This document shows positions 1-64,000 of a stretch of DNA of 64,000 nt, one piece after another. A model generated the notes under the pieces. The model was not told the DNA's origin, made no database searches, and saw only the letters and a list, made by a program, of their open reading frames with translations. Each line of letters opens with the position of its first letter. Within the stretch, counting starts at the first letter, position 1. The stretch is taken from positions 705 through 64,704 of the forward strand of contig JBAPOP010000007.1 in the NCBI GenBank assembly GCA_049279675.1, given 5' to 3'. Both the position numbers and the translations under genes were made by a program. The stretch is from Candidatus Acidiferrales bacterium. Lineage in GTDB: Bacteria; Acidobacteriota; Terriglobia; Acidiferrales; UBA7541.

Positions 1-258
1 GGTCAAATGATACGGATTGAACGGTACATTGTGGATGATGAAACTTCCCGAACTGTCCGTCGAATCTGTGCGTGTAAATCCGCTCACAGGATTCTGCACC
101 TCGACGGTTGCGCCAACTACGACGGCGCCGGAGGGATCAACAACTGTGCCTCCCACACTGCCCGAAGTACCAGACGATTGCGCGCGGACGGAAGTCTCTG
201 CGCCAAAACACAAAATCAGAAATGCCAATATGCCGAAATAACGTATGACTCGATTCAT
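1..258 (-). CDS. TonB-dependent-receptor-like protein, N-terminal fragment (signal peptide + carboxypeptidase-regulatory-like domain); continues beyond window start
   Basis: It is absent from the ORF track because it runs off the window. The reverse-strand ATG at 258 is preceded by GGGAGGG (264-270). It translates as MNRVIRYFGILAFLILCFGAETSVRAQSSGTSGSVGGTVVDPSGAVVVGATVEVQNPVSGFTRTDSTDSSGSFIIHNVPFNPYHL. That is a Sec signal followed by the G-T-V-x-D-x-S-G-A beta-sandwich motif typical of acidobacterial TonB-receptor N-termini. Confidence 0.6.
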   Translation of the reverse strand, partial: MNRVIRYFGILAFLILCFGAETSVRAQSSGTSGSVGGTVVDPSGAVVVGATVEVQNPVSGFTRTDSTDSSGSFIIHNVPFNPYHLT

Positions 259-363
259 TTGTCCCTCCCACGGGATGGGCAATGGCCCAATCGGGCTGCC
301 CGGTGTATGAGTGGAATTGGGGCCGCTCCGCATTGCGGAGCGGCATGACAATTGTTGGGGAGG

Positions 364-687
364 TTAAATCGAGTACGAAGGAGGCGCCCTGGAGGGATTG
401 TCCTCGGGCAATTGCTCGAGTTCCGGCGCAAGGACTTCGCCCGGAACGCGCCAAGCGACAGCCAAAAGCACCGGCAGCTTGACTGTGACTGCTGACCGCA
501 CAGGCGCTTGCTGCGCCATGTGGCAGACCGGGCACGTCGCGGACGATGAGTCGTCGTGATTGTGAGCGAGGCTCGACTCCGCTGTAATAAACAGCAGAGC
601 CAGAACTGCCAGGCACACCGCCAACAACTTCGGGGTGCCGAGCCTCGAATTCGAGCGTGAGTTCAACGAGTTGCCAGCGTAAGCCAT
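364..687 (-). CDS. Small membrane-anchored His-rich CPxCH protein (paralog 1), putative metal-binding
   Basis: This is a 107-aa ORF with an ATG start. It has one hydrophobic helix (LLAVCLAVLALLFITA) followed by HNHDDSSSATCPVCH. It is a clear paralog of 6473..6760. It lies on the same strand between czcA and the TonB-type gene. Confidence 0.55.
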   Translation of the reverse strand: MAYAGNSLNSRSNSRLGTPKLLAVCLAVLALLFITAESSLAHNHDDSSSATCPVCHMAQQAPVRSAVTVKLPVLLAVAWRVPGEVLAPELEQLPEDNPSRAPPSYSI

Positions 688-799
688 CGGTCAGCCAATT
701 TGACTCACCTACAAGAGAAAAGGTGACTCATGAAACCACTTCGCGTCGATGGTTCAGTCGAAATAGTTAACAGAACGCACTCTCTGGATAACGTCAATC

Positions 800-3700
800 T
801 CACACCTGCAAGACGTCTCCATCGCGCGCCACCATCTGATAGAGCACGGGGCTCACAATACGGCCCAGGAATAGCCGCGAGATAAGTCCCGCCACAATCA
901 CTATCGCAAACGGTTTCTGAGAGTCCGAGCCCACGCCGGTGGAAAGCGCCGCGGGCAGAAGACCCAGGCAAGCTACCAACGCCGTCATCATGATTGGGCG
1001 GAGGCGGATCAGCGACCCGTCAAGCGTGGCTTCTCGAATGCCGAATCCTTCGAGACGCAGCTTGTTGATATAAGAAACGTCGATGATCGCGGTCTCCGCC
1101 GAGACACCCATGAGCACGAGCAGGCCGAGAACCGAAGAGACGCTGAACGTCGTATGCGTCAGCTTGAGCGCGAGTAAAGCCCCAACCGGTTCGGTCATCA
1201 CCACGCCGATGAGCACTGTGAGCGGGAACTTGAAATTGCCGTAGAGAGCGAAAAGGATTCCAAATATCAGGAGGACAGCAAGCGGGGCGATAACCACGAA
1301 CTGCTGTCGTGCGGCGACGTACTCGCTGTATTCGCCGCCCCAGTCCAGCCGGTAACCCTGTGGCAGCTTGACGGACGATTCCACCGCCTTCTGCGCCTGA
1401 TTCACGGCGCGGGCCAGGTCGCGCCCCTCGATGCTGAACTGGACTCCGATGTAGCGTGAATTGTTCTCGCGATAGATGAACGACGCTCCGTTGCCCTGGT
1501 GAATCGTCGCCAGTTCGGAAATTGGCACCTGCTGCCCGGAAGGAGTCGGCACCAGCAAATTGCCGATGGCGTGCTCGCTCGAGCGGTATTCAGGCTTCAT
1601 GCGCACCACGAGGTCGAACAACTGCTCGCCCTGAATCACTTGCGTGGCCGCCTGGCCGCCCACCGCGGCCTGAATCACGCCCTCGACGTCGGAGACATTG
1701 ATGCCATAACGCGCGATTTTTTCGCGGTCCACGTCGATCTGTACGCTGGGCTGTCCGAGTTCGCGTACAACGGTGAGTTCGGTGAAGCCGGGCACCTGCT
1801 GGAGCACCCGCTTGATCTCGACCGCCTTGTCTTCGAGCACTTGCAGATCCGGGCCGAATATTTTCACGGCGAGCGCGCTCTTCAATCCCGTGAGCGCCTC
1901 ATCGACAGCGTCTTCGGCCGGCTGCGTAAAATTAAAAATCACGCCCGGATAAGAGGCAACTTGTTTCTGAATCTCTTTCGTCAGGTCGGCCTTGTTATGG
2001 ATCGCTCCCTTGCTCCACGTCGCGTCCTTATACGGCTTCAGCCCGACGTAAAATTCGCAATTGAAGAATCCGGTGGGGTCAGTGCCGTCATCAGGGCGAG
2101 CCAGCTCGGAGCCGACTTCTGTGACCATCGGATAGGCCATCAGGATTTTGCGAATTTGCGGAGCGAAGTTGGCTGCCTCTTCGAACGATACCGTGTAGGG
2201 CATCGTGGCCCGTACCCACATGGCGCCTTCGTCCAGGTGCGGCATGAATTCACCGCCGATGAAGGGAATCAAGAGCAGCGAGGCGGCGAAAATGATGGTG
2301 GCCAGGATCATCGTCAGATTCGGGCGGTCCAGGCACCAACGGAGTTCCGATGCGTACTCGTCCTTCAACCATTCGTATCCCCGGTTCACTTTTTCCTTCA
2401 CACCGCGAGTGAACCAATAGGACGCGAGCACGGGAACGAATGTGAGCGTGAAGATCAGCGAGCCGAGTAGCGCCCACGACATCGTTTCCGCCATCGGGTG
2501 GAAAAGTTTGCCGGAAGGGCCGCTGAGCGCGTAGATGGGAATGTACCCGGCGAGGATCACGGCGATGGAATAAAAAATGGGGCGATCCACGTCATGCGCC
2601 GCCGCGATAATCACGTCGTGAAGTTTGTAATCCTGCCCGTGACGTAAAGCCAGTTCGCGGTAGATGTTCTCCATCATCACCACCGTGCCGTCGATGATGA
2701 TTCCGAAATCGATGGCTCCGATGGAAAGCAGGTTTGCCGGGATGCCGCGCGCGTGGAGGAAAATAAATGAAAAGAGCAGGCTCAGCGGAATAGTGAAAGC
2801 GACGATGATCGCCGCGCGCACGCTCACCAGGAAGAAAATCAAAACGATCAAGACCAGGCACATGCCAAGCAGCAGGTTGTGCTCCACCGTGTCGATGGTT
2901 ACCTGCACCAGGTCGCTCCGGTCATAGAAAGGCCGGACCTTCACGTCATGCGGCAAGAGGTCGCGGTTGATCTCCGTCGTCTTTTCTTCCACGCGCTTCA
3001 AAACGTTCTGAGTCTGCTCGCCCGTGAGCATGAGGATGACGCCTTCGACCCTGTCGTCATCGTTCTGGAAACCAAATTCTCCGAGGCGGGGAGCGTGGCC
3101 GATGGTCACCTCGCCGATGTCGCGGATGTGCACCGGAACGCCGTTGTTGCTCCCCACAACGATGCTGCCGATGTCCTCCGTCTTCGTGACCAGCCCAAGT
3201 CCGCGCACGTAGAAAAATTGCGAGCCCTGCGAGTAAAAGCCGCCGCCGGCGTTGGCGTTGTTCGCGGCCAACGCGTTGAGCACTTGCGGCAAGGGAATGT
3301 GGTAGCTGTAAATCTTCGCCGGATCGAGCAGCACTTGGTACTGCATCACCGTGCCGCCGAATCCTGAATCGTCCGCCACTCCCGGCACGGACTTATACGC
3401 GCGCTCGATCACCCAATCTTCGTACGTCTTCAATTCTTGCGGCGTGCGGTCCGGGCTTTCGATCACGTAGCGATAGACGAGGTTTGACGGACTCGAAAGC
3501 GGCGCCAGACTGCCCGTTACTCCCGGTGGCAGCGTGGCATCTGAGAGCCGCTCAAATACAACTTGCCGGGCGAAGTAATTGTCCGTGTCTTCCTGGAACG
3601 TCATGATGACGTCCGATAAGCCATAGAGCGAGATCGACCGCATGAACTCCATGTGCGGCACGCCGTTCATCTGCAATTCGATCGGCAGCGTGACCAGCCG

Positions 3701-3886
3701 TTCGGTTTCTTCGGCGGCGTGCCCGGGCCATTGCGTGATGATCTCGACAAGCGGGGGCGAAAGATCCGGGTAAGCGTCCACGGGCATGCGCTGAAACGAA
3801 ATCGCGCCTGCGACGATCACAAACACCGCCACCATCAGCACCAGGAAGCGCTGCCGGAGAGCGAATTGAACGATGTGATGAATCAT
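800..3886 (-). CDS. czcA: Heavy-metal efflux RND transporter, CzcA/CusA family
   Basis: This is a 1028-aa ORF with the typical HME-RND N-terminus (MIHHIVQFALRQRFLVLMVAVFVIVAG). The TM4 motif AIDFGIIIDGTVVMMEN fits the DFG-DG-EN signature of divalent-cation HME pumps. It is the last gene of a C-B-A operon. Confidence 0.95.
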   Translation of the reverse strand: MIHHIVQFALRQRFLVLMVAVFVIVAGAISFQRMPVDAYPDLSPPLVEIITQWPGHAAEETERLVTLPIELQMNGVPHMEFMRSISLYGLSDVIMTFQEDTDNYFARQVVFERLSDATLPPGVTGSLAPLSSPSNLVYRYVIESPDRTPQELKTYEDWVIERAYKSVPGVADDSGFGGTVMQYQVLLDPAKIYSYHIPLPQVLNALAANNANAGGGFYSQGSQFFYVRGLGLVTKTEDIGSIVVGSNNGVPVHIRDIGEVTIGHAPRLGEFGFQNDDDRVEGVILMLTGEQTQNVLKRVEEKTTEINRDLLPHDVKVRPFYDRSDLVQVTIDTVEHNLLLGMCLVLIVLIFFLVSVRAAIIVAFTIPLSLLFSFIFLHARGIPANLLSIGAIDFGIIIDGTVVMMENIYRELALRHGQDYKLHDVIIAAAHDVDRPIFYSIAVILAGYIPIYALSGPSGKLFHPMAETMSWALLGSLIFTLTFVPVLASYWFTRGVKEKVNRGYEWLKDEYASELRWCLDRPNLTMILATIIFAASLLLIPFIGGEFMPHLDEGAMWVRATMPYTVSFEEAANFAPQIRKILMAYPMVTEVGSELARPDDGTDPTGFFNCEFYVGLKPYKDATWSKGAIHNKADLTKEIQKQVASYPGVIFNFTQPAEDAVDEALTGLKSALAVKIFGPDLQVLEDKAVEIKRVLQQVPGFTELTVVRELGQPSVQIDVDREKIARYGINVSDVEGVIQAAVGGQAATQVIQGEQLFDLVVRMKPEYRSSEHAIGNLLVPTPSGQQVPISELATIHQGNGASFIYRENNSRYIGVQFSIEGRDLARAVNQAQKAVESSVKLPQGYRLDWGGEYSEYVAARQQFVVIAPLAVLLIFGILFALYGNFKFPLTVLIGVVMTEPVGALLALKLTHTTFSVSSVLGLLVLMGVSAETAIIDVSYINKLRLEGFGIREATLDGSLIRLRPIMMTALVACLGLLPAALSTGVGSDSQKPFAIVIVAGLISRLFLGRIVSPVLYQMVARDGDVLQV

Positions 3887-3903
3887 CTAGAGACTTCGCC
3901 CTC

Positions 3904-5136
3904 TCAGCGCTGTAGCGAATTCTGGAATTGCAGGAAAAGACTGCCGTCGCTCACCACCCGGTCGTTCGCTTGCAGCCCGGTGAGGATTTGCGTTTTGCCG
4001 TCTTGGCTCTCGCCGAGCGTTACGTTGCGCCTGGCAAACTCATTGTTCCCGGTCTGCAGGTAAACGTACGGCATGTTTTGGTCGTCACGCAGCACGGAAA
4101 AATTGGGAACGAACATCGCATTTGGAATTACGCCGGCTTGAACCTCCGCCGTCACGTACATCTCTTTCTTCAGGCGCTCACCGGGATTGGAGGCTTCGAT
4201 GCGTGCCTGGAGCGTGCGCGTGTTCGGATCGAGCGCGGCAGAAATGTATTCGATCTTGCCGTGCACAGCGCCGGGATACGATTCATTGTCAATCGTCACC
4301 GGGTCGCCAACGTGAACGAACGCGACATCCTTCTGGTAGACGTTCACGAGAATCCACACCGAACTCATATCCGACAGCGTGAAACACTGTGTGGCTCCGG
4401 GCGCCAGCAATTGCCCCACCGAGCACTCACGGTCCACCACTTCTCCGGCTACCGGCGAGAACAGCGGAATTTCCGCCGATGGAGCCTTACTCACAATTGT
4501 TTCCGGGTCGGGTATGCCGAGGATGCGAATGGCGTCCGCGCTGGATTCGAAGTCCGCCTGCGCCTGCGTGCGATTCGATTCAGCTTGCTCGAGGTCAGCC
4601 TGGGCTATCGCGCCGTGTGCGAACAGATCCTTCGCGCGGACGTAGGATTTGTCCGCGAGCTGAAAGGCATCACGCGCCTTGATATAAGCTGCGCGCAAAA
4701 GAGAGTAGTCCGGGCTGGCAATGTAGAGCATCGGCTGGCCGGCCCGCACGTGCTCACCCGGCGCAACCACGACGCGGCTAACCGGCCCACCCACCTGCGT
4801 GATCACAGGGGTGGTCTTGAAATCGTTGTACTCGACCGCGCCAGTCAATCGGAGGGTGCGCGCCAACCGTCCCTGCTCGACCGGCACGACCTGAATGTGA
4901 GACATCTGGTCGGCAGGCAATGAAAACAATTCCGCTTTGGCCTCCGGGCTTTCCGCCGTCGAGAACGACGTCATCTTGCTGGCTTTTTCTCCCGCGCCTC
5001 CGCAACCGGCCAACGCCAGGGCCGCGGCCAACGCCACGCCGCTCATTCGCATAACGCCCGTTCCGCGTGAGCTACGCAACGATTCGCCGCATACGCTTTC
5101 GGAAATTCCTATGGCAGATCCCTTGTGCGTGTTCAC
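3904..5136 (-). CDS. czcB: Efflux RND periplasmic adaptor (membrane fusion protein), CzcB-like
   Basis: This is a 410-aa ORF whose GTG start overlaps the czcC stop (GTGA). An alternative start at 5052 gives the lipoprotein-like signal MRMSGVALAAALALAGCGG. It has HlyD-type composition and sits between the TolC-like and RND genes. Confidence 0.9.
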   Translation of the reverse strand: MNTHKGSAIGISESVCGESLRSSRGTGVMRMSGVALAAALALAGCGGAGEKASKMTSFSTAESPEAKAELFSLPADQMSHIQVVPVEQGRLARTLRLTGAVEYNDFKTTPVITQVGGPVSRVVVAPGEHVRAGQPMLYIASPDYSLLRAAYIKARDAFQLADKSYVRAKDLFAHGAIAQADLEQAESNRTQAQADFESSADAIRILGIPDPETIVSKAPSAEIPLFSPVAGEVVDRECSVGQLLAPGATQCFTLSDMSSVWILVNVYQKDVAFVHVGDPVTIDNESYPGAVHGKIEYISAALDPNTRTLQARIEASNPGERLKKEMYVTAEVQAGVIPNAMFVPNFSVLRDDQNMPYVYLQTGNNEFARRNVTLGESQDGKTQILTGLQANDRVVSDGSLFLQFQNSLQR

Positions 5137-6410
5137 GGCAGATTCCTTGTGCCGACGGCCTCTCGAAGTTGCTCAACGGCGGTTTGATAGGACGCGAGCG
5201 CCTGGCGATACGCGAGTTGAATGGCGCGATAACTTCGCTCGGCATCGAGAAAATCAAGAAGGCTTGCGGCGCCGCGCTTGTAGGCATACTCGCTGATGTC
5301 GCGCGATTGCTGTGCCTGATCGAGATAGCCGCCGCGATACAGCTGAACGATCTGATCGTTCGTTTGGAGCCCCTCGTAGGAATCGGCGACGTCGGTCAGC
5401 ACCTGTTCCTGTGCGGCCTTCTGGCTCTCCTGCGATTGCGTGATGGCAAACCGCGTTCGCGCGATTTCGCCCTGATTCCGATCGAAAATGGGGAGAGGCA
5501 TGCTCGCGAAGAGCGAAACGGCATTTGTGCCTCCCGTGTGGCTGTAATCCGCGGTTGCTGTGATGTCGCGCTTTCCGATGGCCTTCTGCAATTCGTACTG
5601 GCTTTGCGCTGCCGTCACGCCCTGCACTGCCGCGCGCAAGTCAGGCCGTTGCTGGATGGCGAGAGCTTCAAGGTCGTCGCGCTTCGTGTGGACCGGCTGG
5701 TAATCGAGCTCTCCGGCCACGTCGTAATCCGCGGAGACGGATTCAAATCCGAGCGTCTGGCGAAGAGAGATCAGCGCTTGCACCCGCGCAAGTTGCGCTT
5801 GCGAAAGGTCCGTCTGAAATTGCAGGAGCTGCAGCTTGATCTTGAGCAGGTCTGCTTCGCTCATGTCGCCGTCTTTGTAGCGCGTCTCGCTGATGTCCAC
5901 CGTGTTCTGAAAACTTTTCAGGTCCTGCTCGGCGAGAGCGAGTGTGGATTCCGCAAGTTGCACGTTGATGAAGTCGGAGGCGACGAGAAACGTCAACGCG
6001 CGCTCGTTGTCGGCGACCTGCGATGTTGTTACTGCGGTTACATCCTTCGCCGCTTGCAGCCGGTGCTGCCGCTTTTTTCCGCGCTCAAAGAGATAGCTGA
6101 GGCCGATGTCGAACTGCGCGTTTTGGTCGAAATAATCGGAATTGACAGACTGGAAGGGCAGGAACTGAGCGTCCGCGCCCAGCACGGGATCCGGCCGCAA
6201 ATTGGCGGTAATTTCCTCTGCCTGGCTTTGCTGGATCGTCGTGCGCGCCGCCAGGAGCGTGTGATTGTGCTGCAACGCGAGCTTGATCGCGTCGTCCAGG
6301 CTGATGCGCACCGGACCAGAGCTTTGTGCCGCGGCGATGCCCGCCCATAGCAGCAAGGCAGATAAGACTGAGAAATAGCAAATTCGTGAACGCATAACAC
6401 CACCGTTCAA
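5133..6410 (-). CDS. czcC: TolC-family outer membrane efflux protein, CzcC-like
   Basis: This is a 425-aa ORF with a signal peptide (SVLSALLLWAGIAAAQS) and the internally duplicated OEP-type sequence. It is the first gene of the CBA operon. Confidence 0.9.
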   Translation of the reverse strand: MNGGVMRSRICYFSVLSALLLWAGIAAAQSSGPVRISLDDAIKLALQHNHTLLAARTTIQQSQAEEITANLRPDPVLGADAQFLPFQSVNSDYFDQNAQFDIGLSYLFERGKKRQHRLQAAKDVTAVTTSQVADNERALTFLVASDFINVQLAESTLALAEQDLKSFQNTVDISETRYKDGDMSEADLLKIKLQLLQFQTDLSQAQLARVQALISLRQTLGFESVSADYDVAGELDYQPVHTKRDDLEALAIQQRPDLRAAVQGVTAAQSQYELQKAIGKRDITATADYSHTGGTNAVSLFASMPLPIFDRNQGEIARTRFAITQSQESQKAAQEQVLTDVADSYEGLQTNDQIVQLYRGGYLDQAQQSRDISEYAYKRGAASLLDFLDAERSYRAIQLAYRQALASYQTAVEQLREAVGTRNLP

Positions 6411-6472
6411 ATGAAAATCGGAAGAGAGTGGATCAACGCGCCGAACGCGGCGCAGGGAAAAAGTACAGAAGT

Positions 6473-6760
6473 TTACGCGGAGGGAGGTGCGCGAGCGGGT
6501 ACGCGGCGGGAGCGAGGTGCTGGCTCAGGCGAAGGCTTCAATACTTCGGCACTCGAACTGATCGGCATGAGCAGAGGCAGACGATTGCCCGCAAGCGGCT
6601 TCTCGATCGGTTGATGATTGAAATGGCAGATCGGGCAGGTGCTCTCAGAATTTGAATCGTGATGGTGCCAGACGTTGCCCAGCGTGGTCGTGATGACGAG
6701 AAGCGCCACGAGCGCCAGGGGCACGATCAGATAGCGAGTATATTTGCTAAAGGGCTTCAC
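6473..6760 (-). CDS. Small membrane-anchored His-rich CPxCH protein (paralog 2), positional analogue of czcI
   Basis: This is a 95-aa ORF with a GTG start. It has a TM helix (LIVPLALVALLVITTT) followed by HHHDSNSESTCPICH. It lies 62 nt upstream of czcC on the same strand. Confidence 0.55.
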   Translation of the reverse strand: MKPFSKYTRYLIVPLALVALLVITTTLGNVWHHHDSNSESTCPICHFNHQPIEKPLAGNRLPLLMPISSSAEVLKPSPEPAPRSRRVPARAPPSA

Positions 6761-6874
6761 GTTTTTACTACTGTTACCGACAGGGCCTAAACCATTGTAT
6801 CGGAGATGCCTTACCGAACGGAAACGTTGTGTTTGCTTCGATACTCGCCAGGCACATTGGGCAGGATGCGAGAA

Positions 6875-7153
6875 TCAGGCCGTTTGCTCGAGCGTCTTTT
6901 CCACCATCGCCACGCATTTTTCCACGCGCTTGCGCAGCGGCCCTTCGATCGCTTCCTGCCGCTTCTTCAGCGTGTGAAGTTCGTCGGCGATATTGAGCGC
7001 GGCGAGAACGGCGACGCGGACCGAATCCACCGTGCGCGTGGCTTCCGCCACCGAGCGCATCTTCTCATCCACAAACGCCGCGAGTTCCTTCAAGTACTCT
7101 TCGTTCTCATCCGCTTGAACGTTGTAACTCTGATTGTAAATCTCGATCTTCAC
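6875..7153 (-). CDS. zapA: Cell division protein ZapA
   Basis: This is a 92-aa ORF with a GTG start and a GAGAGG Shine-Dalgarno. Its sequence is MKIEIYNQSYNVQADENEEYLKELAAFVDEKMRSV..., which is ZapA-like. It sits downstream of pheT. Confidence 0.85.
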   Translation of the reverse strand: MKIEIYNQSYNVQADENEEYLKELAAFVDEKMRSVAEATRTVDSVRVAVLAALNIADELHTLKKRQEAIEGPLRKRVEKCVAMVEKTLEQTA

Positions 7154-7276
7154 AGGAGCCTCTCTTCGGCTGAGCCACGTGTATTCTGCGGCGTCGCGTC
7201 TTGAGTGACAAGCAGAAACCTGCGGTTCCGACTACGCTTTTGAATACGGCTCGCAACGGCAGTTTCCCCAGTGAAT

Positions 7277-9361
7277 CTAGCTCGCGCGGAGGGAGGCGCC
7301 GAGCGATTTTTCGAGCGCGGCCACGATTCTCGACGAAAAATCCGTGAGCTGCGCATCCGTGAACGTCGCTTGTGCGCTCTGGAACGTTACTCGAACGAGA
7401 AGCGAATATTTTCCGGCGGGAACGTTCTTGCCGCGGAACAAATCCACCGCTTCTATCCGCGCGACCTCGGGAATCTGCAACGCTCGAATCGTTTCCTGCA
7501 CTTGCGAGAATTTGATTCCATCCGCGAGCAGTAGCGAAAAATCGCGCTCGACCGCCGGAAAACGCGGCAGCGGCTCGTACCGCCGTGAAGCTCGAGTTCG
7601 ATCGATCGCATCCAGCAGCGGCTCAAGCGCGAGATCAGCCACAAATGCATCCGTACGCAATTTGAACGCTTCCGCAGGCTTCCGCCCTATCTTTCCCGCC
7701 ACGCCAAGTGCTCCCTCGGCACCGCCGAGAGAAATTCGCCCGGCAGCGGAGTGCGAGAGCCAGTTCGGAACTCCGGAATCCCACGCGAAGCCACCGGCAA
7801 GCTCGCCAATCCGGTCGAGATCGCCCTTCAGGTCCGCGAATTCGAATTCGCGCGCTCCTTCGTGAATGCTTTTCTCTCTCGCATCGCCCGTCGCACCCAA
7901 CGTGAGAACGCGCGTCTCCACCGGCTGCCCATTCTTAATTGCGTAAGTCTTGCCGATCTCGAAGAGGCGCAAATTGCGCTGGCCGCGATTCAAGTTCCAT
8001 TCGAGCGTGGCAAGCATGCTGACCGCGCCCGAACCGCGCAGCGTCGAAGCTTCTTCAGAAAGCGGATTCGCGATGATCGCCGGCGTCACGCCCTCCGGCC
8101 GGAACAATTCATCCAGCTCTTTATTCACAAGCGGGACCGCGACAATTTCTTCGTAGCCCAGGCCGATCAATCGTTGGCGAAGCAGATCCTCCGCACCCGC
8201 GTGCGGCAATCGCGCAGCCGGCTGTTTCGACGACGGCATTCGCGGCGGAAACTTGTCGTAGCCGTAAATTCGGGCGACTTCTTCGACGAGGTCTATCTCG
8301 CGCGTCACGTCGCGCCGCCACGAAACCGTGTGGCACTCCCATGCAGCCGTCAACGATCCATCGCGGCCGCGATTTTCGTCCGCGCGCACAAGCTGAAATC
8401 CGAGCGCGCCGAGAATTCCCTCAATCTCGCGGTCCGGCGCATCCGCGCCCATGACGCGCAGAAATTCCGTGCGCGTCAGTTCCAACTTTTTCTGCGATTC
8501 GGGACTTGGATAGACGTCCACCACGCCCGCCAGGATCTCGCCGCCGCCAAGTTGCTGTATCAATTCCGCCGTCCGTCGTGAAGCCAACTCCGCCATCTCG
8601 ATATCCGCGCCACGCTCGAAGCGCATGGAAGCTTCAGTGCGCAGCCCCAAAGTTTTGGAAGTCCGGCGAACGGTAATCGGATCGAACCAGGCAGCTTCGA
8701 GGAGAATATTTCGCGTCGAGAATCCAATTTCACTTTCCGCGCCGCCCATCACGCCGCCGATTCCGACGGCGTGCGCCGCGTCGGCAATGACGCACATATC
8801 TTTCGTGAGCGTGCGCTCGACGCCATCGAGTGTTCGCATTTTTTCGCCAGCCCGCGCCCGGCGAACGACAATCCGGTTCTCCGCCAACTTATCGAGATCG
8901 AACGCGTGCAATGGGTGGCCCAGCTCGAACATGACGTAGTTCGTCGCGTCCACCACGTTGTTGATCGAAGCGTGGCCAAGCGCTTCGAGCCGCTGGCGAA
9001 GCCAATCCGGCGAAGGCTGCACTTTCACGCCGCGCAGAACTCGCGCCGTGTATCGCGCGCACAAATCCGGAGCTTCAATTCCGACGCGCGCGGCCTTCGA
9101 TACGGCTTCGGTCGATTCCACAAGCTTCGGCTTCACCGCTTTCAGCGACACGCTGTACAGCGCGGAAATTTCGCGCGCGATGCCGTAGTGCCCGAGGCAA
9201 TCAGCGCGATTCGACGTGAGCTCCGCGTCGAGGACCGGTCCGGCCACGCTCTCTTCAATAGCATCCACCGCCGTCCCCGATAGCGAAAGCCGCGTGCGCA
9301 ACTCCGCCGGCGTCGCCGTAACGTCGACAAATTCTTTCAGCCAGTTGTAGAGAACTTTCAT
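7277..9361 (-). CDS. pheT: Phenylalanine--tRNA ligase beta subunit
   Basis: This is a 694-aa ORF with the N-terminus MKVLYNWLKEFVDV, a canonical PheT start. It shows the expected B3/4, B5 and C-terminal FDX-ACB order. Confidence 0.97.
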   Translation of the reverse strand: MKVLYNWLKEFVDVTATPAELRTRLSLSGTAVDAIEESVAGPVLDAELTSNRADCLGHYGIAREISALYSVSLKAVKPKLVESTEAVSKAARVGIEAPDLCARYTARVLRGVKVQPSPDWLRQRLEALGHASINNVVDATNYVMFELGHPLHAFDLDKLAENRIVVRRARAGEKMRTLDGVERTLTKDMCVIADAAHAVGIGGVMGGAESEIGFSTRNILLEAAWFDPITVRRTSKTLGLRTEASMRFERGADIEMAELASRRTAELIQQLGGGEILAGVVDVYPSPESQKKLELTRTEFLRVMGADAPDREIEGILGALGFQLVRADENRGRDGSLTAAWECHTVSWRRDVTREIDLVEEVARIYGYDKFPPRMPSSKQPAARLPHAGAEDLLRQRLIGLGYEEIVAVPLVNKELDELFRPEGVTPAIIANPLSEEASTLRGSGAVSMLATLEWNLNRGQRNLRLFEIGKTYAIKNGQPVETRVLTLGATGDAREKSIHEGAREFEFADLKGDLDRIGELAGGFAWDSGVPNWLSHSAAGRISLGGAEGALGVAGKIGRKPAEAFKLRTDAFVADLALEPLLDAIDRTRASRRYEPLPRFPAVERDFSLLLADGIKFSQVQETIRALQIPEVARIEAVDLFRGKNVPAGKYSLLVRVTFQSAQATFTDAQLTDFSSRIVAALEKSLGASLRAS

Positions 9362-9379
9362 GTCAGCGATAAATCCGAA

Positions 9380-10063
9380 TTACTTCGTTGCCACGCCCGC
9401 GATGTGCGGGCCGATCAGCGGCAGCGGCACTCGAAAATGCTCCATGCAAACTTCAGAAAACCCGGCATTTTCTATGGCTTTCCACGTTTCGCGATCCGGG
9501 TGGCAGCCATCGGCGAAGTACGACGAAAAAGGCGCCATCCAACGCTGCCATTGCCGCGTACCGGAGCCGTCGGTGGCCGCGACGTGCTCGAGAAAAACGA
9601 AGTCTCCGCCCGGCTTCAAGACGCGCCGTATTTCCCCCAGCGAGGCCGCGACGTTCTCGACAGAGCAAAACACCAACGTGCTCACGATCGAGTCCACGCT
9701 GCCGTCGGCGAAATCAAGGTGGTCGGCGGATCCCTTCCGAAGCTCCACGTTCATCCCCAGCGCGCGCGCCGTGCGTTTGAGATACGGATGCATGTGCGGA
9801 TTCGGCTCGATTCCAATCCAGCGAACGCCGAGCCCGTAATATTCCAAATTCGCGCCGGTTCCCGGACCGATCTCGACGATCGTTCCGCTCAAGTTGCGAA
9901 GAAGCTCGCGCTTGCGAGTCGCAACTGCACGCTCGTGGGGTGCCTTGCAATTCGCCACCAACCACGCAAACGCGCGTTTGCGAATTCCTGCGTGGACTTG
10001 GACTGGTTCAGCTGTCACGGTGCCCTCCGGGAGGTTCGTGATCGTGGGTGTGTTGAGCGTCAT
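9380..10063 (-). CDS. Class I SAM-dependent methyltransferase inserted between pheS and pheT
   Basis: This is a 227-aa ORF with SAM motif I (IVEIGPGTGANL) and the Methyltransf_11-like motif VLKPGGDFVFLEH. It overlaps the pheS stop by 4 nt. Confidence 0.8.
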   Translation of the reverse strand: MTLNTPTITNLPEGTVTAEPVQVHAGIRKRAFAWLVANCKAPHERAVATRKRELLRNLSGTIVEIGPGTGANLEYYGLGVRWIGIEPNPHMHPYLKRTARALGMNVELRKGSADHLDFADGSVDSIVSTLVFCSVENVAASLGEIRRVLKPGGDFVFLEHVAATDGSGTRQWQRWMAPFSSYFADGCHPDRETWKAIENAGFSEVCMEHFRVPLPLIGPHIAGVATK

Positions 10064-11148
10064 GGAAATTGGCGCAGGAAACGAACGTCATTCTGAAAAA
10101 ATGCCTGCAAATCCGTGATGCCATAGCGGAGCATCGCCAGGCGATCGACCCCCATTCCAAATGCGAATCCGGAGAGGCGCTTCGGGTCGTATCCCACGAA
10201 GCCATACACCGCGGGATTCACCATTCCCGAGCCGAAAAGTTCGATCCAGCCGGAAAATTTGCATGTGCGGCAGCCGCTTCCTCCGCAGACGTGGCACGAT
10301 ACATCCACTTCCGCGGAAGGTTCGGTGAATGGGAAATAGCTCGGGCGCAAGCGCGTTTTCACCTTTGGCCCCAGCAGCGCGTGAACGAAGTAGTCCACGA
10401 CGCCGCGAAAATCGCAAAACGTGATGTCGTAATCCACCGCCAGGCCTTCGAGCTGATGAAAGATGAAGCCGTGCGTGGCATCGGGATTGTCGCGGCGATA
10501 GACCTTGCCCGGCACGATGATCCGCACCGGGGGCGGCTGCTTCTCCATGGTGCGAATCTGCATGGGCGACGTGTGCGTGCGCAGCAAATGCCCGCCGGAA
10601 CCTTCGATATAGAACGTGTCCATGTTGTCGCGCGCGGGATGATGTTCGGGAATGTTGAGCGCCTCGAAATTGTAGTAAGGCGTCTCCATCTCCGGCCCTT
10701 CGACCAGACTGAAACCGATCGCAAGAAAAATTCGCTCGAGTTCTTCGTAAGTTTGGCGAATGAGATGTGACGTGCCAACGGGCGGTTCGATGCCGGGGAG
10801 TGAAAGGTCAATCTGAGGGCCGGTCTCGAGATCCGCGACTGAACTCTTGGCGGCTTCGACCGACGCGTCGAGCGCCGTACGGAGTTGATTGAGGCCCGCG
10901 CCGATAAGTTTCTTCACGTCCGGCGGCGCCTGCTTCAACCAGTTCTCGGAGATCCGCGAACAGATTCCGTCGCGTCGCCCGAGCCACTTAACGCGGAACG
11001 CTTCGAGCGATTCGGGCCCATGTATCTGCGCCGTTTCCGAATCTGCAGCCGACCGTAGTTCCTGAAACAGTCGGTCCACATCCGTTTGCGAGCACACCTC
11101 GAGCTGATCGACACGCAACGTGGTCTTTTGGAGGACGTCCGTTGCCAT
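10060..11148 (-). CDS. pheS: Phenylalanine--tRNA ligase alpha subunit
   Basis: This is a 362-aa ORF carrying class II aaRS motifs (FRRDNPDATH, GFAFGMGVDRLAML). Confidence 0.97.
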   Translation of the reverse strand: MATDVLQKTTLRVDQLEVCSQTDVDRLFQELRSAADSETAQIHGPESLEAFRVKWLGRRDGICSRISENWLKQAPPDVKKLIGAGLNQLRTALDASVEAAKSSVADLETGPQIDLSLPGIEPPVGTSHLIRQTYEELERIFLAIGFSLVEGPEMETPYYNFEALNIPEHHPARDNMDTFYIEGSGGHLLRTHTSPMQIRTMEKQPPPVRIIVPGKVYRRDNPDATHGFIFHQLEGLAVDYDITFCDFRGVVDYFVHALLGPKVKTRLRPSYFPFTEPSAEVDVSCHVCGGSGCRTCKFSGWIELFGSGMVNPAVYGFVGYDPKRLSGFAFGMGVDRLAMLRYGITDLQAFFQNDVRFLRQFP

Positions 11149-11223
11149 TTCCGGCAGCCTCGGTAATTTTCTTTCCTGCGTGTCAGGGCGTTGCTTTCGC
11201 CTCGCCCTGTCCGTGCAGCAAAG

Positions 11224-11598
11224 CTAGCGCTTGGCAGGCGCTGCGGGGAGATGCGACTTCGCCGTTTCGACGAGTGCCTTGAATCCAGCCGCGTCGCTCA
11301 CCGCCATGTCCGCCAGGATCTTGCGGTCGAGTTCGATCCCGCCGACCTTCAACCCGTGAACCAACTGGCTGTAAGAAATCCCGTTGTTTCGCGCGGCGGC
11401 GCCGATGCGCTGAATCCACAGCGTGCGGAAATCGCGCTTTTTCGTCCGGCGGTCGCGGAAGGAATAGCGCAGCGAGCGATTCACCGCTTCCTTCGCGGAC
11501 CGGTACAGCTTGCTCTTGGTTAGGAAAAAGCCCTTGGCATGTCTTAGAAGCTTTTTGCGCTTGGCGCGCCGCTTCGTACCGCGTTTTACACGAGGCAT
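11224..11598 (-). CDS. rplT: 50S ribosomal protein L20
   Basis: This is a 124-aa ORF starting [24 protein letters not shown]. An AGGAG Shine-Dalgarno precedes the start. Confidence 0.97.
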
Positions 11599-11914
11599 GT
11601 TTTGATTCTCCTGTTTCTAATGATTGCGTTTGATTCGAGACGTGGAGAATCGCAACGAACCGCCGCGGACCAGGCGCTTTCGCGCACAGTTTGCGGACAG
11701 GCTGGCTCATCTCCACGGCGTGTTTCGGTTGCCGCTCTCGGCGATTCAATCAACGAACCACCGGAGCTGCGTCGCGTCCCAACTTCAGACCGGGACATCC
11801 GGCCGGCAGGCCCGTCGTGGCGGGATTTCGCGCTGCCTGGCGCGGAACAACTTCTTCTAGCGAACAACTTCGATCACACAACGGATTCCTCGAGGATTCC
11901 GCTATGCCACAAAA

Positions 11915-12133
11915 TTACGCGTACGGAATCATCCGCTTGACGTTCGCCGCATCCGCGGGGCTCACTTGGATCGACTTGCGAAGCTTCCGCATTCTGCCCG
12001 GCGCCTTCGTGCCTAGCAAATGACGCTTACCGGAATGCGCGCGCATAACTTTTCCTGTCGAGGTCACTCTGAACCGCTTGGCCGCGCCGCGATGCGTCTT
12101 TAGCTTTCTAACCTTTGCTTTCGCTTTCGACAC
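11915..12133 (-). CDS. rpmI: 50S ribosomal protein L35
   Basis: This is a 72-aa ORF starting MSKAKAKVRKLKTHRGAAKRFRVTSTGKV. Confidence 0.95.
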   Translation of the reverse strand: MSKAKAKVRKLKTHRGAAKRFRVTSTGKVMRAHSGKRHLLGTKAPGRMRKLRKSIQVSPADAANVKRMIPYA

Positions 12134-12157
12134 CGTTGCACCTTCTCAGAAAAATTT

Positions 12158-12733
12158 TTATGCCTGGCCGGCTGCGGAAGATGACGCGGGCTTTGGCGTC
12201 CCGCCTCCCGTGCTAGTTTTCTTAGGTGCTAGCAGCGCCAGCAAAATATTTGCTTCCATTCGCGGCCCGAATTCGACGATGGCGTGCTCGCCGATGTCTT
12301 GCAAGAGCCGGGTCATCTTGGCGCGGCCAACGTCCTGGTGCGCCATCTCGCGCCCACGATGAAAAATCATCGCCTTTACTTTCGAGCCTTCTCCGAGAAA
12401 CTTAATGATCTGGTTTTTCCGCACCTGGTAGTCGTGCTCGGCCGTCGCCGGCCGGAACTTTACTTCCTTGATGTGCGTGGATTTCTGATGCTTCTTCTGC
12501 TCGTGCGCTTTCTTGTTCTGCTCGTAGAGGAACTTCCCGAAATCGACGAGCTTGCAGACCGGCGGCACGGCGTTGGGCGAAATCTCCACAACATCGATCC
12601 CTTGCTCGCGCGCTGCCTTCATCGCGTCAAAAAGGGACATCACCCCAAGCTGGTTCCCGGCTTCATCAACAACGCGTACTTCGCGCGCCCGGATGCGCTC
12701 ATTGACCCTCAGACCACCACCACGTTCAGCGAT
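12158..12733 (-). CDS. infC: Translation initiation factor IF-3, with a non-canonical ATC start
   Basis: The track ORF (12158..12643, GTG) lacks the conserved N-terminus. The same frame stays open up to an in-frame TAA at 12788-12790 and encodes ...IAERGGGLRVNERIRAREVRVVDEAGNQLGV-MSL.... There is no ATG, GTG or TTG in that stretch. An ATC at 12733 lies 7 nt after GGAGG (12741-12745). Confidence 0.85.
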   Translation of the reverse strand: MAERGGGLRVNERIRAREVRVVDEAGNQLGVMSLFDAMKAAREQGIDVVEISPNAVPPVCKLVDFGKFLYEQNKKAHEQKKHQKSTHIKEVKFRPATAEHDYQVRKNQIIKFLGEGSKVKAMIFHRGREMAHQDVGRAKMTRLLQDIGEHAIVEFGPRMEANILLALLAPKKTSTGGGTPKPASSSAAGQA

Positions 12734-12888
12734 AAACCCACCTCCAGAAAGTCGAACCCCCGCGGGACTGCCCGTCGGGGGTTTGGGTTACGAAGTATAG
12801 CACGAGCCGACGGGCGATCTGCAAAAGGCAATCCGTGGGCCTAGCAGGGCTTGACACCCGTGTTGATGGGAGGTCAGAATCGCGTCGA

Positions 12889-13236
12889 ATGGCAGACGAC
12901 ACGACTCGGATTGAAAGCCATGCCGGTTCCCGCGACGGCTCTCACGTCATCACGATTCATGGCCCAGTCACTATCAGTTCGGCTCCGGCTCTGCGAAAGG
13001 CTGGAGACGGGATCGCCGCGCGCGTCTTGATTGTTGATCTAACCGAAGTTCCCCACGTTGATTCATCCGCGATTGGCGTCCTCGTTCACTTTTATACATC
13101 CAGCCGCGAATCGGGCAGGAAATTGGCACTGGTGGGTTTGAGCGACCGCGTCCGAAAGACCCTCAAGAACATGAGCGTCGACAAACTTTTCAAAATCTAC
13201 CCCGTGCTCGCCGACGCCGAGAACGACCTCAACTAA
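12889..13236 (+). CDS. STAS-domain protein (anti-sigma-factor antagonist, SpoIIAA-like)
   Basis: The ATG at 12889 lies inside track ORF 12835..13236. It translates as MADDTTRIE...ITIHGPVTISSAPALRKA...VDLTEVPHVDSSAIGVLV. It carries the conserved DSS(A/G) phospho-serine motif. Confidence 0.75.
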   Translation: MADDTTRIESHAGSRDGSHVITIHGPVTISSAPALRKAGDGIAARVLIVDLTEVPHVDSSAIGVLVHFYTSSRESGRKLALVGLSDRVRKTLKNMSVDKLFKIYPVLADAENDLN

Positions 13237-13329
13237 CGTAATCGAGTGAGATTTCTTCTCGCTTACCGGAACAATTGACTGCGTGCGGAATACCTGCTTG
13301 ACGATTGTCGAGAGGACTGCCGAATCGCG

Positions 13330-15267
13330 CTAGCTCGCGCCCTTCTGTGCGATTTCCGTGTTGAGTGTACCGATGAAATCCTCAAGCGGCCGCGCGCCAA
13401 GATCGCCTTTGGCACGATGTCGCACCGACACAGTGCCCGCCTCCGCCTCTTTTCCGCCGACGACAAGCATGTAGGGAATCTTCTGAAGTTGCGCGTCTCG
13501 GATCTTCGCCTGCAATTTTTCATTGCGGTCATCGAGATGCACCCGGAATCCCGCCCCGCGAAGTTTCTCCGTCACCTGCTGCGCGTATGCCGCAACCTTT
13601 TCGCTGAGAGGCAGCACTTCCACTTGCACCGGCGCAAGCCATGCGGGAAACGCGCCCGCATAATGCTCGATCAAAATTCCAAAGAATCGCTCGACCGACC
13701 CGAGCAGCGCGCGATGGACCATCAGCGGCTGATGCCGCGAGCCATCTTCGCCAACGTATTCGAGATTAAATCGCGCGGGCAAATTGAAATCGAACTGAAC
13801 CGTGGTGAGCTGCCATGGCCGGCCAATCGCGTCAATCAGCTTCACGTCAATCTTTGGCCCGTAAAACGCTGCCTCACCTTCAATGCGCTTGAACGGGATT
13901 TTGAGTCTCTCGAGAGTGGTCTCGAGCGCGTGCGTCGCCCGCTGCCAATCTTCAGGCTTGCCTGCATAATTTTCCGGGTGCCCCGCGTCCCAATCCGATA
14001 GCTCGACCTCGTAACGGTCGAAGCCGAACGTCTTCATCACGGCGAACGCGAAGTCCACGCACGCTTCCACTTCTTGTTCGATCTGGTCCGGCATGCAGAA
14101 AATGTGCGCATCGTCCTGCGTGAAGCCGCGCACGCGCAGCAAGCCATGCAGCACGCCTGAGCGCTCGTAGCGATAGACGGTGCCAAGCTCCGCGTACCGC
14201 TGCGGAAGTTCGCGATAGCTGCGCAGCCGCGATTTGTAAATCAAAATGTGGCCCGGACAATTCATCGGCTTGAGCTGATACTCGGCCTTTTCCACTTCGA
14301 TCGCGCCAAACATGCTATCGCGATAAAAATTTGTGTGCCCGCTGGTGTTCCAGAGATCGAGCCGCATGATGTGGGGAGTGAAAACGAGGTCGTAGCCGCG
14401 GCGCAGCAATTCGTCGCGCAGCCAGTCTTCGATCAACTTGCGAATCAGCCCGCCCTTCGGGTGCCAGAAAATCAATCCCGGCCCGGCTTGTTCCTCGATG
14501 CTGAAAAGATCCAATTCGGTGCCGAGCCTGCGATGATCGCGGCGCTTGGCTTCTTCGAGTTTGTGCAAGTATTCTTCGAGCTGCGATTTTTCGACGAAAC
14601 ACGCGCCGTAGATCCGCTGCATCTGCGGATTTCCTTCGTGCCCCTTCCAGTACGCGCCGGCGACGTTGAGCAGCTTGAACGCCTGGATCCGTCCAGTGGA
14701 AGGAATGTGCGGCCCGCGGCAGAAATCTATGAATTTTCCAGTGGTGTAGAACGACACCATCGGCTCGATGGCCTTTTCTTCCACCAACTCGCACTTAAAA
14801 GTCTGATCGGAATCTTTGTATAGCTTCAGCGCCTCGGGCTTCGGCAGGAATTTTCGCTCGTTCGGAACGTCGCGAGCCGCGATCTCATGCATTTTCGCTT
14901 CAATTTTTTCGAGATCATCCGGAGTGAACGGCTCCGGGCGCAGGAATTCGTAGAAGAATCCGTAGTCAATAGGCGGCCCGATGCCGAGCTTCACGTTTGG
15001 ATACAACTCGAGCACCGCCGCGGCGAGAAGATGCGCCGCCGAGTGCCGGAAGACTTGAACCGCATCCGGATCCTTCGCGGTGAGAATCGCGAGCGACGTA
15101 TCTTGATCGAGCGGCCGGCTAAGGTCGGTCAAATCGCCGTTCGTGCGCGCGACGAGAGCCTCTTTCGCCAGCCGCGGCGAAATCTGCTTCGCCACTTCGG
15201 CCGCGGTCGTCCCTTTCGGAACTTCGCGCTTTGCGCCGTCCGGCAATGTAACTTGAATGGTATCCAT
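13330..15267 (-). CDS. thrS: Threonine--tRNA ligase
   Basis: This is a 645-aa ORF with TGS, editing, class II catalytic and anticodon-binding domains in order (MDTIQVTLPDG...). Confidence 0.97.
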   Translation of the reverse strand: MDTIQVTLPDGAKREVPKGTTAAEVAKQISPRLAKEALVARTNGDLTDLSRPLDQDTSLAILTAKDPDAVQVFRHSAAHLLAAAVLELYPNVKLGIGPPIDYGFFYEFLRPEPFTPDDLEKIEAKMHEIAARDVPNERKFLPKPEALKLYKDSDQTFKCELVEEKAIEPMVSFYTTGKFIDFCRGPHIPSTGRIQAFKLLNVAGAYWKGHEGNPQMQRIYGACFVEKSQLEEYLHKLEEAKRRDHRRLGTELDLFSIEEQAGPGLIFWHPKGGLIRKLIEDWLRDELLRRGYDLVFTPHIMRLDLWNTSGHTNFYRDSMFGAIEVEKAEYQLKPMNCPGHILIYKSRLRSYRELPQRYAELGTVYRYERSGVLHGLLRVRGFTQDDAHIFCMPDQIEQEVEACVDFAFAVMKTFGFDRYEVELSDWDAGHPENYAGKPEDWQRATHALETTLERLKIPFKRIEGEAAFYGPKIDVKLIDAIGRPWQLTTVQFDFNLPARFNLEYVGEDGSRHQPLMVHRALLGSVERFFGILIEHYAGAFPAWLAPVQVEVLPLSEKVAAYAQQVTEKLRGAGFRVHLDDRNEKLQAKIRDAQLQKIPYMLVVGGKEAEAGTVSVRHRAKGDLGARPLEDFIGTLNTEIAQKGAS

Positions 15268-15368
15268 GGATGTGAGCCGTAAGCCTTTGAATTTCTTAGC
15301 TTACTGGCCCGGCGCCCGCATGGTCAAGGCGCCATAATGAACTTCGCTGTGGTTGAGATTCGAGGTAA

Positions 15369-15677
15369 TCACGTTTGCTCGTATTCGCTCACGAGCACCT
15401 GGTGGACGTGAATGCTCGGAAAGCCCTGCGCAAAGGCCTGCACGCGCGCTAGTGCTTGATAGAAATAAAGATTCTTCTCGCTCTCATCGAGCGCCTCAAG
15501 CGAATCCCAAAGCGACAGCACTTGCACTTGAATCGGATCGGTAGCGTGCGTGTGCAGCACGAATATTCCGCGAAATCCCACCTGCTTCTTCATCAAGGGA
15601 ATCAGGGAAGCGACTGCTTTGGCGAATTCCTCACTCTTGCCCGGAAGTATGTGGAATTGTGTCACGCGCGCGTGCAT
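15369..15677 (-). CDS. ABM-fold (ferredoxin-like alpha+beta barrel) protein
   Basis: This is a 102-aa ORF starting MHARVTQFHILPGKSEEF...VLSLWDSLEALDES. It has the pattern of antibiotic-biosynthesis-monooxygenase-like small proteins. Confidence 0.5.
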   Translation of the reverse strand: MHARVTQFHILPGKSEEFAKAVASLIPLMKKQVGFRGIFVLHTHATDPIQVQVLSLWDSLEALDESEKNLYFYQALARVQAFAQGFPSIHVHQVLVSEYEQT

Positions 15678-15797
15678 GGAATCCTCCTAGCTCCGCGTGA
15701 ATAAATTGACGTGCCACGAGCCTAGCGCAACGACTCCCGGTAGTAAATACGGCTTACTCGCCCAGATATTCAGAGCCAGTTTGCCGAACGTCACCAA

Positions 15798-16040
15798 TCA
15801 CTCTGAACCCGGATTGTTCCTCTCGGTGTGGTCACGGTCGTTCTCGACCCACACCATTCCCTTTGCTATCCCTCGTAGCTCGCGAATCGAGCGGTGCCGA
15901 TCCAGATGCAACGTTCCTTCCAACTCGTAAATAAGCAGCTTTTGACCTGGCCGAAGCTTTAGCTTTTCGCGTAAGTCCTTGGGGTTAGTGATCTGATATT
16001 TTTGTCGCAACTTCAGAACGCGTTTTGAATTCATCGTCAT
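15798..16040 (-). CDS. AbrB/MazE/SpoVT-family DNA-binding protein (antitoxin-like, no adjacent toxin)
   Basis: This is an 80-aa ORF with YQITNPKDLREKLKLRPGQKLLIYELEGTLHL, which matches a SpoVT/AbrB swapped-hairpin motif. Its start overlaps the stop of the SDR gene. Confidence 0.6.
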   Translation of the reverse strand: MTMNSKRVLKLRQKYQITNPKDLREKLKLRPGQKLLIYELEGTLHLDRHRSIRELRGIAKGMVWVENDRDHTERNNPGSE

Positions 16041-16885
16041 TTCTTCCTAGCTTGCTCGAGCTTCTCCCAATCCTTATCGGGCAAGTCGAGGAAATCATTA
16101 AATTCGCCCGCGCCGCGCAGCCACAACCCGCCGTCGATTACCACGCATTCGCCGTTCACGTACTCAGCTTGCTGGCTCAGCAGATACGAAGCAAGATTCG
16201 CAAGCTCGTCGTGCCTTCCAAATCGCTTCATCGGATGATGATTTTTCGCGCGGTCTTCCAATTCTTTCGAAGGCAGCAGCCGCGACCAAGCACCTTCCGT
16301 GGGGAACGGGCCGGGCGCAATGGCGTTCAAGCGAATCCTGTGTCGCGCCCATTCGACGGCGAGCGACCGCGTCATCGCCAGAACTCCGGCTTTCGCGCAC
16401 GCCGAAGGCACCACAAATCCCGAGCCGGAATCCGCAGCCGCGTACGTCGTCACGATATTTAAAATGTTCCCTGGCTGTTTCGCCGCGATCCAGCGCCGGC
16501 CAAGCGCCAGCGTGAAATGGAACGATCCTTGCAAAACGATTCCGATAACGGCATTGAACGCGTTCGGCGACAATTTTTCCGTGCGCGCGATGAAATTGCC
16601 TGCGGCGTTGTTTACGAGAGTGTCCACGGCGCCGAATTCCTTCTCGGCGGCAGCAATTGCGTTTTCAACCGCCGCAAAGTCACGGACATCGCATTTCGCA
16701 TAACCCGCTTTCACACCTTTGGCTCGAATATCATTCGCGGTTTGCACGAGCGGCTCTTCGCGCCGCGCCACAAGAAACAGATTCGCGCCGAGTTCTGCGA
16801 ATCTCAGCGCCATCGAACGCCCAAGTCCGGTGCCGCCGCCGGTGATGAGAATGTTGCGGCCTTTCAATAAATCGCGTTCAAACAT
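16037..16885 (-). CDS. SDR-family oxidoreductase, 2,4-dienoyl-CoA-reductase-like
   Basis: This is a 282-aa ORF with a TGGGTGLG Rossmann motif and the NNAAGNF motif. It has the DECR/PECR-type active-site region SACAKAG. Confidence 0.85.
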   Translation of the reverse strand: MFERDLLKGRNILITGGGTGLGRSMALRFAELGANLFLVARREEPLVQTANDIRAKGVKAGYAKCDVRDFAAVENAIAAAEKEFGAVDTLVNNAAGNFIARTEKLSPNAFNAVIGIVLQGSFHFTLALGRRWIAAKQPGNILNIVTTYAAADSGSGFVVPSACAKAGVLAMTRSLAVEWARHRIRLNAIAPGPFPTEGAWSRLLPSKELEDRAKNHHPMKRFGRHDELANLASYLLSQQAEYVNGECVVIDGGLWLRGAGEFNDFLDLPDKDWEKLEQARKK

Positions 16886-16972
16886 CGTTCACCGCCTTTC
16901 GTTTCACGGACACTCTAAAGGAATCGCAAGTGATCGCGCGAAACAATTTGGAATCGCCGCCAGAAAGGAAAA

Positions 16973-18394
16973 CTAGAAATCGATGTGTGCGCGAAGCGCT
17001 GGAACAAGCACGGGGCCGCGCGCCTCGTTGTATCCGGGATCGTTGATGTGCTGCAGATCGAAAGACGCGAAAATACCGCGCCAGAGATGCGCAGTGTAAT
17101 AGGTTTCGAAGATTTTTTCGCCACCGTAACTGAGCGCGCCGTCGCCGAGAATAAATCCAAGCCCGCCGAGCGCCAAATAGCGCGCGTGGTCGCCGGAAAT
17201 GCCGTTGATCGTGAACACGGCTCCAGTTCGGTCGTAGCGCCGGTGCCACGCGGCTCCCTTTAAGTAAGCGCCTCCTTCGGCGGTTCGATCCACTTCGGTG
17301 TAAGCGAAAGATTCGTTATGCCCATCGCTCCAGCCCAAGCGCAAGAAGATGCCGAATTGAGAGGCGAGGTCCTGCTCGAAATTCAATCCGAGGCCGTACT
17401 TGTGCCGTCCCTCGCGGCGCGTTCCGATAATGCTAGGCCGAATGCTGGTTTGGCCGTCAAGAAACTCGTCAATAGCCTCGCGGTAGTTCCCCATGTTCGC
17501 GTGGTTCAGATAGGTCAGCACGCGGACCACGCCGGCGCGCCCGGGCAGGAAGTTTCTACGCCACTCGCCCTCCAGATTCTCCGCGCGAGCGCGCGCCAGA
17601 TCAGCATCCAGATGAATTCCGTTCGCCACCTTCGGCATCATCGCTTCGGCGAAGCGCACCGACCACGAGTGATCGTCATATTCGAGCATCGCTGCGTCGG
17701 TATAGCCGCGCGTGTTCGCCGCGTAGTCGTAGGCGCCGTTGTTGTCCACCGCCCAGTTGAGAAACTGCAGATGGCTGTCGCTGCCGCCCGAGTTCGCGTC
17801 AAAAAAATCCACGAGGCTGAATTTGCCTACGCGGAATTCGATACGTCGCGCCGGGAGCGATGTTGCCAGTCCGAGAGGTCCTCGCTCAGCAGCTATGCGC
17901 TCGTCGCTGAGTGGAATGATTTGCCGCACGATGAATCGCGCAAGGTACGGATCTGTCGAAAGCGGCACGCCCTGGACCGTGCGGACCGCATCCAGATCAG
18001 TAAAGCCAGCCACTCCGAGAGCGCTCCCAACGCCGCCTCCCGTCGCGTCCTCTACGTCCGCCAAGATTTCTGTCGTATGCGTAAGCTCATAACCCGTGTA
18101 GAGCGTCAGGATGTGCGTTGTAGCGCTTTGCGAGCCGGGCGAGAGACTATTCGGTCCGCTGTATTTAGCGAAGAAAGTCGGGTGCCACTGAAAAATGACG
18201 TTTGCCTGTCCCGAGATCCAGTAGCGGCTTGTATCGGAGTGCGGGAAGAGAGTTAGAGGAGTGTGGTCAGAAGGCTGGTCTGCGGCGGACGGTTCTGCAA
18301 CCGTCGCGTCCGATGTTTCAGTCGTGCTGGACTGGGCGAACGCTATGTACGGCGTTGCGATCGATACGAGTATCAGACACACAAATCGCAACAT
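16973..18394 (-). CDS. Carbohydrate-selective porin, OprB family
   Basis: The track ORF is 16973..18466. The likely start is the ATG at 18394, which gives the signal peptide MLRFVCLILVSIATPYIAFAQS. It has OprB-like beta-barrel sequence (WISGQANVIFQWHP..., C-terminal ...RAHIDF). Confidence 0.75.
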   Translation of the reverse strand: MLRFVCLILVSIATPYIAFAQSSTTETSDATVAEPSAADQPSDHTPLTLFPHSDTSRYWISGQANVIFQWHPTFFAKYSGPNSLSPGSQSATTHILTLYTGYELTHTTEILADVEDATGGGVGSALGVAGFTDLDAVRTVQGVPLSTDPYLARFIVRQIIPLSDERIAAERGPLGLATSLPARRIEFRVGKFSLVDFFDANSGGSDSHLQFLNWAVDNNGAYDYAANTRGYTDAAMLEYDDHSWSVRFAEAMMPKVANGIHLDADLARARAENLEGEWRRNFLPGRAGVVRVLTYLNHANMGNYREAIDEFLDGQTSIRPSIIGTRREGRHKYGLGLNFEQDLASQFGIFLRLGWSDGHNESFAYTEVDRTAEGGAYLKGAAWHRRYDRTGAVFTINGISGDHARYLALGGLGFILGDGALSYGGEKIFETYYTAHLWRGIFASFDLQHINDPGYNEARGPVLVPALRAHIDF

Positions 18395-18759
18395 ATTCTG
18401 AACAATGGCGCGGCGAATCAACTCGCGTGACCCATATGTTCCCAAAATAAATTTGAGCTTCGCCAAATTAAATCACGCAATCCTTCCGCGCTTGATTAAG
18501 AGAATATGAATGTCACAAGGAACCCGCGCCACACGCAATTCGTCTCTTGTGCGCCAGGCACACTACCGCGACATCTCTCAAACTGTTTCCGCGCAAACTC
18601 CGATGTTCAGATGAGGATCAATACGGCCAGGGCAAAGATTCCCACTCGCATTCACGTTGTTCTGACCGCGCCAGCAGCAGGGTTAGCTTTGAAACATCCT
18701 GTGCTATGCTCGCCCGTCGTGGACCACAGGGACTTGCACGGTCGCGCCTTGTCCGGCGC

Positions 18760-18803
18760 TTGCAACGCAGCCCGAATTCTTGATACCATACCCCCATAGG
18801 GTA
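18760..18803 (+). promoter_or_regulatory. Putative promoter (TTGCAA-N18-TACCAT) overlapped by a CsoR/RcnR-type operator, TACCATACCCCCATAGGGTA
   Basis: The -35-like TTGCAA lies at 18760-18765 and the -10-like TACCAT at 18784-18789. The segment 18784-18803 contains a C5 tract flanked by the AT-rich inverted arms TACC/GGTA. That is the architecture of CsoR/RcnR-family operators. It ends 10 nt before the regulator's ATG. Confidence 0.45.
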
Positions 18804-18813
18804 GTCAACGAAA

Positions 18814-19080
18814 ATGTCTCAAACCAAACGTGAAAAATTGGATTTATTGAATCGCACCAAGAAAGTTGTCGGGCAACTCGAAGGCGTCGAGCGCGCCCTA
18901 AACGCCGATGAACCATGCGCTCATATTCTTCAGCGCCTCGCCGCGGCCAGGGGCGCCATCAACAGTTTGATGGGCGAGCTCATGGAGGATCATATCCGGA
19001 ACCATATGCCGCAAAATACCAAGACCTCCGAGGACGCGGCCGAAGACCTGATTGAAATCGTTCGATCGTACTTGAAGTGA
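18814..19080 (+). CDS. Metal-sensing transcriptional repressor, CsoR/RcnR/FrmR family (C35-H60-H64 fingerprint)
   Basis: This is an 88-aa ORF with ...GQLEGVERALNADEPCAHILQRLAAARGAINSLMGELMEDHIRNHM.... It is colinear with RcnR/CsoR helices. Confidence 0.85.
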   Translation: MSQTKREKLDLLNRTKKVVGQLEGVERALNADEPCAHILQRLAAARGAINSLMGELMEDHIRNHMPQNTKTSEDAAEDLIEIVRSYLK

Positions 19081-19276
19081 AATAAACGCGAATAGAGCCC
19101 GTTATCATGGAGTCCGACTAGGATCGCGCCTCACCAGGGGAATGCCGCAGTTTGGGGGCCCAGGCATCCAGATTGCCCCAATCCGTCATCTCTAGTAGTC
19201 TTTCCCATTCCATCAGGCTCTCGGTCCCACCCGTGACACAGCCAGATGAGGGCATTACGCCTAAGGAGCTGGAATT

Positions 19277-21640
19277 TTGAGAGGGAAGGCGTCACTTTCG
19301 ATTTGGATTCTGCTCGCGGCGGCGTTCTTTTTGCCGTCCTGCGGCGGCGTTGTGAATAACCCCGCTCCCTCTATCACTTCCATCTCCCCGACGAGTATCG
19401 ATGCTGGACAGCCCGGCTTCACACTAACCGTGAATGGCAGCGGGTTCGCTCCGCAATCGCTGATTTATTGGAACGGGAATGCCATCTCGACGATCTTCCT
19501 AACCGGAAACCAGCTCCAAGCCACAATTCCGTCTTCGTTCATCTCTACGCCCGGTAGTTCGATTATCGAAGTACAAACTCCCGCGCCAGGTGGGGGCATT
19601 ACAAGTCAGTTGACGTTTACCATCAATCCGGTCAGCAGCCCGATTCCGATCCTGAACTCGATCACGCCATCGTCTGCGCTGGCCGGGGGAAATCAATTCA
19701 TAATGCATCTCGTTGGTAACAACTTCGAGGCGCAATCGTCTGTCACAATCAACGGTAATGGCCAACAGACACAGTTTCTCGATAGCCAGGACTTGCAGGT
19801 GCAAATCCCTGCCACCGATCTGATTTCAGCCGGCACGCTTTCCGTGGCTGTGCTGAACCCTGCGCCCGGCGGGGGAACCTCGCAGACTCTTCCACTGACG
19901 ATCACTTATGCCGTGCCGGCCGTCACCATGCTCTCGCCAACAAGCGTGGCCGCCGGTGGAAATTCTCAAACTCTCACTGTGACCGGGACAGGAATGACGC
20001 CCGCGACGGTGATCACGTTTAACGGCAATCCGCGGACCACCAATTACACGTCGAACGTCTCGGTGACCGCCGATCTGACCGAGTCCGATCTTTTTACGGC
20101 GCAGATCGCGCAGATCGAAGCCGTAAATCCCTCTCCCGGCGGCGGGACATCCGTAGCTGTTCTCTTCGCAGTAGATGGAATCGTGCCGTCGCTGGCCAGG
20201 CCGGGCTATACCGGATTGCCGGAGTTGGTTGACTATAGCTATCTCGGACTCGCGCCAAATTCCGGCGTGGGCAACTTGAATCTCTCAGGTCCGTCGATCA
20301 ATTCGAACGGCCGCTACGTTGCGTACGCCTCCGCGGCGAGCAATCTCATTTTCAATGACACGAACGGCAACCCAGATGTGTTTCTCGAGGACACTTGTTT
20401 CGCTACGACGACGTGCGTCCCTTCCACGCAACTGGTCAGCATCTCCGGAACGGCCGGGAACGATGTCCCCGGCACGCAAGGAAATTCGGATAGTCTCGAG
20501 CCGTCGGTGAACTCGACGGGAGGATACATCGCGTTTTCCTCTCACGCGACCAATCTCGATCCGAATTACCCTACCCTCAGTGGCACCACGCGACAGGTTT
20601 TCCTCCGCGGCGCATGCATCGGCTCAACTTCCAGCACGAATTGCACCACCGGATTCACCGAGTTGGTTTCTGTCGCCGCGGATGGCGTGAATCCCGCGAA
20701 TGCCGACGCCACGCAGCCATCGGTTAGCACGGATGGCCGGTACGTTGCGTTTGTTTCGACGGCGACGAACCTGATTCCAGGCTTGAATCCCGGCGGAACG
20801 GCGCAGGTCTACCTGCGCGACACATGCCTGAGCACCACGTCGACGTGCACGCCGACGACGGAACTCATTTCTTCGCCTGATGGCGTCACGCCGGCTGACT
20901 CTCCCTCGTCGCAGCCATCGGTGGCCAGCGGCGGGCTTTATGTTTCATATACGACCGCGGCGTCGAATCTCATTAACGGCGTCGTTCCTTCATTCACGCA
21001 GATTTACCGCACGACGACTTGCATCTCTGGATTGGTCAATTGCGTTCCGGTAGTTACTCTCGTTTCCTCGAATGACGGCGTGACTCCGGCCAACGCGGCG
21101 AGTTCGGAATCCTCGATCACCAGCGATGGGCGCTACCTCGCCTTTGCATCCGCGGCGTCAAATCTTGTGCAAACGGCCTCATCTGGAGTCCAACAGATTT
21201 TTGTCCGCGATACTTGTGGCGCATTGATTGCCGGATGCACGGCGGCCACATCACTCGTTTCCATCGCCAACGACAACGTGACGCCCGGCAACGCGTTGAG
21301 CGAGGAGCCGACGATCAACTCGACGACTTCCGGCACCGGAGATGCGCAGTACATCGCGTTCTCGTCGTTATCAACGAACCTTACGACGAACACCACGAAC
21401 GGATTCGAAAATGCCTTCGTGCGCAACACCTGCGCCAATGCCACCGCGTCCCCGACGTGCACGCCCGGCACTGTGCTCCTCAGCACGTCGCAAAACGGCA
21501 CCCTTGCCAACAACGTTTCGCTGCATCCCGCCATCAGCGGAGATGGCCACACCGTGGCGTTCTTGTCACCGGCGACCAATCTCGTCTCGAACTACTCCAC
21601 GGGTCTCGGCGACGTCTTCCTTGTCTCGACGTCTTTTTAG
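19277..21640 (+). CDS. Lipoprotein with N-terminal IPT/TIG repeats and a C-terminal 7-repeat TolB/PD40-like beta-propeller
   Basis: This is a 787-aa ORF with a TTG start 9 nt after AAGGAG and the lipobox FFLPSCGG. It has three or four repeats of about 95 aa that end NP(A/S)PGGG(T/I)S. They are followed by seven repeats of the form GRYVAFxSxAxNL...VFxRDTC-x5-7-C. Confidence 0.75.
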   Translation: MRGKASLSIWILLAAAFFLPSCGGVVNNPAPSITSISPTSIDAGQPGFTLTVNGSGFAPQSLIYWNGNAISTIFLTGNQLQATIPSSFISTPGSSIIEVQTPAPGGGITSQLTFTINPVSSPIPILNSITPSSALAGGNQFIMHLVGNNFEAQSSVTINGNGQQTQFLDSQDLQVQIPATDLISAGTLSVAVLNPAPGGGTSQTLPLTITYAVPAVTMLSPTSVAAGGNSQTLTVTGTGMTPATVITFNGNPRTTNYTSNVSVTADLTESDLFTAQIAQIEAVNPSPGGGTSVAVLFAVDGIVPSLARPGYTGLPELVDYSYLGLAPNSGVGNLNLSGPSINSNGRYVAYASAASNLIFNDTNGNPDVFLEDTCFATTTCVPSTQLVSISGTAGNDVPGTQGNSDSLEPSVNSTGGYIAFSSHATNLDPNYPTLSGTTRQVFLRGACIGSTSSTNCTTGFTELVSVAADGVNPANADATQPSVSTDGRYVAFVSTATNLIPGLNPGGTAQVYLRDTCLSTTSTCTPTTELISSPDGVTPADSPSSQPSVASGGLYVSYTTAASNLINGVVPSFTQIYRTTTCISGLVNCVPVVTLVSSNDGVTPANAASSESSITSDGRYLAFASAASNLVQTASSGVQQIFVRDTCGALIAGCTAATSLVSIANDNVTPGNALSEEPTINSTTSGTGDAQYIAFSSLSTNLTTNTTNGFENAFVRNTCANATASPTCTPGTVLLSTSQNGTLANNVSLHPAISGDGHTVAFLSPATNLVSNYSTGLGDVFLVSTSF

Positions 21641-21667
21641 GAATCTATTTCCAGAGGATTCGAAGCT

Positions 21668-22564
21668 TTACGAGCGTGCGGCGGAGCGCTGCATGATAGC
21701 GCTGCGCGTCTTGCTTAGCGTGAAGGTAAGCGACTCTCGCGGGATGCTTTTGACGAAGGGTCCGACCATCCAGCCTAGCCCGGTCGGAATGTCGCGAGTC
21801 AACGAAATGGAGCGGCATTCCGCGTAGGTGCCGCCGTCTTTTTCCTGAAATCGCCAGTACGTCTGCATCCGCCAGAGGAAGCCGTTGTCGTCTCCGATGG
21901 GCTTCAGTTTCTCATCGCGAGTACCCGCGTTTTCGACTTCCTGTATTCGTGTCGTGTGCGAGCGGCTCGTCGCGCGCGTGGCGTCCAGCAATTGGTAGTG
22001 AACGTCGTGCTCGGTGTCGAGAATGGAAGTAACGACTTCCCGCCTGTAAAGACGGAAATAAACGACGAAATCGTTTCCGTCGCGGCTCAATATTTTTGAG
22101 GACACCACATCCGGCTGAAAAAACTTCTGATGTTCGTTGTAGTCTTCTTCGAACGAAAGCGTTTGCCGCAGCGTCGCGCCGGGAATGAAAACCGTCGCGA
22201 TCCAGTCGTGGACCAATCCATCCGGCACAGCAATCGACTTTCCGGCGTCCAGCGTCTCGAGCGGTTCGATGATCACCTCGCCGCGCCGCAAACGCTGGAG
22301 TGCTGCCGCGCGCTGGTCAACCGGGAGACGATCGATCCAAAGGAACGCCGCTTGATTCGCGTCGAGCCCATCCATTTTTATTTCCGAGAGTTGTACGTAA
22401 TGCCCGAAAGCGTCCACGGTCTGCGATTTCAGGCGCGCGGCGTTCGTGGGTTCCGGACTCATGAGTGCCGCCAGAACCAGGACGATGGAGGCGATTCCCG
22501 CCACCTGCCGTCGATTCCTGCGGGTGACAGATTTGCTCGCCTTTGAATTGCGCTTCATTTCCAT
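21668..22564 (-). CDS. Hypothetical exported or membrane-anchored protein
   Basis: The track ORF is 21668..22699. The likely start is at 22564 (MEMKRNSKASKSVTRRNRRQVAGIASIVLVLAALMS), giving a signal anchor. I recognise no motif in it. Confidence 0.4.
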   Translation of the reverse strand: MEMKRNSKASKSVTRRNRRQVAGIASIVLVLAALMSPEPTNAARLKSQTVDAFGHYVQLSEIKMDGLDANQAAFLWIDRLPVDQRAAALQRLRRGEVIIEPLETLDAGKSIAVPDGLVHDWIATVFIPGATLRQTLSFEEDYNEHQKFFQPDVVSSKILSRDGNDFVVYFRLYRREVVTSILDTEHDVHYQLLDATRATSRSHTTRIQEVENAGTRDEKLKPIGDDNGFLWRMQTYWRFQEKDGGTYAECRSISLTRDIPTGLGWMVGPFVKSIPRESLTFTLSKTRSAIMQRSAARS

Positions 22565-22922
22565 AGAGTTAGACGCTGCAGGCTGGCTCACACATCGATT
22601 ATTGCATGCGAGTAGCCGCGCTCGACTCTTTGGATGCTGTGGAACGGAGGGCGGGGTCTCGGAACCGGACTGACGGTGGGTGTATACCATTTGGCCCACT
22701 CTGTCAGCGGGGGGTCAGGAGGGGTACGCCGACAGGGTGGGCTTGGACGGGTTGGAAGCGTGCCCCGGCTCCTCTCGAAGCCGTCGTCCCCGCAACGCAG
22801 CCCCCAACCCGCACTGACATGATAGAAACCGGACCGGTTCGGAGGAATGGTTCGGAAGACTCATTTCGCACGTACCAGGGGTACAGTACCCGGTCGACGT
22901 TGATGTTTATGAACGTGGATCG

Positions 22923-23420
22923 CTAAGGCTTTGAAGAATTAGGGCTTGCCGGCGGCGGAGTACTCGCTGGTGGCGGCGTGGTAGTTGATGCCGGGGCTTT
23001 GGTACTCGGTGGTGGCTGTGTCGAAGTCGGCGAAGGCTGTGTGGAAGTCGGAGCCGGCTGCGTTGGAAGGTCCTTGGAAGGGCTGGCGGGAATTCGCAGA
23101 GTGACCTTCGTTGTCTTCCCGGTTTGCAGCCGGACGTTTCTTTCCCACGGCGACCAGATGCCTAAGTACGATGCCCGAAGATCATAGGCGCCCGGCAAGA
23201 AACGTTGGAATGAGAATCGCCCTTCTTGGTCGGCTAAGGCTGCATGTGGATGCTCGCCGTTGCCAGATTCCTGCACGATCACTCGCGCCAAAGCCACGGG
23301 TTTATCGTCCAGTCCGTAAACGACGCCTTCGATGGTGCTCGTGACGTCACGGGGATTCGCGGGCGCTGCCACAAGACACAATAATGCGGCGATGCAGACC
23401 GCCGAGATAAACTTTGACAA
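22923..23420 (-). CDS. Exported carboxypeptidase-regulatory-like domain protein with a P/T/S-rich tail
   Basis: This is a 165-aa ORF with a TTG start and a signal peptide. It contains IEGVVYGLDDKPVALARVIVQE...DQEGRFSFQRFLPGAYDLRASY. The tail has PTSTQP repeats. Confidence 0.65.
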   Translation of the reverse strand: MSKFISAVCIAALLCLVAAPANPRDVTSTIEGVVYGLDDKPVALARVIVQESGNGEHPHAALADQEGRFSFQRFLPGAYDLRASYLGIWSPWERNVRLQTGKTTKVTLRIPASPSKDLPTQPAPTSTQPSPTSTQPPPSTKAPASTTTPPPASTPPPASPNSSKP

Positions 23421-23664
23421 CTGACCCCCTTTCCCGCCCGCTCACATTCTATCGCGCCTGGCGGCCGCGACGGAGGCTCTGCGCCGTAAAGGTAAGCCCA
23501 CTCGTGCGAGCGCGCTATCGCAACTAAGCTGCTTGGTCAATCAGCTTGATCGTGCGGATGCACTAGAACTGTCATTCCGAGGAGCGAAGCGACGAGGAAT
23601 CTCCCTTTTGTTTCTGCCATTCCGAAGGGGATTCTTCGTCCGCGCGAGCAGAACAACCGCCACG

Positions 23665-24765
23665 CTACAGCTTGTAGACTTTATGCGCTCGCGCGTGAGC
23701 ATCCTGATCTTGCCGCCCCGAGTCGGCGTTCACGCCGCGGGCGATGGCGATGTAGTAGGTCAATAGTTGCAGCGGAACGAGATGAATGAATGGCGCGAGC
23801 CACACCGCCATTTCCGGCAAGACGATAACGTGCTCGGCGGCGACGTCGCGATTCGCATCGGGCACCGTCACAGCTACCCGCAACATCCCAAGCTCGCCCG
23901 CCGCGCGAAGAATCGTGCGCGCGCGCTCATCGCCAGGCTCCCCTGTCAGCATCGCGACGATCGCGCCGCGCGAATCAATTTCCGAGAATGGGCCGTGCAG
24001 AAGCTCTTCGGTTTCGAAGCCTTCCGCGGCGATGTAACTCGTCTCTTTATTTTTCAGCGCGGCTTCGGTCGCTGTCGCCCAGCACGTCCCTGAACCGAAA
24101 AAGATGAGCCGCTGCTTCACCGAGACTTGCTTGGCAATCTCGCGGATCTTGATTTCGCTGCGGAGCGCTTGGCGCATCAGAGATGGAACTTTTTCGAGCG
24201 CCGCGTCCGCGCTAGTTGCATCCTTGATCAGGCCACGTTGTTCGAGAATGGCGAGAATAAATTTCGCGAGCGCCCCGAGCGCCGTCGTGTAGCTCTTCGT
24301 GTACGCGAACGCGAGTTCCTGCTCGCACGTTTCGATATGAAAGTCTGCGCCCTGAATTCCGTCGCCGGATTTTTGTCCCGTGACGGCAATCGTCATCGCC
24401 CCTGCCGCTTTCGCGGCGCGAAGGGCTTCCACCGATTTCGTCGTCGTGCCGGTGTGCGTGATTACGACGGCAACGTCGTCAGGACCGAGCGCGAGCGGAT
24501 AGTGCACGAATTCAAACGATTGCTCGGCCCGCGCGGATGCTCGCCCGCCCGAATGGAATCGCATCCAGCGCTCGCAAACATTCGCCGCATTCAGCGATGT
24601 CCCGATACCGATGAACACGAAGCGTTTCTTGCCGGCCGCTGCGTTCGCGGCATCCTCGATTTTCGTTCGCTGCTTCGCGAAGACCTGCTCGATCAAATCC
24701 GGCTGCGCTTGAATGGCGTCGTACAGGAAAAATGGGTGTGCGATTCGCGTTTCTGGCATTTGCAT
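23665..24765 (-). CDS. Double SIS-domain sugar-phosphate isomerase/deaminase (GlmS-isomerase/AgaS/FrlB-like)
   Basis: This is a 366-aa ORF with FVFIGIGTSLNAA and LIFFGSGTCWATA, two SIS P-loop-like motifs. It has no glutaminase domain. Confidence 0.75.
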   Translation of the reverse strand: MQMPETRIAHPFFLYDAIQAQPDLIEQVFAKQRTKIEDAANAAAGKKRFVFIGIGTSLNAANVCERWMRFHSGGRASARAEQSFEFVHYPLALGPDDVAVVITHTGTTTKSVEALRAAKAAGAMTIAVTGQKSGDGIQGADFHIETCEQELAFAYTKSYTTALGALAKFILAILEQRGLIKDATSADAALEKVPSLMRQALRSEIKIREIAKQVSVKQRLIFFGSGTCWATATEAALKNKETSYIAAEGFETEELLHGPFSEIDSRGAIVAMLTGEPGDERARTILRAAGELGMLRVAVTVPDANRDVAAEHVIVLPEMAVWLAPFIHLVPLQLLTYYIAIARGVNADSGRQDQDAHARAHKVYKL

Positions 24766-24837
24766 CTTCTCCGGCGGCAGTGTATCCGATAGACTCGCGA
24801 AGCGCGAACGCCAATTTCGCGTAAGCGGGAGGAAGCA

Positions 24838-25098
24838 ATGCCTCGCTATCTATCGCAGCACACACTCGGGTGCCTCACGCGGCAGGGCGTCGAGGAACTG
24901 ACTGCGAGACTCAACGCCGCCACCGCCGTCCGCGCGCGCCGTGTCCTCCTCGCCATGCATGAGGGAAAGCTGCTCGTCGAATTCGATGCCGCGAATCGGG
25001 AAGAATTGGAGAAGTGGCTCACGGCGGAGCAATTCCATTTCGATTGGGTGTTTCGAATCGATTACGAAGCAAGCGGCGGCAATCTCGTTCCAATCTGA
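24838..25098 (+). CDS. Small hypothetical protein, possibly DUF4242-like
   Basis: This is an 86-aa ORF starting MPRYLSQHTL...LLVEFDAANREELEKWL. The resemblance to DUF4242 is from memory only. Confidence 0.35.
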   Translation: MPRYLSQHTLGCLTRQGVEELTARLNAATAVRARRVLLAMHEGKLLVEFDAANREELEKWLTAEQFHFDWVFRIDYEASGGNLVPI

Positions 25099-25195
25099 CG
25101 CACGGTCGCGAAGTCAAGGTGAGTGGCGCAGGCCGCTGCCGCAGATGTCCCTTTTTATTTCACGCAAAATTTTGCGACTGGAATTCCGCGCCCGA

Positions 25196-25714
25196 TCAGT
25201 GCAGTTGGTTCTGTTCGACGCCGTTGTGCCGCGCTTCGTCTTCAAGCGCGCTGATTTTGCCGAGCAAATCCTGTTTCTGCTGGCCTAGCTTCTGGATTTC
25301 CGCCTGCCAATCCGCGTGCCTCATGCGATATTCCTGCACGCCCTTATTGGGCGGCGTCTCGCCATTGAGCGCAGCCTGATACGAGGCGATCTGCTGATCG
25401 ATTCCGCCGACCTGGTTGTTCAGTTTGCCGATCTGAGTCCGGTACCAGTTCGCATTTTTTCCAGCGACGGGTTTCGTCTTTACAGGTTTTGTCTTTGGCG
25501 CCTTGCCCGCATTCGGCGCTGGCGCAGGGGCCGCGTGCCCATTGAAATCATCATTCGTCCAAACTTTCTTCGTTGCAAGTTGGCTTGGCGCGCTGGACGT
25601 CTCAGAAGTTGCGGCGGGCGCCGGCGCGGGCTGCTGGTCCTGCGCGCGCGATGGGGGTGCAAAAGCTAGGATAGCGAATGAAAGTGACGTTGTGAAAATG
25701 AGCCGGATGCGCAT
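25196..25714 (-). CDS. Exported coiled-coil protein, hypothetical
   Basis: This is a 172-aa ORF with a signal peptide (SLSFAILAFAPPSRAQ). It has a P/A/K-rich linker and a C-terminal heptad-like region. Confidence 0.45.
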   Translation of the reverse strand: MRIRLIFTTSLSFAILAFAPPSRAQDQQPAPAPAATSETSSAPSQLATKKVWTNDDFNGHAAPAPAPNAGKAPKTKPVKTKPVAGKNANWYRTQIGKLNNQVGGIDQQIASYQAALNGETPPNKGVQEYRMRHADWQAEIQKLGQQKQDLLGKISALEDEARHNGVEQNQLH

Positions 25715-25790
25715 AGCGCCTCCTATGTAAGCCCATTGTCAGCCTGAAAGTTCACGGCTCGCGATTGAATTGGCCCGCAGTTTCCAAATC

Positions 25791-26714
25791 TTACGGGTCG
25801 CCCATAGCGCCATGCGCCAATTCGTTTCGCACCAGCGTGAGAGCTTGCGCCGGAGGGCCGATACGCCGGTAACGCGTTGTATCCGTGATCTCGTGAGCTT
25901 CAAATGGGAAGAGAAATTTTCTTCCAGTGTAATCGTACTGCACCCGAGTGGGCGCCCAAAAGCCGCGCGCCACTTCTGTGTTGTCGATCGAGAATCGCGC
26001 GCCGCGATAAAGTTTCCCGAGCAATCCTCCGCCGAAACTCACATCTCGAATAATTTCCGCTTCGCCGTGCACGATGTTTCCGGATGCATCGTCCACCCAG
26101 ATTTTCACTCGCGCGTGTGTCAGGACGGCTTCGGGCGTGGTCTGCGCCACGTAATTGGGATCGGGTTCAAGCGCAATAACGTCCAGCAACCGGCCGTCGC
26201 GCGTTTCGTGGCCACCCCAGGTCACGTGAAATGCTTTTCGCGCCGCCTCCACAAGGTCGCGGCGGTCCTTCATTTTTTTCTGCCACTTCGCGTACGCCGC
26301 CTGTTGCCGGGCGTCCTTCGGATTAATCGAGATCTCGAGCACTTGCTCCCAGTCACGTAATTGCTTCCGGTACACCTCAGCATCCACCGGCTTCCCGTCC
26401 TCTTTGATTAGCAAACGCAGCGTTCCTGTGCCAGTCGGAACCACGCGAAATGTTTTGTCATCGACGACGCGCCGATCCGTGCCGTTGAGCATCGAGTGGT
26501 GCTCGATACGTTCGTATTCGTCCATCGCGGCGTCGTTGTTATGCAAGGCGGCGATGATGCGATCGCCGAGAGCCTTGAGTTCGGCGTCGGAAGGCGGACC
26601 GGATTGATCGGCGCCGGCGGAATATGCGTTGATCGCTGGAACCGGCGCCATCGCAAGGCAGACGAGTGCCGCGCAAGCGATTGACGCGGTCGAATTGAGC
26701 AGGATCTTCCTCAT
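25791..26714 (-). CDS. Exported hypothetical protein
   Basis: The track ORF is 25791..26780. The likely ATG at 26714 gives the signal peptide MRKILLNSTASIACAALVCLAMAPVPA. Confidence 0.45.
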   Translation of the reverse strand: MRKILLNSTASIACAALVCLAMAPVPAINAYSAGADQSGPPSDAELKALGDRIIAALHNNDAAMDEYERIEHHSMLNGTDRRVVDDKTFRVVPTGTGTLRLLIKEDGKPVDAEVYRKQLRDWEQVLEISINPKDARQQAAYAKWQKKMKDRRDLVEAARKAFHVTWGGHETRDGRLLDVIALEPDPNYVAQTTPEAVLTHARVKIWVDDASGNIVHGEAEIIRDVSFGGGLLGKLYRGARFSIDNTEVARGFWAPTRVQYDYTGRKFLFPFEAHEITDTTRYRRIGPPAQALTLVRNELAHGAMGDP

Positions 26715-26910
26715 GATTTTCCCGGCTCGCGACTCCCCGTATCTCGGATTCGTCTGGCCAGGTTCCAGTTGCAGGAACATTGTAAGCTGCTTATCCGTTT
26801 GTGCTTCCGGGAAGCCTCTGGACTGTGCGCTCTGGAACTTGCGGATTCCGCGGGATCACCGATATTCGTCGGAATCGATGCGCACCATTCCCGCCGTTCT
26901 CCCGTCTATA

Positions 26911-28188
26911 ATGAGAAACGCCATGGATCGCACTCAGCTCAAGGCCTCCGCGCACAATACAGGCGTCGCTCTGCGCGAGACCGTTGTGCTCGCTCTCGAC
27001 ACGCTTCGCGCCCATAAACTCCGTAGTTCCTTGACGTTACTCGGGGTAATTCTCGCCGTTGCCACGCTGGTCTCGGTGATGTCCGTCCTGAACGGCCTCA
27101 ATCTTTACGTCGCCGACAAGGTGGCGAATCTTGGCGCGAATGCCTTTATCGTCGATCGAGTCGGCATCGTCACGAACATGGAGCAATGGACAAAGGCTCG
27201 CAAGCGCCCGCCTCTCGATATGGGCGATCTCGATGCCCTGCGCGCGGGAATGTCGCTGGCTACGAATATTGCCGGATCGATGCAGACCGTCGCGGACGTC
27301 CGCAACGCCAACGAGCTTCGCGAAAACGTGACCATCCTGGGCACTTCACCCAGCTATGCCGGGATCCGTGATATCGGAGTTTCCTCCGGCCGCTTGCTCA
27401 CGGATGTGGACGAGGAGCACCGTTCTTCGGTCTGCGTTATCGGACCGGACGTCTCGAACCAGTTCTTCCCAGGCAGCGATCCCATCGGCAAGGAAATTCG
27501 CGCTGGGGCGGAACAGTACGAAGTCGTCGGCGTCGCCACCGCGCGCGGCACCATCCTCGGGCAATCACTCGATAATTTCATCATGATGCCGCTCGGGACC
27601 TACCGGAAAGGCTGGCTCGCGCCGCTTGATTCGGTGAGCGTCTTCATTCAAGCGCCGAGCCCCGATCTGATGCCCGAATCGGAAGATGAAGCGCGCGTGA
27701 TTATGCGCGCGCGCCGCCACGTTCCATACGACGCGGAGGATAATTTCGCCGTCATCGCGCCCAATTCGATCACGGGGCTCTGGAACCGGATCACGGGAAA
27801 TGTGTTCGCCATCGCCATTTGGATCACGTCAGTCTTCCTCGTTGTTGGCGGCATCGTCATCATGAACATCATGCTCGCCAGCGTGACGGAGCGAACGCGC
27901 GAAATCGGATTGCGCAAGTCTCTCGGCGCGCGCCGCGTTCATATCCTCATGCAATTTCTGGTCGAATCGTCGCTCCTTTCCGCGACGGGCGGCTTCGTGG
28001 GCGTCGCTCTCGCGCTCGCGATCTCATTTCTCGTCCGCTCCACGACGTCTCTCCCGATTTCGACGCCGTTTTTCACCATCGCCATCGCGCTGACGCTTTC
28101 AACCGTCATCGGCCTATTTTTTGGCATCTATCCGGCCATGCGCGCGGCGAGGCTCGATCCAATCGAAGCTTTGCGCGCGGAAGCTTAG
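26911..28188 (+). CDS. MacB-like ABC transporter permease (MacB_PCD + FtsX)
   Basis: The track ORF is 26629..28188. The likely start is at 26911 or 26923, by alignment with its paralog (LALDTLRAHKLRSSLTLLGVILAV). It has a C-terminal FtsX motif (ERTREIGLRKSLGA). Confidence 0.85.
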   Translation: MRNAMDRTQLKASAHNTGVALRETVVLALDTLRAHKLRSSLTLLGVILAVATLVSVMSVLNGLNLYVADKVANLGANAFIVDRVGIVTNMEQWTKARKRPPLDMGDLDALRAGMSLATNIAGSMQTVADVRNANELRENVTILGTSPSYAGIRDIGVSSGRLLTDVDEEHRSSVCVIGPDVSNQFFPGSDPIGKEIRAGAEQYEVVGVATARGTILGQSLDNFIMMPLGTYRKGWLAPLDSVSVFIQAPSPDLMPESEDEARVIMRARRHVPYDAEDNFAVIAPNSITGLWNRITGNVFAIAIWITSVFLVVGGIVIMNIMLASVTERTREIGLRKSLGARRVHILMQFLVESSLLSATGGFVGVALALAISFLVRSTTSLPISTPFFTIAIALTLSTVIGLFFGIYPAMRAARLDPIEALRAEA

Positions 28189-28211
28189 AGAATGAAATTT
28201 AGAGAATTTCA

Positions 28212-29456
28212 ATGAAGCAGGACTATCGCGAAAACCTCACGCTCGCCTTTGATACGCTGCGCAGCCACAAGCTCCGCAGCTTCCTCGCCGTTCTGGGCGT
28301 AACGATTGGCGTCGGCCTAATCATTCTCGTCGTCGGCCTGGTCGAGGGTTTCCGCGCCAACATTCAGAAGGAAATCACATCGGAAGGCATCGATACGGCC
28401 TGGGTTCAGCGCTTCGGAGAAGGCTTCGGAACAAACGGCCGCAGGCCGAAAGAAGAGCGCGAGCGCAAACCGCTGACGCTCGAAGATGGCGACGCCATTC
28501 TGCCCGCGTGTCCCACAGTGAAGTCTGTCGCCGTCTCGATTTTTCAATGGGAACTCACGCACAGCGTGCGCTACCAAGCCAATGAAGTGCAGGGCGTCGA
28601 ATTCCGCGGAACGTTTCCCGCGTTCCTCGAAGTCTATTCGAATGCGGCAATGCGCGCCGGCCGGTTTTTCACCGATACGGAGAACGACCACCGCGACAAC
28701 GTCGCCGACATCGGCGAGAACATTGCCACGGCGCTTTACGGCAACATTGACGACGCCGTCGGCAAGACGATCAACGTGGACGGTTCTGAATTCCTCGTAA
28801 TCGGCGTCCTCGACAGGCCTGCCGGCACGTTTGGAATGGATGACGAAGATCGCCGCGTCATTCTTCCTTACTACACGTTTCGCAAGCTTTATCCGGCGGC
28901 CTACGAAATTTTCATCCGCTTCCTCGCCTATCCCGGCAAAGTAGATACCGCTGTGGACGAAGTTCGCGACGTCTTGCGCCGCCGCCGCAACGTGCCGTAC
29001 GACAAGCCGGACGATTTCTTCATTCAGACCAACCGCGAGACAGCGCAGCAGTTCAACGACATCATCAAAGGAACCGTTGTCGTGATCGTGGTCCTCAGCT
29101 CAATCGGGCTTTTGATCGGCGGTGTCGGCGTGATGAATATCATGCTCGTATCGGTTACCGAGCGAACGCGCGAAATCGGTGTTCGCAAAGCGATTGGCGC
29201 GCGCAGCGCCGATATCACCTGGCAATTCTTGTTCGAGGCCATGACGCTCACGGGTCTCGGTGGTTTTATCGGCATTGTGGTCGGCGGCGGCGCAGTCGTG
29301 CTGATTCCGATGCTGACAAAAGTCAACGCCGTCATTACTCTCTGGTCCATCGCCGCTGGACTTGTCGTCTCCATCAGCATCGGTCTCGTATTCGGCGTGT
29401 GGCCCGCCGTGAAAGCGGCGAATCTGGATCCTGTCGAAGCTTTGCGCTATGAATAG
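28212..29456 (+). CDS. MacB-like ABC transporter permease (second paralog)
   Basis: This is a 414-aa ORF with LAFDTLRSHKLRSFLAVLGVTIGV...ERTREIGVRKAIGA. It lies 23 nt after the previous permease. Confidence 0.9.
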   Translation: MKQDYRENLTLAFDTLRSHKLRSFLAVLGVTIGVGLIILVVGLVEGFRANIQKEITSEGIDTAWVQRFGEGFGTNGRRPKEERERKPLTLEDGDAILPACPTVKSVAVSIFQWELTHSVRYQANEVQGVEFRGTFPAFLEVYSNAAMRAGRFFTDTENDHRDNVADIGENIATALYGNIDDAVGKTINVDGSEFLVIGVLDRPAGTFGMDDEDRRVILPYYTFRKLYPAAYEIFIRFLAYPGKVDTAVDEVRDVLRRRRNVPYDKPDDFFIQTNRETAQQFNDIIKGTVVVIVVLSSIGLLIGGVGVMNIMLVSVTERTREIGVRKAIGARSADITWQFLFEAMTLTGLGGFIGIVVGGGAVVLIPMLTKVNAVITLWSIAAGLVVSISIGLVFGVWPAVKAANLDPVEALRYE

Positions 29457-29497
29457 CGCGCCAGGATTTAGCTCCATCCAATTTGGGAGATAACGCA

Positions 29498-29971
29498 ATG
29501 CCCTCGGGCTCGAAAAGCATCGAAGTAGATTTCATGCTCCAGCTTCTGAGCGAAGCCTACGAGAAGAAAACTTGGCATGGCCCGAATTTGAGGCAATCCA
29601 TTCGCGGTGTTTCCGCGCGCGACGCCGCGTGGCGGCCTTCGCCCGGTCGTCACAATATCTGGGAGCTCACTCTACACGCGGCATATTGGAAGTATGCCGT
29701 GCGGCGACTCCTGCTTGGCCTGCCGCGGGGTTCATCCGCGCTAAAGGGAAGCAATTTTTTCGCCATGCCGGAGCCGCCTGCCGACGCAGCGTGGCGCCGC
29801 GACCGCCAACTGCTCGAAGATGAGCACCGCAAGCTCATGGCGACGATTGCAGATTCGCGAAATTCGCGTGTCGTAAAGAAGCAGCTCCGGATGATTTTCG
29901 GCGTCGCGTATCACGACATTTACCACGCTGGCCAGATTCGCTTGCTTCGGCGGCTGCGAGAGAAGCGGTAG
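29498..29971 (+). CDS. DinB-family protein
   Basis: The ATG at 29498 lies inside track ORF 29483..29971. It contains WHGPNLRQSI...HNIWELTLHAAYWKY...YHDIYHAGQIRLL, a DinB four-helix His triad pattern. Confidence 0.75.
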   Translation: MPSGSKSIEVDFMLQLLSEAYEKKTWHGPNLRQSIRGVSARDAAWRPSPGRHNIWELTLHAAYWKYAVRRLLLGLPRGSSALKGSNFFAMPEPPADAAWRRDRQLLEDEHRKLMATIADSRNSRVVKKQLRMIFGVAYHDIYHAGQIRLLRRLREKR

Positions 29972-30032
29972 CGCCGCTTGACGCGCCAGTCCGCGATCAA
30001 CCCAACTCTTCGTAGGAAATTTGGGAATCGAA

Positions 30033-30932
30033 TTATTGCTGCGCTAATTCTTTCAGCAGCGCTGCGATGGGACTGGCTGGATCAACACTGGGTGTACCGT
30101 TGGAACTCATTCGGTAGGCATAGCCTGCGGGATCTTTAGGAATCGCGCGCGCCATTCCCGCGGCGAGTACATCCGCTCCCGATGCCGGGAAATGGCCGAA
30201 TTGCTTCTTGTAAGCCGCGGCGATCTGCGTCAAAGCTTCGAGGTCCGCTTCCGTTTGCAACTCCTTCAGATGATTCATCGCGTTTCTGCGAATTCGCTCG
30301 TCGGTCGCTTCCTTATAGACTTGCGACCACATGAAGCGCGAAGTGTCGCGCGACATTCCTTCTTGCGCGATATGCGCCGCGAAGGGTTTCATCCACGGCG
30401 GCGCGCCCGCGATGTCGCCGCCCTGCCAAAATGCCTGCGCCGCGGCTTGATAATTTTTCGTGTGCCAATAGTAGATCGTTCCGAGATCGGAATAGAGCTG
30501 CCACTCATCCGGATTCGCAGCAATCCCTCGCTTCACCAGGTCGGCGCCGAGGTCCGGGCGACCTGCGCCAATCGGTTGCCCTTCCGCGAGAAACGTTCCT
30601 CCGAAGCGATACGCGATCAGAAGATGCGGATCGAGCGTCGTCGTCACATTCAGAAGAGGCGCCAGCTGATCGAAGTTTGCTCCCGCGTGCCCCAGCCGTG
30701 CGCCGTAATACTGCACGACTCGCGTCCAGTAAATGTCCGCGAGCAGCGAATCGTAGCCCAGGCTCAGCTTTTTCAGCATCGGGCCTGTGGCGAAAAGCGT
30801 GTCGCCCGTTTCGTTCTCGAGGAAATTTGTACGGATCGCGATCCGCTTTTGCAGCGGATAAAGCAAAACGAGAAGCAGAGGCACCGTCATCACGGCGATT
30901 TTGATTTGGCCGATGCGCGTGGCGCCCGTCAT
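30033..30932 (-). CDS. Membrane-anchored TPR-like protein, third gene of the ABC-2 operon
   Basis: This is a 299-aa ORF with one N-terminal TM helix. Its start overlaps the stop of the permease gene. Confidence 0.45.
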   Translation of the reverse strand: MTGATRIGQIKIAVMTVPLLLVLLYPLQKRIAIRTNFLENETGDTLFATGPMLKKLSLGYDSLLADIYWTRVVQYYGARLGHAGANFDQLAPLLNVTTTLDPHLLIAYRFGGTFLAEGQPIGAGRPDLGADLVKRGIAANPDEWQLYSDLGTIYYWHTKNYQAAAQAFWQGGDIAGAPPWMKPFAAHIAQEGMSRDTSRFMWSQVYKEATDERIRRNAMNHLKELQTEADLEALTQIAAAYKKQFGHFPASGADVLAAGMARAIPKDPAGYAYRMSSNGTPSVDPASPIAALLKELAQQ

Positions 30933-31708
30933 TTCAAATTCCGGTTCGAGAAGATTGCGGAGGCTGCAAGCAGCACCGCTACAATGTAAATCGCGGCGTA
31001 AGCTGTATTGAGCGCGATCAACGCTTTCGGAATCGCATTGCCGTGCGCCGTCGCCGCGATCACGTTGAAGTTGCTGAAGTTCGGCAGCAGGTAATAAATC
31101 ATCGAGGTCACAATTTTCAGCGCCAGGCTGCCCGTGAGCGTTCCCACGCCGCGAATGTCCGCGGCAAACGTACCGGCCACGTAAAATCCGAGCGTGAAAA
31201 TCGTCGAGAGCATCGGCGTCGAAAAGCAGGAAAAGAAAAGCGCGATCGCCGTTACCAACGCGAGTTGCAGCAGAATGAAATAAACGGCCACCAGAATGTG
31301 CGCGTCGCTGCGCACCAGCTTGTGATTCACGTAAAGCAGCGCCACGAAAATTCCCGCGGACATCACCGCCGTATTGACGGTGAGCGTCAGAAGCAGCCCG
31401 AGATACTTTCCCGTCAGAAATTGCCAGCGCCGCACCGGCTTGGCCAGCAGGCTATAGAGCGTTCGCTTTTCCATCTCTTTGTAAACGAGCGCAACGCCGA
31501 TGAAAATCGCCATCACCAATCCGAAAAGCGAAATCGCCGTGAGCCCGAGATTGATGATCACTTCGTGTTCGACGCCAATCGAAATCTTCCCGACAATCAC
31601 CGCCGCGGCAATCATCACCAGCGCGAAAAAAATCAAATTGTAGAGAACGCGATCGCGCACCGATTCGCGAAACGTATTCAAGGCGACGACCGCGGGAACG
31701 TTGCTCAT
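30929..31708 (-). CDS. ABC-2 type permease (NosY-like)
   Basis: This is a 259-aa ORF with six predicted TM segments. It overlaps the ATPase stop by 4 nt. Confidence 0.8.
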   Translation of the reverse strand: MSNVPAVVALNTFRESVRDRVLYNLIFFALVMIAAAVIVGKISIGVEHEVIINLGLTAISLFGLVMAIFIGVALVYKEMEKRTLYSLLAKPVRRWQFLTGKYLGLLLTLTVNTAVMSAGIFVALLYVNHKLVRSDAHILVAVYFILLQLALVTAIALFFSCFSTPMLSTIFTLGFYVAGTFAADIRGVGTLTGSLALKIVTSMIYYLLPNFSNFNVIAATAHGNAIPKALIALNTAYAAIYIVAVLLAASAIFSNRNLK

Positions 31709-32664
31709 TTCACGCTCCCGTCAATCGCGTACGCCGGGCCTTTTTCTTTGCCCACCAGCCGGAAAAAATAATCTTCGAGAGTCGGCTTGAGCTGCGTGAT
31801 GGAAAGAATTCGCGCTCCGGCGCCGCGCAATTCTTCGATCGCCTCGTAGAGCTGCGCTTCGGGCACTTCGACGCGATAGAGCGAGCCGGTTGGCATCGCG
31901 CGATTCGCAAACGTCGCCGGCAGCGGTTGGCCCGCGGCCAACTCGAAGTGAATCTCCATTCCCTGAACTTCAATCGCCATAATCTCTCGCGGCGTGCCCA
32001 CTCCCTGCAATTTTCCGCCCAGCAGCACGGCCACGCGGTCGCACAGAACTTCAGCGTCCGGAAGAATATGCGTCGAGAAGAAAACGGTGCGGCCCTGCCG
32101 CTTGAGATCGAGAATGATGTCCCGCACTTCGCGCCGCCCGACGGGATCGAGCCCCGAAGTCGGCTCGTCGAGAATCACCACCGGCGGATCGTGCAGAATT
32201 GCCTGCGCGATGCCCACGCGCTGCATCATGCCCTTCGAAAATTTTCTGAGTTGAACATTCGCGGCGGTGGCGAGCCCCACGCGCTCGAGGAATCGCGACA
32301 CACGCTCGCGACGCTCGGCGGCGTTGAATCCAAAAAATCGCGCCGAATAATCCAGAAACTCCCGCGCCGTGAGGTAGTCGTAGAAATACGGCTGCTCGGG
32401 CAGAAAGCCGATCTCGCGGTGCATCTCCACGTCGTTAATCGAGCGCCCGCGAATTCGCGCCGTGCCCGACGTCGGAAAAATCAGGCTCAGCAGGAGCTTG
32501 ATGGTCGTCGTTTTTCCCGCGCCATTCGGCCCGAGAAATCCGAAGACTTCGCCTTCCTTCACCTCGAAGCTCAAGCCGTCGAGCGCGCGCCGCCGCTTCT
32601 TGCGCCAAAAGCCCGTCGCATAGTCCTTCGTCAACCCATCAATTTCAATCGCCGCTGACCCCAT
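31705..32664 (-). CDS. ABC transporter ATP-binding protein
   Basis: This is a 319-aa ORF with Walker A (GPNGAGKTT), the signature LSGGM-like motif (FSKGMMQR) and Walker B ([12 protein letters not shown]). Confidence 0.93.
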
Positions 32665-32778
32665 GTATTTTATTTTGGAGAGAACCCCGCCGAAGTCAAT
32701 TGCCGTTGTGCGGCCTTGTTACATCCCGCCGTGAACGAGTCCGCCCGGCCTAAAGCGTGAGCCTGGAGAGAAGCGTCG

Positions 32779-33225
32779 GTGTCTAATCAATCGGAGAATG
32801 AACCTTTGCGAAAGCTTCAAAAGTTAATGTTCGTGGCCAATCTGTTCGTATGGGCGTACTTCTGGCTCGCGTTCGCTCACTCCGCAGTAGCGTATGACCC
32901 GAGACCTTGGGGACATATCCCAGTTGATCCGTATGTTTTTGGGGGGCACGCGATCGGCCTTACCAAGTCAAGCCTGACATACCCATTCATGAAACTGACA
33001 TTCCGGATCGAGTTCCCCTCGTTTCTCTGTGTCGCGCTCTTCCGAAAAGAATTTCTCTCAGGAGTAAGTGGTGAACCTCTCTTTGCCGGAATATCGGCAG
33101 CAGGTTACGAATTGCTGGTAATTATGCTGTTGTCTTTCGTGCAGTGGTTCCTGCTGGCCCGGGTGATTCAACGCCGTTGGTGCAGGTGGATTGGCCGTCC
33201 GACTGCAGCTCCGAATCAAGCGTGA
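32779..33225 (+). CDS. Hypothetical membrane protein
   Basis: This is a 148-aa ORF with a GTG start and three or four hydrophobic segments. I recognise no motif in it. Confidence 0.35.
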   Translation: MSNQSENEPLRKLQKLMFVANLFVWAYFWLAFAHSAVAYDPRPWGHIPVDPYVFGGHAIGLTKSSLTYPFMKLTFRIEFPSFLCVALFRKEFLSGVSGEPLFAGISAAGYELLVIMLLSFVQWFLLARVIQRRWCRWIGRPTAAPNQA

Positions 33226-33284
33226 AAGTTTTCCACGTGTCCGTCGGCCGCGTCCACAACCCCGTGTGATAGAATTCTCCACCG

Positions 33285-33965
33285 ATGCCACGGCTCTGCT
33301 CCTCGCGGTACGAACGGCTCGCGCGGCAACGCGGCTGGCAACGCATCGCAGGACTCGATGAAGCGGGGCGCGGCTCTCTCTTCGGTCCGGTTGTAGCCGC
33401 TGCAGTCATCCTCAATCCCCGGCGGCGAATCGTCGGCCTCGACGATTCCAAGAAGCTCACTCCCGAATATCGCCAGGAACTCGCGCCGCGCATTCGCCAG
33501 CACGCGCTTGCCTGGGCCGTCGCCGAAGTGGACGCCTCGCGCATCGACGCGTGGAACATCTACCAGGCCAGCCGCCAGGCCATGACCGCCGCATTCGAAG
33601 CGCTCGCGCTTTCGCCCGATTATTTGCTGATTGATGCGATGTATCTCGATGTCTGCTGCGAGCAGCAATCGCTCGTGCACGGCGATGCGCGCTCCGTCTC
33701 GATCGCCGCCGCTTCGATCCTCGCGAAAGTTGACCGCGACCGCCTCATGGACGAATGGGACAAGGTGTATCCGCAGTACGGCCTCGCGAGCCACAAAGGC
33801 TACGGGACTCCGCAGCACCTCGAAGCCCTGCGCACGTTCGGCCCCACGCCTCAACACCGCTATTCCTTCGCGCCGGTGCGCGAGGCGAAGTGCTGGGCCG
33901 CCGGAGCCACCCAGGAATCCCTGCCCCTGGCAAGCGCAGCAACCGTCGGCCAATCTGGAGTTTGA
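33285..33965 (+). CDS. rnhB: Ribonuclease HII
   Basis: This is a 226-aa ORF with IAGLDEAGRGSLFGPVVAAAV and DDSKKL motifs. Confidence 0.93.
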   Translation: MPRLCSSRYERLARQRGWQRIAGLDEAGRGSLFGPVVAAAVILNPRRRIVGLDDSKKLTPEYRQELAPRIRQHALAWAVAEVDASRIDAWNIYQASRQAMTAAFEALALSPDYLLIDAMYLDVCCEQQSLVHGDARSVSIAAASILAKVDRDRLMDEWDKVYPQYGLASHKGYGTPQHLEALRTFGPTPQHRYSFAPVREAKCWAAGATQESLPLASAATVGQSGV

Positions 33966-34223
33966 TCCCGCGATTGGGCCGGGCGCCCGCCCGAAAGCCG
34001 CCCGCATGGCCGCCGGACGCCAGTAAAGGGTTCCCATTGCCTATTATCGTGTTCCGTACAGCCTCTGTGTCGCTTCGTTGACCCTCGTTTTTAGCGTGTG
34101 CTACCGTGATTGAGTTTCCGATTTTCGTTCGCTCGCCGCGGCCAAAGGGCTCCTTTTCCGCGTTCGGTAAACCTTTGGTTCGTACGGCGAGTGCCCGAGT
34201 CGGGTTACTCGGCTAAAACGACG

Positions 34224-36986
34224 ATGGCTTTCAACAAAAGCAAGGCGTTGGAATCGGCGCTGAAGTTCATGAATCAGGGCCGTCTGCCCGATGCCATTCG
34301 CGAATACCAGCAGATCCTTCGCATGGATCCGCGCGATCAGGTCACGCTCATGACTTTGGGCGACCTGTTTGTTCGCCAGGCCGATCTTCACCAGGCGACG
34401 GAATATTTCGAGCGCCTCGCCAACGTTTATCTGAACGACGGCTTCAACAGCAAAGCAATCGCGATCTACAAGAAAATCGCCAAGCTCGCGCCGAACGAAC
34501 TGGACCCGCTTGAGCGCCTAGCCGACCTGTATGTCCAGCAGGGCGTCCTCAGCGAAGCCCGGCCGCTCTTCCTTCAGATTGCGGAAGGCCACCTGAAGGC
34601 AAACCGCGCGCAGCGAGCCGTGGAAGTGTTGCGGCGGCTGCTCGAAGTCGAGCCCGAAAATCTGCGCGTCCAGATGCGCCTCGCCGAACTTTACAACGTG
34701 ATGGGGCACAAGATGGAAGCGGCGCGCATGTATCTTAATTGCGCCCAGCGCCTGATGGATCGCGGCGATTTTGTCGAAGTGCAGAAACTCGCGGACCGCG
34801 CTCTCGAACTGGAGCCAGCGAGCGCGATCGCTCTCACATTGAAAGCGCAGTCGCTCGGCGCGACCGGCAATTCCGCGCAGGCCATTACACTGTTGAAGAC
34901 GCTCCCCGACGCCGAAGCGGGGGGCGACACGACAAACCACATCCTCAATCTGCTTCTTCAATCGGAAAATTATCCGGAAGCCACCGCGCTCGCGCGCCGG
35001 ATTTTCGACAACGACAAGCGCCTTTTCGCCATTCCGTACCGCGTGGCGTGCTCGCTTTTGCAAGCGTCGCAGCCCGCCGAGACATTCGCCCTTTTGAAGG
35101 GTGTTCGCGACGCGATGATCGAAGGCGGTGAGCAGGATCAGTATCTCGAAGCGCTCAGCTCCGTCACGCAACTTCTCCCCGGAGAAATCGAGCCGCTCGA
35201 AGAGCTCGTCGCGTTCTGCCGCGTCACCAGCAATTCCTTCCGTTTGCCTGATGCTCTCAGCGACCTCGCGCAGGCGAACGCGGATGCCGGGCATCTCGAT
35301 CGCGCCGAATCGCAGTTGCAGGAGCTGTACGAGAAAAAGCCGGACGACGAACGAGTCGCGGAGCGTCTACGTGAAGTTCGCAGGCAACTTCATGGCGGTT
35401 CCGCAATGGCGACGGAAGAAGAGTCTGTCGGGGAAATATCCGAAGGGCCGTCCGCTTCAGCGCCAGTAGCAGGAGCTGAAGACTCGGCGGAGGCTGAGAC
35501 GACGGAGATAGCCGTTCCGGCGTTCGAAGAAGCTCCGCTCGACGAAGACACGCAACGCTACATTGCGCAGGCTCTCACCGACGTGGACTTGTTCTCGAGC
35601 TATGGGTTGGCGCAAAAGGCGACGAATCTTCTTGAAAGCGTGCTGCAACGCGCGCCGCGATATACACCTGCGCTCGAGCGCCTTCTCGACATCACGCTCG
35701 GCACCGGCAACGATGCGCGCACGGCCGCGCTGGCTGCAGCGCTCGAACGAATTCACTCGCAGCGCGGAGATCGGGCGAGCGCAGAGCGCTTTGCCGGACT
35801 GCGAAAGAGATACGAGCACGCAGCCGAATTTCCGACCGAAGCGGCCGTGGTCCCGAGTGTCTCCGCGTCGGCCGCGCCTCCGGAACCAATGGTTGAGGCG
35901 CCACGAGCCCCGCAAGAATTTACGGTCAACGTGGTCGAGCCGGTGACGTCGGATCAGCCCGCGGAAGTCGACCTCTCCGCAGAATGGGAATCGCTGAGCC
36001 AGGACAACGCAACGATATCAGCGGACGCGAGCGCCGAGCAGGAGACCGTTAAGGCAGAAGATGAAGCCGTGGAGGCTTCGCCAATTACGCAGCCCGAAGA
36101 GTTGCCAGCTCCCGAAGAAGTGGCGCCAGAGACTGAGCGGGAAGCGGAAAGCCCCGCCCCCATTTCAGAAAGCGCGCTGGAGCCAGAACCTGAAGCGGCG
36201 CCGGAAATCGCGGCGGCTCCGGAAGTCGAAGCAGCGCCTGAAGCCGAAGTGCCAGCCTCCGAAGACACACAAGATTTCGAATTGGTTCCCGCAGAACCTT
36301 CCGAGCTGCCCCCCTTATCGCAACCGAGCGCGCCCGCGGCCTCGCCGATGACCTCGAACGAATTTCTCAGCGATCTCGCCGCGGAATTTGGCGATGAAGA
36401 AGTGGAGCCCGCGCACGCGACGATCCCAGCTCGTCACATTCCAGCTGGCGTGCCAGCGGGACAGCCCGCTGCCTCCGCCTCGGCCGCGCCGCATGCAGTC
36501 GCTGCCGCGCCCGTTTCAGTCGACGACGGAGCAAATCTCAATCAGCTCGAAGAAGTCTTTCAGGAATTTCGTAACGAACTCGGCGAAATGGGCGATGAAG
36601 ACGAGGATCTCGAGACGCATTACAACCTCGGCATCGCCTACCGCGAGATGGGTCTGCTTGACGAGGCGATCAGCGAGTTTCAGAAAGTCGCCAAGGCCGT
36701 TCAGCGCGGCAAGCCATTCCGTTACGCGATGCAGTGCTCGACACTTCTGGGCCTGACCTTCATCGATAAGGGTGAGCCGCAAATTGCAACAGTGTGGTAT
36801 TCTCGCGCCCTCGAAATTCCGGGCCTCGACCAGGAAACAATTCTCGCCTTGCGCTACGATTTGGGTCTCGCGCAGGCCTTGGCAGGCGATTCGAGCGCCG
36901 CACTGAGCAGCTTCCGTCAGGTATATGCGGTGAATATCGATTATCGCGACGTGGCCGAGCGCATCGCGACGCTCCAAAAGCGCTGA
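34224..36986 (+). CDS. Large TPR-repeat protein with an acidic P/E/A-rich central region
   Basis: The ATG at 34224 (MAFNKSKALESALKFMNQGRLPDAIREYQQIL) lies inside track ORF 34110..36986. It has N- and C-terminal TPRs. The low-complexity region PEELPAPEEVAPETE... spans about 36050-36360. Confidence 0.8.
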   Translation: MAFNKSKALESALKFMNQGRLPDAIREYQQILRMDPRDQVTLMTLGDLFVRQADLHQATEYFERLANVYLNDGFNSKAIAIYKKIAKLAPNELDPLERLADLYVQQGVLSEARPLFLQIAEGHLKANRAQRAVEVLRRLLEVEPENLRVQMRLAELYNVMGHKMEAARMYLNCAQRLMDRGDFVEVQKLADRALELEPASAIALTLKAQSLGATGNSAQAITLLKTLPDAEAGGDTTNHILNLLLQSENYPEATALARRIFDNDKRLFAIPYRVACSLLQASQPAETFALLKGVRDAMIEGGEQDQYLEALSSVTQLLPGEIEPLEELVAFCRVTSNSFRLPDALSDLAQANADAGHLDRAESQLQELYEKKPDDERVAERLREVRRQLHGGSAMATEEESVGEISEGPSASAPVAGAEDSAEAETTEIAVPAFEEAPLDEDTQRYIAQALTDVDLFSSYGLAQKATNLLESVLQRAPRYTPALERLLDITLGTGNDARTAALAAALERIHSQRGDRASAERFAGLRKRYEHAAEFPTEAAVVPSVSASAAPPEPMVEAPRAPQEFTVNVVEPVTSDQPAEVDLSAEWESLSQDNATISADASAEQETVKAEDEAVEASPITQPEELPAPEEVAPETEREAESPAPISESALEPEPEAAPEIAAAPEVEAAPEAEVPASEDTQDFELVPAEPSELPPLSQPSAPAASPMTSNEFLSDLAAEFGDEEVEPAHATIPARHIPAGVPAGQPAASASAAPHAVAAAPVSVDDGANLNQLEEVFQEFRNELGEMGDEDEDLETHYNLGIAYREMGLLDEAISEFQKVAKAVQRGKPFRYAMQCSTLLGLTFIDKGEPQIATVWYSRALEIPGLDQETILALRYDLGLAQALAGDSSAALSSFRQVYAVNIDYRDVAERIATLQKR

Positions 36987-36993
36987 ACACTTA

Positions 36994-37236
36994 ATGAACC
37001 GTGTCTTTCGTGTGCTTTTCCTGCTGATCTGGCTGGAAATCGGACTCCTTTTGATTCTCGTGCCATGGTCAACCTATTGGGAGGCGAACTATTTTCTAAA
37101 TCGCTTCCCGACGCTGATCCCGTTTCTTCTGAATCCGTATATGCGGGGCGCCATTTCCGGATTAGGATTGATTGACGCGTTTTTTGCCGCGGAGACGTTC
37201 CGCAGCCGGGCCACCGCACTTGTTGATCCCAACTGA
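36994..37236 (+). CDS. Small two-TM membrane protein, hypothetical
   Basis: This is an 80-aa ORF lying 8 nt after the TPR gene. It is hydrophobic (FRVLFLLIWLEIGLLLILVPW). Confidence 0.4.
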   Translation: MNRVFRVLFLLIWLEIGLLLILVPWSTYWEANYFLNRFPTLIPFLLNPYMRGAISGLGLIDAFFAAETFRSRATALVDPN

Positions 37237-37939
37237 TTCGCCAATCCTCTGCTACGTTACTGGCCGCAAAGATCTCGGCCTCGAACCCAATTCAATCGCG
37301 CAGCTTCTCGCGATGATTCGACGCGCGATCGAAGCGGGCATCGATTGGATTCAAATTCGCGAGAAGGATCTATCGGGGCGGGAGTTGATTCATCTCGTGC
37401 GGGAAAGCGTCGCGGCCGCATCCGGCACTCGGACACGCATCATTGTGAACGACCGGTTGGATGTGGCGATCGCGGCGCACGCGTCTGGCGTGCATCTGGG
37501 CGAAGATTCGCTGCCGGTGCGCGACGTGGCGGCTTGGCGAGAAAGCCATGCGACGGAAGGCGTGAACTTTTTCGTCGGCGCGTCGTGCCATAGTCTCGAA
37601 CAGGCAAAATCGGCGGAACGCGACGGCGCCGATCACGTCATTTTCGGGCCAGTGTTCGAAACGCCTTCAAAAGTAAATTTCGGTCCACCGCAAGGAATTG
37701 GGCGGCTGCACGAAATCTGCGGCGAAATCAAAATTCCAGTGCTAGCAATCGGCGGCGTGAATGCTTCGAACGCATTTGAATGTCTGCGCGCAGGCGCAGC
37801 AGGCATCGCAGCGATTCGAATGTTTCAAGAAACTCACAGCCTTCCCCAGAACCCGGAGGCCCCTGCCTCCGGGATTCGCAGCGATGAGCAAGAACTGAGA
37901 AGAGTGGTGGAGCAGTTGCGGAGTCCAAAGCGAAATTGA
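37220..37939 (+). CDS. thiE: Thiamine-phosphate synthase
   Basis: The track ORF is 37172..37939. The start is uncertain, with in-frame TTG codons at 37172, 37184, 37220 and 37223. The sequence ...LCYVTGRKDL...WIQIREKDL...IVNDRLDVAIAAHASGVHLG...VIFGPVFETPSK...AIGGV is ThiE-like. Confidence 0.8.
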   Translation: MLIPTDSPILCYVTGRKDLGLEPNSIAQLLAMIRRAIEAGIDWIQIREKDLSGRELIHLVRESVAAASGTRTRIIVNDRLDVAIAAHASGVHLGEDSLPVRDVAAWRESHATEGVNFFVGASCHSLEQAKSAERDGADHVIFGPVFETPSKVNFGPPQGIGRLHEICGEIKIPVLAIGGVNASNAFECLRAGAAGIAAIRMFQETHSLPQNPEAPASGIRSDEQELRRVVEQLRSPKRN

Positions 37940-37949
37940 AGAAACTCGA

Positions 37950-39059
37950 TTACGCGCCGAGCCAGCGTCCCACGGGCTGCCAGCCCTCGACGTGATCGCA
38001 GATCACTTTGATCGTCGCGGTAATCGGAATCGCAAGAATCAAACCCGCTGCGCCCCACAGCCATCCCCAAAAGAGAAACGCGATCGTCACCGCGAGCGCA
38101 TTCAAGTGAACGCGCCGGCCGACCATAGCCGGAAAAAGCAGATTCGCCGTAATAAAGTGAAGGAACGTCAGCACCGCGAAAATCCCCAGGAATGGCCCGA
38201 TCGCGTGGTATTGCTTCAGTCCGACAAGCGTCACAGGCACCCACGACATCACCACCCCGAGGTACGGCACGAGATTCAGAAGTCCCGAAACGAGTCCCGT
38301 TAGGAACGCGAATTCGAGCCCGATCGCCCAGAAGAATAGCCAGCTCAAGACAACAAGAATCACTCCCACCATGAGCGTGCCCACCACATAGCTGCGCAGT
38401 ACGTCGCTCACGTCCGCCAGCGTTTCTTTCACCTGCGTGCGCTCCGACGCAGGGAAGAGCTGCATCGTCGCATGCCACACCTGGCGCTTTGCCGCGAGCA
38501 TGAAGAAGAGAAGAAATGGAATGAACGTGAACGCGAGAAGCACGGAATAAACGGAACTCAGCCGTTCGAACACGACCGTCCGGAACGGATGCGATTCCGT
38601 GACCAGTTCAATTTTTGATCCATGATCGGCAGGCGTGATCTCCGATACGCGCGCCTCAAATCCCTCGATGCGCTTCTGAATGGCGTCGGTGAACGACCGC
38701 AAAGGCGCCCTGAATTTTGGCCAGTCGGCAAAAAATGAGTCAATGCGATCGATCAAAATCCAGCCAATCAGGCCGACCGCCGCCAGCACCACGATCACGA
38801 TCAAAAACGACCCGAGCGCGCGCGGCACATGCCAATTTTCGAGCCAGCTCACAATGGGATCGAGAAAGTACGCCAGCAAAACGGCAACAAGCAGAGTCAC
38901 GATGACGCTCGAGGCCCAGTAGCAAAATGCGATCACGATTCCGCCCGCAATAATGCGCGCGCTCGTCGAACTGGTGCGCAGCGTGGCGTTCGCAACCGAA
39001 ATAATGGGCGTCTGAGTTTCCATCTTGGCCACTAAAGATAACACACAGAAACCTGCCAC
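37950..39059 (-). CDS. AI-2E family transporter (PerM/UPF0118)
   Basis: This is a 369-aa ORF with multi-TM character and the motif ...VPYLGVVMSWVPV...FLFWGWLWGAAGLILAIPIT. Confidence 0.85.
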   Translation of the reverse strand: MAGFCVLSLVAKMETQTPIISVANATLRTSSTSARIIAGGIVIAFCYWASSVIVTLLVAVLLAYFLDPIVSWLENWHVPRALGSFLIVIVVLAAVGLIGWILIDRIDSFFADWPKFRAPLRSFTDAIQKRIEGFEARVSEITPADHGSKIELVTESHPFRTVVFERLSSVYSVLLAFTFIPFLLFFMLAAKRQVWHATMQLFPASERTQVKETLADVSDVLRSYVVGTLMVGVILVVLSWLFFWAIGLEFAFLTGLVSGLLNLVPYLGVVMSWVPVTLVGLKQYHAIGPFLGIFAVLTFLHFITANLLFPAMVGRRVHLNALAVTIAFLFWGWLWGAAGLILAIPITATIKVICDHVEGWQPVGRWLGA

Positions 39060-39164
39060 TTGGCCGCGACGAGTGAGGGCGTTGCGCTCTCAACTACGCC
39101 TTCGCCAGACGCGAAATCGCGGCTGGGGGCGGTGTGCTAGACTCGCCATTCGTATTTCTATCCT

Positions 39165-40523
39165 ATGGGAAAACAACTTTTCGGAACGGACGGCATTCGC
39201 GGTGTCCCCGGTGAGTATCCGCTCGACGACGCCACGCTCGAAGGCGTGGGCGCAGCTCTCGGCGTCTATCTCGCGTCTCACAATCCGGCCGGCGCGGCGC
39301 AGGCGCGCGTTCTCTTCGGCCGCGATACGCGCGAATCCGGGCCGCACATCGAAGAGTGCATCGCGCGAGGTCTCGCGGCGAACGCCATAGAAACTGTTTC
39401 CGCAGGAGTGCTGACAACGCCCGGCGTGGCGTGGCTCGTCCGCAACGAAGGCTTCGCGGCCGGCGTGGTCATCTCGGCATCGCACAATCCCTATCACGAC
39501 AACGGCGTAAAGCTCGTGTCTTCCTCCGGAATGAAATTTTCGGACGCGACGGAGGCTGGAATCGAGCGAGAAATCCTCGCGCAGTCTTCGCACAAGCGCG
39601 ATGCCGCCCCGCCGCGGATTCGGACGGACCCGAAGCTCGACGATGACTATCTCGCATCGCTGCGTGCCGACGTTCTCGAAGGCGCGAATTTTTCCAGCCT
39701 GAAAATCGTGCTCGATTGCGCGAACGGCGCCGCCAGCCGCCTCGCGCCGCTTCTTTTTCGTTCGCTCGGCGCGGATGTGATCGCGATCAACGATCAGCCC
39801 GATGGGAAAAATATCAACGCCGGCTGCGGCTCGCTCTATCCCGAAGGCATGCAGAAGAAAGTCATCGAGACGCACGCTTCGCTCGGCGTGGCATTTGATG
39901 GCGATGCCGACCGCGCGATTTTTTCGACCGCCGCAGGCCGCTTGGTCAATGGCGATGGCGTGATTTTCTCGATGGGCCGCTACATGCAAGCGCACGGATT
40001 GCTCAAAGGTCCCGCGATTGTCGGAACAACGATGTCAAATCTTGGTCTCGAGCGCGCGCTCGAAAAATCCGGACTCAAATTGGCGCGCACTGATGTCGGC
40101 GATCGCTACGTCCTCGAAGAAATGCAGCGCACAGGAGCGAACCTCGGCGGCGAACAATCCGGCCACATTCTTTTTCTCGATGACGCGACAACAGGCGACG
40201 GCATGTTGACCGCCGTCAAAATCGCTTCACTCGTGGCGCTGAAAGGCCCGCTTGATTCACTCGTTGCCGATCTGAAAATTTTCCCGCAAACGATCGTGAA
40301 CGTGCGCGTCCGCTCGAAGCCGCCCCTAGATACGCTGCCCGAAATTTCGACGCTTCTCGCCCAAGCCGAACGCGAATTGGGCAACTCCGGCCGAATCGTT
40401 CTGCGATATTCCGGCACCGAACCGCTCGCCCGCGTCATGGTCGAAGCCGAGCGCGACGCCGACGTCCGCCGCTGGTCCGAAGCCCTAGCCGCCGCCCTTC
40501 GCTCCTCCCTCGGCGCCAGCTAA
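39165..40523 (+). CDS. glmM: Phosphoglucosamine mutase
   Basis: This is a 452-aa ORF starting MGKQLFGTDGIRG. It has the active-site motif ISASHNPYHDNG and the motif DGDADR. Confidence 0.96.
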   Translation: MGKQLFGTDGIRGVPGEYPLDDATLEGVGAALGVYLASHNPAGAAQARVLFGRDTRESGPHIEECIARGLAANAIETVSAGVLTTPGVAWLVRNEGFAAGVVISASHNPYHDNGVKLVSSSGMKFSDATEAGIEREILAQSSHKRDAAPPRIRTDPKLDDDYLASLRADVLEGANFSSLKIVLDCANGAASRLAPLLFRSLGADVIAINDQPDGKNINAGCGSLYPEGMQKKVIETHASLGVAFDGDADRAIFSTAAGRLVNGDGVIFSMGRYMQAHGLLKGPAIVGTTMSNLGLERALEKSGLKLARTDVGDRYVLEEMQRTGANLGGEQSGHILFLDDATTGDGMLTAVKIASLVALKGPLDSLVADLKIFPQTIVNVRVRSKPPLDTLPEISTLLAQAERELGNSGRIVLRYSGTEPLARVMVEAERDADVRRWSEALAAALRSSLGAS

Positions 40524-40831
40524 GCCTGTAATCGAACTAGCAATCAATTAGGAATTTTTGACTGCGAAGATTGGCGATGGTTCTAGTTCTTCAAATACAA
40601 AAGACTGTAGAACGCGGGGTTGCTAATTGTGAGAAAGCGTATGGAGGAACGCCTTAACCCTTCGATCCAATGCGGACACTTTGCATAAGTCTCGCCGAAA
40701 CAATCATCTGGGAATCGAACCGAATACCGCACATCGTGGCATCGAGCGTGCTCGACGTATCCCGGCTGTCTCTTCTTCCCGGGGTGGGCCGGTTTCGCCG
40801 CGCCGAAGCCGGATTTCTGGGAGTTGAGCGA

Positions 40832-40862
40832 GGGGTCTCGTCCGCGGGACCCCTTCTTTTTT
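40832..40862 (+). terminator. Strong Rho-independent terminator on the plus strand
   Basis: The sequence is GGGGTCTCG-tccg-CGGGACCCC, a 9-bp stem including one G-U pair. It is followed by TTCTTTTTT. It lies 310 nt after the glmM stop and 10 nt from the stop of the convergent gene. Confidence 0.7.
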
Positions 40863-40871
40863 GCCCGCCGT

Positions 40872-41426
40872 TTATCCCTCGTCGACACGCCACAGCGGAG
40901 TGCTGCATTCGTCGCAGGCCATTTCGATTCGCTCGAGCTGTGTCCGCAGTGTGGCGACCGGCGGGAACTCATGGCTCGCCGCGATCTCCCACTGCATGGC
41001 GAGTTCGCCGTAGCGATCCGTGACGAACACTCCCAATCGAGCATCGCCCGCCGGAGCGAGCGTGTCCGTGCCGAGAAACGCATTCGCCCCGTGCCCCGAA
41101 GGATCCAAGCCAACGATCACATTGTCCGGCAGGAAATCCGTTGCGGCGCGCGAAGGAGAGCCGAGAAGCGCAACGAGAACGACAGCGCCATTTTCTTTCC
41201 ACGCCGCCGCATTCGCCGCGATCTGATGAAGATATTCCTCGCACGCCGCGCAGCCCGCGTGAAGAAACAAAATGATGAGATTTTTCTTCTGTTTGAAATC
41301 CCACGCGCGCACCGTACGGCCGTCGAGTGCGTGAAGCGTCAGAGGAGGAATGATCTCGCGCGTGCGAAGCATGCGAGCCCATTGTAGCGCCGCACCGATT
41401 TTCGTGCCGCACTTCGAAGGCGCCAT
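40872..41426 (-). CDS. Thioredoxin-fold (AhpC/TSA/TlpA-like) protein with a CxxC motif
   Basis: This is a 184-aa ORF with an alternative ATG at 41372. It contains ...KNLIILFLHAGCAACEEYL.... It lies 26 nt downstream of nrdJ on the same strand. Confidence 0.7.
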   Translation of the reverse strand: MAPSKCGTKIGAALQWARMLRTREIIPPLTLHALDGRTVRAWDFKQKKNLIILFLHAGCAACEEYLHQIAANAAAWKENGAVVLVALLGSPSRAATDFLPDNVIVGLDPSGHGANAFLGTDTLAPAGDARLGVFVTDRYGELAMQWEIAASHEFPPVATLRTQLERIEMACDECSTPLWRVDEG

Positions 41427-41452
41427 CGCACGCTATGCGATGATGTCGTTAC

Positions 41453-44245
41453 TTAGCTGCAGCCCGACGTCCCGCCGCAATTCTCGCACTTGTAGCAACT
41501 GCCGTTCGGCACCATCGGTGTACCGCACTCGGAGCAGAGCGGCCCAGTCGCCATGATCGGCCGGCCCTGAGTGGGATCCACCATCCGCGTTGACGGCGTC
41601 GAATTCGCAGTCGCAATCGCCGAGAGCGGCGCCGGAGTATCGGACGAGGCGTTCTCGCCGGGTGCTCCGTGAATTTTCAGATACGAAGTGGAAATAAATC
41701 TTCCGCCAAGATAGCGCGCGATGTAATCGAGCACGGAACTCACGATCCGGATATCTTGATTGTCCGTGAATCCCAGCGGCTCGAACGTCGTGTTCATCAG
41801 CTTGTCCACGTAAGCCTTCAGCGGAACTCCGTATTGCAAGCCGATGGAAATCGAAATCGCAATTCCGTCCATGAAACCGGAAAGCGTCGATCCTTCCTTG
41901 GCCATCTTGATGAAGATTTCGCCTGGATTGCCGTCTTCATACATGCCGGTGGTGATGTAGCCCTCATGCCCGGCGACGGAAAACTTGTGCGTGACCGCCG
42001 GACGCTCGGCCGGAAGCTTCCGGCGATTCGATTCAGGGAAAAGTTCCCGTTGATGGCGAGTGGGCTCGTCCGCAATCTGGTTTGCGGCGGTTGCCGCGGC
42101 GGCATCTTTCTTAGACAGCGCAGCCGAAAGCGGCTGCGAACGCTTTGAGTTGTCGCGGTAAATCGCCACGGCCTTCAGCCCCAACTTCCAGGACTCAATA
42201 TACGCTTCCATGATGTCTTCGACAGTCGATTCCTCCGGCATGTTGATCGTCTTGCTGATCGCGCCGGAAAGGAACGGTTGTGCGGCAGCCATCATACGCA
42301 AATGTCCGCGCCAGGCGATCGAGCGGCCGCCGCCTGAAGGCGCAAGCGAGCAATCGAAGACAAAAAGATGCTCGGGCTTCAGATGCGGCGCGCCTTCGAT
42401 CTTGGAGTTGCTGTCAATGTAATCCACGATCTGCGCGACTTCATCGCCCGTGTAGCCCAGGCGCATCAGCGCTTGCGGCACGGTGTTGTTGACGATCTTG
42501 ATCACGCCGCCGCCCACGAGGCGCTTCTGCTTCACGAGCGCCAGGTCAGGCTCGATGCCGGTTGTGTCGCAATCCATCATGAATCCGATCGTGCCGGTGG
42601 GCGCGAGGACGGAAACCTGCGAATTCTTGTAGCCGAATTTTTCACCGTGCGCGAGCGCGTTATCCCACGATTCCTGCGCCGCTCGCAGCAGCGATGGCTG
42701 AACGTTGTCCTGCTTGATCGGCCGCATCGAGTCGCGGTGCATGCGGATGACGTCGAGCATCGCGTCGCGATTGCGCGAGTAGCCCGCGAACGGCCCCATG
42801 CGCTCGGCTATCTTCGACGATTGGTAATACGCTTCGCCGGTCATCAGCGCGGTGATGGCGCCGCAAATATCGCGTCCCGCATCCGAATCGTACGGCACCG
42901 CGAGCGACATCAGCAGCGCGCCGAGATTTGCGTAGCCGATGCCCAGCGGGCGATAGTCGTGCGAATTCTTTTCAATCCTCTCGGTCGGATAGCTCGCGTT
43001 GTCCACCAGGATTTCCTGCGCGGTGATCGTGACGTCCACTGCATGGCGGAATCCGGCGACATCGAACGTGCCGTTCGGACTGAGGAATTTCTGGAGATTG
43101 AGCGAAGCGAGATTGCACGCCGTGTCGTCGAGGAACATGTACTCCGAGCAAGGATTCGACGCGTAAATTCTGTCCGTGGACTTGCACGTGTGCCAGCGAT
43201 TCACGGTCGTGTCGTATTGCATTCCCGGATCGCCGCACTGCCAGGCCGATTCAGCCATCCGGCGCAGCAATTCGCGCGCGCTGAATTTCTCTGTCGGCTT
43301 GCCGTCGTTTACGTTCTTCGTCCACCAATCGCGGTCTTCCTCGGAGGCCTGCATGAACTCGTCGGTGACCCGGACGGAGTGGTTGGCGTTCTGGAAGAAA
43401 ATTGAAGTGTAGGCTTCGCCGTCGATCGCGGGATCGTATCCCTGCTCGATCAGCACCTGCGCCTTGCGTTCTTCTTTTACTTTGGAATCGATGAATTCCG
43501 CGATGTCCGGGTGATCGACATTGAGAATTACCATTTTCGCCGCGCGTCGCGTCTTGCCGCCGCTCTTGATGACGCCCGCAAACGCATCGAAACCGCGCAT
43601 GAAACTCACGGGGCCGGACGCGATCCCCCCGCCAGAAAGCGTTTCGCGGCTGCCGCGGAGCGTTGAGAAGTTCGTGCCTGTTCCCGAGCCCCACTTGAAG
43701 AGCATGCCCTCCGTTCGCGCCAGGCCCATGATGGATTCCATGTTGTCCTGGACGGAATTGATGAAGCACGCGGAGCACTGCGGCTTGGGCTGAACGCCGA
43801 CGTTGAACCACACCGGAGAATTGAATGCCATCTTCTGTTCGACAAGAAGATGCGCCAGTTCATCGCGGAAATTGTCGCGCGATTCGCCGGATACGTAGTA
43901 GCCGCCCTGTTCGCCCCAGCGGACGATCGAATCCACCACGCGGCTGATCAATTGCCGCACCGACGTCTCACGCTCGGGTGTATTCAGTTTGCCGTGAAAA
44001 TATTTTGAGGCGACTATGTTCGTCGCAGTCTGCGACCAAGACTTGGGCACTTCGATGTTTTCCTGGCGGAAAATCGTTTGCCCTTTATCGTTTCCGATTG
44101 CAGCGGTGCGCTTCTCCCACTCGACTGCATCGAAAGGGGAAACTTTTCCGTCGGTGAACACACGGCGGAACTCCTGTCCGGTCTTGGACCATGTCTGCTG
44201 AACTTCTTCGAGTTTGTTTCCGAGAGCCATCCGAACTTCCGCCAT
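41453..44245 (-). CDS. nrdJ: Adenosylcobalamin-dependent (class II) ribonucleotide reductase with a C-terminal Cys-rich zinc-finger tail
   Basis: This is a 930-aa ORF with ...NPCSEYMFLDDTACNLASLNL... (the catalytic Cys-loop region). The C-terminal tail is CSECGTPMVPNGSCYKCENCGGTSGCS. Confidence 0.93.
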   Translation of the reverse strand: MAEVRMALGNKLEEVQQTWSKTGQEFRRVFTDGKVSPFDAVEWEKRTAAIGNDKGQTIFRQENIEVPKSWSQTATNIVASKYFHGKLNTPERETSVRQLISRVVDSIVRWGEQGGYYVSGESRDNFRDELAHLLVEQKMAFNSPVWFNVGVQPKPQCSACFINSVQDNMESIMGLARTEGMLFKWGSGTGTNFSTLRGSRETLSGGGIASGPVSFMRGFDAFAGVIKSGGKTRRAAKMVILNVDHPDIAEFIDSKVKEERKAQVLIEQGYDPAIDGEAYTSIFFQNANHSVRVTDEFMQASEEDRDWWTKNVNDGKPTEKFSARELLRRMAESAWQCGDPGMQYDTTVNRWHTCKSTDRIYASNPCSEYMFLDDTACNLASLNLQKFLSPNGTFDVAGFRHAVDVTITAQEILVDNASYPTERIEKNSHDYRPLGIGYANLGALLMSLAVPYDSDAGRDICGAITALMTGEAYYQSSKIAERMGPFAGYSRNRDAMLDVIRMHRDSMRPIKQDNVQPSLLRAAQESWDNALAHGEKFGYKNSQVSVLAPTGTIGFMMDCDTTGIEPDLALVKQKRLVGGGVIKIVNNTVPQALMRLGYTGDEVAQIVDYIDSNSKIEGAPHLKPEHLFVFDCSLAPSGGGRSIAWRGHLRMMAAAQPFLSGAISKTINMPEESTVEDIMEAYIESWKLGLKAVAIYRDNSKRSQPLSAALSKKDAAAATAANQIADEPTRHQRELFPESNRRKLPAERPAVTHKFSVAGHEGYITTGMYEDGNPGEIFIKMAKEGSTLSGFMDGIAISISIGLQYGVPLKAYVDKLMNTTFEPLGFTDNQDIRIVSSVLDYIARYLGGRFISTSYLKIHGAPGENASSDTPAPLSAIATANSTPSTRMVDPTQGRPIMATGPLCSECGTPMVPNGSCYKCENCGGTSGCS

Positions 44246-44541
44246 AAATGCCTCCGCGCAGGCAATCGAGCCGCTCAGTGAAGTTGCCGCACGGCAATGC
44301 GGGAAGTCTTTATTATAAACCCGCGGATGCCGTTCGGATAATGTCGCGGACCGTCTGGGAACGTGCCGCCGAGTTGGTCAAAAAATAGAATAGCGTAGCC
44401 AGTCCATGACACTGAATCTGTCAAGGGCGGGCTTGCTGGCGCTTCAGCCGCTCTTTATGAGATTAAACCCAGTGCGAACTTCGAATCGCGTGCGAAAAAC
44501 GATTGCGAACCGTGTCCTGATCCCCCTGAGTCTGGGACGTG

Positions 44542-44569
44542 AGTATAGGGGATGTGGAAAAGTTGTCAA
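44542..44569 (-). promoter_or_regulatory. Sigma-70-like promoter TTGACA-N16-TATACT facing nrdJ
   Basis: On the minus strand, TTGACA lies at 44569-44564 and TATACT at 44547-44542. This implies a leader of about 290 nt before the nrdJ ATG (44245). Confidence 0.45.
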
Positions 44570-44722
44570 GAGGAAATCAGATTCTAAGTACAAAATAAAG
44601 TGGTGCTAGTGTCTAAAGCGTCTACCTGTAGTGGTGCACATTCAAAATGTGTCATAGAGAAACTTTGGCGTGTTGACGTAGCGTTTTCAGTGGCCTAGCC
44701 TATTTTTAGCCGGTCAAATTTC

Positions 44723-45358
44723 ATGATGCGAAGGAAAATTTTCATAGCAAGTATGCTTTCGGCGGCGGCAATCATATTTTTTCTTGCCTCCGGCCTCGGT
44801 ACCGGAATTTCGCAGGACAAACTTTCCGTCGCTGCGCATTTGCCGGCCCAGCGAATCACTATCGATGGCGTTTCGAACTCCGGGCAAGTTACTCCGACAC
44901 TTTTTCGCGGCGCGCAACCGACGCTCGAAGGCTTCGACACGCTTTCAAAAAAAGGAATCGCAATCGTTGTTGATTTGCGCTTTGAAGGAGACCGCAACGC
45001 TGAACGGCTGGCGGTCACACATGCGGGAATGCAGTACGTCGGCATGCCGTGGAGCTGCCATTTTCCGCGCGATGCAATTACCGCGCGGTTTCTGCAGTTC
45101 GTACTGGCGAATCCCAACGAGAAAATCTTCGTTCATTGCCAGCACGGCGTCGATCGCACCGGTCTGATGATTGCGGCGTACCGGATGGCCGAGCAAGACT
45201 GGACGCCAGAGCAAGCGCAGCAAGAAATGATAGCCTACGGCTTCGACTACGTTCACCGCACGTGGTGCAGCTCCGTAAGTTCGTATGTATTCTCATTCCC
45301 GCAACATTTTTCGAGCTCACCTGAATTCGATTCGCTTCGTCCTGCCGCGCAAAAATAA
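44723..45358 (+). CDS. Exported Cys-based (CX5R) protein-tyrosine / dual-specificity phosphatase-like protein
   Basis: This is a 211-aa ORF with a signal peptide (MMRRKIFIASMLSAAAIIFFLASG). It carries the P-loop VHCQHGVDRTG. Confidence 0.75.
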   Translation: MMRRKIFIASMLSAAAIIFFLASGLGTGISQDKLSVAAHLPAQRITIDGVSNSGQVTPTLFRGAQPTLEGFDTLSKKGIAIVVDLRFEGDRNAERLAVTHAGMQYVGMPWSCHFPRDAITARFLQFVLANPNEKIFVHCQHGVDRTGLMIAAYRMAEQDWTPEQAQQEMIAYGFDYVHRTWCSSVSSYVFSFPQHFSSSPEFDSLRPAAQK

Positions 45359-45382
45359 AAAGGGCCGGGTGATTCCCGGCCC
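45351..45382 (-). terminator. Rho-independent terminator of rplS
   Basis: The minus strand reads GGGCCGGG-aatca-CCCGGCCC followed by TTTTTATTTTT. It lies 32 nt after the rplS stop and overlaps the last codons of the convergent phosphatase gene. Confidence 0.7.
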
Positions 45383-45413
45383 TTCGTCAAAAATTGAAGC
45401 GGAAACTTCGGGA

Positions 45414-45806
45414 CTATTCGGCAGCCACCGCGGCGGCAACGACCTCAGTGCGTCCCACTCGCTTGATGCGGGCAGCCTTACCCTTACGCCCGCGGAGATA
45501 ATTCAGTTTCGCGCGGCGCACGCGTCCCTGGTGCACGACGTCGATCGAACTGATCATCGGTGAATGCATGGGAAAAATGCGCTCGACGCCGATGCCGAAA
45601 GTGACGCGCCGAACGGTGAACGACGCCCCGGCAAGTTCGCCCCGCCGCTGCATGACGACGCCTTCAAACGCCTGCACGCGTTCCTTTTCCTTCTCACCTT
45701 CGCCCTCTTTCAGGATCACGTTGACTCGGATCGTGTCTCCCGGGCGGAAATTAGGGAGGTCTTTACGCAATTGCGCTTGTTGCGCTTTTGCAAGTTGTGG
45801 ATTCAT
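45414..45806 (-). CDS. rplS: 50S ribosomal protein L19
   Basis: This is a 130-aa ORF with ...[40 protein letters not shown].... Confidence 0.96.
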
Positions 45807-45948
45807 GGCTTTATTTCCCGGCAGACCCGCTCAGGTGGGGCCAGCACTCTATGGACAATCAACGATTATACGCGGGTTAGGGCCGCTTTTCCACATAAAC
45901 TCAGCGATTTTGTGCCGCCCATCGCGTCTGCGGCCGCGCGTAGTTACT

Positions 45949-46410
45949 CTAGAACCATGTCTTTCGGCGATACTCGCGGTATTCGTCGCCAAATTTTTCT
46001 TCGAGGACTCGAGCCTCCGCACGCGCGCGAAATAATTGCATCACCACGATGGCGGTGAGAACTGGCAGCATGAGTTCGGGCCATCCAAAAAAGAGCAACA
46101 TTCCGACCAAGAGAATTGACGAGAATACGTAAATCGGATTGCGGATGCGCGAATAGAGCCCATGCGTTACCAGATGCCGGGCCTTCGGCTGTACCGAAAA
46201 CGAATCTCCCAGCTGGAATTGCGCCACGAACCACAGCGTCAGGCCCGAAATCATCAAGCAAATTCCTGCGATGCGTGCCGGTGTAAGCGGCCGATTGCGA
46301 AAGACCCAAACGAGAACTCCAGCCCCAACGGCGACTACAGAAACGCGGAACCAGCGGGAGATCAAGCCTGACGCGCCGGACTTGTTCGCGGAATTGCTGG
46401 GTTCAGCCAT
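45949..46410 (-). CDS. Isoprenylcysteine carboxyl methyltransferase (ICMT/PEMT) family membrane protein
   Basis: This is a 153-aa ORF with ...[19 protein letters not shown]...[22 protein letters not shown]. It overlaps the trmD stop by 8 nt. Confidence 0.75.
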
Positions 46411-47191
46411 TGTGCCTTTTCGATTCTTCCGCGGCGGCTTCGAGAAGTTCGGGGCGATTGCGGAAAGTTTTCTCGAGCGCCTTCTGGCGGCGCCAGCGGC
46501 GAATTTCCTCGTGATTGCCGCTCATCAAAATTTCCGGCACAGCCCAATCGCGAAAAATTTGCGGGCGCGTGTAATGCGGGTAATCAAGAATTCCTCTTCC
46601 TGAAATTCGCGGCTCCGCGCTCGTAGCTTGATTTTCGATCGCGAGCGATTGTTCAGTCCCGTTCGCTTCGCTAAACGATTCATTCACCGTGGAATCTTCG
46701 TTGCCAAGCGCGCCGGGCAGAAGCCGCGTGACGGCATCGACGACCATTGCGGCGGGCAATTCGCCGCCGGAGAGAACGAAATCGCCGATGGAAATTTCGT
46801 CTGTGGCGAGATTCTCGGCCACTCGCTCGTCCACGCCTTCGTAGCGGCCACAGAGCAGCACGATGCGTTCCAGTTTTGAAAATCGCCGCGCGCATTCTTG
46901 CCGGAAGGATTTTCCAGACGCAGAGAGCAGGACCACCGCGGTGCGATGTGGCGCGTTGTTTGTTCCGAGAATGGATTCGACCGCTTCGAATAGCGGCTCG
47001 GGTTTCAGCACCATGCCTTCGCCGCCGCCGAACGGGCGATCGTCCACGGTGCGGTGCTTATCGTGCGCGAACTCGCGCAAATCGCGAACCGCAATTTCGA
47101 TCAGATTCGCCTCGCGCGCGCGACGAACGATTCCGTGATCGAGCGGACCGGCGAAGAATTCAGGAAAAATTGTGACGATGTCGAAATGCAT
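46403..47191 (-). CDS. trmD: tRNA (guanine37-N1)-methyltransferase
   Basis: This is a 262-aa ORF starting [13 protein letters not shown] and containing ...[13 protein letters not shown]...[14 protein letters not shown]. Confidence 0.96.
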
Positions 47192-47250
47192 TGGGGAGAA
47201 GTGTAGCGCAGATTGGTGTGGCGAGACGAAGAGCCGCGACGCGCGGCAAC

Positions 47251-47808
47251 TTATTCGCTGCGATTTAAATCGAGCAGGCCTTCAGGTGGCGAGATTTCGA
47301 TGCGTCGCGCGGCGGGATCAATTCTTGTGCAGATCTCGACGGCGAGAGGAATCAGAATTTCGCCTTGAGGCGAATCCACGGCAAGCAGTGGCGTACCCGC
47401 CATGCCTTCGCCGGTCGACTGAACGTCACGCACGACGCCGACTCGTTTTCCTCCAGCCACAAGCACATCACATCCGATTAAATCCGAGATGAAGTAACTG
47501 CCTTCGGGGAGAACGACGCGATCCTTGAACGGCACTTGCACTTGCAAGCCGATGAACTTCTCAGCGTCATTGATCGAGTCCGAGCCTTCGAAGTGGAATA
47601 CGGCTTGTCCGCCGTGGCTCATGCTGAGCCAGCATTTGCGCACGGAGACACTTCGCCTTTTTGCTTTCCCATCCCACAGGAAAGCCGATTTCAGTTGTGT
47701 GAGCCGGTCAGGAAAATCTGTGAGGATTTCTGCCGCAACCTCGCCGCGCCGGCCTTGAGGCCGGACGATCCGCGCCAGCGTGACGTAGCTCGACTCTTCC
47801 GAATTCAC
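47251..47808 (-). CDS. rimM: Ribosome maturation factor RimM
   Basis: This is a 185-aa ORF with ...[25 protein letters not shown].... It occupies the conserved position between the KH gene and trmD. Confidence 0.9.
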
Positions 47809-48038
47809 TACTCGAGAATTTCCAGCGTAAATCGCTTTCTCAATTTCATTCCCGCCGCACCAAGGATGGTGCGGATGGATTTTGCCGTGCGGCCTTGACG
47901 TCCGATGACTTTACCCAAGTCCTCGGGATGTACTTTGAGTTCGAGAACAGTAACCTGTTCCCCATCAATCGCGCGAACACTGACTTGATCCGAGTGATCG
48001 ACGAGCGCCTTAGCGATCTGCTCCACGAGGTCTCTCAT
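47808..48038 (-). CDS. KH-domain RNA-binding protein (UPF0109/YlqC-like)
   Basis: This is a 76-aa ORF with ...[26 protein letters not shown].... Confidence 0.88.
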
Positions 48039-48133
48039 TGCGTCTCCTCCACAGGTAGCTGAACTGAGCGCGCCAATTCGCTCGAGTTTGAGCTTTGAAC
48101 TAGAGAAACACCCTTACCTGGGGATGCGACGTA

Positions 48134-48373
48134 CTAGACAATCTTCTGGTTACGAAGAAAACTGCGGACTGTGTCGCTAGGCTGCGCGCCGCATCCGAGC
48201 CAATACTTGATGCGGTCGGCGTCAAGTTTCACTTCGGCGGGCTTCTTCAGCGGATCGTAAGTTCCGACAATTTCGACAAAACGGCCATTGCGCGGGCGAG
48301 CCTTCTCGGTCACCACGACGCGGTAGAACGGCCTCTTTTTCTTTCCAATGCGAGCAAGACGAATCGTTACCAC
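48134..48373 (-). CDS. rpsP: 30S ribosomal protein S16
   Basis: This is a 79-aa ORF starting [21 protein letters not shown]. Confidence 0.96.
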
Positions 48374-48499
48374 TTAAAATTCCTCCTAGTTCGAATCCCG
48401 CAATTATAGCGAATTGGGCGGGTTTACCCTAGCCCGATTTACGGCTGTTTGCTGCGCATCCGGCCGCGCGATTCTCCACTTTTTGCGCCAAATTCCGCT

Positions 48500-49849
<1,350 letters not shown>

Positions 49850-49927
49850 GGGCCGAGGTTCCTGGTGGATCGAAAGTCGAAGCGAACGGCAAGGAGACAG
49901 TCAAATCAGCGATTACAAAGTGGCTCA

Positions 49928-50014
49928 TTTTGTTACGATTAGAAATGGGCTCGGCCGTTTGTTTTGTGTGAGTTACGTCGATTTCTAATCGTTTTGGTGT
50001 CACGATTAGAAAGG
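49928..50014 (+). repeat. Composite repeat unit A (arm / inverted arm / arm: CGATTAGAAAT ... ATTTCTAATCG ... CGATTAGAAA)
   Basis: The arms lie at 49936-49946, 49981-49991 (inverted) and 50003-50012. By eye, unit A is about 75-80% identical to unit B. Confidence 0.7.
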
Positions 50015-50145
50015 AAGTGAAAAGCGACCGGTTCGCCCCCGCGAGCGGCCTCATCGCAGGCAAGTCGCGAGCGACGAGCGAAAGTCCGGCCCGCCTCCCG
50101 GCGAGCCCTACAGTTGCACCCCTTATCCAGTCCGGAGCTGTAGTG

Positions 50146-50233
50146 TTTGTGTCCCGGTTAGGAAGGGACTCGGTGTTTTGTTTTGAAGGAGTTACGGTGA
50201 TTTCTAATTGTTTTGGTGTCCCGGTTAGAAATG
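50146..50233 (+). repeat. Composite repeat unit B (CGGTTAGGAAG ... ATTTCTAA ... CGGTTAGAAAT)
   Basis: It aligns with unit A over the core TTTGT..GTTAG(A/G)AA.GG.CTCGG..TTTGTTTTG...GAGTTACG..GATTTCTAAT.GTTTTGGTGTC.CG.TTAGAAA. It lies 218 nt downstream of unit A. Confidence 0.7.
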
Positions 50234-50286
50234 TGGAGACACGTGGGGAGTGACTTATGATAGGGGGCCTGCTTTGCGTCTGGCAA

Positions 50287-50383
50287 ATGTAGCTCACCTC
50301 TTTAGAGGTGAGGCATTTCGTCTCGTTTCCGCCGGGTAATGCGGGCACGGCAAAAGCCTCGGGTCTGAAGACCCGAGCTACAT
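50287..50383 (+). other. 97-nt multi-hairpin (cloverleaf-like) element, candidate structured RNA or REP/BIME-like module; strand undetermined
   Basis: The closing stem pairs ATGTAG (50287-92) with CTACAT (50378-83). The internal perfect hairpins are CTCACCTC-ttta-GAGGTGAG (50293-50312) and CTCGGGTC-tgaa-GACCCGAG (50358-50377). A weaker central CCGC...GCGG hairpin lies between them. Confidence 0.45.
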
Positions 50384-50682
50384 TACGAGGCGCGTGGCCG
50401 AGATCGACGTTGTTGAGCGTAATTGTCACTCATTCACGGATAACATGCCGCGCCGGGAGATACAAGGGGTGGGGTCTGTGGACTTTCGGCGCTTGCTGAG
50501 CCTTTGACTTTGCTGGGAACTCGCTCGAACAAACTTTTGCCGTAGCTACGCGCACAGCTCGGCGAGAGACGAAAACCAGAGGACATTCGAGCGGTGGTGT
50601 ACAACCGGATATTGTAGTTGCAGGCGATCTGTTATACGGTGCAAGCAGTCCACCGCGGGAATTCACGAAGGCGAAATTCGCT

Positions 50683-53121
50683 GTGAAGCCGAAATTTTTC
50701 GCGCTGCCGGTTGCCGCCGCATTCTCGATCCTCTGTGCTGCGGCATTTGCAGGCGGCTCTTTGGCTACGAGCCATACCTCGGCTACGAACCGATCCTCGG
50801 CCACGAACCGTTTTTCGCAACAGTCGAGCCAAACGCGAGGCGTTGCGCCCGAGCAAGAGACGAAGGCGCAAGTCGCGTCTGAATTGAGCGGCCACTTTTT
50901 CGCGCTCGTCATCGGCATCAACAATTACGAGCATTTGCCGAAGCTCGCCACCGCCGTGCAGGATGCGCAGGCGCTCGCTTCGATTCTTCGCGATCAGTAT
51001 GGGTTTCAAACAACACCTCTATTCAATGCGACGCACGACCAGATCATGAAGGCGATGAACGACTACCGTCACAGCCTCGACGAAAATGCGAGCCTTCTGA
51101 TTTATTACGCCGGCCACGGCTATTACGACAAAGATGCCGACAAGGCGTATTGGCTGCCCGTGGATGCTGACCGCGACGACAATTCGCACTGGATCATGGC
51201 AGAGTCCATTACAACCGCGGCGAAAGTGATTCCGGCGCGACATGTCCTGATCGTTTCTGATAGTTGCTATTCCGGCGGCCTGACGCGCGACATAGCGCTC
51301 TCATACACCGCAGAGGAGCGCGAGCGGTTCCTCGCAAAGATGGCTTTCGGGAAGTCGCGCACTCTGATGTCGAGCGGCGCGCTCGAACCGGTCGCAGATG
51401 GGGGCGGCGGCGGACATTCGGTGTTTACGGGCGCATTGATCAAGGCACTCGCCACTTCCAGCGACACTATTTTCTCGGCGGAAGGACTTTTCGATCAGTA
51501 TGTTCAAGTGTCTGTCTCTGGCAGATCCGATCAGACTCCGCAATACGCTCCGATCCGAAATTCCGGACACGACTTCGGCGACTTCGTGTTTGTGCGATCG
51601 GGCAAGGCGTCTGCGCCCAGCGCAGCGCAGAAAGCGGCGAACAACCAGGCGCCGGCACCTCAGACTGTGGCTTCGCAGCCGGCGCCAGCCCGGCAGCCGG
51701 CCGCGCCGCCTCGCCCAGCGTACAATCCGCCGGCTGCGGCGCCGATTGAAATGCCTACTAACAAGGTATCGGCAAACCAGACGTTCGGAGGAATTCGCTT
51801 CGAAGTGAAGAGCGTCAACACCAACGACAGCAAAGCTCCGATCGTTCTGATTGCAGCGACGAATACAGAACAGCGCGATATCAAGTTCAAGCTCCTGTTT
51901 CCGCTGGAACCGAAAGTGATCGACAGTAACGGGATCGCGAGCAATTGGTATGGCGTTGACGGCGTTCCGATCTGCAATGCGTACGGCAACATCACAGTAA
52001 ACTGTGCCACGCCGGATCCGACCCGCTGGTCAGTGGCACATTCGGGCGCTCCATTGAACTTCGCACTGAAATTCCGTGGCCCTCAAGATTTTCACGGATC
52101 GAGCGCGAGTGTTTCCTTTAACGTATTACTTGGCACCGAAAAGGATGACGGAACCATAAAATCGGTGATGATCCCTGTCGTTCTTCCCAACGTGCTGCTT
52201 AAGCCTGACGCGCCCGTTCGGCCTGCGTTGGCCAATCGAGTTTATGAGGAGATCCATTTTGACGTGACGAGCGTCCGAACCGGCGACAAGGCCGTAAGCT
52301 TTCTCGTCGCCGCGACGAACACGCAACAGCGCGACTCGAGGTTCAAGATATTGGTGCCGCTGGAACCGAAAGTGATCGACAGCAACGGGGTCGCGAGCAA
52401 TTGGTATGGCGTTGACGGCGTTCCGATCTGCAATGCCTACGGCAATATCACGGCAAACTGCGCGAAGCCCGAACCTAACCTATGGTCGGAGGCCTATTCG
52501 AGTATTCCATTGAATTTCGTGCTGAACTTCCGTGGCCTTCAGGATTTTCGCGGCTCTAGCGCGAGCGTTTCCTTCAACGTGTTGCTCGGCACCGAAAAGG
52601 ATGATGGAACCGTACGGCCGACAATGATCCCGGTTGTTTTGCCGAACGTTCCGCTCAATCCCGATGCGCCCGTTCGGCCGAGGTTGGCCAGCCAGGCGTA
52701 TGAAGGCATTCGATTTGACGTCGTGGCCGCCCAGGCGGGCGAGAAAGCAATTCGCGTTCTAGTCGCGGCGACAAATACGCAGCAGCGGGATTTGAGGTTC
52801 AAGATATTGGTGCCGCCGGATCCGAAAGTGATCGACAGCAACGGGGTCGCGAGCAATGGGTATGGCGTCGACGGCGTTCAGAATTGCAATGCCTACGGCA
52901 ATATCGCGGCAAACTGCGCGAAGCCCGAACCGAACCTCTGGTCGGAGACGTATTCGGGCATTCCGTTGAACCTCGTCCTGAACTTCCGTGGCCCTCAGGA
53001 TTTTCGCGGGTCGAGCGTCAATATTTCTTTTGACGCACTACTCGGCACCGAAAAAGATGACGGGAGCATAAAAACCACAGTGATCCATGTTGCCTTGCCA
53101 AACGTTCCCGTCACCCAATGA
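50683..53121 (+). CDS. Exported caspase-family (peptidase C14) protein fused to three tandem ~152-aa Cys-pair modules of unknown fold
   Basis: This is an 812-aa ORF with a GTG start and the signal peptide MKPKFFALPVAAAFSILCAAAFA. The caspase His lies in LLIYYAGHG (codon 51115) and the Cys in LIVSDSCYSGG (codon 51265). A P/A-rich linker is followed by the 3x repeat. Confidence 0.85.
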   Translation: MKPKFFALPVAAAFSILCAAAFAGGSLATSHTSATNRSSATNRFSQQSSQTRGVAPEQETKAQVASELSGHFFALVIGINNYEHLPKLATAVQDAQALASILRDQYGFQTTPLFNATHDQIMKAMNDYRHSLDENASLLIYYAGHGYYDKDADKAYWLPVDADRDDNSHWIMAESITTAAKVIPARHVLIVSDSCYSGGLTRDIALSYTAEERERFLAKMAFGKSRTLMSSGALEPVADGGGGGHSVFTGALIKALATSSDTIFSAEGLFDQYVQVSVSGRSDQTPQYAPIRNSGHDFGDFVFVRSGKASAPSAAQKAANNQAPAPQTVASQPAPARQPAAPPRPAYNPPAAAPIEMPTNKVSANQTFGGIRFEVKSVNTNDSKAPIVLIAATNTEQRDIKFKLLFPLEPKVIDSNGIASNWYGVDGVPICNAYGNITVNCATPDPTRWSVAHSGAPLNFALKFRGPQDFHGSSASVSFNVLLGTEKDDGTIKSVMIPVVLPNVLLKPDAPVRPALANRVYEEIHFDVTSVRTGDKAVSFLVAATNTQQRDSRFKILVPLEPKVIDSNGVASNWYGVDGVPICNAYGNITANCAKPEPNLWSEAYSSIPLNFVLNFRGLQDFRGSSASVSFNVLLGTEKDDGTVRPTMIPVVLPNVPLNPDAPVRPRLASQAYEGIRFDVVAAQAGEKAIRVLVAATNTQQRDLRFKILVPPDPKVIDSNGVASNGYGVDGVQNCNAYGNIAANCAKPEPNLWSETYSGIPLNLVLNFRGPQDFRGSSVNISFDALLGTEKDDGSIKTTVIHVALPNVPVTQ
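51787..53118 (+). repeat. In-frame tandem repeat, 456-nt period, about 2.9 copies (51787, 52243, 52699)
   Basis: Each copy encodes ...(I/E)(R/H)F(E/D)V...LVAATNTQQRD.(R/K)FK(I/L)LVP.(E/D)PKVIDSNG(V/I)ASN.YGVDGV..CNAYGNI..NCA.P.P..WS....PLN..L.FRG.QDF.GSS..(V/I)SF..LLGTEKDDG.... Long stretches of nucleotide near-identity link the copies. Confidence 0.9.
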
Positions 53122-53232
53122 TGTGACAGGTGGGGGAGCCACGCCGTGGCGGATCTTCGCATGAGTCCCAAGCGTGCAACGGACCGCGCGACTTTTTCCT
53201 TCAACAAGACAAACGGTGTGCATTGACCTGCA

Positions 53233-53260
53233 TTGACATGACGAGAGATCGGGTTACATT
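53233..53260 (+). promoter_or_regulatory. Sigma-70-like promoter TTGACA-N16-TACATT upstream of the TPR-CHAT gene
   Basis: TTGACA lies at 53233-53238 and TACATT at 53255-53260. The start codon follows about 33 nt later. A direct repeat of GCATTGAC overlaps the -35 element. Confidence 0.4.
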
Positions 53261-53292
53261 GTGGCGAGAGTCTCTTCGGACCACGCGCGGCG

Positions 53293-56200
53293 ATGATGAT
53301 TCCCGCTCCCACTATCCTTCGCGGTCCTTCGGGCGCTAGGAAATTGCAAAGACTAAAAAAGACTCGCGCCGCTTTTAGCGGATTGCTTGCCGTGGGTGTC
53401 GCGATGATGTTGATCATGGCGCTTGGCTTGCCGGTTAGGGCGCAGGAGGGGCGGTGGGCTGAGCTGGTGAAGAGGGCGAATGCGCTGCGAGGAGAGGGCA
53501 AGTATGCAGAGGGGATACCGGTTGCGGAAGAGGCGGTGCGAGTGGCGGAGAAGTCAATTGGAGCGAAAAGCCCGGCGCTGGCGATGAGTTTGAATTTGCT
53601 TGGGGCGATGTATGACGACGAGGGGAAATATGCGGAGGCGGAGCCGGTCTTTCAGCGCAGCTTGACGATCCGCGAGACGGCATTGGGGCCGGACAATCCT
53701 GAAGTGGCGAAGAGTTTGAATAGCTTGGCGTTTCTTTATTATCACGAAGGCAGGTATGCGGAGGCGGAGCCGCTTTTCAGGCGCGCGCTGGCGATTCGCG
53801 AGAACGCGCTCGGGCCGGACAATGCGGAAGTGGCCGTCACGCTGAATACGCTTGCGTCGCTGTATCAGAGGCAGGGGGAATTTGCAAAGGCGGAGCCGCT
53901 CTTCAAGCGCAGTCTGGCAATCCGCGAAAAAATTCTCAAGCCGGACGATCCTGAATTGGCGCGGAGCCTTGGGAGCGTCGCGACGCTGTATCAGGAGCAG
54001 GGGAAATATGCGGAGGCGGAGCCGCTGCTTAGGCGCGCGCTGGCAATTCGCGAAAAGGCGCTCGGGCCGGAGCATCCCGACGTGGCGGCGAGCCTGAACA
54101 TTCTGGCGCTCGTGTGCGAGCAGCAGGGCAAATATGCCGAAGCGGAGCCACTTTACAAACGCAGCTTGGCGATACGCGAGAAGGCGCTTGGGCCCGACCA
54201 TCCCGACGTGGCGAGGAGCCTCAGCAGCCTCGCGACGCTGTATCAGAAGCAGGGGAAATATTCCGAGGCGGAGGCGCTATTCAAGCGCAGCTTGGCGATT
54301 CGTGAAAAGGCGCTTGGCCCCGACCATCCTGATGTCGCGTCGAGCCTGAACAATCTCGCGCACGTTGACGAAAATCAGGGCAAGTACGCCGAAGCGGAGC
54401 CGCTCTACAAGCGGAGCCTGGCGATCCGCGAAAAGGCGCTTGGCGCGGACCATCCGGATGTGGCCGCGAGCCAGAGCAACCTCGCGACGCTTTATTACGC
54501 CGAAGGCAACTACGCGCAGGCGGAAGCTTACTTCGAGCCCGCGCTTAAAAATATTTCGAAGCAATTCGAGAACAACTTCACGTACATGAGCGACAAGGAC
54601 CGGCTGGAATTTCTGCACACGGTGCAGCCGACATTCGACGCGTATTTGAGTTTCTGCCTGACGCAGCGCGAGCGAGATTCGAATCTTGCGGGCGGGATGT
54701 ACGACTTGCTGCTGTGGGAGAAGGGGCTCGTCGGAACGAGTGTGGCGGCGTTGCGAGCGCAGGTGGCCGACGGCGGCGACGCGCAGGCGCTCAACATTTT
54801 TGACCGGCTGGCGGCGAAGAAAAGCGAATCGGCGCGGCTTGCGAGCACGCGGCCCGAGGGCTGGGAGCAATCGCGGAAACAAATTGATGACGAAGCGAAC
54901 GAGCTCGAACAGCAATTGGCGCGGCGGGTGAGCTCGATTGGCGAACAGAAAAATGCGGCTCACGCCGGTTGGCGCGACGTGCAGAAGGCGCTGGGGCCGC
55001 GCGAGGCTTCCGTGGAATTCGTCCGTTTCCATTTCAATGACGGGAAACATTGGACGAGGGCATTCGAGTACGCCGCGTTGATTGTGACGGCGCAGAGCGA
55101 GGCTGGGCCGGCACTGATCTCGCTCGGCGATGCGAAAGAGCTCGAGGGTGATCCACTGCGCGACTATCGCTTGCGCGTGGGACTTCGAGCGAATGGCACG
55201 GCGAGAGGCGTCGCGGCTGTGGAGAAAAATGAAAATGGCGGCGCGGCGCCGAAGGTGAGTTTTTTCGATGCGTTTTGGAAGCCACTCGAGCCTGCGCTGA
55301 AGGGCGTCGAGCGAATATATCTTTCGCCTGATGGCGCGCTCAATCAAGTGGCGCTGGGAGATGTTGCTGGGAGCGACGGGCGATTGTTGATCGAGAAATA
55401 CGATTTGCGAATCGTTTCGAGCACGAAGGATATTTTGCGCGGACCGCGGAAAACTTCTACGAACGATAGTTCGGTGCTGGTCGGGAATCCTGCGTTTGAT
55501 TTGGATGAAGCGCAGGAGCGGGCGGCGCTCGAATCTTTGCACGCCGCGCCGGCGGCGGCCGATGCTGCTCCGGAGGCTCAAGAAATCGTGAGTTTGCGAT
55601 CGCGCGAACTTGAAAGCGGGAAGCTCGATCCTCTGCCCGGGACGCAGATTGAGGTGGAAGAGATCGCGAAGCTGCTCGAGAAGCAGCGATGGCAGGCGCA
55701 GATCTACACACGGGAGCACGCGCTGAAAGAAGCGGTAATGGAAGTGAAAGGGCCGCGCGTGCTGCATCTCGCGACGCACGGATTTTTTGAGGCTGACCAA
55801 AAAACAGATCAGCGTGAAAACGACGAGAGCTCAGCGAGTGAACAGCCAGCGAGCGTGGAAGATCCGATGCTGCGTTCGGGACTGTTTTTTGCAGGAGCGA
55901 ATCGCAGACTTTCCGGGCACGCGACACCGGCCGATTTGGACGATGGCGTGTTAACGGCTTATGAAGCGAGTCAACTCAACTTGCAGGGGACCGAGTTGGT
56001 GGTGCTGAGCGCGTGCGAGACGGGGCTCGGCGAAGTGGCGGCGGGCGAAGGAGTGTTCGGACTGCGACGCGCGCTGCAAGTGGCAGGCGCTGATTCCGTG
56101 CTCATGAGCATGTGGGCTGTGCCGGACAAGGAGACGCAGGAATTGATGGTGCTTTTTTACGAGAAGTGGCTATCCGGAAAAGACAAGCCTGAGGCGCTGC

Positions 56201-56295
56201 GGGAAGCGCAATTGGAAATGCGAGCGCGGGTGAAGGCGCGCTACGGAGAAGATCGGCCGCAATATTGGGGTGCGTTCGTGATTGTGGGGCGGTGA
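53293..56295 (+). CDS. Signal-anchored TPR (9 x 42-aa, TPR_12/KLC-like) + CHAT-domain (caspase-fold) protein
   Basis: This is a 1000-aa ORF. Its N-terminus RKLQRLKKTRAAFSGLLAVGVAMMLIMALGLPVRA-QE looks like a signal peptide or anchor. The TPR repeats have the form LNxLAxLYxxQGKYAEAEPLxKRSLAIREKALGPDHPDVAxS. The CHAT dyad is LHLATHGFF (His codon 55777) and LVVLSACETGLG (Cys codon 56014). Confidence 0.88.
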   Translation: MMIPAPTILRGPSGARKLQRLKKTRAAFSGLLAVGVAMMLIMALGLPVRAQEGRWAELVKRANALRGEGKYAEGIPVAEEAVRVAEKSIGAKSPALAMSLNLLGAMYDDEGKYAEAEPVFQRSLTIRETALGPDNPEVAKSLNSLAFLYYHEGRYAEAEPLFRRALAIRENALGPDNAEVAVTLNTLASLYQRQGEFAKAEPLFKRSLAIREKILKPDDPELARSLGSVATLYQEQGKYAEAEPLLRRALAIREKALGPEHPDVAASLNILALVCEQQGKYAEAEPLYKRSLAIREKALGPDHPDVARSLSSLATLYQKQGKYSEAEALFKRSLAIREKALGPDHPDVASSLNNLAHVDENQGKYAEAEPLYKRSLAIREKALGADHPDVAASQSNLATLYYAEGNYAQAEAYFEPALKNISKQFENNFTYMSDKDRLEFLHTVQPTFDAYLSFCLTQRERDSNLAGGMYDLLLWEKGLVGTSVAALRAQVADGGDAQALNIFDRLAAKKSESARLASTRPEGWEQSRKQIDDEANELEQQLARRVSSIGEQKNAAHAGWRDVQKALGPREASVEFVRFHFNDGKHWTRAFEYAALIVTAQSEAGPALISLGDAKELEGDPLRDYRLRVGLRANGTARGVAAVEKNENGGAAPKVSFFDAFWKPLEPALKGVERIYLSPDGALNQVALGDVAGSDGRLLIEKYDLRIVSSTKDILRGPRKTSTNDSSVLVGNPAFDLDEAQERAALESLHAAPAAADAAPEAQEIVSLRSRELESGKLDPLPGTQIEVEEIAKLLEKQRWQAQIYTREHALKEAVMEVKGPRVLHLATHGFFEADQKTDQRENDESSASEQPASVEDPMLRSGLFFAGANRRLSGHATPADLDDGVLTAYEASQLNLQGTELVVLSACETGLGEVAAGEGVFGLRRALQVAGADSVLMSMWAVPDKETQELMVLFYEKWLSGKDKPEALREAQLEMRARVKARYGEDRPQYWGAFVIVGR
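53455..54565 (+). repeat. Nine tandem 126-nt (42-codon) TPR-encoding units
   Basis: Nucleotide strings such as GCGGAGGCGGAGCCGCT...AAGCGCAGCTTGGCGAT(C/T)CG(C/T)GA(G/A)AAGGCGCTTGG recur at a 126-nt period. Confidence 0.8.
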
Positions 56296-56370
56296 GGCGT
56301 CGATGCAAAGGCGCTCTTCTTGCTGCGCGAGAATGGGGCAAATTTTGGGTTCGGTAACCGCACGAAAAAA

Positions 56371-56395
56371 CGCCGGCAAGATGCCGGCGCTACGA
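56371..56395 (-). terminator. Rho-independent terminator of the caspase-pentapeptide gene; also a member of the hairpin+CTAC repeat family
   Basis: The minus strand reads CGCCGGCA-tct-TGCCGGCG followed by TTTTTT (56370-56365). It lies 55 nt after the stop at 56445. Confidence 0.7.
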
Positions 56396-56444
56396 TGGCA
56401 TGGGAATCGCCGCGAAAAATAAAGCGCAGACACACAATCGCAAA

Positions 56445-58403
56445 CTAAGGGTGGGATGGGTTGGCGCGTGCTTTGGCGTCTTGGAGCTCTTTCGAATGAG
56501 CTTTTATGCGCGATCGAACATCTTCGCCGCGCTTGTCGATGAACGACTGCGGAAAGGCGAGGCCGAATTCATCCACCGTGAGCTCTTTTCCATTGGCGTC
56601 GAAAATCGGATACCACCAATCTTCGTTTAGCTCGCGCTTCTTGCACGCTGGCAGCCCTGCGTCCTTCAGGCTGAGGAAGAAAGTTGATTCGATGTAGCGG
56701 TTGTGTTCGATGCCGCCGGAGAAGCGATCGCTGGGAATTTCGTCAATGATGAGGACTGAGAAATCGGTGCGCGAGACGGGCGTCTCACAGGCGCCTGGCT
56801 TCTGGAGCTTGTCGAAACTTTTCAGATCGATGATTGCAGCGGTGAAATCGGTGTTGGCGATTTTGGCGTCTTTGAATGTGGCGCCGGTGAGATCGGAGCC
56901 GACAAAGAATGCGCCAGTGAGATCGGCTTTGTCGAAAATTGCGTTGCGTAGATCGGCGAACATGAAGCGGGCGCCGCTCAAATTCGCGCCGGTGAAATTC
57001 GCGCCCTGGGCGCCCGCGCTGAACCATCGAATTCCCGCGGCCTTGGAATCCTGAAATTGGGCGCGCTCGGCATCGGCGAAATCGAACTTGGCTCGCTCAA
57101 GCGTCGCTCCGCGAAAATTTGTGCCGTTCAGAATCGCGAAGGAGAAGCTTGCGTCGGTGAAATCGGCGGAGGAGGCTGAAGCGTGAGTCAGATCGGCATC
57201 GGCAAACGCCGTCTTGTTAAAGTCACCGGAATCGAAGTGCCCATTTCGAAGCGAGAGGCCTGAAAGTTTTAGGCCGCCGAGGGAATGCTGCGTGCGGATC
57301 ATGCTCTCGACGGCGAGAACTTGTCCGATGTCGCCCGTCGGCATGATGTCTGAGGCGCGCTGGAGAACTGAGAGCGCGCTCTCGAGCGACATTGTTTCAG
57401 TTGCGGGCTGATCGTGGCGCGAATTCGTAGGCGAAGCGGCCGATGCTGAATCAGGATTGGGCGCGGGCGGCGCGCTGCCTGGTGCTGAGACGGCCGATGG
57501 AGCTGCCGCCGGCCAGCCAGCAATCTTTCCGTGGCGCGCAAAAACGAAGTCGCCGGAATTGTGCCCGGAGCTGTGAAGGGGCATGTACTGCGGAGTCTGG
57601 TCGGAGCCGCCGCCGACGGAAATCTTGATATATTGTTCGAACAGATTGTCCGCGGAAAACATATTATCCGTTTCAGCTGTGAGACCTTTGATCAGCGCGG
57701 CGGCGAAAACAGAATGGCCGGAACCGCCCGAATCGGAAACGGGCTCGTCGCCGCCGCTGGACATCAGCGTGCGGGAATGACCTTCCATCATTTTTTCAAG
57801 ATAGGTCTGCAGGTTTTGCGATGAGAAGGATAAATCCACGTCGCGCATTTCGCCCGAGTAACAACTATCGGAAACAATCAGGACGTGGCGCGCGGGGATG
57901 ACCTTTATGTCAGTGGTGATTTCTTCGGAGATAATCCAGGTCGCGCTATTTTCCCGCTGCGCGTCCACGGGCATCCAATACGCGTGGTCGCCGTATTTGA
58001 CGCCGTGCCCCGCGTAGTAGACGAGGAGATTTGCGGAATCGTCGAGTTCGTGGCTGTATTCGCTAAGAGCGGTGAGAATTTCGAATTTGGAGGCGTTCAA
58101 TAAAACTTTCGTCTTGAAGCCATAATCGTTTTGCAGAATCGCGGCGATTGACTGAGCGTCGCCGACGGCGGTGTGCAACGGCGGAAGATTTTTGTAATCG
58201 TTGATTCCGATCACGAGGGCAAAATAGGCAGCTGGTTGCGCGGATGATTTCGAAGTTTCCGGTTGAACGGGAGTGACGCTGCGTTGATCTTTTTGTGTTT
58301 GTTGCGGATGAACAAGCGAAGCACCGCCGGCCGCCAGCGCCAGAACGACGCTGGACACTAGTAACGCGGAAAGAGCGGTGACCGCTCGGGATTTGAATTC
58401 CAT
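56445..58403 (-). CDS. Exported caspase-family (peptidase C14) protein fused to pentapeptide repeats and an unknown C-terminal domain
   Basis: This is a 652-aa ORF with the signal peptide MEFKSRAVTALSALLVSSVVLALAAGGA. The caspase dyad is LLVYYAGHG (His133) and LIVSDSCYSGE (Cys181, codon 57863-57861). Pentapeptide repeats (A(D/N)LxG-type) span aa ~378-525 (56829-57272). A 127-aa C-terminal domain is uncharacterised. Confidence 0.85.
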   Translation of the reverse strand: MEFKSRAVTALSALLVSSVVLALAAGGASLVHPQQTQKDQRSVTPVQPETSKSSAQPAAYFALVIGINDYKNLPPLHTAVGDAQSIAAILQNDYGFKTKVLLNASKFEILTALSEYSHELDDSANLLVYYAGHGVKYGDHAYWMPVDAQRENSATWIISEEITTDIKVIPARHVLIVSDSCYSGEMRDVDLSFSSQNLQTYLEKMMEGHSRTLMSSGGDEPVSDSGGSGHSVFAAALIKGLTAETDNMFSADNLFEQYIKISVGGGSDQTPQYMPLHSSGHNSGDFVFARHGKIAGWPAAAPSAVSAPGSAPPAPNPDSASAASPTNSRHDQPATETMSLESALSVLQRASDIMPTGDIGQVLAVESMIRTQHSLGGLKLSGLSLRNGHFDSGDFNKTAFADADLTHASASSADFTDASFSFAILNGTNFRGATLERAKFDFADAERAQFQDSKAAGIRWFSAGAQGANFTGANLSGARFMFADLRNAIFDKADLTGAFFVGSDLTGATFKDAKIANTDFTAAIIDLKSFDKLQKPGACETPVSRTDFSVLIIDEIPSDRFSGGIEHNRYIESTFFLSLKDAGLPACKKRELNEDWWYPIFDANGKELTVDEFGLAFPQSFIDKRGEDVRSRIKAHSKELQDAKARANPSHP

Positions 58404-58481
58404 GCGATGTCACACGGCTGTTGGAGCCTGTTCCACGTACTGTAGACCTTCCGGCAGGTCAAAACAAGAACGCGGCGCGGA

Positions 58482-59786
58482 TCACTTGGCGTAATCGTTC
58501 TTCACGACGGCGCCGCCTTTCATCACGAACTTTACGTGCTGCAGCGTAGTGACGTCCTGCAACGGATCGCCGTCAACGGCGATAATGTCGGCCCACTTGC
58601 CGGTGTCGAGGGTGCCGATTTTGTCGCTCCAGCCGAGCAGATCGGCGTCGTTGATGGTTGCGGTCTGAATGGCTTGGAGCGGCGTCATTCCCAGGCTCAC
58701 GTAGACGGCGAGCTCGTGGGCATTCAATCCGTGCGGATACACCGCGGCATCGGTGCCCATGCCGATTTTCACTCCGGCCGCGATCGCTTTTCGAATGTTC
58801 CCCTTCGCCATCTCGGAAACCATCGCCATCTTTTTCTGCGAGAATTCTGGCAAATTCGCTCGAGCGGCGTTTTCGCGTTGCCAATCGATGAGATAGAGCG
58901 TGGGAACGAGATAGGTGCCGTTCTTTTTCAGCGTGGCGATCGCTTCATCGTTCATCAGGTGGCCGTGCTCGATTGAGTCAACACCGGCTTCGGACGCCCA
59001 GATCACGCCTTGCGCGCCGTGTGCGTGAGCGGCAACTTTCCTGCCCAGCCTGTGAGCGTCGGCTACGATCGCTTTCATTTCTTCGAGCGTGTACTGAGCC
59101 GCGTTCGGATCGTCGCCTTTGGAGAGGACGCCACCGGTCGCGCAGATTTTGATGACGTCCGCGCCGTACTTGATAATTTCGCGCGTTTTGTGCTGAACAT
59201 TTTCGACGCCGTCGGCTGCGCCTTCGCTTGTAGCGTGATATTCGAAGGGCAAGAAGTCGTTATCGCAATGGCCGCCCGTGATGCTGAGCGGGGGACCGCT
59301 CACGAGCATGCGCGGGCCGGGCACGTCTCCAGCATTAATGGCGTCGCGGAGGGCTACGTCGCTATAGCCGTGCGCGCCGACGTTGCGGACGGTGGTGATT
59401 CCAGCTTCCAAAGTGACGCGAGCGTTGCGGGCGCCGATCAGAGCCTCGCGAGGAATAGAAATCGCCAAGGTTTCGTAACCGAAACTTGGGTTGAAGGTCA
59501 GATGCGTGTGCGCATCGATGAGTCCGGGGAGAACTGTCGCGTGCGAGAGATCAATTACAGTGTCGCTGGGAGAAGTTTTGAGATCATCGGCAGCGACGAC
59601 GCTCACTATTTTGTCTCCTTCGATCACAATCGCTCTGTTCGCGAGCGTGTTGCCGCTCTTCACGTCAAGCAAATGGCCGGCCTTGACGATTACGCGGTTC
59701 GACGACTGCTGCGCCGCGACAGCCGCGCACAACATCAGCATCGCGGCGACAAGTCCTGGCAGCAAACTTCTGAGAGATATTTTCAT
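58482..59786 (-). CDS. Exported amidohydrolase-family metallo-hydrolase
   Basis: This is a 434-aa ORF with a signal peptide. It carries [11 protein letters not shown] (the HxH metal motif), a later AAHAHG motif and ...GTDA.... Confidence 0.85.
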
Positions 59787-59991
59787 GGCGTCCTCTTTGT
59801 CGTTTCGATAAGAACCTTTGAGCTGCGCGAGGCACTATATCAGCCCTAACGGGCGTTCGCGCTTCGTTCGTTTTATGGCTCTTATCGCGGCGTGGACGGA
59901 ACCGTTGCGGGTCACGGTGAAGGCGACTACAATTCGTGGCCGGGCGGTGAATCGCGGGTGATTGAGAGCGGGAGATCGAGGAGGAATTACG

Positions 59992-60597
59992 ATGAAAAAG
60001 GCAAGTTTGCTCGTGCTGGCAGTTTTGTGTTTTCAGGCGCTCGTGTTTGCGCAGAGCCTGGCGCCCGCGGACCGCGCAAGCGGCGTGAAATTTCTTGAGA
60101 CGACGCGGGATGGCGTTGTGGAAGCGACGAAGGGGCTATCGGAAGCCCAATGGAAATTCAAGGCGGGGCCGGACCGCTGGTCGGTGGCCGAGACGCTCGA
60201 GCACATCGCACTGGCCGAGGATTATATTTTCGGAATTACGAGTGAGAAAGTTATGAAAGCGCCTGCCGGAGCCCCGGACCGCGACTACAAGAAGGTTGAT
60301 GCCATGGTTCTTGCGATGATTCCCGATCGCTCGCACAAAGCGCAGGCGCCGCCACCGCTCGTCCCGACGGGACGCTGGACACCCGCGGAAACCCTCGATC
60401 ATTTTTTGAAGAGCCGCGCGAAGACGATTGAATACATGAGGACGACGCCCGATTTGCGCGAGCATGTGGTGACGGAGGATCCGCTCAACCAGCCGATGGA
60501 CGGGTATGAATTCCTGCTGTTTATTGGCGCGCATAGTGAGCGGCATACGAAGCAGATTTTAGAAGTGAAGGCTGATCCGAATTTTCCGAAGATGTAG
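59992..60597 (+). CDS. DinB-family protein with a Sec signal peptide
   Basis: The ATG at 59992 follows GAGGAG and lies inside track ORF 59962..60597. It translates as MKKASLLVLAVLCFQALVFA-QS. It contains ...RWSVAETLEHIALAEDY...FIGAHSERHTKQI. Confidence 0.75.
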   Translation: MKKASLLVLAVLCFQALVFAQSLAPADRASGVKFLETTRDGVVEATKGLSEAQWKFKAGPDRWSVAETLEHIALAEDYIFGITSEKVMKAPAGAPDRDYKKVDAMVLAMIPDRSHKAQAPPPLVPTGRWTPAETLDHFLKSRAKTIEYMRTTPDLREHVVTEDPLNQPMDGYEFLLFIGAHSERHTKQILEVKADPNFPKM

Positions 60598-60637
60598 AAA
60601 TTGTCGAGTGATGGCAGTCGGAAAAAAGGCGAAGAGT

Positions 60638-60662
60638 GCCCGGCTGAAGCCGGGCGCTACAA
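60638..60662 (+). repeat. Hairpin+CTAC repeat: GCCCGGC-tgaa-GCCGGGC-GCTACAA
   Basis: It is 23/25 identical to 62055-62079 and in the same orientation. The two copies bracket gene 60720..62012. Confidence 0.7.
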
Positions 60663-60719
60663 GTGCCACTTCGGAGATTTTGCCAATGTTAGCGGCGATC
60701 TAGCCGCGAAGGGTGATCG

Positions 60720-62012
60720 TCAATTTCGGCCCGGTGCAGCTAGGTCGTGCGACGGCGTTGGATCGGGAATTAGGACGACAAATTCGTAGCCGAAAATCGT
60801 GCGCTCGAGTTCCGGATCCACCTTGCCGTACTTGCCGAAGTGATCGCGAAGGACGCGAAGATCGTAGAGCGTCCATGAATCCGCGAGCATGTTGTCGAAG
60901 AGCGGCTTGAAATATTTGAAACCGGAATCGGGATCGCCGGCAAGATCGACCGGCGCTTCGCCGCTCGGCTTTCCGATTCCGGCGAACTGCAACTCCTTGC
61001 CTTTGACCCCGAGAATAAAGATGTGGACCGATTTTTGTCCGCGCCCTTCCGCCAATTCCGCAACGTAATTGCCAAGTTCGCTTGAGTGCAGCGGATTCAA
61101 GCCGCGGTACATGTGATTTCCGCCAAATTTGAAGAAAACCCTCGGTGCCACGCCATCGCGCCGCTCCGCTTCCGAATAATCCCGTACGAAATTTGATTTC
61201 ATCAACTCGGCGCGCTCGCGGTTCGATGCATAACCAGAAGCGGACATAAATTTTTGATAGATATCGCGGCTCTTGAGCAAAGATTCCATCAACGAAATAT
61301 TGTGGTGGGCCATCGGTCCGCTCTGATTTTTGAGTAGCGCGAGAAATTGATCGAGTTCGGCCTGGGGCGCTTTCATCAGAAACAGTTCGCTTGGATCGCC
61401 ACTTTTTGCGGATACTGCATAGTCCTGTCGATTTTCTTCGAGTAGTCTTTCTGCAGCGGCGCGTGTTTCCGGAGTCGTGGCTCCGCGAACGAGAAGATCC
61501 AAAACGTAGCTCGGGGCTCCCATCAATTCCTGATCGAGGCCCCAGAGGTGCATTCCCGCAGGAGCTCCGCTTTTTTCGCATTGCTGCAAGAGAGAAAATT
61601 CCTCGCGCCAATTGTAGAACGCGATGCCAGCCGGATAGCGCTTCTCGAAGTCCGCGAGCTTGCTCAATCCATCGGGATCGCGCGCGAATCGCTCGATTTC
61701 CGGCGTGAGAATCGGACCGGTTTCAATCGCCATATTATGAAAGCCGCGCGGCGCAAGCTCTGCGCAAAGCGCGCCGGCGAACTGCGGAATCTGCGCGATG
61801 CCATGATCTTCACCGAGGAGAACGAACTGCGCATCGGCCGTGGCGGCGCGCAGGACGTCCGCGCCGGGACCGACGAGAGTGTAGTCCTTTACCGAAATTG
61901 CCGAGCGGCCGCTCTTGAGGGCGTCGGTGAGAGATGCTTCCTGCGACTGCGAAAACGCGGGCGTGGCGCAGAAGAGCATCAGAATGAGCGTGAACTTGAG
62001 CGAGCGGGTCAT
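60720..62012 (-). CDS. Exported protein, tentatively Tiki/ChaN/erythromycin-esterase superfamily-like
   Basis: The track ORF is 60720..62099. The likely ATG at 62012 gives the signal peptide MTRSLKFTLILMLFCATPAFS-QS. The motif FVLLGEDHGIAQIP resembles the GxxH metal motif of that superfamily, from memory only. Confidence 0.4.
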   Translation of the reverse strand: MTRSLKFTLILMLFCATPAFSQSQEASLTDALKSGRSAISVKDYTLVGPGADVLRAATADAQFVLLGEDHGIAQIPQFAGALCAELAPRGFHNMAIETGPILTPEIERFARDPDGLSKLADFEKRYPAGIAFYNWREEFSLLQQCEKSGAPAGMHLWGLDQELMGAPSYVLDLLVRGATTPETRAAAERLLEENRQDYAVSAKSGDPSELFLMKAPQAELDQFLALLKNQSGPMAHHNISLMESLLKSRDIYQKFMSASGYASNRERAELMKSNFVRDYSEAERRDGVAPRVFFKFGGNHMYRGLNPLHSSELGNYVAELAEGRGQKSVHIFILGVKGKELQFAGIGKPSGEAPVDLAGDPDSGFKYFKPLFDNMLADSWTLYDLRVLRDHFGKYGKVDPELERTIFGYEFVVLIPDPTPSHDLAAPGRN

Positions 62013-62054
62013 CTTGAAATCTCCGTTTCGTGTTTGCCGCTGGCAGGAACGGCT

Positions 62055-62079
62055 GCCCGGCTTAAGCCGGGCGCTACAA
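62055..62079 (+). repeat. Hairpin+CTAC repeat: GCCCGGC-ttaa-GCCGGGC-GCTACAA
   Basis: See 60638-60662. It lies in the 5' flank of gene 60720..62012. Confidence 0.7.
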
Positions 62080-62292
62080 TTGCTGTTTATTTCCAGCACC
62101 GCAGTATGTACGTGTTGCGCTGCGGCAAAGTTCAGGCGCTGCCGCCCCGGAAATCGAAAGCCGCATGATAACCGCGTTTGGTACCGAACTCGATGCTCAC
62201 CGAAGCCGTTGCCGCAGCGTCTCTAGAGTAGAAGCGCGTATCTCGCGGCGGGCAAGAACGTCGATAGCGCGCACGGCGAGTATAGTGATCCC

Positions 62293-64000
62293 ATGTTCGA
62301 TTCGGTAATTCAGGACGTTCGATACGCGGCGCGAACGCTGCGGCGCAATCCCGGTTTTTCCGCTGTCGCCATTTTGACCCTCGCGCTCGGAATCGGCGCG
62401 ATCACGACTATTTTTAGTGTTGTACAGAATGTCCTGCTCCGCTCACTGCCGTATCACGAGCCAGGGCGGCTCGTTGAAATTTGGAATAATTATTATCCGC
62501 AGTGGCCACAACTGGGATTGTCGCCCGCGGATTTTGATGAATGGCGGCATCAGGCGAAATCGGTCACGTATATGGCCGCGTACCAATTCGTGCCGACCGA
62601 TCTGAATCTCACGGGCGATGGCGAGTCGGAGCGCGTAGAAGCGACATACGCGACTGCGGAATTATTTGCGACGCTCGGAGTGAAGCCGATTCTGGGCCGC
62701 ACTTTTTTGCAAAGTGAAGATCAGCACGGTGCGCCGAATATTGCTCTGATTAGCGATTCATTGTGGGAGTCGCGCTTCGGCGGCGACCCGTCCGTCGTCG
62801 GGCGGACGTTGACGCTTGACGGGAAAGACTATCTGCTCGCGGGAGTGCTGCCGGGAAATTTTCGTCTCGCGCCGTGGGCCGACATTTGGTTTCCCACGGG
62901 ATTAATGGATCCGAACGAATTAAAGACGCGCGTGCATCATCCGTACGGCGTTGTGGCGCGGCTCGCTCCAGGCGCGACGATTGCGCAAGCGCAGGCTGAG
63001 ATGGCGACGCTCGCGCGGCAGGAGGCACTCGCACATCCCGCGACGAATGCGAATTGGGGCGTTGAAGTGCGGCAATTGAAAGATCCCGCGGCGGTGAAAT
63101 TGAGAGCTGCGCTACTTGTGCTCTCCGGCGCCGTCGGGCTTGTCCTGCTGATTGCATGCGCGAATCTTGTGAATCTAATTTTCGCGCGCAACGCGGATCG
63201 CCAGCGGCAAATCGCGCTGCGCGTCGCTCTCGGCGCGAGCCGCGCGCGGCTGATCGCGCAGTTGCTGACGGAAACGATGCTGCTGGCTCTCGCCGGCGGC
63301 GGACTTGGAATTCTGATCGCGGAGTCGAGCCTCGATGCGCTGACGTCGCTCGCGCCGGCGGAACTTGCGAGCTCGGGGCCTGCGGGGCTCAACGGCTGGG
63401 TCCTCGGCTTCACGCTTGGCGTCTCCGTGCTGACTGGAATTCTTTGCGGCGGGCTTCCTGCATTTCAAAGCGCGCGCGCCGATCTCAATACCGTTCTCAA
63501 AGGAAGCGGCACGGGAACGGGCGGGATGGTGACGGGCAAACTTCGTAATGCATTCGTTGTCGCGGAGATCGCGCTGTCACTCATCCTGTTGGCGGGCGCG
63601 GGACTATTTATTCGCGGATTCGGCAATCTGATGAGGGTTGATCCGGGATTTCGGCCGGATAACATTTTGACGATGCGCGTTTCCGAGCGCGCACTTCCAA
63701 TCGAAGTGATCAATAAAATGACGCCCGCGCAATCGCAGGACCTGGCGGTAAAGGATTCGCGGCGCTTTCAGCAATTGACCGAGCGGATTGGGGCGCTGCC
63801 CGGCGTGAAGAGCGTCGGCGGAATCGACATCCTGCCGATTTCGGAGTCGCAGCGCGCGACATCGCGATTTGTCATTGAAGGGCAGCCGGAAACAGAAAAA
63901 GCGCCGCGGCCCACGGCCCAGATTCGGACGGTTGATACCGGATACTTTGCGACGATCGGAATTCCGGTGATTCAAGGACGCAATTTCAATGAATCCGATT
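62293..64000 (+). CDS. ADOP-family (acidobacterial duplicated orphan permease) MacB/FtsX-type permease, 5' part; continues beyond window end
   Basis: It is absent from the ORF track because it has no stop in the window. From the ATG at 62293 the frame stays open to 64000. It translates as MFDSVIQDVRYAARTLRRNPGFSAVAILTLALGIGAITTIFSVVQNVLLRSLPYHEPGRLVEIW...LIACANLVNLIFARNADRQRQIALRVALGASRARL.... This is the characteristic ADOP N-terminus plus the first FtsX module. Confidence 0.85.
   Translation, partial: MFDSVIQDVRYAARTLRRNPGFSAVAILTLALGIGAITTIFSVVQNVLLRSLPYHEPGRLVEIWNNYYPQWPQLGLSPADFDEWRHQAKSVTYMAAYQFVPTDLNLTGDGESERVEATYATAELFATLGVKPILGRTFLQSEDQHGAPNIALISDSLWESRFGGDPSVVGRTLTLDGKDYLLAGVLPGNFRLAPWADIWFPTGLMDPNELKTRVHHPYGVVARLAPGATIAQAQAEMATLARQEALAHPATNANWGVEVRQLKDPAAVKLRAALLVLSGAVGLVLLIACANLVNLIFARNADRQRQIALRVALGASRARLIAQLLTETMLLALAGGGLGILIAESSLDALTSLAPAELASSGPAGLNGWVLGFTLGVSVLTGILCGGLPAFQSARADLNTVLKGSGTGTGGMVTGKLRNAFVVAEIALSLILLAGAGLFIRGFGNLMRVDPGFRPDNILTMRVSERALPIEVINKMTPAQSQDLAVKDSRRFQQLTERIGALPGVKSVGGIDILPISESQRATSRFVIEGQPETEKAPRPTAQIRTVDTGYFATIGIPVIQGRNFNESD

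Follow-up and report, generated by a model that had tools for sequence, protein, structure and literature searches.

Three adjacent genes for putatively exported caspase-fold peptidases beside the ffh operon of a Candidatus Acidiferrales bacterium: a neighbourhood of probably historical origin

Described caspase-fold systems and the layout of the locus

DdvA is a periplasmic TPR-CHAT protein (PMC11506125), and prokaryotic metacaspases with N-terminal TM helices or signal peptides were reported in a survey (Asplund-Samuelsson et al. 2012, PMC3501461) in which metacaspases were found fused to FGE-sulfatase and TPR domains, and fusion to pentapeptide repeats was specific to Cyanobacteria. Caspase, CHAT and TPR proteins also serve as effectors in NTP-dependent conflict systems with STAND or other NTPases, which are cytoplasmic (Kaur et al. 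2020, PMC7159879), and the TPR-CHAT protein Csx29 (craspase) is cytoplasmic, bound to gRAMP/Cas7-11, and encoded beside cas genes and a CRISPR array. The window examined here, a 64-kb stretch of DNA from a Candidatus Acidiferrales bacterium, contains three intact open reading frames, A, B and C, side by side, each encoding a predicted caspase-fold (clan CD) protein with an intact His/Cys dyad (Table 1).

The B protein resembles DdvA in the succession of a TPR solenoid and a CHAT domain whose His-Cys dyad is canonical, in its predicted location outside the cytoplasm and in having no bound CRISPR effector, but it lacks the cytoplasmic zinc-binding anti-sigma domain, only about 25 residues preceding its hydrophobic segment, and no ECF sigma gene (sigma70_ECF) is adjacent to it in the window. 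A DdvA-type anti-sigma identity was rejected on the absence of the N-terminal zinc-binding domain and of a cognate ECF sigma gene. With craspase, B shares the order of TPR and CHAT and the His/Cys dyad, but not the cytoplasmic location, since B carries a putative signal peptide; a type III-E craspase identity was rejected because no gRAMP/Cas7-11 is encoded within 10 kb and there is no array in the 64 kb. The trio has effector superfamilies and TPR adaptors in common with the NTPase-centred conflict systems but differs in the apparent export signals and in the lack of an NTPase within 10 kb, and such a system was rejected because no STAND, NACHT or AAA domain occurs in A, B, C or the called neighbours. 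The earlier claim that the cluster has no Cas gene, CRISPR array or STAND partner thus holds for neighbours to 10 kb on either side, where neither NTPase nor Cas genes were found, and for CRISPR-like arrays across the whole window. PADLOC matched no model beyond generic caspase and TPR in the trio, and the EACC1-associated caspase (NF047832) was rejected on scores of 80.3 and 73.9 bits, well short of the 140-bit cutoff.

A and C share with the metacaspases and orthocaspases surveyed in PMC3501461 the PF00656 domain, the intact dyad, the N-terminal hydrophobic segment and C-terminal interaction domains. They differ from those proteins in that the C-terminal module of A lies outside Pfam and in that C is acidobacterial, whereas the pentapeptide fusion was given as specific to Cyanobacteria. 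The subfamily to which A and C belong has no characterised member.

Table 1. Coordinates of the protease genes, their domains and the neighbouring sequence features, as positions in the window
Feature	Position	Strand	Details
Repeat-rich ffh-A intergenic region	49928..50384	.	apart from the protease genes
Two 85-nt direct repeats	49928-50012, 50147-50231		each with TTCTAATCG/CGATTAGAA hairpin
33-nt inverted repeat	50286-50384		in ffh-A intergenic region
Gene A	50683..53121	+	812 aa; NCBI MFZ0908007.1 'caspase family protein', Candidatus Acidiferrales; predicted Sec signal peptide aa 1-23 (predicted cleavage after AFA), C14, Pro/Ala-rich linker, three 152-aa predicted beta-sandwich modules
A, C14 domain	50860..51612	+	His145 codon 51115, Cys195 codon 51265
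A, three tandem 152-aa modules	51757-52212, 52213-52668, 52669-53118	+	each with two invariant Cys
Promoter-like site	53233..53260	+	TTGACA, 16-nt spacer, TACATT; 10/12 consensus matches; inside the 171-nt A-B gap
Gene B	53293..56295	+	1000 aa; NCBI MFZ0908008.1 'CHAT domain-containing tetratricopeptide repeat protein'; predicted signal peptide/anchor (h-region aa 26-46, VRA/QE site at aa 50), about eight 42-aa TPRs, helical middle, CHAT
B, CHAT domain	55225..56292	+	His829 codon 55777, Cys908 codon 56014
Terminator-like hairpin	56369..56391	-	3' of C, in the convergent B/C gap; 10 pairs (7 G-C), then T-run
Gene C	56445..58403	-	652 aa; Peptidase_C14 and pentapeptide repeats; predicted signal peptide, C14, low-complexity linker, about 31 pentapeptides, 120-aa C-terminal domain without family match
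C, pentapeptide repeats	56814-57278	-	about 31 units in register, aa 376-530
C, C14 domain	57519-58262	-	His codon 58007, Cys codon 57863

The consensus match in the A-B gap suggests that B may have its own promoter. With this promoter-like site 5' of B, a terminator-like site 3' of C, and C convergent with B, separate transcription of the three genes is plausible. A search of positions 49700-58600, which include the ffh-A intergenic region, against Rfam gave no family above threshold (Acido-Lenti-1 was sub-threshold, at 19.6 bits against a gathering score of 37). Sequence resembling this repeat region is apparently present also in L091, a relative without A, as judged from a similar ORF translation.

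Domain composition and predicted export

Pfam matched Peptidase_C14 (PF00656) in A (E 5.6e-22, aa 73-288, 79.0 bits against a cutoff of 21.4) and in C (E 2.6e-23, 83.3 bits, same cutoff), CHAT (PF12770; E 2.2e-67, profile positions 8-289 of 289, 228 bits against a cutoff of 24) and 8 TPR_10 units in B, and Pentapeptide (PF00805; E 2.4e-21, 75.4 bits against a cutoff of 20.2), as A(D/N)LXX-type tandem repeats, in C. Open reading frames, Pfam matches and motifs all agree with the three adjacent caspase-fold genes of the initial annotation, whose six dyad coordinates are the exact catalytic His and Cys codons, and whose estimate of approximately 30 pentapeptides is close to the number counted; its nine TPRs are one more than Pfam finds.

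The C14 domain of A scored 424 bits against an HMM of its own family. Its His145 and Cys195, proposed earlier as the dyad, are invariant among 38 aligned family members, the His aligning with the YYAGHG motif of MALT1 and the Cys lying within the Pfam-matched region, beyond any PDB alignment; NCBIfam matched A in the caspase region only. MALT1 paracaspase is the best PDB sequence match to the A/C family; its alignment with the family profile (E 7e-11) begins at the first beta-strands and runs as far as the catalytic His (ALLIG...YYAGHGY), stopping before the Cys. MALT1, however, is a signalling protease of the eukaryotic cytoplasm and carries death and Ig domains. In A and C the D-S-C motif is similar to the DSCHSG motif of metacaspases and suggests a specificity for Arg/Lys like theirs. 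In B, the His and Cys are invariant in 10 CHAT relatives, and the sole alignment of the CHAT and C14 families returned by hhalign, which placed His on His, was not significant (E 0.35). An AF2 model of the CHAT domain from a 10-sequence alignment had a pLDDT of 40.7, and PDB sequence and profile searches with the non-TPR part of B gave no real match.

The initial annotation had taken A and C for close paralogs, with approximately 80% nucleotide identity in the active-site region. This figure is reached only in about 55 nt around the Cys; over the C14 domain the nucleotide identity is 65%, and the proteins are 55% identical. As 70 proteins from other genomes are closer to the C14 domain of C than A is, the two genes are neither close nor recent paralogs, and a recent inverted duplication of A giving rise to C was ruled out on these identities and on the many closer foreign proteins.

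The three modules of A that had been noted earlier are repeats of 456 nt (152 aa) with 79-82% nucleotide identity to one another. They have no match in Pfam and are unannotated as a domain. A model (AF2 pLDDT 85.7) predicts an Ig-like beta-sandwich; in a Foldseek search of PDB its matches were all Ig-like beta-sandwiches of a generic kind (GAE/appendage, MSP, pilins) at TM 0.4-0.5, and no specific structural relative was found. The module is very rare, being found in 16 representative clusters among 1.84 billion proteins, and varies from 1 to 3 copies. In five proteins it is an ectodomain, located beyond a TM helix from a cytoplasmic TIR domain, and it is also found fused to FlgO/LpoB-like envelope domains. 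An extracytoplasmic location fits the position of the module after the TM helix in the TIR-TM-module proteins, together with its two invariant Cys.

At the N-termini of A, B and C, a positively charged n-region precedes a hydrophobic h-region and an AxA-like site; all three were flagged by a crude hydropathy and charge test that did not flag Ffh, RNR or the tRNA synthetases of the same window. The Sec-type N-termini that had been proposed for all three are supported by this test and by the conservation of the segment across both families: a signal-like N-terminus occurs in 103 of 120 proteins of the A family and in 55 of 77 full-length proteins of the B family, and most of the members that fail are truncated start calls in which ...AQ(E/Q)GRW still follows the predicted cleavage site. 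Among related C14 proteins, fusions to a periplasmic TonB_C domain occur. By this heuristic and by the logic of the architectures, we infer that A, B and C are exported by Sec, B probably as a cleaved soluble or an anchored periplasmic protein.

A, B and C are members of large Acidobacteriota families already annotated by NCBI, and both the A/C family and the B family are greatly expanded in this phylum. In the A/C plan, a signal peptide leads into a metacaspase/paracaspase-like C14 domain (D-S-C), which a Pro/Ala-rich linker joins to an exchangeable C-terminal binding domain; the plan of B is a signal peptide, a TPR superhelix and CHAT. The A family (1,464 of 8,000 scored candidates at E<=1e-5) has its C14 domain fused to varied C-termini, including TPR, FGE-sulfatase, pentapeptide, kinase, PEGA and trypsin-like domains, and occupies more than 595 loci in GTDB species genomes of Acidobacteriota, Desulfobacterota, Nitrospirota and Proteobacteria. 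For the B family, 4,586 candidates pass on the non-TPR part of B, many with more than 50% identity.

Linkage of the genes in related genomes

Close relatives, in which Ffh is 95-99% identical, were compared. B is fixed beside the ffh operon in every one of them, but the other two genes are not: some carry A, which is absent from L090, L091, L092 and L102 and apparently frameshifted at the N-terminus in one lineage (L088/L089), and C is found only in the window's own genome and in none of the close relatives. The variants of the locus are ffh-A-B-sedolisin, ffh-A-B-antisigma/ECF..., ffh-B-DinB (L090, L092, L102) and ffh-[two unrelated genes]-B (L091), the slot of A being filled in the last by two unrelated small genes. 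In at least four distinct relatives A and B are adjacent and co-directional, with a gap of about 170-210 nt.

A CHAT gene lies within 10 kb at only 2 of 80 species-level loci of the C14 subfamily, in a scan of 1.17 Mb of flanks that accepted matches up to E<=10. No caspase or CHAT neighbours, and only unrelated contexts, were found for P0011, a TIR-module protein homologous to the module of A, or for P0093, a homologue of C. At some other loci, caspase and CHAT genes are nevertheless clustered: an A-like gene, a WD40-C14 gene, another C14 gene and a CHAT gene at L006; two CHAT and two C14 genes at L051; and, at L104, a B-like gene followed after 157 nt by a gene for SP-C14-TonB_C.

The functional module or cascade proposed in the initial annotation is not supported, and fails the linkage test that the annotation had itself set, since homologues of the three genes are scattered without conserved linkage: only B is conserved throughout, A comes and goes, and C is confined to this genome. 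Its remark that the cluster could not be assigned to a described system was fair, with the simpler reason that the genes are probably not one system.

Readings of the neighbourhood and their meaning

The reading that we favour, as somewhat more than an even possibility, is that A, B and C encode Sec-exported cysteine peptidases of clan CD as independent genes, each transcribed separately, and that their adjacency is historical and not functional. B would be resident next to the ffh operon, with A inserted on one side of it and C on the other, in a locus that gains and loses genes among close relatives. Sec would carry each protein to the periplasm or cell envelope, where each may act as a regulated endopeptidase whose non-catalytic domain picks the ligand or substrate: tandem disulfide-bonded Ig-like modules in A, a TPR solenoid in B (as in separase, craspase and DdvA) and a pentapeptide beta-helix in C. 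The domains, the dyads, the conserved signal-like segments and the pattern of presence and absence are observed, whereas export, proteolytic activity and these accessory roles are inferred. The kept adjacency of A and B, and the caspase/CHAT clusters at L006, L051 and L104, weigh against this reading.

It is unlikely, though worth weighing, that A and B form a lineage-restricted periplasmic pair, in which the Ig-like modules of A would detect a ligand in the envelope or outside the cell and one of the proteases would process or activate the other. Their adjacency, orientation and gap are kept in L002-L005, L087/L095 and L088/L089, and the recurrence of the A module as the ectodomain of TIR-TM proteins is a receptor-like design, but B is intact and syntenic without A in four relatives, and those carrying A are the ones with B closest to that of the window, so that a single insertion event explains the pattern of A. 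The apparent frameshift in L088/L089, the variable copy number of the module, the promoter-like site preceding B and the lack of a CHAT neighbour at P0011 also weigh against a pair. Such a pair would exemplify a wider habit of the B family, in which the partner is an adjacent envelope protein with a periplasmic binding domain. A TonB_C domain is indeed present in the immediate neighbour at 3 of 5 independent distant B-family loci, a small sample (SP-C14-TonB_C at L104, kinase-TM-TonB_C at L106 and a TonB-like protein at L103), and with the same HMM none was found in the 1.17 Mb flanking C14 loci, a control comparison biased by the building of the HMM from the three neighbours themselves. The broader proposal, that periplasmic TPR-CHAT proteases of the B family pair with an adjacent envelope protein (SP-C14-Ig-module here, SP-C14-TonB_C or kinase-TM-TonB_C elsewhere) as an undescribed class of extracytoplasmic proteolytic signalling in Acidobacteriota, is distinctly doubtful.

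There is little likelihood, slightly less again, that the trio forms an island for defence or conflict outside the cytoplasm, with exported caspase-like proteases that would sense molecules of phages or competitors at the envelope. In its favour, caspase, CHAT and TIR domains are characteristic of conflict systems, the A module is shared with TIR proteins, the variable slots flanking B resemble defence hotspots (as with the two small genes in L091), and DdvA is a precedent for a periplasmic TPR-CHAT protein controlling a CBASS/CRISPR island (PMC11506125). Against this, the only PADLOC matches are the generic ones, the EACC1-type caspase model scores far below its cutoff, no ECF sigma/ZASD domain, effector, toxin or NTPase is present, the other variable genes of the slot are ordinary exported hydrolases (sedolisin, amidohydrolase, metallophosphoesterase), and a scan of 2.9 million viral contigs with the CHAT profile gave one relative, at a distant locus. 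That the N-terminal hydrophobic segments are not export signals and the proteins are cytoplasmic caspase-like conflict effectors, with an NTPase or sensor encoded elsewhere, is highly improbable: the caspase/CHAT conflict systems known to date are cytoplasmic (PMC7159879), but the n-h-c organisation is conserved in both families, the A module with its conserved Cys pair lies opposite a cytoplasmic TIR across a TM helix, TonB_C is fused to related C14 proteins, and no NTPase is found within 10 kb in any examined locus.

On the favoured reading of three independent genes, the locus is mainly a caution that neighbouring genes of the same superfamily need not be a system, especially in phyla with hugely expanded families. 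Modestly new are the rare Ig-like module, a candidate sensor domain of the envelope that occurs both in a putatively exported caspase and in TIR-TM proteins, and the frequency with which distant relatives of B adjoin TonB_C-domain proteins. If the pairing of B-family proteases with envelope proteins were true, a swappable periplasmic binding domain would recruit the CHAT protease, loosely like the self-cleavage proposed for DdvA. The large A and B families, almost all of whose members bear apparent signal peptides, suggest that soil Acidobacteriota possess a sizeable reservoir of uncharacterised periplasmic caspase-fold proteases.

Domain architecture and catalytic residues

The three neighbouring genes A, B and C (table) lie on a metagenome-assembled contig of 2.4 Mb (ENA ERZ25039484, contig_14896) that NCBI lists as Candidatus Acidiferrales bacterium (Acidobacteriota), and their products fall under the existing public names 'caspase family protein' and 'CHAT domain-containing tetratricopeptide repeat protein'. 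Pfam bears out all the domain assignments of the initial annotation: Peptidase_C14 (C14, the caspase-like domain) is matched in A (E 5.6e-22) and C (E 2.6e-23), B covers the whole CHAT profile (E 2.2e-67) with eight 42-residue TPR units N-terminal to it, and C carries about 31 in-register pentapeptide repeats (E 2.4e-21). No Pfam family was matched by the C-terminal half of A, and its NCBIfam match is confined to the caspase region; this half repeats a 152-aa (456-nt) unit, here called the module, three times, with a nucleotide identity of 79-82%. Right behind the signal peptide of A is an 18-nt tandem repeat (2.7 copies, 50763-50810) that encodes low-complexity SATNR(S/F)S.

Features of the three-gene locus and TonB_C-domain neighbours of distant TPR-CHAT genes
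Feature	Sequence	Position	Strand	Length	Description
A	window	50683-53121	+	812 aa	ORF
Module array of A	window	51757-53118	+		3 tandem 152-aa units, no Pfam match
B	window	53293-56295	+	1000 aa	ORF
C	window	56445-58403	-	652 aa	ORF
ffh-A intergenic repeats	window	49928-50384			two 85-nt direct repeats and one 33-nt inverted repeat
TonB-like protein	L103	11389-12132	-		adjoins TPR-CHAT gene
SP-C14-TonB_C	L104	11160-12350	+		adjoins TPR-CHAT gene
Ser/Thr kinase-TM-TonB_C	L106	11049-12455	+		adjoins TPR-CHAT gene

The six positions originally proposed for the dyads coincide exactly with the codons of the catalytic His and Cys. Neither His145 nor Cys195 varies across 38 aligned proteins of the A/C subfamily (C14 proteins related to A and C), and His829 and Cys908 of B are likewise invariant among its aligned CHAT relatives. 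The A/C family profile finds matches in MALT1 paracaspase (E 7e-11), yeast metacaspase-1, AtMC4 and GSU0716, and in profile alignment its YYAGHG motif superposes on the catalytic-His motif of MALT1. A and C have a D-S-C motif presumably akin to the metacaspase motif DSCHSG, in which basic residues are accommodated by an S1 pocket lined by the Asp. No solved structure related to B was detectable by sequence, and the AF2 model of its CHAT domain is poor (pLDDT 40.7). By sequence, A, B and C are predicted caspase-fold proteases with intact His/Cys dyads, with no NTPase or Cas gene within 10 kb and no CRISPR array in the window.

Predicted export and known relatives

At the N-terminus of all three proteins the n-region is basic and the h-region hydrophobic, and there is a small-x-small site (A, AFA-GG; B, VRA-QE; C, ALA-AG or GGA-SL). 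A simple hydropathy-plus-charge test was positive for all three and negative for cytoplasmic proteins encoded in the window, among them Ffh, ribonucleotide reductase and the aminoacyl-tRNA synthetases. The test was also positive for 103 of 120 A-family proteins and 55 of 77 full-length proteins of the B family (TPR-CHAT relatives of B), the failures being mostly start-codon truncations that keep the conserved mature N-terminus AQ(E/Q)GRW. Together with the architectures that contain the module of A, and a periplasmic design (signal peptide-C14-TonB_C) encoded beside one distant B-like gene, these results give good support to the predicted export of A, B and C. The genes after C (58482-62099), which encode an amidohydrolase, a DinB_2-family protein and a 430-459-aa protein without a family match, are also export-like by the N-terminal test or by eye.

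Extracellular domains, and N-termini with a TM helix or a likely signal peptide, are on record for prokaryotic metacaspases (Asplund-Samuelsson et al. 2012, PMC3501461), and M. xanthus DdvA, seen by cryo-EM to have a periplasmic TPR-CHAT with a canonical dyad (PMC11506125), offers a precedent for the location of B. Since B has neither a cytoplasmic ZASD nor an ECF sigma partner, it is not an anti-sigma factor of the DdvA type, and with no gRAMP and no CRISPR array it is not a craspase; membership in an NTPase conflict system was rejected because the NTPase partner is absent. The B family has thousands of members, many of them with more than 50% identity across the non-TPR part. In the A/C subfamily the N-terminal plan is constant (signal peptide, C14, Pro/Ala linker) and the C-termini are highly variable, including TPR, FGE-sulfatase, pentapeptide, Ser/Thr kinase, PEGA, trypsin-like and glucodextranase-N domains as well as several unannotated repeat domains.

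Variation of the locus

Conservation of the locus, a test put forward in the initial annotation, was approached from the caspase side, and from the CHAT side together with close relatives (Ffh 95-99% identical). Searching GTDB species genomes with the A/C subfamily profile gave more than 595 loci; HMMs made for this analysis were then run over the flanks of the best 80 (up to 10 kb per side, 1.17 Mb altogether). Among these best 80 of more than 595 C14 loci, a CHAT domain of any kind was found at only two (L028, L051), even at E<=10, the middle region of the B family was absent from all, and about eight had a second C14 gene.

Five arrangements occur in the close relatives. In L002-L005 the ffh operon is followed by A, B, sedolisin and MacB. 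In L087 and L095 ffh is followed by an A with two modules, then by B, anti-sigma/ECF sigma/metallophosphoesterase/cupredoxin, amidohydrolase and DinB. In L088 and L089, A lies between ffh and B but is apparently frameshifted at its N-terminus. L090, L092 and L102 lack A and have the order ffh, B, DinB, and in L091 ffh and B are separated by two small genes unrelated to A. Among the close relatives examined, C is restricted to the window's own genome; a protein 58% identical to C (P0093) is encoded in an unrelated neighbourhood without caspase or CHAT genes, as is the TIR-module protein P0011. These variants suggest that B is the resident gene, A a lineage-restricted insertion and C a private one, and a single gain of A would account for the pattern, since the relatives without A carry the most diverged B. 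With B resident, A variable, C private and CHAT at two of 80 C14 loci, the three-gene module or cascade of the initial annotation did not survive the conservation test, although its predicted export, intact dyads and lack of NTPase or CRISPR partners stand.

In L091 the slot of A is filled by genes of 231 and 214 aa (7247-8641, minus strand), which suggests that the interval between ffh and B is a hotspot of gene exchange; the stretch from B to the MacB-like gene is also variable among close relatives. The A orthologue of L088 and L089 (5986-8573; 88% identical) is split over two overlapping frames near residue 75-90, cutting the signal peptide off from the remaining protein, and may represent a frameshift, a pseudogene, or an assembly error common to two same-site samples. 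Caspase-fold paralogs cluster in some genomes. In L006 (9397-22556), a 69%-identical A homologue adjoins a transposase fragment within a caspase-fold island that also encodes a CHAT protein (573 aa) and two further C14 proteins, one of 799 aa and one, of 973 aa, with the layout WD40-C14. A local duplication giving rise to A and C was rejected: they share 55% protein identity and, over the C14 domain, 65% nucleotide identity, with 80% confined to a stretch of about 55 nt at the Cys, and 70 proteins of other genomes are closer than A to the C14 domain of C.

The 171-nt gap between A and B holds a site resembling a promoter (10 of 12 matches), and C is followed by a strong terminator-like hairpin; these fit three transcription units, by consensus match only. 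In the ffh-A intergenic region, which folds better than shuffled sequence (z -3.4), each 85-nt direct repeat includes a TTCTAATCG/CGATTAGAA hairpin; the 33-nt core motif has two sites and occurs nowhere else in the window, and the sole Rfam match, to Acido-Lenti-1 (50358-50395), is sub-threshold. L091, which lacks A, seems to hold a sequence similar to this region.

Possible roles and the module of A

A, B and C are probably independent exported proteases in a variable locus. Sec would export each of them to the periplasm or envelope, where each would act as a stand-alone regulated endopeptidase, its accessory domain supplying ligand or substrate recognition. The main rival, a lineage-restricted A-B pair within a wider habit of the B family of working with an adjacent envelope protein, is unlikely. 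A protein with a periplasmic TonB_C domain is encoded beside the TPR-CHAT gene at three of five independent distant B-family loci, and such proteins may be recurrent partners; with five loci and an HMM made from those very neighbours, the adjacency is a lead rather than a result. The same HMM, itself built from the three neighbours, found no TonB_C in the 1.17 Mb flanking C14 loci. That the trio forms a defence island is improbable, and a cytoplasmic location of the three, opposed by the N-terminal tests, is highly improbable.

In A, the accessory domain would be the module. The module is confidently predicted to be an Ig-like beta-sandwich (pLDDT 85.7), has two invariant Cys, and found only generic structural neighbours. 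The domain is unannotated and very rare, with only 16 representative clusters found in 1.84 billion proteins. In five proteins (P0011, P0242, P0244, P0246, P0248) it is preceded by a cytoplasmic TIR domain and a single TM helix, a layout of predicted receptor-like design, and in others (P0249, P0251-P0253, P0255) by an FlgO/LpoB-like envelope domain. Since it is also the ectodomain of TIR-TM proteins, the module is a candidate envelope sensor domain. A, B and C add members to kinds of protein already known, and the new points of this analysis are the TonB_C lead at distant B-family loci and the A module, with its rarity and its sharing with TIR-TM proteins.
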